A DNA stretch of 37,821 nucleotides, taken from Thermodesulfovibrionales bacterium. GTDB lineage: Bacteria; Nitrospirota; Thermodesulfovibrionia; Thermodesulfovibrionales; UBA6898. Both the position numbers and the translations under genes were made by a program. This document shows positions 1 through 37,821 of the stretch, one piece after another. Below the pieces are notes generated by a model. It was given only the letters and a program-made list of their open reading frames with translations. It was not told where the DNA came from and did not search any database. The DNA is taken from assembly GCA_044450345.1 (NCBI GenBank), contig JBIOIY010000029.1, positions 1 through 37,821 of the forward strand. Direction: 5' to 3'. How positions within the stretch are numbered: the stretch's first letter is position 1; every line of letters starts with the position of its first letter.

Positions 1-159
1 CAATTTTACAAATTCTGAGCGTCTCGGTTTTCGAAAGAACATCGCTATTACAGTTCCTTACAGAAACCAGCATAGTACTGGAAATGAACGATTCCGAAAA
101 CCAGTTGAATTTATTCACTTAACTGTCGGACGCTTGTGATGGCTATTAATAATTTAATA

Positions 160-189
160 TTGACAAAAGAGCGTGCAACTTGTTATAAA
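160..189 (+). promoter_or_regulatory. sigma70-type promoter of the dsrHEF-tusA operon
   Basis: TTGACA (160-165), 18-nt spacer, TGn-TATAAA (181-189), about 40 nt before the ATG at 231. Confidence 0.7.
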
Positions 190-230
190 AATAGCCTTGC
201 TGGAGTCAAATTTTTAACGAGGGGGAAGGT

Positions 231-527
231 ATGAAATTAGCTGTATTTGTTAGTGATTTCAAGCTGGCAACGGATACCCTTGACAGGTTAAAGGCCGACA
301 AATTGGGTATCATACTAGTTCAAAACGGCGTGTATCATGCCACGACGAAAGAGAACGGGAAGGCCTCTTCTGTGCTGGATAAAACACCGAATCTCTATGC
401 GTTGTCCGAAGACATACAGATAAGGGGCATGAAGGATGCCGATGTTGACAAGCGCGTCAAGACTGTCAATTACGGCGATGTGGTGGACCTTATCTTCAAC
501 GACTTCGACAAAATCGCGTGGCTTTAG
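231..527 (+). CDS. DsrH/TusB-family sulfur relay protein
   Basis: 98 aa; ILVQNGVY, LYALSEDIQIRG and VNYGDVVDL...IAW match the DsrH/TusB pattern; SD GAGGGGG. Confidence 0.8.
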   Translation: MKLAVFVSDFKLATDTLDRLKADKLGIILVQNGVYHATTKENGKASSVLDKTPNLYALSEDIQIRGMKDADVDKRVKTVNYGDVVDLIFNDFDKIAWL

Positions 528-536
528 GAGGAAAGC

Positions 537-896
537 ATGGGAACATTAACAATAGGATGTTATCCGGGACTTGTCGGCAGTATGAGTTATGATTTTGCCC
601 TGAAGCTTGCAGATGCTGCAGCGACCAAAGGACACAAGGTGAGCATATGGTTTTCGGGGAACGCAACCGGCTCGGTGAAGGCCAACCAGAAACACCTGAA
701 GGACTATTCGACGGGTGAGAAACATCTTAAGGCCCTTCTTGAAAAAGGCGTCGAGATCTGCACCTGCGAGGCCTGCACCGTGGCGAGGGGCATCAAGAAA
801 GACGAGGGCATCCCCGGCGTACAGTGGAACGCGATGCACTGGTACCTTGCAAAGATACACGCTGCGGACCGGGTCCTTCTGATAGGAGGTGAGTAA
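537..896 (+). CDS. DsrE/TusD-family sulfurtransferase
   Basis: GHKVSIWFSGNA and CTCEACTVARG, with Cys at the DsrE active-site position; SD AGGAGG. Confidence 0.85.
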   Translation: MGTLTIGCYPGLVGSMSYDFALKLADAAATKGHKVSIWFSGNATGSVKANQKHLKDYSTGEKHLKALLEKGVEICTCEACTVARGIKKDEGIPGVQWNAMHWYLAKIHAADRVLLIGGE

Positions 897-897
897 G

Positions 898-1308
898 ATG
901 GGTGATGTGAAACTTGCATTTATCGTACAGAGACCTCAGTACAAGGGTGAGACCTCGAGGCTCGCGATAACCCACGCGATCTCGTATCAGACGGTCGAAA
1001 TCCTGCTCGAAGACGGCGATACGGTGACACCGAAGCTCTGTTTCATAGGAGAGGGTGTGCTCGGTCTTCAGAAGGGGCAGAACGCAATGGATTTGTACGG
1101 CATCACGAGCACTGAATCACATATGAAAAATACCCTGCTTGTCGACCTGGATGTGCTGGTCTGCAAGGAAGACCTTGCAAAATACGGCATCCCCGAGGAT
1201 GCGATGCCGACTGCTGAAGATATGGGCGCGGACAAATCGATACAGGTAGTGCCTTTTTCAGAAATACAAAAGGCAATGGAAGAAGCGAAGCACGTTCTTT
1301 TCTTCTAA
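898..1308 (+). CDS. DsrF/TusC-like (DsrE/F family) protein
   Basis: LAFIVQRPQY, CFIGEGVLGL and VCKEDLAKYG; ATG at 898 follows SD AGGAGGT and lies just after the dsrE stop. Confidence 0.75.
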   Translation: MGDVKLAFIVQRPQYKGETSRLAITHAISYQTVEILLEDGDTVTPKLCFIGEGVLGLQKGQNAMDLYGITSTESHMKNTLLVDLDVLVCKEDLAKYGIPEDAMPTAEDMGADKSIQVVPFSEIQKAMEEAKHVLFF

Positions 1309-1351
1309 TTTAATAAAACAGGGTCTATGACCTGTAAGGAGGTAAATACAA

Positions 1352-1600
1352 ATGGGTGAACTGAGCAGCAAGACACCGGACCAGACGCTCGACGTCTTGG
1401 GTAGGGTATGCCCCTATCCGCTCGTCCTGTCCAAGAAGGCGCTTGAAAAGATGTCCAGCGGACAGCTTTTGAAGGTCCTCTGCGACGCCCCTGCATCGGC
1501 AGAAGACTCGCTCCCTAAATGGGCCGAGAAACAGGGCTTCAAGTTCGAGTCCGTAAAGCTTCCGGGCGATACCTGGGAACTCTTTATCCAGAAGTCGTAA
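1352..1600 (+). CDS. tusA: sulfur carrier protein TusA family
   Basis: LDVLGRVCPYP (CPxP motif), GQLLKVLCD; 82 aa; SD AAGGAGGT. Confidence 0.9.
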   Translation: MGELSSKTPDQTLDVLGRVCPYPLVLSKKALEKMSSGQLLKVLCDAPASAEDSLPKWAEKQGFKFESVKLPGDTWELFIQKS

Positions 1601-1619
1601 GCCGGACAGACTGACAGTA

Positions 1620-1648
1620 GAAGGGCGGTGCAAGCCGCCCTTCTTTTG
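1620..1648 (+). terminator. Rho-independent terminator
   Basis: GAAGGGCGG-TGCAAG-CCGCCCTTC followed by TTTT, downstream of tusA. Confidence 0.8.
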
Positions 1649-1714
1649 ACCATCCAACGTCGAGATCAACCGAACTTGTCTCTATCCGTCACAAAATCCT
1701 GTCACTCTCGTTCG

Positions 1715-2416
1715 TCATGGTTTTCCGTTCAGAAGTTTTACTACCGGATATCTATCCCAAAATTCGATTACGTTAACCGCTCCATAGTCCTGCTCGATCC
1801 TGAAGATGTTTTCGAGCGGCATGCCGAGGATGTCGCAAATGAGTATCCTGTTCACGCCTCCATGGGCGACTACCGCGATAGTGTCGCCTATATGCCGGTT
1901 CAGTATCTCGTTCAACGCCTTAACGACGCGCTCCTTCACCTCAAGCGTGCTCTCCCCGCCCACGGGGCTGTGCGCCAGGGGGTTATCGGCCCACGCCTCA
2001 AATTCCCCGGGAAATCTTTCCTTGATCTCGTTAAAAGTCATTCCCTCCCATACTCCGAACGACCTTTCCCGCAGCGCCGGCATCTTTACGGGCGCGAGCC
2101 CGTGAGGTCCGGCAATGATCTCCGCGGACTTGACTGCCCTGCTGAGATCGGAACAATATACAGCGTCAAGTCCCGGCCCGGCTTCTGTGTTTCCCGCCTC
2201 CCGCTCTTCCGTGACGGCCGCATCGTGAACGTCTTTAAGATAGCTCAGGTATTTCGAGCGCCCGGCATTGTTGAGGAGTTCCTCGATGAAGGCGGATGCC
2301 TCCCTTATCTGCAAGATGCCCTCTTCGGACATAGGGATGTCGATGCTGCCGTTATAGCGCTTAGGGCCGCCCCCTTCGAGCGCGCCGTGTCTGATCAGAT
2401 AGAGCGTAGTAACCAT
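1715..2416 (-). CDS. histidine phosphatase superfamily protein (CobC/alpha-ribazole phosphatase-like)
   Basis: LIRHG, CSDLSRA, LRERSFGVWEG, GGES and VVAHGG motifs; ~30-aa insertion before AVYCSD. Confidence 0.85.
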   Translation of the reverse strand: MVTTLYLIRHGALEGGGPKRYNGSIDIPMSEEGILQIREASAFIEELLNNAGRSKYLSYLKDVHDAAVTEEREAGNTEAGPGLDAVYCSDLSRAVKSAEIIAGPHGLAPVKMPALRERSFGVWEGMTFNEIKERFPGEFEAWADNPLAHSPVGGESTLEVKERVVKALNEILNRHIGDTIAVVAHGGVNRILICDILGMPLENIFRIEQDYGAVNVIEFWDRYPVVKLLNGKP

Positions 2417-2583
2417 GCTGACACCCCATTATAAAAAAGATTTCGGATATCCCGCTTATCGCCCAGAATATATCGCCGGTGAAAATAGTGTGTAGGAAAC
2501 GGCATTGAAAATCAACTGCAAAAAGTCCTTTGCGCCGCCTCTGCTTGAAAAGGGCGGTGTTGTTATAGTAAAATTCTAACTCT

Positions 2584-2668
2584 GCCGAAGTGGTGGAACT
2601 GGTAGACACGCACGTTTGAGGGGCGTGTGGAGTAATCCATGCGGGTTCGAGTCCCGCCTTCGGCACCA
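2584..2668 (+). tRNA. tRNA-Leu(GAG)
   Basis: GCCGAAG/CTTCGGC acceptor stem, D-loop GGAACTGGTA, anticodon arm CACGT-TTGAGGG-GCGTG, long variable arm, GGTTCGAGTCC T-arm, encoded CCA. Confidence 0.97.
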
Positions 2669-2937
2669 TCTCCCTCTTTTAGAATCAATTAGTTGTCCCG
2701 CTGAAATCTTCAAAAAGACCATGAACAACCCGTGAACAGATGGAACTATCTACGATTGCGTATTTAGACCTAAAGGAACGATCCTAACTAACCCTCGTCT
2801 CCCATCTCGTTATAAAAGTGCATGTCTGAATGGTCGAGAGGCGGAGCGGCAGGGAGCAGGGACAGGAGTCGCTGAAATCTCATTGACACCTTCTCACAAA
2901 GTATCCAAGAAGTTATAGGCAGCACAGTAAAATCTTT

Positions 2938-3069
2938 ATGGTTATTTTCAGGAAAGCAGAACCTTCAGACTTCCCCATGATCCTGGCGTTACAGAAACAA
3001 AACCTAATTCAAAATCTTGCATTCCAAGACCAACAGGAAACAAAAAAAGAAGTCAGGGCAGAAGGATAA
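2938..3069 (+). pseudogene. truncated GNAT-family acetyltransferase N-terminus
   Basis: Translates to MVIFRKAEPSDFPMILALQKQNLIQNL..., a typical GNAT start (FRxAxxxDxxxILALQ), but stops after 43 aa. Confidence 0.55.
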
Positions 3070-3117
3070 TTTATCTCAGGCTGAAAAGTAATGTAATCTC
3101 AAAACAGTTAAAGGATA

Positions 3118-3312
3118 TTATCCATTTTGAATATACATTCTGCCAATTGAGGTCATTTCCATTTGAAGAAAGCGTCCTTGGAATGAGCTTGTCGGATTTA
3201 TGTTAGGTACCCTGATTTCCCGATTAGGAACCATAAAAATGTGTTGGACAGTATTCAAACGTTGTTCTACTGGGAAAACAATATTCATCTCAAGAAATTT
3301 TATATCGTCCAT
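3118..3312 (-). CDS. hypothetical 64-aa protein downstream of the SDH protease
   Basis: ATG-start ORF 24 nt after the protease stop, same strand and composition; no clear SD. Confidence 0.45.
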   Translation of the reverse strand: MDDIKFLEMNIVFPVEQRLNTVQHIFMVPNREIRVPNINPTSSFQGRFLQMEMTSIGRMYIQNG

Positions 3313-3336
3313 AATTATATATATACATATAAGTTC

Positions 3337-4602
3337 TTAAGCGTCAATCCATCCCAAAAATTCTGTCTGAGATTCAACACTTGTTTTTAGGTCTTTTAAA
3401 TCTATGTGTCCGGGAAGTCCATTGGCAAGGGCCGTAATTGAATTATAAGTATTATTACACTGGTCAACCAAAGTACTGAGCGGCTGAATTGATGGGTTTT
3501 TCATTTGTAACGAAACAAGACTTGCCCTCAAATTGGCAAATTCAGTTTGCATTTGTAACACCCCGGTTTTTATTGTCTCGCCCTGTCTTTTGTTGGTTTC
3601 CATAGTAAGCAACACCTGCAATCTGAAATTTGGATCAGGGATTAAGGCTTTCTTAATTTTTTGGCGAACTTTAAACTGCGATGAAAAGGAAGCACTCTCA
3701 ATCATAACAGGGTAAGTTTCCAAGATCTTTTCATCTTCATCTCCCAAGAAAGCATTAAGGTCAAAAAACTCCTTAAGTTTCATTTCAGTTTCATAATCTT
3801 GGTATAGATCTAATAAAAGTGTCTCTTCTTCGGGTGTTGCATCCTTGACAATATTATCAAGGCCGATAGACTCCCGTGCTTCATTTCTGGATATGCTATG
3901 GCTATGTGTATATAATCTTTCTGTTAATTCGTCCACAATTATATCTATACTCTTTTGGCCTTCTCCTTTTAGGTGTAACGAAAGCAACTTTCTTGCAAGA
4001 AGCCTGATTTGAGAATGAGACCTCTTCACATTCCCCAAGGCCAACGGATGAACTTTTTTTGCTAATATTTTGAATACCTCGGTAACATTCGCTTCTTTTT
4101 TTATTCCTATAGGATTGTCTTGAGCAAGCGAAACAAATGATGTCACATCCTCAACACTGATACCCAACGGCTGCTTCGTATTTTCATCCGTGGGATTAAA
4201 GAGGTTTGCAACTGTTGGATCAATTGGGCTTAGTGAGGCTATCCCGCACATTACAATTTCATCTGCACCCAATGAAACTAAAGTTGCAGCACTGTATGCA
4301 ATTACTGGCACTAAAACAGAAAAAGACTTGCAGTAGTTTCTGATAGCATTTACTAAGGGCCAGGCTGTACTGGTGTCTCCACCTCTGCTATGAAGGAATA
4401 AATCAATTTTCTCACAGTTGCTTTCCTTCGATATGGCCCTCAAATGTCTGATTATCTGATGTACTTGATCGGGTGCAATAGATGCTTGGATGCCCTGTAT
4501 GGGATTAGAGGCATACCTATCCGAAGTAACTAAAGTGATTACTTTACTTCCTCTTTTTTTCTCTATCGCTTGTATCAGTTTCTTCCTGTCGGCAAGACCC
4601 AT
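3337..4602 (-). CDS. SDH-family (serine dehydrogenase proteinase) Clp-fold serine protease
   Basis: DLFLHSRGGD, AYSAATLVSLGADEIVM, LSPIDP and LYTHSHSISR motifs; extra C-terminal helical segment. Confidence 0.85.
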   Translation of the reverse strand: MGLADRKKLIQAIEKKRGSKVITLVTSDRYASNPIQGIQASIAPDQVHQIIRHLRAISKESNCEKIDLFLHSRGGDTSTAWPLVNAIRNYCKSFSVLVPVIAYSAATLVSLGADEIVMCGIASLSPIDPTVANLFNPTDENTKQPLGISVEDVTSFVSLAQDNPIGIKKEANVTEVFKILAKKVHPLALGNVKRSHSQIRLLARKLLSLHLKGEGQKSIDIIVDELTERLYTHSHSISRNEARESIGLDNIVKDATPEEETLLLDLYQDYETEMKLKEFFDLNAFLGDEDEKILETYPVMIESASFSSQFKVRQKIKKALIPDPNFRLQVLLTMETNKRQGETIKTGVLQMQTEFANLRASLVSLQMKNPSIQPLSTLVDQCNNTYNSITALANGLPGHIDLKDLKTSVESQTEFLGWIDA

Positions 4603-4677
4603 ATCCGTTCTCTTAACGCTTTTTTTTCTCAGGTTTTATTCTTTATTAATCTCGGCAAGACCCCTTCAGACAAAGGA

Positions 4678-4707
4678 AGAATACACAAAATTAAAGACTG
4701 CCGTCAA
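4678..4707 (-). promoter_or_regulatory. putative sigma70 promoter of the SDH protease
   Basis: TTGACG-18 nt-TATTCT on the minus strand. Confidence 0.45.
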
Positions 4708-4993
4708 TAGGAAACCGTGGCTCAAAAGATTGATGAGTCGGTCAGGCTGGGGGAACTCTATAAATCTTTCCAAGGTTCGGGATTTTTACGGGGCTATGAA
4801 TGCAAACCTGAACTCGGTATTGAGTAATTCCAAACAATTTTGACATAAACACCCTTGAGAATTGGCTGTGGGCGCAAGGAAATTTAAGGAGGCGTCATGA
4901 GCGGCCTTCACAACCTCTTTTTTTTCTCTTTGAAACAATATGTCCTTTATAGTAAAATTGTTCGTCGCTACACATTTTTCAAGGAGGACCTCA

Positions 4994-5203
4994 ATGGAAA
5001 AGAAGCATAGGGTCGGCGGTGTCGCTTTTATATTGTTTTTAGTGTGTATAGTGGGAAGCATTGCCGCCAGTTTCAGCCTTCGGGAGATACTTCCCCATCT
5101 GAACAAATGGCAAAAGGGCGGGTATGCCATTGTCGGAGGGATTTTCATCGCGATGGCCGCTGTGATACTGAATGAAATGCTATCGTTCTTTCAGAACGAT
5201 TAA
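4994..5203 (+). CDS. small two-TM membrane protein
   Basis: SD AAGGAGG before ATG 4994; two hydrophobic segments. Confidence 0.7.
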   Translation: MEKKHRVGGVAFILFLVCIVGSIAASFSLREILPHLNKWQKGGYAIVGGIFIAMAAVILNEMLSFFQND

Positions 5204-5296
5204 CCCCCGGTTTTCGGGTTTCCCGCGCATTAGGCGTGCCTAAATATTTTTATGGGGAATGCTCCTCGGCCCGATCGCGCAAGGATGAGGATGTCG

Positions 5297-5707
5297 ATGA
5301 GATCACGGGTTGTAATTGTCGATTACTCCGTGATGTATTACAGGGGCGTTGTGAAGAAGGCCCTTCCGGCCGTGAGGAGCGGCAAGTTTGTTCAGGTAAG
5401 GCATGGCGATACTGAGTATATAGTCCTTTCCCCCAAGGAATACTGTCCTTACCATGCCGATATTCTTGAAAGGTTCTGCAGGGAGAGGTCCATCGAGGGG
5501 GCATATCAAGAGGGGAAAAAGCGTTTTGACATCCACGACGCCGAATGGATAATCCAGGGCGGGGGCAAGTTCGAGATCGATGAGACGAAGAGACATATCC
5601 GCTTCTATGACAACTCAATGGCATACGGGAGATTCGAGGAGAAGGGACTGGCGGAGAAGGTCCGTCAGACCGATATGCTGAAGGATTATAAGGTTACGGT
5701 CGAATAA
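5297..5707 (+). CDS. Janus/Ocnus (PHPT1-like 14-kDa phosphohistidine phosphatase) fold protein
   Basis: GKFV...YHADI...GGGKF...SMAYG...DYKVT, colinear with eukaryotic PHPT1 motifs as recalled; start could also be 5252, 5285 or 5291. Confidence 0.7.
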   Translation: MRSRVVIVDYSVMYYRGVVKKALPAVRSGKFVQVRHGDTEYIVLSPKEYCPYHADILERFCRERSIEGAYQEGKKRFDIHDAEWIIQGGGKFEIDETKRHIRFYDNSMAYGRFEEKGLAEKVRQTDMLKDYKVTVE

Positions 5708-5751
5708 CCGGCTGTCATACCGGCTTTTGAAAGACTGATTCCATCTGAATA

Positions 5752-6027
5752 ATGAAGAAAATAGAGTGTCGTAAAGGATGCGGGGCGTGCTGCATAGCCC
5801 CATCCATTTCATCTGCCATCCCGGGGATGCCGGTCGGCAAGCCTGCGGGAGTGAGATGCATTCATCTTTTGCCTGAGAATATCTGCGATATCCACGAAAG
5901 TCCGGAACGGCCGAAAACATGCCGGTCTTTTCAGGCGTCCGAGGAATGCTGCGGGAGGTCCCGGCAAGAGGCGATGGAACGTCTGTCAAGGCTTGAGATT
6001 TTGACCATAGAACCGATGGGCCCCTAA
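5752..6027 (+). CDS. YkgJ/UPF0153 cysteine-cluster (Zn/Fe-chelating) protein
   Basis: [28 protein letters not shown]. Confidence 0.9.
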
Positions 6028-6069
6028 AGTGGGCCATGCGAGGTATTTGCGACGTAAACAGCAGCTCCC

Positions 6070-8601
6070 ATGAAATCCTTCCCGATAGACGAGATACTTC
6101 CACAACTGAAAGACGCGGTCTCCCGTAACCCGTCGGTGGTCTTGCACGCCCCGCCCGGCGCAGGGAAGACGACCCGTGTTCCTCTGGCCCTGCTGGACAT
6201 ACTGCCTCCTGAAAAAGGGCGCATCATCATGCTGCAACCGCGGAGGATAGCCGCGGTTGCAGCGGCCCGGTGGATGGCAAGGGGCCTCGGGGAGGAGGCG
6301 GGTGAAACCGTGGGGTACTCGATCAGGTTCGACAGCAGGGTCTCGAAGAAGACACGTATCGAGGTCGTAACAGAAGGGATACTCACCCGCCGTATCCAGG
6401 CAGACCCCGGCCTCGAAGGGGTCTCTATGGTGATATTCGACGAATTCCATGAGAGGAGTCTTTATGCCGACCTCGCCCTCGCCCTCTGTCTCGATATCCG
6501 GCGCGGGGTCAGGGAGGACCTGAAGGTGCTTGTCATGTCGGCTACTCTCGATTGCGGCCCTATCTCTTCCCTCCTTGACGAGGCGCCGGTGATCTCGTCC
6601 GGAGGCAGGGTCTTTCCCGTTGAGGAGCATTATCTCGCCGACAAGACCCGGCCGCTTCCAGAACGCATTGCCGGCACTGTCGGTACAGCCTTGAGTGAGA
6701 CATCGGGAGACATCCTTATCTTTTTGCCAGGTGCCGGCGAGATACGCGCATGCAGTGAGGCGATCGAGAAGATGCCGGGCGTCCGGCGTGCGGGAATTAC
6801 CTTGCATCCTCTTTACGGCGACCTGCCCTTTGAAGAGCAGGAGCGTGCCATCCTTCCTTCGGAGAAACGAAAGATCGTTCTCGCCACAAACATCGCAGAG
6901 ACGAGCCTCACGATTGAAGGCGTGGGCGTCGTGATCGACAGCGGACTCACGAGAAGGCTTCAGCATGACCCCTCTACAGGCATGAACAGGCTCATTACCC
7001 TCTCTGTTTCGAAGGCATCCGCCGAACAGAGAAAGGGCAGGGCCGGCAGGCTCGGCCCGGGTGTCTGTTACCGCCTTTACGGCCGGAACGCCTTTCACGC
7101 GATGGTCCCTTTTGCCCCGCCCGAGATGTTTGTGTCGGACCTCTCCTCACTCGCCCTTGAACTTGCAGCATGGGGTGTGAAGGACCCCTCGGCCCTCTCG
7201 TGGCTCGATGAGCCGCCTGCAGTCGCCTGGGAGTCTGCTGTCAGGCTGCTTCAAGACCTCGGTGCGCTTGATAAGTCGGCCTCGGTCTCGTCTGCGGGTA
7301 GGAGAATGTGCCGGTTTCCCCTTCATCCGCGTCTCGCCCGGCTCATGCTGCGCGCTGAAGAACTCGGTTGCCTTCGCCTCGGCGCAGACCTCGCCGCCCT
7401 GCTTTCTGAAAGGGACGTACTCCGCCGTGGCATGTCGTCGGGCCGCATGGTACGCGATAGTGAACCTGATATCACTGCCAGGACCGATCTCCTGGGGCAG
7501 TGGCGTAAAGGAAGAGGGGCGCCTGATAACGCAGATCCCTGGGCATTAAGGTCGGTGGACAGGATTTCCGGGCAGCTGGTCGGTCTGATGCAGAGAACAT
7601 CGAAAGGCGCTGCTCAAGGGACAGCGGTTTCTGATGACATCTGCCGGTTGCTCCTTTGTGCATTTCCCGACAGGATTGCGCAGCTCCGCGAGGATGGAGA
7701 TGGACATTTTATACTTTCGCAGGGAAGGGGTGTGAGGCTGCCCTCAACAACGGGTCTCAGCAAAAGTCCTTACATAGTAGCGGTCAATGTTGATGCAGGA
7801 GAAAAGGCCGAAGGCATCGTGCATCTCGCTGCACCGCTTTCCGAAGAGCTCATCCGAAGGGAATTGAGCGGCCGCATCGAGCATGTAAGAAGGGTCGAGT
7901 GGGACAGGCGTGAAGAAAGGGTCATCGCAACAGTTGAAGAAAGAGTCGGCGCGGTTTTACTTTTATCCAGGCCTTTCACCCCATCGGACGAGGAGGCGCT
8001 GCCTATTCTCTGCGAGGCCATCAGCTCAAACCCCGGGATGCTCATCTTCAGTAAAGAGGCAAGACAGTTCCAGGGCCGGGTCGCCCTGATGCGAAGGACC
8101 TTCCCTGAAGAAGGTTGGCCCGTTCTTTCCGATGAGCATCTTCTCTCAAACCCAAAAGAATGGCTCCTGCCGTGGCTTCGGGGGCGGCGGAGCGGCCGGG
8201 ACATAAAGAATATGGATATGCTTCCGGCTCTTAAGGCCCTGTTTTCGTGGGAGAGGGCAAGGCTTCTCGAAGACCGCGCACCCTTAACAGTAGCTGTGCC
8301 GAGCGGACACCGTGTCGAGATCGATTATACCGTGGGAGACGTCCCGGTCCTTGCGGTGAAACTGCAGGAGATGTTCGGGCTTGCCGGCACCCCTGAAATC
8401 GCCGGAGGACGGGTAAAGGTACTGCTCCATCTTCTATCCCCGGCCCGCAGGCCTGTCCAGATCACGCAGGACCTGAAGGGGTTCTGGAACAGCGGCTACC
8501 AGCAGGTGAAGAAGGAATTAAAAGGCCGCTACCCGAAACATCCATGGCCGGATGACCCGTGGAACGCGGTACCCACGCGGAAGACGAAACGCAGGCTATG
8601 A
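6070..8601 (+). CDS. hrpB: ATP-dependent RNA helicase HrpB
   Basis: APPGAGKTT, DEFHER, MSAT, QRKGRAGR and the HrpB C-terminus (LLSPARRPVQIT, YPKHPWPDDP). Confidence 0.97.
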   Translation: MKSFPIDEILPQLKDAVSRNPSVVLHAPPGAGKTTRVPLALLDILPPEKGRIIMLQPRRIAAVAAARWMARGLGEEAGETVGYSIRFDSRVSKKTRIEVVTEGILTRRIQADPGLEGVSMVIFDEFHERSLYADLALALCLDIRRGVREDLKVLVMSATLDCGPISSLLDEAPVISSGGRVFPVEEHYLADKTRPLPERIAGTVGTALSETSGDILIFLPGAGEIRACSEAIEKMPGVRRAGITLHPLYGDLPFEEQERAILPSEKRKIVLATNIAETSLTIEGVGVVIDSGLTRRLQHDPSTGMNRLITLSVSKASAEQRKGRAGRLGPGVCYRLYGRNAFHAMVPFAPPEMFVSDLSSLALELAAWGVKDPSALSWLDEPPAVAWESAVRLLQDLGALDKSASVSSAGRRMCRFPLHPRLARLMLRAEELGCLRLGADLAALLSERDVLRRGMSSGRMVRDSEPDITARTDLLGQWRKGRGAPDNADPWALRSVDRISGQLVGLMQRTSKGAAQGTAVSDDICRLLLCAFPDRIAQLREDGDGHFILSQGRGVRLPSTTGLSKSPYIVAVNVDAGEKAEGIVHLAAPLSEELIRRELSGRIEHVRRVEWDRREERVIATVEERVGAVLLLSRPFTPSDEEALPILCEAISSNPGMLIFSKEARQFQGRVALMRRTFPEEGWPVLSDEHLLSNPKEWLLPWLRGRRSGRDIKNMDMLPALKALFSWERARLLEDRAPLTVAVPSGHRVEIDYTVGDVPVLAVKLQEMFGLAGTPEIAGGRVKVLLHLLSPARRPVQITQDLKGFWNSGYQQVKKELKGRYPKHPWPDDPWNAVPTRKTKRRL

Positions 8602-8607
8602 AACGGA

Positions 8608-9006
8608 TTATTCTTTCGACTGATGATTGGGACGATTGTTTTCAGCTCCGCCGTCGGATTTCAAGTTATGGGCGACAAAGAAAAACCCGATGGATATTAT
8701 GACAGTGATGCAGGCCACGGTGAAGGCGAGTGATCTCCCATGCCACAACCCGGCAAACCAACGCATGAACTGATCCGCAAGCACATTCACTTTCCCGCCG
8801 TAGAGCTCCAGGTCATGTATATACATCTTGGAATCTTCCGGGGAAATCGGATACACATGTCCCCCTGACGCTTCATATCCCAAAACTCCCTGCAAGTCAT
8901 CGCCGGCCCTCAGATAGATCAAGACGGCACTACCCAAGCCGGCCATCAGGATAATGGCGGTGATGAGGTAAAGGCGTGATTGCAGATTAGTTATTTCCCG
9001 TTTCAT
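8608..9006 (-). CDS. hypothetical two-TM membrane protein
   Basis: Two hydrophobic helices flanking a LELYGGK loop. Confidence 0.75.
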   Translation of the reverse strand: MKREITNLQSRLYLITAIILMAGLGSAVLIYLRAGDDLQGVLGYEASGGHVYPISPEDSKMYIHDLELYGGKVNVLADQFMRWFAGLWHGRSLAFTVACITVIISIGFFFVAHNLKSDGGAENNRPNHQSKE

Positions 9007-9093
9007 GGTATGCCTGTTTTTCGTCCATCATCGTGAACCCAGATCGGCATGGAGTCATTCTGCTCCATTCACGATACGTTAAGATTTTGCTTC

Positions 9094-10743
9094 CTAAAAA
9101 CTAGTTCCTTTTTTTTTCTTCGGAAAGGATTTTGAAGAGGTGGCCTTCGCTTTTGTGACCGTTACCTTCCTTCCCCTGATGACCGCCCTGTTCATAGCGG
9201 TAATGACCTTTTCGACGATCCCGGAAGGTACCTCGAAGAACGTAAAATTGTCCATAATATCTATCTTTCCGACGCTCTTCCCGGGGATGCCTGCCTCGAC
9301 AGCGATTGACTTAAGTATTTCGGCGGTCTGGATCTTGTCTTTACGACCCAGGGTCATAAAGAGCCTGGTCATGCCTTTTTCGCCTGTCCCTTGTTGCCCG
9401 GTCCTTTTTTCACCGGCAGGCCGTGGCTGGTACTTCACGAGCTCAGGCACCTCCATGCTTCCGAATGCGATTGAAAGGGCCGCCGCTCCGAGTTCCTCTA
9501 TGTCGGCAGATTCGGCAAGCTCCCTGATAACGGCCATATAGGTCCTGTGGTTCCCCTTCTCTATGATCTCCGACAGGTCGGCTTTTATCTGTCTCTGGCG
9601 GGCCTTCCTGACCTCGGTAGCCGAAGGGACCTCCTGCCTGTCCAGTTTCGTCTTCGCGACCCTCTCTATCAGTTGTAGCTGACGGTATTCGCGGGGCGTC
9701 ACAAACGTGACCGCTATCCCTGTGCGCCCGGCCCTTCCGGTACGGCCGATCCTGTGGATATACCCTTCGGGGTTCTGGGGGATGCTGTAGTTGATGACAT
9801 GGCTGATATTTTCCACGTCTATACCCCTGCCTGCCACGTCGGTGGCGACGAGGATATCGACCCTGCCCTCCTTGAATTTCCCCATCATGTCTTCCCTGTG
9901 CGACTGGGTAAAGTCCCCGTGGAGGGCGCCCGCGTTATAGCCGAGTTTCTGCAGCCTGGCCGAGACGTCATCGACCTCTCTTTTGGTATGGCAGAAAATT
10001 AGCGTGCGTTCGGGCGACTCCACGTCGAGGAGCCTTCTCAGGACCTCGGGCTTGTCCCTTTCGAGCACCTCGTAAAACACCTGTTTGATCTTGGGTGCTA
10101 TGATGTCTTCTACGTTGATCGCGATCTTGATCGGATCGCGCATGTGTCTCTTTGAGATCTTGAGGATCTCGGGGGGCATTGTGGCCGAGTACAGCATTGT
10201 CTGCCTCGTTGCGGGGGTCATATCGAGTATCTTTTCGATGTCGACGATAAACCCCATGTCGAGCATTTCATCGGCCTCGTCGAGAACAACTGTCGAAACG
10301 CTCCCCACGGACATCGTCCCTCTGTTAAGATGGTCGAGGATACGTCCCGGTGTCCCGACTACGATATTAGTGCCCTGCCGGAGGGCCTTCATCTGATCTA
10401 CTATCGATGCGCCCCCGTAGACCGTCAGGATCGAACACTTCTTGTATTTCGAGAGTGAGCTTAATTCTTCTGAAACCTGGAGGGCCAGTTCGCGAGTGGG
10501 TTCTATGATGAGGGCAGAGGGTTTCTTGCCGGAGAAATTCTTTTCGATGATCGGGATGCCGAAGGACGCGGTCTTGCCCGTGCCTGTCTGTGCCTGACCG
10601 ATTATGTCGCGGCCTTCGAGCGCATGGGGTATGGTCAATTCCTGGATCGGCGTCGGCTCCTCAAAACCCATCTCGCTGATCGCCTTGATCACAGCCGGAC
10701 TCAGGTTCAGGTCGTTAAAACTTCCTGTCACTTTTTTTTCCAA
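9094..10743 (-). CDS. DEAD-box RNA helicase (CsdA/CshA type, DbpA RNA-binding domain)
   Basis: Q-motif, AQTGTGKT, PTRELA, DEAD, SAT, HRIGRTGR and a C-terminal DbpA-type domain; TTG start with SD AAAGGAG. Confidence 0.95.
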   Translation of the reverse strand: MEKKVTGSFNDLNLSPAVIKAISEMGFEEPTPIQELTIPHALEGRDIIGQAQTGTGKTASFGIPIIEKNFSGKKPSALIIEPTRELALQVSEELSSLSKYKKCSILTVYGGASIVDQMKALRQGTNIVVGTPGRILDHLNRGTMSVGSVSTVVLDEADEMLDMGFIVDIEKILDMTPATRQTMLYSATMPPEILKISKRHMRDPIKIAINVEDIIAPKIKQVFYEVLERDKPEVLRRLLDVESPERTLIFCHTKREVDDVSARLQKLGYNAGALHGDFTQSHREDMMGKFKEGRVDILVATDVAGRGIDVENISHVINYSIPQNPEGYIHRIGRTGRAGRTGIAVTFVTPREYRQLQLIERVAKTKLDRQEVPSATEVRKARQRQIKADLSEIIEKGNHRTYMAVIRELAESADIEELGAAALSIAFGSMEVPELVKYQPRPAGEKRTGQQGTGEKGMTRLFMTLGRKDKIQTAEILKSIAVEAGIPGKSVGKIDIMDNFTFFEVPSGIVEKVITAMNRAVIRGRKVTVTKAKATSSKSFPKKKKGTSF

Positions 10744-10836
10744 TAACAGCTCCTTTGGTCAGGTGAAAAAATAAAACCCCAGGACCTTAATATCCCTGAG
10801 GCTGATTATGTGTGAGAGAAGTACTATGGCCCGTTT

Positions 10837-10866
10837 ATTATGGAAGAGTTGCCGGCTGTTTGTCAA
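10837..10866 (-). promoter_or_regulatory. sigma70 promoter of the DEAD-box helicase
   Basis: TTGACA-18 nt-CATAAT on the minus strand. Confidence 0.65.
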
Positions 10867-10934
10867 ACGCAATCCCCTGAAAAAGAGGCAGGTTGGAAGC
10901 GGGGAGCAGGGAAAAAGGATGACCCCCGGCGCCG

Positions 10935-11447
10935 TCAGTGTCGAAGAGATTTCCGCCCGAGCAGTCCGCCCTGAACTGCAATGCCCAATAAGAAAAGAAG
11001 GATTAAGAGCAGCCCGGGCAGCTGCGTGCCGAAGTGGAATGACCTGACGATGAGATCTGCTCCGATGAAAGAAGAAAGGACAATGAGCGTCCAGCGGAAC
11101 AATACCTTCATTAGTAACGCTCCGATCACACCGCCTAAGATGAATAGGAGCCAATGGTAATGGCCGATGCCCCCGCCATACTCTTTAAGCAGCGCGACGA
11201 GCAGGTAGCCTCCCGCAACAAATCCTCCGACCAAAACAGCGACTTTCTGAAAAAAGACGGCGAGCATCGCCCCCGCAACCCCGGCGCAGAGGGCGATGAC
11301 AAAGATGACAGTCTGCGGCTGGCCGTGAATTATCTGTTTCGCTATATCATAGCCGAAGACGAATCCGATACCCCCGAGGAAAAGCCAGTAGAGTCTGCGG
11401 CCCATCGTGAGCATTGCGGTCCCAAGGACCAATCTGAAGATGTCCAT
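10935..11447 (-). CDS. Gly-rich polytopic membrane protein (DUF4203/TMEM198-like)
   Basis: GRRLYWLFLGGIGF start, about six Gly-rich TM helices, GIAVQ end. Confidence 0.8.
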   Translation of the reverse strand: MDIFRLVLGTAMLTMGRRLYWLFLGGIGFVFGYDIAKQIIHGQPQTVIFVIALCAGVAGAMLAVFFQKVAVLVGGFVAGGYLLVALLKEYGGGIGHYHWLLFILGGVIGALLMKVLFRWTLIVLSSFIGADLIVRSFHFGTQLPGLLLILLFLLGIAVQGGLLGRKSLRH

Positions 11448-11572
11448 GACAGTAATAGTGTATCATTTATAGCTGAAAATGCTGGAGATAAAAGGACTCG
11501 CTGCCCCGTCCTCCGCGGCAGGGAACCGATGTCTGCTGCAAGCGCAGTTCCTGAGAAAGCCTAGTATCTATA

Positions 11573-11605
11573 GAGGGGGGGCGGTTGCAACCGCCCTCTT
11601 TTTTT
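11573..11605 (+). terminator. Rho-independent terminator with no upstream + strand CDS
   Basis: GGGCGGTT-GC-AACCGCCC followed by TCTTTTTTT. Confidence 0.75.
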
Positions 11606-11718
11606 GTATACATGCAGTTTTCTTTGTCTTTGCAACACTTCCTTCCTGAAATTTTTGCACTTCAAAAAATCCTTCAAACATTGTATATTTCAAGTAGAAT
11701 TCACGAATGGGGGTAAAC

Positions 11719-11946
11719 ATGACAGATAGGAATAAGAAACTCGATGAGATAGCAAATCAACTTGATGAAAATATATTGGCCGTAAAGGGGACATTGGAAC
11801 TCATAGACACATCGGTTACGGAAGATGAACTACATCAGCTTTTGCTTAAGGCAATTGACAGGATGGATGTGGTTCAGCGAGTCTCGAACGAAATGCTTAA
11901 TGCCTTAAGAAACTGCTTCGACAAAATGGGTGACATGAAGGAATAA
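11719..11946 (+). CDS. small helical protein resembling a HisKA/DHp domain without the His
   Basis: IANQLDENILAVKGTLELID...DRMDVVQRVSNEML; 75 aa (alternative start 11707). Confidence 0.7.
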   Translation: MTDRNKKLDEIANQLDENILAVKGTLELIDTSVTEDELHQLLLKAIDRMDVVQRVSNEMLNALRNCFDKMGDMKE

Positions 11947-12217
11947 TTAAGCACCCCATTCTTTCCTGAAACAGACAGCCCGAGGCTTTTTCTAAAAGGT
12001 TTTTCATTTCGATTGCGACCTTGAAGGAGTTTCGGTTTCCTGAGAGTATTGACTCATAATTGTGCAAACTTCTGCGGCTGGTTCTGCCCGGAAGGGGCGC
12101 TGTTCGAGTATGCGGATTTTCTTACTTTGAAAATCTTGGGGAGGAGGAGTATTTACGGCAGGAAGCGGAACGACCCCCAAGGGATGGAAGGGGGACATTC
12201 CCCGCTTGGAATAACCG

Positions 12218-14236
12218 TCAATCTCCGAGGATAGTCTTTATGTTGGCGAAGAACTTCTTCGCATGGACCTTTTCCTGCTCCGGGGTCAGCTTTTCGAATC
12301 GGTCGACTTTTTTGACCGCATCTTCCGGTATTTCATCAAGGAACCTGGAGGGAACAGAAGGCTGCTCCTTACCGTACTTGGACCTGTGGTCCGTGTAGGT
12401 AATATAAAGTTCGTTCATAGCCCTCGTGATCCCAACGTAAAAGAGCCTTCTTTCCTCTTCGATCCCTTCACTCGTGTGAACCGATTTCTTGTGGGGCAAT
12501 ATCTCATCCTCCACGCCGACGATGAAGACGACGGGAAATTCCAGTCCCTTCGAAGAATGAAATGATATGAGGATGACGCCCCGTCCGCTCTCTTCCTCCT
12601 TCTCCTCGATCAGATCGGTCAGGGCCATCGTCTCAAGGAACCCGTGAAGTGAAGGCGAGTTTTCAGAGGATTCATAATGGGTTATGGAATCGACGAACCC
12701 ATCGAGGTTTTCTATCTTCCTGAACGCAACCTCAGGCGTCTTATAAAGCTCGCTGATATAGTCCCGGTAATTGATCTCTTCGATGAGAAGTCTGAGGGTC
12801 TTGCCCATCTCCCGGCCCTTCTTGAATATATCTCGATAACGCCCGATCAGCGCTGAAAGCGCTGCTGCCGAAGAAGCCGCCTTTTGTCCTATGCCGGGGA
12901 TGGTGGATGCCCTCCCAAATGCATCGAGAAGGCTCAAAGAATTCTTACTGCTGAAATCGGATAGCATACCGAGTGCCGAAGGCCCCAACCCCTTCTTCGG
13001 CGCGCTGGCCGCCCGCAGGAGGCTGAGGTCGTCCGAGGGGTTTGCGATGATCTTCAGATAAGCCGCAAGGTCCTTGATCTCCTTGTGTTCGAAATAGCTT
13101 GTGCCGCCGACGACAGAATAAGGGATGCGTTTTCTCCTCAGGGCCTCCTCGAAGGGCCTTGAAAAGAGGTTCGCCCTGTAGATGACCGCAAAATCTTCGC
13201 AGGGATTATTCCTCTCAAACTGTATCATCGAGATTTTGTCGGCCACCCAGGCGGCCTCATCCTCCGTGTCAATCGCCTTAAAGATATTGACCTTCGGGCC
13301 TTCTCCTCTCGCGGTCCAGAGGGATTTTTCCATTCTCTTCCTGTTGTTCATTATCACGCCGTTTGCGGCCTTGAGGATATGCCCGAAGGAACGGTAGTTC
13401 TGTTCGAGCCTCACCGTCACTGTGCCGGGAAAATCCCTCTCGAAGTCAAGGATGTTGCCCAGGTTTGCGCCTCTCCATCCATAAATGGACTGGTCGTCGT
13501 CGCCCACCACGCAGAGGTTCTTTCTGTCGCCCGCAAGAAGTTTGATGAAATCATACTGGACGCGGTTCGTGTCCTGGTACTCGTCGACCATGATGTACCT
13601 GAACCTCTCCCTGTATCTTTCGAGGACGGCAGGATGTTCCCTGAAGAGTTTTAAAGTGAGCAGGAGCAGGTCGTCGAAGTCGAGTGCGTTCAGCGATTTC
13701 AGTGCCTCCAGATAGCGGGGATAGATCATCGCCGAGGCCTCTTCTATCGGATCGTCTGCCGATGCGGGCTCCGGAGGGGTAAAATCGTTCTTTGTCCTGC
13801 TTATCTTTTCCAGGATCGATTCGGCCTTGAAGCTCTTGTCATAGAATTTGATGTCCGACAGGATGTTCCGGAGGAGGGAAACCTGCTCCGAGGCGTCGTA
13901 GATCGTGAAGTCCTTCCGGTACCCGAGATGTTCGATCTCTCTCCTGAGTATCCTGAGACAGAGGGAATGGAAGGTAGATATGACCGGTGTCCCCTCCCCC
14001 CCTCTCACCATCGACTTTACCCTTTGCTGCATCTCTCTGGCGGCCTTGTTCGTAAAGGTGACCGCCAGGACCGATCCCGCCCTGACTCCCTTATGTATAA
14101 GATAGGCGGTCCTCATCGTGATAACCCGTGTCTTTCCCGAGCCTGCCCCCGCCAGGATGAGGAGAGGGCCGTCGATATGCATGACCGCTTCCTTCTGCCT
14201 TGGGTTAAGACGCGCAATTGCCTTATATATATCCAT
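12218..14236 (-). CDS. UvrD/Rep/PcrA superfamily-1 DNA helicase
   Basis: LAGAGSGKT, FTNKAA, VDEYQD, GDDDQSIYGWRGA, HSSKGLEF, EERRLFYVGITRA. Confidence 0.96.
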   Translation of the reverse strand: MDIYKAIARLNPRQKEAVMHIDGPLLILAGAGSGKTRVITMRTAYLIHKGVRAGSVLAVTFTNKAAREMQQRVKSMVRGGEGTPVISTFHSLCLRILRREIEHLGYRKDFTIYDASEQVSLLRNILSDIKFYDKSFKAESILEKISRTKNDFTPPEPASADDPIEEASAMIYPRYLEALKSLNALDFDDLLLLTLKLFREHPAVLERYRERFRYIMVDEYQDTNRVQYDFIKLLAGDRKNLCVVGDDDQSIYGWRGANLGNILDFERDFPGTVTVRLEQNYRSFGHILKAANGVIMNNRKRMEKSLWTARGEGPKVNIFKAIDTEDEAAWVADKISMIQFERNNPCEDFAVIYRANLFSRPFEEALRRKRIPYSVVGGTSYFEHKEIKDLAAYLKIIANPSDDLSLLRAASAPKKGLGPSALGMLSDFSSKNSLSLLDAFGRASTIPGIGQKAASSAAALSALIGRYRDIFKKGREMGKTLRLLIEEINYRDYISELYKTPEVAFRKIENLDGFVDSITHYESSENSPSLHGFLETMALTDLIEEKEEESGRGVILISFHSSKGLEFPVVFIVGVEDEILPHKKSVHTSEGIEEERRLFYVGITRAMNELYITYTDHRSKYGKEQPSVPSRFLDEIPEDAVKKVDRFEKLTPEQEKVHAKKFFANIKTILGD

Positions 14237-14465
14237 TGATGGTTAATTTCCTTTCAGATACTCACCTCGAAGGAGAACCCCGGGGTGAGCCTTTCTCAAC
14301 CGGCAGGATAGCCGCTGAAAAACATCAGCGATCTATATTACCGATTTGCGAAATAGAAGGCAATAAAACGATAAAAGTGCAATCAGTCTTGCTTTCGCCC
14401 CGGGACGATACCTGTCCCAAGGCGGAGACAGTGCGTTTCGAAGGCAGAAGGGCTAAGGTCTTTTT

Positions 14466-15251
14466 TCAGAGCGAATGGATAACTGCCGGCTCAAACATGG
14501 AATCTGCTATCTCCGGATTTATAAAATATTTGTCGATTACCGTCTGGGCTATTTTCATCCCTCCTGCATAGTTGGTGATCCTGAAGGGGAATAAGGAGCC
14601 TCCTGCGCTCTTAAAGTCCGAGAATTCGGCGGAAAGATATGTCGATTTGTTGTCTGCGCTGAAGTACCCTGTGACTTTTACAATAAGAGAACTGTGCTCG
14701 TCAATATAGATATCAAGGACCCCGCCCTCTTTGTCGTTGAGGTGAAAGACCTCAACGGCTGTCCCGTTTAGAGAAGACCGTCCGGCAGAACGTATCTGAT
14801 ATGTTCCCTTCACGAGATCATGGAGTATGTCCAGGTGCTTGTAATGATATACCATCGCGAGGTATCGCGGGCCGAACACTTCTTCAGGGGGAAGAGATTC
14901 GGTGGCCCTGTATCCTCTGTCCCCGTTCAGTATCCTGAGTTCCCATGAACGCTTGTACTTAGTTTCCACGCGCAGTTTCCTTCCTCTTTTGAAATACAAT
15001 TCATACGTCCCGCGGTCATGGAGCATAAACGCCTCGAGCTCCCCTTTTGCATGGATGGCATGTATGCCTTCGATGGCGTCTCTGCCGCCATACACTTCGA
15101 TGACTTTATCGATTAGGGAGGTTATCCTTTGCGTCTCATCCGTGGCTGTTTCTGCAAAGAGGTTTTCTGATCTCGAGATAAAAAAGACGCATAGAAAAAC
15201 GCAAAAAAGGACCCGGGGAACACGATGTCTGATTCGTGGACTTTTATTCAT
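14466..15251 (-). CDS. exported hypothetical protein (beta-rich, LolA-like fold possible)
   Basis: N-terminal signal-like segment; YGG...FSDFK...PF...INPEIADSMF pattern. Confidence 0.75.
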   Translation of the reverse strand: MNKSPRIRHRVPRVLFCVFLCVFFISRSENLFAETATDETQRITSLIDKVIEVYGGRDAIEGIHAIHAKGELEAFMLHDRGTYELYFKRGRKLRVETKYKRSWELRILNGDRGYRATESLPPEEVFGPRYLAMVYHYKHLDILHDLVKGTYQIRSAGRSSLNGTAVEVFHLNDKEGGVLDIYIDEHSSLIVKVTGYFSADNKSTYLSAEFSDFKSAGGSLFPFRITNYAGGMKIAQTVIDKYFINPEIADSMFEPAVIHSL

Positions 15252-15395
15252 AGCTAATGATAGTCCTTCGCTAAAGTAATTTCAATGTAAATGCTAGTGG
15301 TCAAAACGACTTGATTATAGTATAATTGCTAGAGAGTGCGTCTTAGAAAAAGAGGGAGCAAGACTCTATATCTCATATCGTAAGGAGGAGAAAGC

Positions 15396-15785
15396 ATGGC
15401 AGCAAAAGGAAAAGCGACGTCCAAGAAGCCAGTAAAAAAGACCGTTACGGCCAAGAAGGTTGTCAAGAAAACAACGGCAGCCAAAAAAACGGTCAAGAAG
15501 TCAGCCGCCCCGAAGAAAGTTGTAAAGAAAAAGAGGGTACCTAATCCGGCATTTATGAAGCCCATGAAACCCAGCGACGCACTTGCCAAGGTAGTCGGCA
15601 GCAAACCGCTTCCGAGGACGGAGATAACCAAGAAGTTATGGGAGTACATCAAGAAAAATAAACTCCAGGATACGGTGAACAGGAGGAATATCAATGCCGA
15701 TGCCAACCTCCTGGCGGTGTTCGGCGGGAAGAAACAAGTTTCGATGTTCGATATGACCAAACTGGTCAACAAACACCTGAGCTAA
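15396..15785 (+). CDS. SWIB/MDM2-domain protein with histone H1-like Lys/Ala-rich N-terminus
   Basis: AKKVVKK repeats, then PSDALAKVVG...KKLWEYIKKNKLQD...INAD...VSMFDM; SD AAGGAGG. Confidence 0.92.
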   Translation: MAAKGKATSKKPVKKTVTAKKVVKKTTAAKKTVKKSAAPKKVVKKKRVPNPAFMKPMKPSDALAKVVGSKPLPRTEITKKLWEYIKKNKLQDTVNRRNINADANLLAVFGGKKQVSMFDMTKLVNKHLS

Positions 15786-15798
15786 AGGACATATCCAG

Positions 15799-15836
15799 AA
15801 AAAGGCAGGAAGGACTTGTCCTCTCCTGCCTTTTTT
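15799..15836. terminator. bidirectional terminator
   Basis: AAAAAGGCAGGA...TCCTGCCTTTTTT between convergent genes. Confidence 0.85.
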
Positions 15837-15908
15837 GTGCCCAGCGAAGGAAATGGCGGAAAGGGATACAGACAGAGAAGCCGGCTCGAAGGCGGTGTGA
15901 TGTGCGGG

Positions 15909-16778
15909 CTAAAGGATGCTCTGCCGGTCGCGCAATTTCAGGTTGGCTGCGAAGGATCTCGCCGCAATAGGATTAGCGGCTTCCGGAGGTATCCCTATCT
16001 CCCCAAAGACACGTCCGCATAATTCCATCGGGTCGGGCGAGGGTTTGTCGCCGGCCGCATTCAAGACGGCCTCATGGATGCGCTGAAGGTAATTCAATGC
16101 ATCGTCAAGCCGCAGATATACGTCTTCGCCCTCTCTTGGTTCGTCCCAGGATGAAAGGAGATACCGGAGACCTTCGACGCCTTTCAGCTTTTTTATAGAT
16201 GCAACCGAGGCAAGGACATCTTCATATATGGGCATCTCTCCCGGGACCGGTACCGCGTCTCCCGAAAAAAGCGCCATGTATCCAAGGAGGAGGATGGAGA
16301 TCGAGCCCCGCGAGTGACCGGGTGTGTGGAAAATCCGAAGTTTCAGTCCGCAGCCCAGATCGAATGTCTCTCCGTCTTCGAGTATCCTGTCCACGGCCAC
16401 TGAACCGGACACGAGATTATCGAACCCCGGCACAGGCCTCTCTTTGGCCTGCAGTTGCACGTTCTCGATCCATGCCTTTTCCGCCGGGTGCACTGCAACA
16501 GAGCATCCTGTCTCCGCCTTTATTGTCCTTGTAGCCCCTATATGGTCGGGATGCGCATGGGTCTGGATGATCAGCGAGATATCTTGAACCTTGCGGTCAG
16601 TCTTTCTCAGGTAATCGAAGATGATTTCTTCCGATGAGGCAACGCCGGTATCGATAAGGAAGACACTATTAGTGCCGTAAATAAGATAGATATAGACAAA
16701 ACGTTCGATGTACACCCCCGATGGGGTGGTTATTGAGAAAGGAACCCTGATCGCATGAACGTGCTTACAGATCTGCAT
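15909..16778 (-). CDS. MBL-fold metallo-hydrolase
   Basis: LIDTG, THAHPDHIG, TPGHSRG, FSGD. Confidence 0.92.
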   Translation of the reverse strand: MQICKHVHAIRVPFSITTPSGVYIERFVYIYLIYGTNSVFLIDTGVASSEEIIFDYLRKTDRKVQDISLIIQTHAHPDHIGATRTIKAETGCSVAVHPAEKAWIENVQLQAKERPVPGFDNLVSGSVAVDRILEDGETFDLGCGLKLRIFHTPGHSRGSISILLLGYMALFSGDAVPVPGEMPIYEDVLASVASIKKLKGVEGLRYLLSSWDEPREGEDVYLRLDDALNYLQRIHEAVLNAAGDKPSPDPMELCGRVFGEIGIPPEAANPIAARSFAANLKLRDRQSIL

Positions 16779-16935
16779 CGTTACCTCTTATTCAGAATGA
16801 CGTAATAGATTATTATACGATATTGGCAACCGTTTGCCGGTGCCAAAACTCATTTGAAGTTTTTAAAGAGGGATTTCAGCCGTTCGGCGTATGTCCTATT
16901 TCGCCTTTTTACGGCGGTTGGTATTTTACATAAGA

Positions 16936-17394
16936 TCAAGATACCATTTTAATGACCGTTGGCTTTACAAGCCTTGCAAAGTCCTTATACGACAATTTCA
17001 TCAGCTCAATGTGTGACCCCGCATTGAATGCTATCTCTTCGTCGCGGGTCAGATCCTCTTCCACATACACCTCCATGCCATAGAGATTCCCGAAGGGCGG
17101 CATGGCCCCAACCTCGCAATCGGGAAAAATGTCTATGAACTCCTGCTCGCCTGCGAGTTCCGCCATGGAGCCGATTGCGGCCTTCAGAAGAGCGAAGTCG
17201 ATTTTTTGAGAGGCGGGCAACACAGCCATCGCCATCCTGCCGTCTATTTTTACCATCACTGTCTTGGCCATCTCCCGTCCGGAGATATGCGCCGACTGCG
17301 CGGTTTCCTGAGATGTATATGTCTCATAGTGGGCAACAGACTCGTATTTGACGTTCTCGCTGTCCAGATATTCCTTCAATTTCTTCAGCGGCAC
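16936..17394 (-). CDS. YbaK/ProX-family aminoacyl-tRNA deacylase
   Basis: MAKTV, FPDCEVGAMPPFG, FNAGSH; GTG start. Confidence 0.9.
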   Translation of the reverse strand: MPLKKLKEYLDSENVKYESVAHYETYTSQETAQSAHISGREMAKTVMVKIDGRMAMAVLPASQKIDFALLKAAIGSMAELAGEQEFIDIFPDCEVGAMPPFGNLYGMEVYVEEDLTRDEEIAFNAGSHIELMKLSYKDFARLVKPTVIKMVS

Positions 17395-17453
17395 GGCAAC
17401 CCCCTCTTTTCTTACTTCCTTATTCCGGCAAAGGCTTTGCTATTGTTTCGCCC

Positions 17454-18317
17454 CTATAGCGCACCTGCAACCTTTGCTGCCCGGCGCAATTCATCATAGT
17501 CCTTATCTTTAATGGGCGCAAAACCATCGAGTTTTGCGCTCCCCAATACCTTCTCGGATTGACCTGATTTCGGCTTGAGCTTGAGCAATGCGGCCTTTAT
17601 CTTCATCGCCGCATTTTTATTCAACTTGGGGGTGGCAAAGACGGGCCAATTCGGGAAATAGTCGGTATATCCCACAATTTTTATTTGCGAGAGGTTGACC
17701 TTTTCTTTCATCTTCTCCAGGTCATCCTCCCGAATGCCGCCTGCATCGGCAGTGCCGATGTAAACGGCAATGGTGACATTATCATGTTTCTTCGCAAAGG
17801 GCAATGTGATAAAATCCTTGTGAATATCCATCCCGGCTTTGCTGAGCGAAAGCATTTGAAAAATGTATCCGGCAGCGGAATCCTTATCTACAAATATAAG
17901 TTTTTTCCCTTTGAGATCCTGAAGTTTATTGATGCCGCTGTCACTCTTGGCGATAATGATCCCGCGGAATTTTGAGCCCCCCTTCGATTCCGATGCGACC
18001 GCAAGAGGTTCAAGGTCCAAATCTCTCTTAAGCCCGACATAGATAAGAGGATTTGCGAACCCGATATCCGCCTGCCCGGCCTTTATCATCTCTTGATATG
18101 CGGCAAAATCTTTCGCAGTTACTACACTCACCTTTTCCCCCACTTCATTGGTCAAATACTCCGCAAGGGGCTTAAACATGGTATACAGTTCGCCTATGCT
18201 TAGACGCGGCAGTACGGCAAACTTGATCTCTGCAGAGGCGACAGACCCCATAAGACTCGATATCAAAACGACCGCAAAAAACGCTGTTATCCCGAGCTGC
18301 TTTATTCTTAATACCAT
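17454..18317 (-). CDS. PhnD/PtxB-type (phosphate/phosphonate) substrate-binding protein
   Basis: Signal peptide, FKPLAEYL, DLKGKK...DSAAGY, HDNV, DKDYDELR; SD AGGAGG before ATG 18317. Confidence 0.85.
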   Translation of the reverse strand: MVLRIKQLGITAFFAVVLISSLMGSVASAEIKFAVLPRLSIGELYTMFKPLAEYLTNEVGEKVSVVTAKDFAAYQEMIKAGQADIGFANPLIYVGLKRDLDLEPLAVASESKGGSKFRGIIIAKSDSGINKLQDLKGKKLIFVDKDSAAGYIFQMLSLSKAGMDIHKDFITLPFAKKHDNVTIAVYIGTADAGGIREDDLEKMKEKVNLSQIKIVGYTDYFPNWPVFATPKLNKNAAMKIKAALLKLKPKSGQSEKVLGSAKLDGFAPIKDKDYDELRRAAKVAGAL

Positions 18318-18527
18318 ACTTCCTCCTATACGGTTCCCAATGTAAGGTCTTCTCACATAAAAAATGTTGTATCTGTAAAATAACAAAGTGCCTGCTGCTT
18401 GTCCATGAAAAAATACAACCATTTTGAGTTGCGTCTCGTTTCCGGGTCCGAGGAGAAAATGATCAAAGGTCAAATCTCCAAAATCGTTAAAGAATAACGC
18501 CTGATCGGAGGCGATGTCTGAAAGAAC

Positions 18528-18788
18528 TTATCCGAAATATTCCCTTATCTTCAATTCGATAATGCCGTAAGGCACAAAGAAGGGTTTGTCTACGATGGTG
18601 ACTTTTATCTCCTTTGCCGCGGTGCAACAATATTCTCCCTTGATAAACCCCAGCGGTGTCCTCCCGAAGAAGACCCCGCTCTCTTCGTTTCCTTCAAAGC
18701 TCCCGCCGTTTCCCGCAATCGCAGATTCGACCCTCCTTAGGGCAATGGATATTTCATCGGAAAGTGTTATCGTGAACGTGTGTGTCAT
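18528..18788 (-). CDS. conserved-looking hypothetical protein
   Basis: 86 aa; GGSFEG...G.Y...I.DKPF pattern. Confidence 0.7.
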   Translation of the reverse strand: MTHTFTITLSDEISIALRRVESAIAGNGGSFEGNEESGVFFGRTPLGFIKGEYCCTAAKEIKVTIVDKPFFVPYGIIELKIREYFG

Positions 18789-18803
18789 TGACCTGCAATC
18801 CTC

Positions 18804-19247
18804 TCAATCGTCGGCGCCCAGTTCAGACGGCGAGAAGTATATCTTGCCGTCCCGCTCGTAAATGTTGACCTCGATGTACCGGCGCGCGAAGCTATGCCGT
18901 TCAGGCACCAGGAGATAGCCTATCGTCTTTCCCCTGAAGTCCACCCTCTGAAAGGATGTTCTTCTAAATCCCGGTCCTCTTTCTACGAAGGCGAGGGCGT
19001 CATCCACTGTTCCGGTGACGGTGGTGATCTGCACCGAGTAGGGGACCACTTCAACGCCTGCATCAGGGTCCTTCAGAAAGACAGCCTTTAATTGCGGGGT
19101 AGCCGGAGCGACGTACAAATACATTGTGTAGACGGCCTGCGGAATGGAGTTGGGGTCTGCCACTCCTACGGTGGTGACGGCCTGGGTACAGGCAATGACC
19201 GGCAGAAACAAGAGAAACGTCACAACTCGTATCTTTTTCATCTCCAT
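18804..19247 (-). CDS. hypothetical lipoprotein
   Basis: Basic N-terminus, hydrophobic stretch, lipobox VIAC; SD AAGGAGG. Confidence 0.75.
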   Translation of the reverse strand: MEMKKIRVVTFLLFLPVIACTQAVTTVGVADPNSIPQAVYTMYLYVAPATPQLKAVFLKDPDAGVEVVPYSVQITTVTGTVDDALAFVERGPGFRRTSFQRVDFRGKTIGYLLVPERHSFARRYIEVNIYERDGKIYFSPSELGADD

Positions 19248-19426
19248 GCCTCCTTTCGAAACCTCTTATACTTACAATATACCAAAGGAAAAGTTGAGGG
19301 TCAAAAATGGGTTTCTTTTACGTTTGCAGGAATAGACCGGCCTGTCGCCACTTCCCTTCAAACCTTTTAAGGATAGACAGCCACGCCGTTGCTACCCATG
19401 CCTGTTATTGATACACTTTAGGTAAA

Positions 19427-22129
19427 ATGACGATGAGATTATTTCGTAAATTCAAAGGCAGACGACCCGGTTTTTCTTTTCTCATAGCCTTCGCGTCTCT
19501 CCTGGCAGCGTGGGCCTGTGCAGAGGCGGTCCACGCCGGCCCGGCGCCTGAAATAATAAGGGAAACGCTGAAGAACGGTCTCAGGGTGGTCGTCATCAGG
19601 GATGATCTTGCCCCGGTTGTGACTATCCAGATGAATTATTGTGCGGGCTCAAACGAGTCTCCAAAAGGTTTTCCGGGCTTGGCCCATGCTCAGGAGCATA
19701 TGATGTTTCGGGGAAGTCCGGGCCTTTCGGCAGACCAGCTTTCAAACCTTATTGCCGCTATAGGAGGTCATTTCAATGCCGATACCCAGCAGACGGTAAC
19801 GCAGTATTTTCTGACCGTCTCCCCGGATGATCTCGATATCGCCCTCCGTATAGAGGCGATACGTATGGCCGGAGTACTCGATTCGCAGCGGCTTTGGGAG
19901 GAAGAGCGGAGAGCTGTCGAACAGGAAGTGGCCCAGGACCTTTCGAACCCCCTCTATGTCTTCTACTCGACCCTCCTGACCAAGATCTTCGCGGGGACCC
20001 CATATTCTCACGACGCCCTCGGCACGCGGCCCTCTTTTCAAAAGACGACAGCAGGCATGCTGAAGTCTTTCCATAAAAAATGGTACGGACCGAACAATGC
20101 GGTACTCGTCATCACCGGCAGCGTTGACCCTCAGAACGCACTACAGAAAGTAAAAAAAATGTTCGAACGGATCCCGCCACGCAGGACCCCGCCGAGGGCG
20201 AAAATCCATCTTCGGCCGCTCAGGCCCGATACTATAGAGCTAGAAACCGACCTGTCCTATGGGATGATTGTGGTCGCATACCGGCTGCCGGGCTATGACA
20301 GTCCGGATTTTGCGGCGGCACAGATACTGTCCGACGTGCTCGACAGCCAGAGGGCGGACCTCTATGCGCTGGTGCCGCGGGGAGAGGCGTTATCGACATC
20401 TTTTGATATGACCATGTTTCCGGAGGCAGGCCTGGCTTATGCCACCGCAGCATTCCCCCAGGGCGAAGAAGGATCACGACTCATCCCGGTCATAAAAAAA
20501 ATCATTGCAGGCTACGTCAAGGACGGGTTTCCATCCGAACTGGTGGAGGCTGCCAAACGCCGGGAGATCGCTGATGCAGAGTTCCAGATGAACTCGATCC
20601 CTGAGCTCGCAGCGCTTTGGTCCCAGGCCATTGCGGTCGAGGGACACAATTCACCGGAGGACGATATCGAAACGATAAGGAAAGTTACCGTCTATGACGT
20701 CGACAGGGTTGCCAGGGAATATCTTATCAACGATACTGCAATCGCGGCAGTGTTAACTCCTACGCCCTCTGGAAAGGCTATCCCGGCGAAGGGTTTCGGA
20801 AGAAAAGAGACCCTGACTGCCAAAAGGACTACAGGCGCGTCGCTGCCGAAGTGGGCGCGGAAGGCCGCGTCGCTGCCTGCGGTCCCGGTTTCCCGGATAA
20901 AACCCCGGGTAACCACTCTCCCCAACGGATTGAAACTCATCGTGCAGCCGGAAACGATAAGCGCTACGGTGAGCGTTTACGGACGGGTCAAAAACAGCCC
21001 CGATCTCCAAACACCCGTGGGCCAAGAAGGGGTTTCGCACCTGCTCGACAGCCTTTTTTCTTACGGGACTTCGAAGTTCGGCCGCCTTGCCTTTCAAAAA
21101 GCGCTCGACGACATCGCTGCCGACGAATCGGCCGGGACAAGCTTTTCCCTCCGGGTACTGTCGGACAATTTCGAACGCGGCCTACAGCTTCTGGCCGATA
21201 ATATTTTAAACCCTGCTCTTCCCGAAGAGGCTTTCAAGGTGGTCAGGCAGGAATTGGCGGGTGAGCTGACTGGCAAGCTCAAAAGCCCTTCATACATGTC
21301 GACCATGGCCCTCCGCTCCGGGCTCTATCCCAAAGGAGATCCATTGCTCAGGGAGGCGACCCCGGGGACTGTGTCGTCACTTTCTCTTGACGATGTCAAG
21401 GCGTATTACAAAAAAGTCTTTCGCCCCGATATGACGACGATCGTCGTGCTCGGCAATATTACGGAAGACCTCGCCGGAGAAATGATCGGGAAATATTTCG
21501 GCGACTGGAAGGCCGAAGGCCCCAAACCCGTAACAGACCCTCCTCCTGTGCCCCCAAACAAGCCTGCCTCATTCGAGGTGCCGAATGCGGGTATGGTCCA
21601 GGTGGAGGTCACCCTGGCGGAGACCCTCGGGGTGAGCAGGACCGACCCGGATTACTACATACTGCAGGCAGGTCTCCATGTCTTATCGGGCGGCTTTTAT
21701 GCTACCCGTCTTTACAGGGACCTGAGGGAAAAGGCAGGATTGGTCTATGCGGTCGAGGCGGAGGTTGAGGCAGGCAAGACACGTTCTCTTTTTATTGTGG
21801 AATATGCGTGCGATCCAAGAAATGTATCGAAGGCGCGATCCATGATAGTAAGCGACATTAAGGAGATGCTTGCGAATCCCGTCACCGATGAGGAACTGCT
21901 GAGGGCCAAAGCGCTTCTTATACGGCAGGTATCGCTTTCTGAATCGAGTACCGAGAGAGCAGCTTCAACGCTTCTCGATCTTTCCCTGGAAGACCTGCCG
22001 CTTGACGAGCCGGTGCAGGCCGCAAAAAGCTATAGGGAAGTCACGGCAGAGCAGGTGAGGAGGGCCTTTGCCGGCTGGATAAGGCCGGATGACTTTGTGC
22101 AGGTCTCCCTCGGACCTTCGCCGAAGTAG
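19427..22129 (+). CDS. M16 (pitrilysin/PqqL-like) zinc peptidase, two-module
   Basis: Signal peptide, LKNGL, inverted zinc motif HAQEH with distal E (VEQE), second LPNGL module, TRLYRDLREKAGLVY. Confidence 0.93.
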   Translation: MTMRLFRKFKGRRPGFSFLIAFASLLAAWACAEAVHAGPAPEIIRETLKNGLRVVVIRDDLAPVVTIQMNYCAGSNESPKGFPGLAHAQEHMMFRGSPGLSADQLSNLIAAIGGHFNADTQQTVTQYFLTVSPDDLDIALRIEAIRMAGVLDSQRLWEEERRAVEQEVAQDLSNPLYVFYSTLLTKIFAGTPYSHDALGTRPSFQKTTAGMLKSFHKKWYGPNNAVLVITGSVDPQNALQKVKKMFERIPPRRTPPRAKIHLRPLRPDTIELETDLSYGMIVVAYRLPGYDSPDFAAAQILSDVLDSQRADLYALVPRGEALSTSFDMTMFPEAGLAYATAAFPQGEEGSRLIPVIKKIIAGYVKDGFPSELVEAAKRREIADAEFQMNSIPELAALWSQAIAVEGHNSPEDDIETIRKVTVYDVDRVAREYLINDTAIAAVLTPTPSGKAIPAKGFGRKETLTAKRTTGASLPKWARKAASLPAVPVSRIKPRVTTLPNGLKLIVQPETISATVSVYGRVKNSPDLQTPVGQEGVSHLLDSLFSYGTSKFGRLAFQKALDDIAADESAGTSFSLRVLSDNFERGLQLLADNILNPALPEEAFKVVRQELAGELTGKLKSPSYMSTMALRSGLYPKGDPLLREATPGTVSSLSLDDVKAYYKKVFRPDMTTIVVLGNITEDLAGEMIGKYFGDWKAEGPKPVTDPPPVPPNKPASFEVPNAGMVQVEVTLAETLGVSRTDPDYYILQAGLHVLSGGFYATRLYRDLREKAGLVYAVEAEVEAGKTRSLFIVEYACDPRNVSKARSMIVSDIKEMLANPVTDEELLRAKALLIRQVSLSESSTERAASTLLDLSLEDLPLDEPVQAAKSYREVTAEQVRRAFAGWIRPDDFVQVSLGPSPK

Positions 22130-22174
22130 CTGTGATATTTGAGTGCATTTAGATCTTTTCCCCCTTTCTTAAGA

Positions 22175-22888
22175 TCATCGGGCACGATGAAGCTCGAGGA
22201 CTTCCGAGTCTTTTCCTATCAGGGCAAGGTCTGCAAGGTCCAGAAATAGACCGTGCTCGACTACTCCCGGCATTCGCTTTAGATCATTGGCCAGTCTCCC
22301 CGGATCAGGGATTTGTCCGAAGCTGCAGTCAAGAATGTGATGGCCTTCCTCGGTGATCAGCGGCCGGCCGGCCGGGTCTTTTCGCAGGGCCACGGAAGCA
22401 CCGAGCGATGCGATACGATCGGCCAGCAAGGCCTCTGCAAAGGGCACGACTTCTACAGGGAGAGGGGACTTCCCGAGCACCGGGACCTGCTTTGTAGAGT
22501 CCGCGATGATGACTATCTTGCGTGAGGCAGAGGCGACAATCTTTTCGCGAAGCAGCGCCCCTCCGCCGCCCTTGATGAGTTCAAGGGCAGGGCTGATTTC
22601 GTCGGCCCCGTCAATTGTGACATCAATTTCGGAACAGTCTTCGAATGTCGTCAGAGGGATACCCACACTTACCGCCAGGTCCCGGGAATTAGCAGAGGTC
22701 GGTATCGCCCGGATCTTCAGTCCTGCGCGGACCATCTCCCCCAGGAAGCGGATGGCATAGGAGGCCGTAGAACCTGTCCCAAGTCCCACAACGTAACCAT
22801 CACGGACATATACGAGACTCCGGCGGGCGGCCGCTTGTTTTTCCCGCTCATGCTGTGTGGACCCATACTCCGGAACATTCTCGGTCAT
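22175..22888 (-). CDS. rpiA: ribose-5-phosphate isomerase A
   Basis: GLGTGST, DGADE, IKGGGGALLREK, PGVVEHGLF. Confidence 0.97.
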   Translation of the reverse strand: MTENVPEYGSTQHEREKQAAARRSLVYVRDGYVVGLGTGSTASYAIRFLGEMVRAGLKIRAIPTSANSRDLAVSVGIPLTTFEDCSEIDVTIDGADEISPALELIKGGGGALLREKIVASASRKIVIIADSTKQVPVLGKSPLPVEVVPFAEALLADRIASLGASVALRKDPAGRPLITEEGHHILDCSFGQIPDPGRLANDLKRMPGVVEHGLFLDLADLALIGKDSEVLELHRAR

Positions 22889-22911
22889 AGCTGCTAGTCT
22901 ATCACGTGTCT

Positions 22912-23628
22912 CTATCTTAAGGTTGCGCCTCCGTCGACATAGAGGGTGTTGCCGGTGGCAAAGCCGTTGCTCATCAGGTACAGGACGGTCTGAGCGATTT
23001 CTTCAGGCCTGCCGACTCGTCTGACCGGGAGTGAAGCTACTGCGCCTTTAAACATCGCCTCTTTGGCTTCGGGCGCCATCCCGGAGTAAATGGGGGTGTC
23101 CACAATACCTGGAGATATGGTATTGACCCGAATCGGCGCAAGTTCCATGGCCAATGCCCGGCCCAGCCCTTCGACCGCGCTGTTAATGGCCGTGATTACC
23201 GAACTGCCGGGCACGGGCCTTTGACTCCAGATGCCGGCGAAGAAGGTTATGGACCCGCCTGCACGCATTTTAGGCGAGCCATATCTGGCCGCATAATACT
23301 GGCCCCAAAACTTGCTGTCAAAGGCTGCCCTCGCCTTTGCGGTATCCAGTTCGAGGAATGGCCCCATGGCAGCTTCATTGCCGGGGGTCGTGAGATGGTC
23401 GAATTCACCCACTTTGTCGAAGAATGCCTTGACCGACGCTTCGTCCATCACATTTACTGTCAGGACTTCTACGGTCCCCTGCATCTCTGCCTTGGCTTTT
23501 TGCAGTTTCTCCTGTGAGCGGCTGGCGACTACCACTGTTGCCCCTTCCGAAGCGGCGATCCTTGCTGTGGCGAGCCCCATACCCGAACTTCCGCCGATAA
23601 TTACGATCTTCTGCCCCTTAAATCTCAT
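22912..23628 (-). CDS. SDR-family oxidoreductase
   Basis: IGGSSGMG, KFWG, LAPIRVNTISPG, VDGG; SD AAAGGAG before ATG 23628. Confidence 0.92.
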   Translation of the reverse strand: MRFKGQKIVIIGGSSGMGLATARIAASEGATVVVASRSQEKLQKAKAEMQGTVEVLTVNVMDEASVKAFFDKVGEFDHLTTPGNEAAMGPFLELDTAKARAAFDSKFWGQYYAARYGSPKMRAGGSITFFAGIWSQRPVPGSSVITAINSAVEGLGRALAMELAPIRVNTISPGIVDTPIYSGMAPEAKEAMFKGAVASLPVRRVGRPEEIAQTVLYLMSNGFATGNTLYVDGGATLR

Positions 23629-23641
23629 GCGTATTTCTCCT

Positions 23642-25000
23642 TTATTCGATGTTATCAAACGCTTCAGGTATCAGATTTGAAAGCGCAGGAAATATGTGCA
23701 TGCACCCCGTGATGGATTTTATGTCGCCCCCGAGTATTAACGCATTTACTACTTCCTGGATGAGCATAGCGGCATGGGGGCCTATAATATGAAAACCCAG
23801 GATCCGTTCCGTGCCTTTTTCAACAATCGCCTTGGCAAAACCTTTACGCTCTCCCATCGCCTCTCCCATCACAGTGTCGGAATACTCCGCCCGGCCGACA
23901 AGGATATTGTGGTCCTTCCGGGCCTGCTCTTCCGTAAGGCCGACTGATGCGATCTGCGGAGAGGTAAAAACCGCATGGGGGACCGATCCGAAGTCCATCC
24001 TGATCTTTTTCCTGTGAGTCGCATTGTGCCATGCCAGCTCAGCTTCTTTGTCTCCCGCATGGGTAAACATAGCCTTTCCGATGGCATCGCCGACCGCCCA
24101 TATATGTTTTTTGTTGGTCTGGAGGTACTCGTCAACCTTTATGAAATTGGCCTTGTCGGTTTCGATCCCCGCATTTTCCACCCTGAGAAGGTCCGCATTC
24201 GATTTCCTGCCGGCGGCCACCATTACCGCGTCCGCCAATATCTCTTCTCCCTTTCCCGTAGCGACGTCCTTTACAGATACTGCATATCCGCCGTCGGCAT
24301 CTCTTACCTCGGCAATTTCTACACCCATATGCAACTCGGTGCGTTTTCCGAGTTCACTCATTAATAAATCCGATATTTCCGGTTCTTCAAAATGAAGGAG
24401 GTTTGCATTCCTGTCCGCTATAATCACTTTTGTCCCGATTGCCGAAAAAAAATGGGCATATTCGAGCCCCACATATCCTCCTCCGATAAAGACCATGCGG
24501 TCCGGCCTTGTTTCGAGTTCCAGCACGCTCTCATTCGTGAGATAGCGCACCTTGTCCAGCCCCTTTATCGGAGGGAGCGAGGGACGTGCCCCTGAGGCGA
24601 TAAAAAACTTTTTACCCCGTATTTTGTCAGAGCCGACCCCGATGGTGCGCTCGTCCAAAAAATGACCTTCACCGCTGAGAAAAGCGATGTTTCCAGTCTC
24701 CGCTATCGCTTTTATTATTGAATTTCTTCCGCTCGATACCGCACTTCTCATCCGCCCCATGACCGCCCCGAAATCGATATCGGCAATCTCTGCACGGATG
24801 CCGAGGGGAGAAGCTTCTCTGATCTCCATGATTCTGTCGGCCGTATGGATAAGCGTCTTCGACGGCACACAGCCGTTATTTACGCAGGTCCCTCCCACAT
24901 TTCCCTTGTCGATAAGGGCGACCTTCAGCCCTTCGGAAGCAGCATGGAACGCAATACTCAATCCGACATCACCTGCCCCGACTACGATAACGTCATGCAT
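23642..25000 (-). CDS. class-I pyridine nucleotide-disulfide oxidoreductase (LpdA/mycothione reductase-like)
   Basis: GAGDVG, GGTCVNNGCVPSK, IGGGYVGLE, WAVGD and a dimerisation domain. Confidence 0.9.
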   Translation of the reverse strand: MHDVIVVGAGDVGLSIAFHAASEGLKVALIDKGNVGGTCVNNGCVPSKTLIHTADRIMEIREASPLGIRAEIADIDFGAVMGRMRSAVSSGRNSIIKAIAETGNIAFLSGEGHFLDERTIGVGSDKIRGKKFFIASGARPSLPPIKGLDKVRYLTNESVLELETRPDRMVFIGGGYVGLEYAHFFSAIGTKVIIADRNANLLHFEEPEISDLLMSELGKRTELHMGVEIAEVRDADGGYAVSVKDVATGKGEEILADAVMVAAGRKSNADLLRVENAGIETDKANFIKVDEYLQTNKKHIWAVGDAIGKAMFTHAGDKEAELAWHNATHRKKIRMDFGSVPHAVFTSPQIASVGLTEEQARKDHNILVGRAEYSDTVMGEAMGERKGFAKAIVEKGTERILGFHIIGPHAAMLIQEVVNALILGGDIKSITGCMHIFPALSNLIPEAFDNIE

Positions 25001-25155
25001 GATTATGCCCCCTTGCCAAATGTAGGTTACTTAAAAGGTATCACATTTCCAGGTGCAAGAGAATGCCTTCCTATGTTTTTCGGTTCCGGCATTTGTTCCT
25101 GATTTATTCTGCCGTGGGGCGCGAGGCAGTGTGCTACATGACGCGGAAGTCGTCG

Positions 25156-25869
25156 TCATCGGCTGATTCTGATAATATCGCCTTTCGGTTCCCACTTCTG
25201 GACCTTCCTGAAAGAGGGAGGGCGATAACTTTCCACAAGGTCGTCGATCTTCGCCAGGTTGAAATTCTTTATCTTTATCCCCACCTTCTGTCCCGGCGTT
25301 GCCTTCTGCACGGTCTTTTCGGCGATATGAAGTGATTCGATAATTCCGGAATGGATCGGCCCCATGGCAGAGATGATCCGGAAATGCTGCCCGACAGCCA
25401 GGTGCCCCTGTTGGACCTCGCAGCCGATGATGATCCCTTTCCTGGTGCTCTTAAAGAGGGTGATGATCCTGCCCGATCCTGTAATCTCGTCTTCTTCGGC
25501 GACAGGGACAATGCTTTCGGCAATAGCCCTAATGTCGTCGGACAAGGTATAAATGATATCGTAAAGTCGGACCTCGACACGCTGCTCCCTGATGGACTTT
25601 TCAAGCCCGGGTACCACGCCGACCTGAAATCCGATTATGAGTCTGCTTGCGGTCTCGGCCATCAATACGTCTGACTGGGTGACGGCCCCCACTCCGCCGT
25701 GGATCATCCGTATTTCGACGCCGGCTGCCAGGATTTTTGAGAGGGCAGCCATGACACCTTCCATGCTCCCGATGGAATCGCACTTCAGAACAATCTCAAG
25801 CCGCGGAGTCGGCCTTGCGTCCCCGATGCCGGGCCTTATATTCATACCTTTGACGGCCTTCGTGCTCAT
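25156..25869 (-). CDS. stand-alone translation initiation factor IF-2 C-terminal-domain protein
   Basis: LKCDSIGSMEG, HGGVGAVTQSDV, IIGFQV, YDIIY, LFKSTRKGIIIGC, GIKIKNFN; no G-domain; start uncertain (25869, 25911 or 25977). Confidence 0.8.
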   Translation of the reverse strand: MSTKAVKGMNIRPGIGDARPTPRLEIVLKCDSIGSMEGVMAALSKILAAGVEIRMIHGGVGAVTQSDVLMAETASRLIIGFQVGVVPGLEKSIREQRVEVRLYDIIYTLSDDIRAIAESIVPVAEEDEITGSGRIITLFKSTRKGIIIGCEVQQGHLAVGQHFRIISAMGPIHSGIIESLHIAEKTVQKATPGQKVGIKIKNFNLAKIDDLVESYRPPSFRKVQKWEPKGDIIRISR

Positions 25870-26041
25870 GCCTTGCCCTATTATCTTCACGCGGGTTATC
25901 CGATTATGCATAAAGGCGATTCTTCTCCTTATGCTATCACGCAATCTGCCGACGTACAATACTATAAATAACGGCATTTAATTTTTCCCTTGAACCCCTT
26001 ACGGCTTTGCGCGAACAACTGCCGCATGATCAGCCGATGCG

Positions 26042-26071
26042 TTGACACGGCGGAGGCATATTGTCTAGAAT
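26042..26071 (+). promoter_or_regulatory. sigma70 promoter of the second dsrE-like gene
   Basis: TTGACA-18 nt-TAGAAT. Confidence 0.65.
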
Positions 26072-26122
26072 ATGCTAAAGTATGCAACTCTATATAACTA
26101 CAAGTAAAACGAGGAGAAAATT

Positions 26123-26512
26123 ATGGTTGGAAAAAAATTTATCTTTGTACTCTCCCATGCGGCTGAAAAGCCTGCCGAGGTGATCGTGATGATGAAGACC
26201 GCGACGAACATGAAGGCCTTCGATGATGAGATCGAACTGGACTTCTTCCTCCTGGGCGAAGGAGTTCAGCTCGCGAAGAAAGGCATTGCCGAAACGATAT
26301 CGATGGAACTGGAGGGGCAGAAGGTCGTGGTCAGTGAAATGCTGAACACACTCACACAGGACTTCAACGTCAAGTTCTTCGTCTGTCATGCCTTTATGCC
26401 GTTATATGGAATGAGCAAGGACGACCTCATCGAGAGCGCCGAGCTCAAATCAAGTTCTTATCTCGGGGAACTGATGCTTGACGGCCGGGTTCCTTTTCAG
26501 GTATCTGTCTAA
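26123..26512 (+). CDS. DsrE-family protein
   Basis: FFLLGEGVQLAKKG, FVCHAFMPLYG; SD GAGGAG. Confidence 0.85.
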   Translation: MVGKKFIFVLSHAAEKPAEVIVMMKTATNMKAFDDEIELDFFLLGEGVQLAKKGIAETISMELEGQKVVVSEMLNTLTQDFNVKFFVCHAFMPLYGMSKDDLIESAELKSSSYLGELMLDGRVPFQVSV

Positions 26513-26533
26513 TCGTCCGCTGACATAAAAAAT

Positions 26534-26571
26534 GCGCAAAGGCCCTTGCAGACGCCAACGGGCCTTTGCGC
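26534..26571. terminator. hairpin between convergent genes
   Basis: GCGCAAAGGCCC...GGGCCTTTGCGC 12-bp stem preceded by an A-run (U-tail on the minus strand). Confidence 0.7.
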
Positions 26572-26639
26572 GAATACGGGGCCGGAGCCTGGGCTCTTTG
26601 CGGCCCTGGGGAGAAACCGATCCCATTTGCCCTTGAGCT

Positions 26640-27005
26640 TCAGACGGAAACGACAGCGGCCTGCGAAGCGATCTTTTCTTGCGCAGGAACGCCGGATGTC
26701 CCGTTAACGAACAGATAGAGCCCCAGATGTCCCTTTTCGGTATAATCGAACATAAGCAACTCGCGGCTGAGTTCTGAAATCGTGTAGGCAAGCTCGCCAC
26801 ATTTTTCACTGATATGTTCGCGCGTCTTTTCTTCAACGTCGTAAAGTTCGAGGATGTCGACAATATCTTCGACCTCCCCGGTGTTATAGCACTCCAGAAG
26901 TATGGGGTTGTCACTGCAGGCCCCGGCTTTTACCCTCTGCTTTGCAAGCGTTATCTGGTGTTTCAGTCTCTCCAAACATATTCCATATATCTTTGCGTTA
27001 TCCAT
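26640..27005 (-). CDS. hypothetical protein, predicted sigma-54 target
   Basis: 121 aa, SD AGGAGG, downstream of a -24/-12 element. Confidence 0.75.
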   Translation of the reverse strand: MDNAKIYGICLERLKHQITLAKQRVKAGACSDNPILLECYNTGEVEDIVDILELYDVEEKTREHISEKCGELAYTISELSRELLMFDYTEKGHLGLYLFVNGTSGVPAQEKIASQAAVVSV

Positions 27006-27062
27006 CTTCTCGTCCTCCTTCTGAATATCAATGAATGTGTATGCCGCGTTCCGCACTAAAAA

Positions 27063-27078
27063 AGCAATCCGGATGCCA
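27063..27078 (-). promoter_or_regulatory. sigma-54 (-24/-12) promoter
   Basis: TGGCAT-CCGGA-TTGCT with exact GG-N10-GC spacing. Confidence 0.85.
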
Positions 27079-27131
27079 GTCGGGAAATCCTGTTATTACG
27101 GGCTTCACGCGGTCTCCTCAGCGGACGGGAT

Positions 27132-27168
27132 CGATTAATTAATAGACATCATGTATACTATTTATACA
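27132..27168. promoter_or_regulatory. putative tandem enhancer (UAS) sites
   Basis: Perfect TGTATA-N5-TATACA (27152-27168) and a degenerate 17-mer CGATTAATTAATAGACA (27132-27148), 20 bp apart. Confidence 0.55.
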
Positions 27169-27174
27169 GGACGT

Positions 27175-28518
27175 ATGAAGAGGATACTATTACTCAGCAA
27201 AGATGCATCGCTCAGGAAAGAACTGTCGGCTCTCCTTCCCGCGGGCTACAGGCTCGCGACCGGGGATGTCGCAGGCGGCGGTCCGGTCTTTTTCGACATA
27301 GACACATTGAAGACGGACAGGATGAAGGAGCTTGGCGACCATCTTGTGATCGCCGTCACCAAACAGAAGAAGACCGAAACAGTGATGAAGGCGACTGCCT
27401 TCGGGGCCTATGAGACCATACTCCGCCCGCTGAAGGAGGAGGTTCTCCTCGCCCTCCTTCATGAACTGCAGGATCTGAGTGAAGAGATAAAGGACACCTT
27501 CCCCGTCACGAGTCTGCCGCCTACGCCGACATGCGTGATTGTCGGACATTCGCCGATAATCCTCGATGTCTGCAAAAAACTCGCACGGCTGTCGCAGGTG
27601 GACGCCCCCGTGCTCATTACGGGAGAGACGGGGACGGGGAAAGAACTCGTTGCCGAATCGGTAGCACAGCTTTCATCCCGGTTCGGGAAACCCTTCGTGG
27701 TGGTCAACTGCGCGGCGGTCCCGGAAAATCTCATCGAGTCAGAACTATTCGGATTCGAGAAGGGCTCTTTCACCGGTGCGGTCTCCGCAAAGGAAGGCAT
27801 GTTGAAGATAGCCGACGAGGGCTGTGTCTTCTTCGACGAGATAGGCGAGCTGCCCCTCCCCCTGCAGGGCAAGTTGCTCCGTTTCCTCCAGACCCAGACC
27901 TTCTATCCTATTGGCGGCACAAGGGAGGTTCACGTGAACGTCCGCGTTATTTCGGCTACAAACAGAGACCTCGCTTCCATGGTCAGGGAAGGAAAGTTCA
28001 GAGAGGACCTTTACCACAGGCTGCGTGTCACCTCGATCCATATCCCACCCCTTCGCGAGCGGAAAAAAGACATACCCCCTCTGGTCCACTTTTTCGTCCA
28101 CCGTTACAAACATACGGGGCCCAGGCCGATCAAGGGGATATCGAAGGAATTCCTGAAAAAACTCACCTCCCACGACTGGCCTGGAAATATCAGGGAACTC
28201 GAAAACACCATCCGCTCGGCGATAGTCCTTTGCAAAACACCGTACCTTACCACCCAGGAGCTAAGGGAACTGGGCAGTCATCCGCCCGGGGGAAGGTCGT
28301 CTTTGGCCGAATCCCTGGTCTCTGTATTGGTCCCTGTGGTAAAGGAGTTTGTGGAAAAGAGAGAGAGGAATATGTATGAAAAAATTCACGCGGAGGTGGA
28401 CAAAACCGTTATCGCTTACGTATTTTCTCTAGCCAGAGAGAACCAGTCCGAGGCGGCACGCATCCTCGGCATAAATCGCCTCACCCTCAGGAAAAAAATC
28501 GGCATCACCAAGGTGTGA
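27175..28518 (+). CDS. sigma-54-dependent enhancer-binding protein with degenerate receiver domain
   Basis: GETGTGKE, ESELFG, GSFTGA, FFDEIGE, WPGNIREL and C-terminal HTH (NQSEAARILGINR); alternative start 27151. Confidence 0.95.
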   Translation: MKRILLLSKDASLRKELSALLPAGYRLATGDVAGGGPVFFDIDTLKTDRMKELGDHLVIAVTKQKKTETVMKATAFGAYETILRPLKEEVLLALLHELQDLSEEIKDTFPVTSLPPTPTCVIVGHSPIILDVCKKLARLSQVDAPVLITGETGTGKELVAESVAQLSSRFGKPFVVVNCAAVPENLIESELFGFEKGSFTGAVSAKEGMLKIADEGCVFFDEIGELPLPLQGKLLRFLQTQTFYPIGGTREVHVNVRVISATNRDLASMVREGKFREDLYHRLRVTSIHIPPLRERKKDIPPLVHFFVHRYKHTGPRPIKGISKEFLKKLTSHDWPGNIRELENTIRSAIVLCKTPYLTTQELRELGSHPPGGRSSLAESLVSVLVPVVKEFVEKRERNMYEKIHAEVDKTVIAYVFSLARENQSEAARILGINRLTLRKKIGITKV

Positions 28519-28598
28519 GTGTACACGGGTAGCCTGGGATACTACTTAGTCCCAACCCGCCGACATCGCGCGTGACAGGCAACACTTTACAAATCAGT

Positions 28599-28961
28599 CT
28601 ACCTTGCGTCCTTGTTATTCTCCCAGAGACCAAAGGCGTTGTTTTCGGTGTCGAGACAGACCGCAAAATAACCCATGCCGGGCACAGGCATCTTGGAAAC
28701 GACCACCTTTCCCCCAAGACCCTGGACCTTTTTCGAAAACTCATCCACCGACGGCACATCGAAGTAATTAGTGATGCCCTGCTGTGGTTGCTGTCTCTTC
28801 ATCATTCCGCCGCCCACGGCATTTGGCTGCTCCATCATGAAAAGCCAGTAATCCATCCCCTCGATCTTTTCGATTTTCCATCCGAACAGTTCAGAGTAGA
28901 ACTTCCTTGCCCGCTCAATATCATCAGCGGGGAACTCCACATGAACGACCGTGTTTGCCAT
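28599..28961 (-). CDS. VOC/glyoxalase-family protein
   Basis: VVHVEFPADDIERARKFYSELFGW...DTENNAFGLWE; SD AGGAGG. Confidence 0.92.
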   Translation of the reverse strand: MANTVVHVEFPADDIERARKFYSELFGWKIEKIEGMDYWLFMMEQPNAVGGGMMKRQQPQQGITNYFDVPSVDEFSKKVQGLGGKVVVSKMPVPGMGYFAVCLDTENNAFGLWENNKDAR

Positions 28962-28984
28962 AATATCCTCCTTTTTTTGTGGTC

Positions 28985-30088
28985 CTACTTCGCGACCGCC
29001 TGCCTCTTGAAGAGAGTGAGATATTCGCCGTACCCCTCTTTTGCGAGGTCCTCCTTCGCAATAAACCTGAGCGAAGCAGAGTTCATGCAATACCTGAGTC
29101 CTGTCGGCTTCGGCCCGTCGTCGAAGACATGCCCGAGATGAGAATCCCCGTGCTTAGACCGCACCTCCGTCCTCTTCATGAAGAAAAGGTTCCTGTCCTC
29201 CTTTTCGACGATGTTGCCGGGTTCAAGAGGTCTTGTGAAGCTCGGCCAGCCTGTCCCAGAGTCGTATTTATCGAGGGAACTGTAAAGCGGCTCGCCGGAA
29301 ACGATGTCCACATATATCCCCTCGCGTTTATTCTCGGCGTATTCATTTCTGAAGGCCGGCTCAGTGCCGCTTTCCTGTGTGACTTTGTATTGCATCGCCG
29401 TAAGTCTCTTTTTCAGTTCATCCCTTGACGGTTTCATGAACGTCCTCCATTTCCCCCCCGCTACTTGCGGTACAGCCTCCTGTGAGACTTTCTTGTCTTC
29501 CCATACCTTTTTCAGGAACTGGTCGCGCCCGGAGTTATAGCGGTAAAACTTGTACCGTACCGGATTTTTTTTCCAGTAGTCCTGGTGATACTCTTCGGCT
29601 TTGTAAAACTTCCCTGCCGGCAGGACCTCTGTGACGATCGCCTTTGAAAACCGGCCGGACCTTGCCAGCGCCTCTTTTGACTTTTCCGCCATAACCTTCT
29701 GCTCCGGAGTATGGAAAAAAATAACAGACCGGTACTGCGAACCGCGGTCTACAAACTGCCCGCCCGGGTCCGTAGGGTCGACCTGCCGCCAAAAGACATC
29801 GAGAAGTTTTTCATAAGAGACCTTCGACGGGTCGAAGGTCACCTCTATCGCCTCGACATGTCCGGTCTTGCCGGAGGACACCTCCTCGTAAGCCGGATTG
29901 TCCTTATACCCTCCGGTATAGCCGGATATTACCTCTTTGACCCCGTCGAGCTTCTCGAACGGGGGCACCATGCACCAGAAACACCCTCCGGCAAAAGTCG
30001 CTTTCTCAAGTCTTGATTCTGCAGAAACCGAAAATGCCAGCATTGTAATCACCCCCATCATCGTGAATATCTTCATTATATTCGCCAT
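28985..30088 (-). CDS. msrAB: exported bifunctional methionine sulfoxide reductase MsrA-MsrB
   Basis: Signal peptide, [15 protein letters not shown] (MsrA); [20 protein letters not shown] (MsrB). Confidence 0.96.
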
Positions 30089-30227
30089 TTTGCTATCTCC
30101 TTAAAAACAGCCTTCTATTATTAAATTACCCCGGAACCGTGAATAAGATGTGAAGATCAGCCGGTAAAGAAGGCGCGTATATGATAAAATTAATTCATTA
30201 TGAGGGATTGGTGGGATTGGAACTTAA

Positions 30228-31571
30228 ATGGCCATATCAAGAAAAGTAGCTGAGAGAATAGAGCAGAAGAAGGGCGACTACGAGGATTACAATTTCACGC
30301 CGCTCGAAAACGACGTGCTCAAGACATTCTTTGACCTTGCACAGGAGTTCGGGAGTATAGACGACTTCTATACCCTATGCGTAGCAGTCCCGAAAAGTTT
30401 TTTCGGCCTCGACGCGCGCCTCTATCTCTTTGATCCCAGGATCGAGGACATTACACTGGCGGCGACAACGGAAGAAAGCGAATATGAACTGCACGACCCG
30501 GCCCCGGACCATATAAGGCCGGCAGAGAACCCTTACTTCACCGACAGGAAGAGCCTTGTGCTGCCCATACGGGGGAAGAAACTCCTGATCAGCCAGTTGC
30601 CTTTCTACATGGAGGGCGATGTCCTCGGTCTGATCGAGGTGTACCCCGTCGAGAGCATGGACAGCCATAGACAGCTCTTCTTCGAGAAGTATGCCAACCG
30701 CATCGGCTTCAGACTGCACAACAAGTTCCTGGTAGAAAAGAACATCGAGCACCTTAGGTTTATCCGCTCCCTTGTCGCCGACATCGAGCATAATATTATT
30801 GTGCCGAATATGGTCTATAAGCTGTTCCTGAGACGTCTGAGGGGAAAGATCATAAAAAACGTCGAAATCGAGCACTTTCTTTCGTCATCTTATGCCGAGG
30901 GAAGATGCGACAAGGAATTGATGGAAAGCGCGTTGAGTGACCTGACTGATGTGAATCAGGGGTTGACCGGTGAGCTCGAAAACCTCGAAAAACATTATAA
31001 GAATATGTCTCTCTTTATCGAGACCCTTTTCAGAAAGAGCCATTTTGACCAGGGACGCCTTACCCTCCGGACGAAGGCGTGCAATATGAAAAAAGACGTT
31101 GTCCGGCCCCAGCTCGAACGCTATATCGAGCAGTTCGAGAAGGCCGGTATCTCCATAGACGACAGGATGAGCGGCATCCCCGATGAAGAGATTATCAATG
31201 TGGTGGACGTTGGTTTGATAGCGCAGGTTTACGCGAACCTTTTTTCGAACGCCCTCAAATATACCGGTGAAGTCGAGATACTCGGCGTTAAGAAAAAATA
31301 TATCGCTTACGGCCACCAGATCGTGAAAGATTATTTCGGCCCCGGAAAAGACGGCGTAAAGTATAATGTTTTCAGCTCCGGACCGGAAATCGATCAGAAA
31401 GAGCGGGGGAGGCTCTTTGAAGAAGGATACCGGTCGTCGAATGCGAGCGGCGTGCCCGGCACAGGACACGGTCTGGCCTTCGTCAAAAACGTTATTGAAT
31501 TGCACGGAGGAGTAGTCGGGTATGAGGCTGTAGATTACGGGAACAACTTCTTTTTCATCCTTCCCAAATAG
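30228..31571 (+). CDS. cytoplasmic histidine kinase (GAF-like N-terminus, HATPase_c)
   Basis: H-box DIEHNIIVP, N-box ANLFSNALKY, G2 GTGHGL; no TM segments. Confidence 0.88.
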   Translation: MAISRKVAERIEQKKGDYEDYNFTPLENDVLKTFFDLAQEFGSIDDFYTLCVAVPKSFFGLDARLYLFDPRIEDITLAATTEESEYELHDPAPDHIRPAENPYFTDRKSLVLPIRGKKLLISQLPFYMEGDVLGLIEVYPVESMDSHRQLFFEKYANRIGFRLHNKFLVEKNIEHLRFIRSLVADIEHNIIVPNMVYKLFLRRLRGKIIKNVEIEHFLSSSYAEGRCDKELMESALSDLTDVNQGLTGELENLEKHYKNMSLFIETLFRKSHFDQGRLTLRTKACNMKKDVVRPQLERYIEQFEKAGISIDDRMSGIPDEEIINVVDVGLIAQVYANLFSNALKYTGEVEILGVKKKYIAYGHQIVKDYFGPGKDGVKYNVFSSGPEIDQKERGRLFEEGYRSSNASGVPGTGHGLAFVKNVIELHGGVVGYEAVDYGNNFFFILPK

Positions 31572-31705
31572 TCGGGTTTTTTACGGCGGGTATGGGCCGA
31601 CGCAGTTGCATTTTTTTCTTATGGCATCCCTGCTTTTTTGGTAAGATTTATCTGACAGGACAGTTGTCCTGAACAATTTTTATTTATCCGGAAAAGGAGG
31701 CTGAA

Positions 31706-32131
31706 GTGGCAAAGATTACGAAAAAGGAATTAATCGTCTTATTGAACAAGGACCTGGGTCTTGAGTATACGGCGATGGTGCAGTATACGCAGCATCAGGG
31801 GACCCTGAAAGGCGCCATGTATCAGAGCATCCAGAAGGAGCTTATCATCCACGCGCAGGAGGAGCTCGCACATGCCACTATCCTGGCGGGACAGATCGAT
31901 TACCTCGGTGGGGTGCCCACCGTCAACATGCCGCCGGCGAAGATATCTAAAGATAGCGTGACGATGCTGAAGCAGGACCTTGCAGGTGAAAATGACGCGA
32001 TCGCCCGGTACATCCAGAGGATAAAACAGGCGGAGGAACTGAACCTCTATCATCTCGCCCAGCAGTTGAGAATTATTCTTGCCGTGGAGCAGGAACACGC
32101 GATGGATCTCGAACAGGCGCTGGGGAGGTAG
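31706..32131 (+). CDS. ferritin-like / bacterioferritin-family protein
   Basis: LEYTAMVQY, EELAHA, ENDAIARY, EQEHA di-iron ligand pattern; GTG start, SD AAGGAGG. Confidence 0.9.
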   Translation: MAKITKKELIVLLNKDLGLEYTAMVQYTQHQGTLKGAMYQSIQKELIIHAQEELAHATILAGQIDYLGGVPTVNMPPAKISKDSVTMLKQDLAGENDAIARYIQRIKQAEELNLYHLAQQLRIILAVEQEHAMDLEQALGR

Positions 32132-32408
32132 CCGGCGTCTTGAGACATTAATCAGACGGGGAGGGATATTCGGCGCCTTTATGATGGCCTGCTACCGTTT
32201 ATAAAACCCTTCGCAATTTCAAGGGAAACTAGACAGGGAAGGCTTTGAGTTCGCCAGTCCTTTCGTTTAAGAATCAGGTGAAATATAAACGGTGAAGGAG
32301 GTACGGGGGGAGGGCGTTTTTCCTTTTCTTGGATGGGTCAGGAACTCTAAATAACCCTACCCCGATTAACATAAAATTTTTGGGTTTTCGACCCTATAAC
32401 GACTATGC

Positions 32409-32696
32409 TCAAGGGAATGGGTCATTAATGATAGATAACCCCACTCGGTAATCATCATCTGATTTCTTACACCATTTGACCGCAGCAAAATGAAGATTGT
32501 TCTCCTTGTGCCTATCGACCCAATATAACATCTGATTTGGTTCGAGGGAGAATCTTGTCGATATCTCTATTTCGAACTCACCCAAACTCAGGACTTTGCC
32601 TTCTGCCTCTTCTCTCCTGAATGCAGACCCTTCCATGTACAAAACTGTGAAGGCTATGCCATAACCCGTCGATAAATCATGCCACACAGTCTTCAC
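32409..32696 (-). CDS. PilZ-like small beta-barrel protein, 5' end possibly frameshifted
   Basis: LEPNQML...VKWCKK...YRVGL is typical of PilZ-like C-termini; no good SD or start in frame. Confidence 0.55.
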   Translation of the reverse strand: MKTVWHDLSTGYGIAFTVLYMEGSAFRREEAEGKVLSLGEFEIEISTRFSLEPNQMLYWVDRHKENNLHFAAVKWCKKSDDDYRVGLSIINDPFP

Positions 32697-32786
32697 CCTC
32701 GGTGTTCTTTCTTTCGTGAGGAGTCCTTCTCATAGTCATCAGATTTCAGTTATAGGTAACAGTTATAAGAGGCAACTAATAGACAA

Positions 32787-32815
32787 AGTGTATGACTAAA
32801 TGAGAGGGGAGTCAA
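32787..32815 (-). promoter_or_regulatory. sigma70 promoter upstream of the PilZ-like ORF
   Basis: TTGACT-17 nt-TACACT. Confidence 0.65.
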
Positions 32816-33253
32816 GAACGCTATTATGCTGGTTTTCGAACCCTATCCCTCTATGTAATAGAACACTCGCCCGATTAATATGAAAATTGCACGTTTCCAG
32901 CCCTACTTGTGTTTTTCCCAGAATACCCTACCCCAATTACCATCATAATCTCGCTTTTCCCCATCCGGGAGTGATAGAATCCGTAGAGATGAAGCTTTTA
33001 TGATTCCTTGCTGAATTATTATGAAAATCGACGTTCTTTTGAATGATTTTGCTCACCCCCGCCAGCATGGAGTTGGCAGCGAACTGAAACAGATGGTGCA
33101 ACTACTGAGGATTTACAAAAGAAATTCACATCATTTCATCAGAGATAAAACGTCACCAACCATCAAATAAGTATACACAACGTGTCTGTCGGCTTTCCGA
33201 GGGAAGAAAAATGAGAGTTCCATCCTGCTATCGGCCTGCTCCGTAGAACAAGG

Positions 33254-34366
33254 TTATTTTCCTTTTAGTCTCCTGACAACCTTCCCCAGAAGAGGTTCTT
33301 TTGTACGCAGCGCGGCGTGAGGACATACCTCTATGCAGCAGTAGCAGCGTATGCACTTTTCATAATCTATCCGAATCCGGCTTCCGTCCCGCGATATCGC
33401 CTTGGCAGGGCAGTACTTCCAGCACTCCCCGCATAGTCTGCAGGAGGATACGTTCGGTATGGGCCGCTGCACGAGATGCCTCCGCATAAAGCCATGGAGT
33501 ATTTCGGGTCCGAAGACGAGAGGAGTAATATCAGGGAATTTGAAGTTGTCTATCTCCGGCATGTTGCCGACGACTTCTATGTCTTCGGGGACGAGGCCCA
33601 TGTCGCGGGCCGCTTTGATGGTGAAGACACTGTAAGGTTCGATCCCGAGCATTTTGCATATGGTAATATCCAGCGCATTTGCATCATTGCTCCCTGCGAT
33701 AATCCCGATGTCCCGCGGGGTGCCGCTCTTTCCGGGTCCCTCGCCTTCCATCGCGAGAACGCCGTCAAGGATGGTCACAGGCGGCCTGACGGCGTTATGA
33801 ATCTTAACCAGCAGAGAGGCAAACAGCTCCCTGTTTACCCCGGTCCTGAAGTGCCATTCGGGTTTCCTCAGGCCGACGATGCAGCCGAAAAGGTTCTTCA
33901 CTCCCAGCGTCATTAGCATCTGGGTGTGTGTCTTCAGTTTGGGCAGGTTGATGAGAAGGTCGGCATCCATCGCGTCTTTAGCAACCTCGATCTTTCTGAA
34001 GGGCCCGCCCACGTCGATCTCTACGGACTCCTTGAACTCTCTGAATTCGACGTCTAACCCCTTCAGTGCGTCCCTGAGACCGCTTTCATTCAGCACCCTC
34101 TCAAAGCTTCCCATGGCCTGGCTGTCCGATATCTGGACGCGTCCGCCTTTTTGGATGGCGTATTCGGCAACGGCCTTAACCATCAATGGGTGGGTAACCA
34201 TCGCCTTGTCGGGACTTGCCGGTGCGAGGAGGTTCGGCTTGATAACGACGCGGCTGCCCGGCCGGATCAGGTCGTTGCAGAAAATATCAGCGATCTCAAA
34301 GATAATGGGCTTAAGAGTCCGGTAATCATAAGAAGCCTGTCTGATAATGACTGTAGATTTGCGCAT
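33254..34366 (-). CDS. DUF362-domain protein with C-terminal 2x[4Fe-4S] ferredoxin
   Basis: IKPNL, THP, NLPKLKTH, GVKNLFG, MEGEGP and two CxxCxxCxxxCP motifs. Confidence 0.93.
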   Translation of the reverse strand: MRKSTVIIRQASYDYRTLKPIIFEIADIFCNDLIRPGSRVVIKPNLLAPASPDKAMVTHPLMVKAVAEYAIQKGGRVQISDSQAMGSFERVLNESGLRDALKGLDVEFREFKESVEIDVGGPFRKIEVAKDAMDADLLINLPKLKTHTQMLMTLGVKNLFGCIVGLRKPEWHFRTGVNRELFASLLVKIHNAVRPPVTILDGVLAMEGEGPGKSGTPRDIGIIAGSNDANALDITICKMLGIEPYSVFTIKAARDMGLVPEDIEVVGNMPEIDNFKFPDITPLVFGPEILHGFMRRHLVQRPIPNVSSCRLCGECWKYCPAKAISRDGSRIRIDYEKCIRCYCCIEVCPHAALRTKEPLLGKVVRRLKGK

Positions 34367-34562
34367 ATATCGGCTGGTAGTTTAGCTCATTCCTTCCGAA
34401 TAGGCCAAGAGAACGAATTGCATGGGGCCGGGCCGCGGGATGATGAAGGGCGTAAATATTCGGCCTCATAGCCCCCCCTTTTAAGGCAGGACATTTTGGC
34501 ATAAAATAGTATCATTGAAGCGAGTTCCAGATTTGATATACTAACGCACTGAAAGGGATGAA

Positions 34563-35222
34563 ATGCTAAAGAGTAACCCATCTTCGGGGTATCCTCCGGA
34601 GGAAGGCCGTTATATTCGCGGCAATGACTTTTCTCCTGTTGCTGTAGCTATTATTCTAAATGCCCCGGACTATAAAATACCCCACGAACTTCAGGAACTC
34701 GTTCAGGCCGGAATAGACGGCGGCGCCGCCCTTTCAGGAATGGTGCAGACTGAAAATATCGGCATAGAGAAAATAGTCTGCAATGTGGTGTCAAACCCGA
34801 ATATCCGCTATCTGGTTATAGGAGGACCGGAATCGGAAGGCCACCTGACAGGAGAAGCACTGAAAGCCTTTCTTCTTAACGGACTCGATGACCGCAGGCG
34901 TATTGTAGGGACCAAAGCCCCTGTCCCGCTATTATTGAACTTGCCCGTGGAATACATCGACCGTTTTCGGAAACAGCTCTCCATTATCGACCTCCAATAT
35001 CAGGGAGACCCGGGATTGCTGAAGAATGCCGTCCTGGCCTGCTGTCAGGAAAAAAATATCGGCCCCTACCCTGAACCGCCTCTAAGCGGCGCGATAACCT
35101 GGCGGATAACTCAACCCTGGACCGAACCCACTGATGAAAAAGAGAGAGAAGCCAGAAAGAGGGCCGAGGAACTGCAGAAACGATTACGGGAACGCAGCAA
35201 AAAGGGCGGTGAAATAATTTAG
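34563..35222 (+). CDS. mtrA: tetrahydromethanopterin S-methyltransferase subunit A (MtrA)-like corrinoid protein
   Basis: YPPEEGRY, TENIGIEKIVCNVVSNPNIRYL, SEGHLTG, RRIVG, IDRFRKQ. Confidence 0.88.
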   Translation: MLKSNPSSGYPPEEGRYIRGNDFSPVAVAIILNAPDYKIPHELQELVQAGIDGGAALSGMVQTENIGIEKIVCNVVSNPNIRYLVIGGPESEGHLTGEALKAFLLNGLDDRRRIVGTKAPVPLLLNLPVEYIDRFRKQLSIIDLQYQGDPGLLKNAVLACCQEKNIGPYPEPPLSGAITWRITQPWTEPTDEKEREARKRAEELQKRLRERSKKGGEII

Positions 35223-35305
35223 CGAACCAGCTTGAAGCTTTGAAGGGTAAATATGAAGGGAAAGCCTGTTAGGCAAACATCTCATTTTGTGATAATTATA
35301 TAAAT

Positions 35306-36262
35306 ATGAAAATGGAAAAGCGGGCGATTGGAAAATCAGGATTAAAAGTGCATCCACTTGCCTTTGGAGGCAACGTCTTCGGATGGACGGTGGATGAGGC
35401 GTTATCGTTCAGGCTCCTCGATGCCTTTACTGAAGCGGGATTCAATCTGATCGACACCGCTGATTCATACTCGAAGTGGGTCCCTGGAAACAGGGGCGGA
35501 GAATCAGAGACTATCATCGGGAAGTGGCTGAAACGAAGCGGCAAGCGGAAGAATGTGATCATAGCCACGAAGGTAGGAAGTGAGATGGGTCCGAACGACA
35601 AAGGGCTCTCGAAAACGTATATCCTGCGCGCTGTGGAAAGGTCATTGCAGCGATTGCAGACGGATCATATCGATCTGTATCAGTCCCACTTCGACGACCC
35701 GGACACGCCTTTAGAGGAGACCTTGGAGGCATATGCTCAATTGATTAAGCAGGGGAAGGTAACGGCGATAGGCGCTTCCAACTACACCTCGGAACGGCTT
35801 TCTCGGGCGCTGGAGATAAGCAAACAACCAGGATTTCCCGGATACCAGAGCCTCCAGACATTGTACAATCTCTATGACCGCGCAGACTATGAGACAAACA
35901 TGGAGCCGCTCTGCAAAAAGAGGAAGCTTGGTGTTCTTACGTACTTCTCATTGGCAAGCGGTTTTCTGACGGGAAAGTACAGGTCTGGAGACGACCTGGC
36001 GGGAAGGGCAAGGGGAGAGATGGTCAGGAAATATATGAACGCGAGGGGATTCCGGATCCTCAAAGCCCTGGATCAGGTTTCAAAGCAACTGAATTCAAAA
36101 CCGGTGAGTGTCGCCCTTGCCTGGTTGATTGCACACCCGGGCATTACCGCTCCTATTGCCAGTGCCACAAGCCTGGAGCAGTTGGACGATCTGATCAATG
36201 CGACACGGCTTGAGCTGGATCATTCTTCCGTTCAGCTGTTGAATCAATCGAGTGCTTATTAG
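35306..36262 (+). CDS. aldo/keto reductase
   Basis: GGNVFGW, IDTADSY, IATKVG, IDLYQSH, IGASN, SLASGFLTGKY. Confidence 0.95.
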   Translation: MKMEKRAIGKSGLKVHPLAFGGNVFGWTVDEALSFRLLDAFTEAGFNLIDTADSYSKWVPGNRGGESETIIGKWLKRSGKRKNVIIATKVGSEMGPNDKGLSKTYILRAVERSLQRLQTDHIDLYQSHFDDPDTPLEETLEAYAQLIKQGKVTAIGASNYTSERLSRALEISKQPGFPGYQSLQTLYNLYDRADYETNMEPLCKKRKLGVLTYFSLASGFLTGKYRSGDDLAGRARGEMVRKYMNARGFRILKALDQVSKQLNSKPVSVALAWLIAHPGITAPIASATSLEQLDDLINATRLELDHSSVQLLNQSSAY

Positions 36263-36307
36263 TGTTTGGGAACTGTATCAAAAAAGAGAGAAAGGGAGGA
36301 AGAATAC

Positions 36308-36820
36308 ATGGCAGGTCAGGATGGAAAAGAGATCGCGCAGGGAGTACGCGCGAAAATGGCCGAATTCAGGAAGTCTTGTGAGGGGCTTGACGAGGAGACC
36401 TCGTCCCGGGCTCCGGAGGGCCGATGGTCGCCAAAGCAGATCGTCTCTCACCTCTGCGGTCCGGAGGGGACGGGCCTTCTCCCTACGTTGAAGGCCTTCA
36501 TCGAACGGGACACGCCGGAAATAGATATAATGGCCGAAAACCCCCAGTGGTCGGAGAAGCGAAGCAGGATGAGCCTTGCCGAACTTCTTGCCGAATTCGA
36601 CCGGGAATATACCCGCATTGCAGCGTTTGTCGAAGGTCTTTCTGACGAGCAGCTTTCGCGGAAGGCCCATATTCCGATGCTCAAGGACTCGCCCCTCGGA
36701 GAGTATCCGACCCTGGCCCAGTGGGCGGGTGGACTTTCCGATTTCCACATCGGCTTTCATATCGATCACCTGCGCGAGATAGTCCAGGCCCTCGGTCTTC
36801 CGGGGAAGAAAACCGGCTGA
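36308..36820 (+). CDS. DinB/YfiT-family protein
   Basis: GRWSPKQIVSHL and HIGFH (HxxxH) pattern; SD GGGAGG. Confidence 0.85.
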   Translation: MAGQDGKEIAQGVRAKMAEFRKSCEGLDEETSSRAPEGRWSPKQIVSHLCGPEGTGLLPTLKAFIERDTPEIDIMAENPQWSEKRSRMSLAELLAEFDREYTRIAAFVEGLSDEQLSRKAHIPMLKDSPLGEYPTLAQWAGGLSDFHIGFHIDHLREIVQALGLPGKKTG

Positions 36821-36825
36821 GTCGT

Positions 36826-37395
36826 TTACACTTTCATAGGGGATGACAATCTTATCGTCCAGGCTACAAGGTTCTCCAGAAGCTGCCTGATAAGCTCCCT
36901 TGTTTTCTGGTCGGTCACCTTGCCGTCCTTGTCGATCTTTTCCTTGGCAAAGGACACCATGATCTCAGGCTGGTTCAGTGCAAAACAACTCAGGAAGACA
37001 AAGCATTGCCGCAAATGATACTGGGCCCTTGCGGTGCCGATCATGCCGGGGGAAGCGCCCATTATAGCCACCGGTTTATGCGCGAACACGTTGTCTCCAT
37101 AGGGTCGGGAAGCGCAGTCGATTGCGTTCTTCAACACGCCCGGGATGGAGTAATTGTATTCAGGCGTAGCTATGAGGATAGCATCGGCAGCTCTTATTTT
37201 GGCTTTAAACTCCTTCACCTTTTCTACGGGCTGGTTTTCCAAGTCCTGGTTAAATGGCGGGATCCCTTCCAGGTCAAAGATCTCAAGTTTTACACCTTCC
37301 GGAACGAGCTCCAGCGCAGCTCGCAACAGAGATTTATTGTAAGACTCTTTGCGCAGGCTCCCGGCAAAGCCGAGAATATTGAAAACTTTTTCCAT
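36826..37395 (-). CDS. NADPH-dependent FMN reductase (ChrR/SsuE-like)
   Basis: GSLRKESYN, TPEYNYSIPGVLKNAID, GTARAQYHLR. Confidence 0.95.
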   Translation of the reverse strand: MEKVFNILGFAGSLRKESYNKSLLRAALELVPEGVKLEIFDLEGIPPFNQDLENQPVEKVKEFKAKIRAADAILIATPEYNYSIPGVLKNAIDCASRPYGDNVFAHKPVAIMGASPGMIGTARAQYHLRQCFVFLSCFALNQPEIMVSFAKEKIDKDGKVTDQKTRELIRQLLENLVAWTIRLSSPMKV

Positions 37396-37821
37396 GCGTA
37401 TCTGCCTCCCGATGAATTCTGCTGCCGGCCGCGGCTCCTTGCCTGGCTTCGATCGTCAAACGTCATTTATACTCACTGTAACACGCTCAAAGGAACTGTC
37501 AAGTCAATTGCCGACGCAGACCAGAAATCCTCTCCAGTCTTTGTGGTGCCGGCGACGAGATCCTGCATCACGACGACGCTGAAAGCTAGGCTTATCGCGA
37601 CGAGAATTACTGGGTCGAACATTCATCTTCGACGGACAGGAGAAGAGCACTAATCCCCAAGGGCTGGGCATCGGCTTCACCGACTGATATGTATTAAACC
37701 TGTCAAGTGGGGTGTGATTTTTTTGTCTCCTACATGACCTCCTTTGAGAATGTGTACTTCGGACAGAACAGCAGTAATGAACGACGGTAGATCACTCTGA
37801 TATGCGCGGGTTGGGTACCGC

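Follow-up and report, generated by a model that had tools for sequence, protein, structure and literature searches.

A bacterial member of the PHPT1/Janus/Ocnus family and candidate phosphohistidine phosphatase from an uncultured Nitrospirota genome

Results

The locus and the PHPT1-like gene

The window, by which we mean the whole 37,821-nucleotide stretch of DNA analysed here, is the entire contig 29 of a 3.19-Mb genome that is 91% complete in 86 contigs. The source organism is an uncultured sulfur-cycling soil bacterium. A gene for a PHPT1/Janus-family protein lies within a run of plus-strand genes from 4940 to 8601, in which the gaps are 40-95 nt long (Table 1). Elsewhere in the window, three sulfur-relay genes (DsrH and two DsrE/F-like) fit a sulfur-cycling member of the Nitrospirota, and three helicase genes, of the HrpB, DeaD/DbpA and UvrD/Rep types, are found within 8 kb. 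A tRNA-Leu(GAG) is followed by a low-GC stretch (0.36-0.41 within 2584-5000, versus 0.50-0.61 in the flanks), which looks like an islet inserted beside the tRNA. This stretch encodes a 421-aa SDH-type ClpP-like serine protease (PF01972, E 1.9e-19) that is without counterpart in the 73 related loci and gave no match in PADLOC.

Table 1. Coordinates of the genes and sequence features in the window
Feature	Position	Strand	Remarks
DsrH (sulfur relay)	231-527
DsrE/F-like (sulfur relay)	537-896
DsrE/F-like (sulfur relay)	889-1308
tRNA-Leu(GAG)	2584-2668		beside low-GC stretch
SDH-type ClpP-like serine protease	3337-4602	-	421 aa
Small membrane protein	4940..5203	+	87 aa; directly upstream of the PHPT1-like gene
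GAGGA, Shine-Dalgarno-like	5287..5291	+	5 nt ahead of the ATG at 5297; predicted from the sequence
PHPT1/Janus-family protein	5297..5707	+	136 aa; stop codon included
Alternative starts of the PHPT1-like gene	5291 or 5252	+	138 aa or 151 aa
G29-K30-F31-V32 codons	5381..5392	+
Y52-H53-A54-D55-I56 codons	5450..5464	+	H53 at 5453-5455
G88-G89-G90-K91 codons	5558..5569	+
S107-M108-A109-Y110-G111 codons	5615..5629	+
CxxCxxCC protein (PF03692), putative Zn/Fe-chelating	5752..6027	+	91 aa; 44 nt downstream of the PHPT1-like gene
HrpB-type DEAH helicase	6070..8601	+	downstream, after the CxxCxxCC gene
DeaD/DbpA-type helicase	9094-10743	-
UvrD/Rep-type helicase	12218-14236	-

Translation of 5297-5704 on the plus strand gave 136 residues with no internal stop. 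The initial annotation had described the motifs GKFV, YHADI, GGGK, SMAYG and DYKVT, in this order, in a protein of about 136 residues, and the translation confirmed this; the fifth motif (D130-Y131-K132-V133-T134) is the one nearest the C-terminus. The open frame on the same strand spans 5252 to 5707 and would accommodate 151 aa. Members of the family are mostly 134-138 aa long, with an N-terminus that lies 2-6 residues ahead of an IDYS motif. Since the GAGGA sequence is placed 5 nt ahead of the ATG at 5297, the start was assigned to 5297, possibly 5291, and the 151-aa form probably extends too far upstream. The dN/dS between the gene and its nearest orthologue (77% identical) was 0.11 at a dS of 1.15, pairs more distant than this one being saturated. 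The PHPT1-like gene is real and is under purifying selection.

A search of Rfam with 4700-6100 returned nothing below E 0.8, and the RNA fold of 5125-5300 was no better than that of shuffled sequences (z 0.72). In a consensus promoter/terminator scan the counts were near the shuffle expectation; the single strong promoter-like site sits within the PHPT1-like gene. Two runs of one peat metatranscriptome study yielded one short contig each, at 5048-5238 (191 nt) and 5125-5264 (160 nt), both 95-99% alike to the window and one with adaptor-like ends. Both are confined to the spacer ahead of the PHPT1-like gene and the 3' end of the preceding small membrane-protein gene. No RNA contig was found on the PHPT1-like gene proper, which, for assembled contigs of small runs, is uninformative on expression either way.

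Sequence homology to PHPT1

The window protein matched the Pfam Ocnus family (PF05005) at 34.3 bits (E 2.6e-8), passing the curated gathering cut-off of 23, over residues 36-124 and profile positions 28-102 of 108. The same profile was matched at E<=1e-3 by 67 of 91 relatives, the best of the 91 reaching E 2.3e-9. The Drosophila proteins Janus A/B and Ocnus, which occur in the insect testis and have no known biochemical activity, belong to this Pfam family as well. Neither NCBIfam nor PADLOC holds a family for the window protein.

When the single window sequence was searched against the PDB, human PHPT1 was found at no better than E 0.17, yet in an alignment that pairs YHADI with YHADI, GGGK with GGGR, SMAYG with SMAYG and DYKVT with DYEVT (window and human protein, respectively). 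With a profile built from 91 sequences, three distinct PHPT1 sequences were found at E 2.1e-6 to 3.2e-6 and the next match lay at E 0.12, and a profile from 23 closer relatives found PHPT1 at E 5e-5. YHADI, GGG and SMAYG were aligned with the identical human motifs in both the single-sequence and the profile searches. The human motifs that the initial annotation had quoted (YHADI, GGGR, SMAYG and DYEVT) are indeed present in the PHPT1 chains of the PDB. It had also set the protein apart from SixA, and the window protein matched neither SixA nor the His_Phos family in Pfam (E<=1) or NCBIfam; the two are unrelated.

Predicted fold

The AlphaFold2 model computed from a 91-row alignment had a pLDDT of 96.8 and a pTM of 0.90. 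In a Foldseek search of the PDB, the sole five matches at E<=0.001 were PHPT1 chains (E 1.9e-7 to 5.3e-6, TM 0.54-0.76), and the next match stood at E 0.18. Similar results were obtained with VIA-align: the model was superimposed on 2nmm_C with a Z of 12.1 and an rmsd of 2.4 Å over 100 aligned residues of 26% identity, the Z values for 2hw4 and 2ai6 were 11.6 and 10.0, and the best unrelated chain reached a Z of 2.8. PHPT1 is reported to fold as a beta-sheet flanked by two helices, unlike other phosphatases (PMC4817053). That the model matches only PHPT1 in the PDB supports the Janus fold. The proposal of a bacterial PHPT1 homologue is thus upheld by the family profile, by the fold and by the catalytic His, Ser and GGG residues; on the sequence profiles and the predicted model together, we regard homology to PHPT1 and a shared fold as settled.

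Human PHPT1 (PDB 2HW4, 2NMM, 2AI6/2OZW/2OZX) is, like the window protein, a single-domain protein of similar size with the same order of motifs, and the two are 20-26% identical. From its first helix to the GGG strand the window protein is 13 residues longer than the human chain, and the model folds the added segment as a beta-hairpin (68-79); it differs further by a modelled N-terminal strand and helix at 4-18.

Active-site residues

The catalytic site of human PHPT1 is reported to consist of Lys21, His53, Ala54, Arg78, Ser94 and Ala96, and its substrate-binding residues are given as Glu51, Tyr52, His53, Tyr93 and Met95 (PMC4817053); His102 has been reported as important for activity (PMC11277029). 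We counted conservation at these positions in the 91-sequence alignment, in which the mean column identity is 26%. H53, G88, G89, S107 and G111 were invariant in all 91 relatives. H53 is aligned with the human catalytic His53 and is presumed, by analogy, to be the general base; S107 is aligned with human Ser94. G90, the third Gly of the GGG turn, was found in 85 of 91 relatives, A54 (human Ala54) in 79 and A109 (human Ala96) in 74, and K30, F31 and Y110 in 87, 87 and 88, respectively. K30 is likely the counterpart of human Lys21, judging from its order in the sequence and from the structurally aligned range (model 6-136 versus human chain 11-121), which includes it. The conservation of H53, S107, the GGG turn and the Ala54 and Ala96 positions indicates that the phosphate-binding core and the general base have been kept.

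Other parts of the site have changed. The position of Arg78 is occupied by Lys91 in the window protein and by K in 25, H in 20, R in 12 and M in 9 of the 91 relatives. A count over 150 cluster representatives gave a comparable picture: the residue after GGG was H at 31, R at 25 and K at 20 of 133 GGG sites. Human His102 is aligned, in an ungapped stretch, with Glu115, at a position where the relatives vary (L 17, R 14, S 13 and P 12 of 91). Glu51 is replaced by Pro51 and Tyr93 by Asn106. Tyr52 is kept together with the whole Ser-Met-Ala-Tyr-Gly segment, although its Met108 is common to just 22 of 91 relatives. On the aligned sequences, then, the bacterial family does not conserve Arg78, and His102 is without counterpart. 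The match in order, size and key residues that the initial annotation had drawn with the human protein therefore stands for the motifs and for His53 and Ser94. Its replacement of R78 by K is also correct, but the position is not a conserved one, and the match does not extend to His102.

Distribution of the family

Among 5.8 billion proteins, a word-seeded search picked out 80 candidates, of which 76 were relatives at E<=1e-3. All 76 are unnamed or named hypothetical, and 67 had been flagged beforehand as PF05005. A profile search of the same set raised the number of relatives to 338, a few of them labelled 'Janus/Ocnus family (Ocnus)' by JGI. An exhaustive phmmer search of 1.84 billion cluster representatives found 279 clusters at E<=1e-3, 116 at E<=1e-10 and 6 at E<=1e-30. 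The window protein is also present in the ESM Atlas, where the nearest cluster, possibly its own, has 343 members, mostly from Nitrospirota, and carries the automatic name 'Janus/Ocnus family (Ocnus) domain-containing protein'. The 14 pattern matches on viral contigs included no relative. One distant cluster representative (P0218, 278 aa) has an N-terminal extension of 148 residues ahead of the PHPT1-like domain, and the members of its branch have GGC in place of GGG.

Collections with one genome per species contained 73 loci with a PHPT1-like gene. The titles of 66 are of Nitrospirota type (Nitrospirae/Nitrospirota/Nitrospiraceae, Thermodesulfovibrionales, Thermodesulfovibrio, Ca. Sulfobium and Ca. 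Magnetobacteriaceae), five read Ca. Zixiibacteriota, one 'uncultured bacterium' and one 'Betaproteobacteria'. The last (L035, 'Betaproteobacteria bacterium') shares its gene order, two permeases, the PHPT1-like gene, YceG and an ABC1-like gene, with about 15 Nitrospirota-titled loci; its title is probably a matter of labelling or binning. The closest titled relatives come from an uncultured Nitrospiraceae MAG (77%) and from Ca. Sulfobium mesophilum (68%). By whole-genome search the gene was present in 24 of 41 related genomes. Across the host phylum it was carried by 54 of 301 sampled genomes, concentrated in the order of the window and in one other family (30/64), and in the phylum of a Zixiibacteriota-titled genome by 66 of 151. 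Within the order of the window, one genus carried it in 1 of 11 genomes. None of 14 well-known control genomes had it. Peat and soil DNA metagenomes from two studies contained contigs, 95-99% alike to the window, that span 4818-6300 and 5029-6300.

Gene neighbourhood

We compared the neighbourhoods of 74 loci (the window and L014-L086) using a gene caller of our own, followed by BLAST clustering at 70% mutual coverage. Each locus has one copy of the PHPT1-like gene in 73 of 74 cases, none having been called in L080. The small membrane protein is found upstream in 6 loci and HrpB adjoins in 4 (the window, L014, L015 and L019), in both cases all close relatives. In another clade, of 16-20 loci, two ABC permease genes are followed by the PHPT1-like gene and then, on the other strand, by YceG and an ABC1-kinase-like gene, and in the Zixibacteria-titled loci an MFS transporter stands before the gene and the 20-kDa subunit of NADH dehydrogenase after it. 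Among the 74 loci no neighbour was conserved across clades of the family, and the context therefore names no partner.

Several apparent associations did not survive inspection. What seemed to be tandem paralogues came from an ABC permease that single linkage had joined to the family cluster as a 'second copy'. The conserved '106-aa genes' upstream in about 18 loci of one clade (e.g. L047, 1581-1901) are translated tRNA genes; such tRNA-derived pseudo-proteins, of the GGSRTHDL...PTELR type, are a trap for ORF-based neighbourhood counts. A GGDEF gene seemed to lie near 16 of 73 loci, but at 70% mutual coverage the largest GGDEF cluster comprised 3 loci. The sole longer match among 7999 scored candidates, a seemingly fused form of 422 aa, has a linker that resembles a wrong-frame translation running from a permease into the PHPT1-like gene. 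As for the small membrane protein, it is a two-helix protein, a second copy of which lies downstream in 3 of its 6 loci; it has a sub-threshold match to NCBIfam SLATT_4 (E 5.4e-4, 19.8 bits versus a cut-off of 55).

Candidate substrates and SixA in the genome

The host genome has 46 HisKA matches, 44 of them over the cut-off, together with 5 Hpt domains and 1 NDK. HPr was not found in it, nor was SixA (TIGR00249) at E<=0.001, absences that are not proof in a genome 91% complete. SixA was over the cut-off in 13 of the 41 related genomes. Counted by hand, 7 of the 41 have both SixA and the PHPT1-like gene, 17 the PHPT1-like gene only, 6 SixA only and 11 neither; the presence of one is unrelated to that of the other, and we dropped the ideas of replacement and of partnership. 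The initial annotation had suggested two-component and PTS proteins as targets. With no HPr found in the 91%-complete genome, a PTS target is unlikely. A two-component target is possible in a genome with this number of HisKA matches, as is an Hpt or NDK target. Given the many two-component kinases, and with neither SixA nor HPr found, histidine kinases, Hpt domains or NDK would be the most likely protein targets. The gene surroundings of the 74 loci and the search for longer forms point to no particular target.

Discussion

A proposed function by analogy with human PHPT1

The window protein is a stand-alone, single-domain bacterial member of the Janus/Ocnus family. What, then, would such a protein do? 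In human PHPT1, His53 is reported to act as the general base that activates water, and hydrolysis is direct, with no phospho-enzyme (PMC11277029). The same source reports that the human enzyme acts on bacterial CheA in vitro and dephosphorylates chemically phosphorylated polylysine and histone H1.2 (PMC11277029). Insensitivity to vanadate and okadaate is a further property expected of phosphohistidine hydrolysis in this family. Reasoning by analogy with this enzyme, we infer the catalysis, the N-P specificity and the kind of target. The reading that we favour, with reasonable rather than high confidence, is a His53-dependent hydrolysis of N-P bonds, probably those of phosphohistidine in proteins. 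In this mechanism His53, located where the first long helix begins, would serve as general base and activate a water molecule, which would attack the phosphorus of the N-P (phosphoramidate) bond, most likely of a protein phosphohistidine. The phosphate would be held by the hydroxyl of Ser107 and by backbone NH groups around His53/Ala54 and Ala109, with the basic side chains of Lys30 and Lys91 also contributing, and no phospho-enzyme intermediate would be formed.

SixA may do the same job, that is, the dephosphorylation of phosphohistidine, by other means. It belongs to the histidine phosphatase superfamily with its RHG motif, has a fold unrelated to that of the window protein and works through a phospho-enzyme intermediate. 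SixA is reported to act on NPr and Ndk (PMC7948535, PMC12934123), and in the papers considered here it is the only phosphohistidine phosphatase of bacteria for which an in-vivo target has been proposed (PMC7948535).

Alternative readings

The fold and the His-dependent hydrolysis could be the same with a different substrate: phospho-Lys or phospho-Arg in proteins, or else a small metabolite phosphorylated on nitrogen, for example phosphoramidate or an N-phospho amino acid. The activity of human PHPT1 on phosphorylated polylysine and histone H1.2 (PMC11277029) speaks for such a substrate, and so do the loss of the human peptide-binding residues Glu51 and Tyr93, the variation at the Arg78 position, the lack of a signalling gene as a conserved neighbour and the ABC-transporter permease genes that the gene follows in one clade. 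Against such a substrate, this permease neighbourhood is limited to that one clade (16-17 of 74 loci) and lies amid housekeeping genes, and the window protein shares its phosphate-binding core with the protein phosphatase. These bacteria are, moreover, not known to have a pathway for N-phospho metabolites. On balance, we consider a substrate other than protein phosphohistidine unlikely.

Lower still is the probability that the protein shares the fold without being a catalyst and serves in binding or regulation, in the manner of insect Janus and Ocnus. In favour of such a role, the Drosophila proteins that gave the family its name have no known activity, neither His102 nor Arg78 is conserved, and the similarity to the Pfam family is weak (E 2.3e-9 for the best of 91 members). 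Set against this, His53, Ser107 and two of the three Gly residues of the GGG turn are invariant in 91 sequences that are only about 26% identical per column. Such invariance is the pattern expected of an active site and not of a scaffold.

That the family was first known from animals might suggest that eukaryotic DNA had contaminated the assembly or that the gene had recently been acquired from a eukaryote. We find this explanation extremely improbable: the same 37.8-kb contig carries bacterial genes (DsrE/F/H-like, tRNA-Leu, HrpB, DeaD and UvrD), two DNA metagenome runs of different studies contain contigs over 4818-6300 and 5029-6300 at 95-99% likeness, relatives are present in 24 of 41 related genomes and in 54 of the 301 sampled from the phylum, and the protein is only 20-26% identical to human PHPT1, from which its 13-residue insertion also sets it apart.

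Place of the bacterial proteins in the family

The family had been taken at the outset as generally regarded as eukaryotic, and this agrees with the literature on phosphohistidine phosphatases, in which the reviews and papers considered here treat PHPT1 as mammalian or animal, without mention of bacterial members, and SixA as the bacterial enzyme (PMC7461546, PMC11277029, PMC7948535, PMC9724660). A search of the full-text literature, with subscription journals mostly outside its scope, found no paper on bacterial or prokaryotic PHPT1/Janus members and no activity data for them. The term 'undescribed', which the initial annotation had applied to the family, holds in this sense only, for JGI and the ESM Atlas already attach the Janus/Ocnus label automatically. 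The window protein is thus an uncharacterised new member of a known family, of a kind that pipelines label and that the literature has left without study. The value of the finding is tempered by this existing label and by the fact that no target can be named.

Phosphorylation of histidine in proteins lies at the heart of bacterial signalling, and two uncultured bacterial phyla commonly carry a well-conserved protein of the PHPT1 type. With dozens of histidine kinases in its genome and SixA not detected there, the window protein is a concrete and cheap candidate for a second class of bacterial phosphohistidine phosphatase. In a bolder version, to which we assign only a low probability, PHPT1-type enzymes would be an old prokaryotic invention from which the eukaryotic enzyme descended, and in Thermodesulfovibrionales-type Nitrospirota and in Zixibacteria they would reset histidine kinases, Hpt relays or NDK as a phosphohistidine phosphatase independent of SixA. 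The family supplies the prokaryotic sequences that are needed to ask about the origin of eukaryotic PHPT1. If the bolder version is true, bacteria would possess a second, mechanistically different class of phosphohistidine phosphatase, one that uses a His-activated water and forms no phospho-enzyme.
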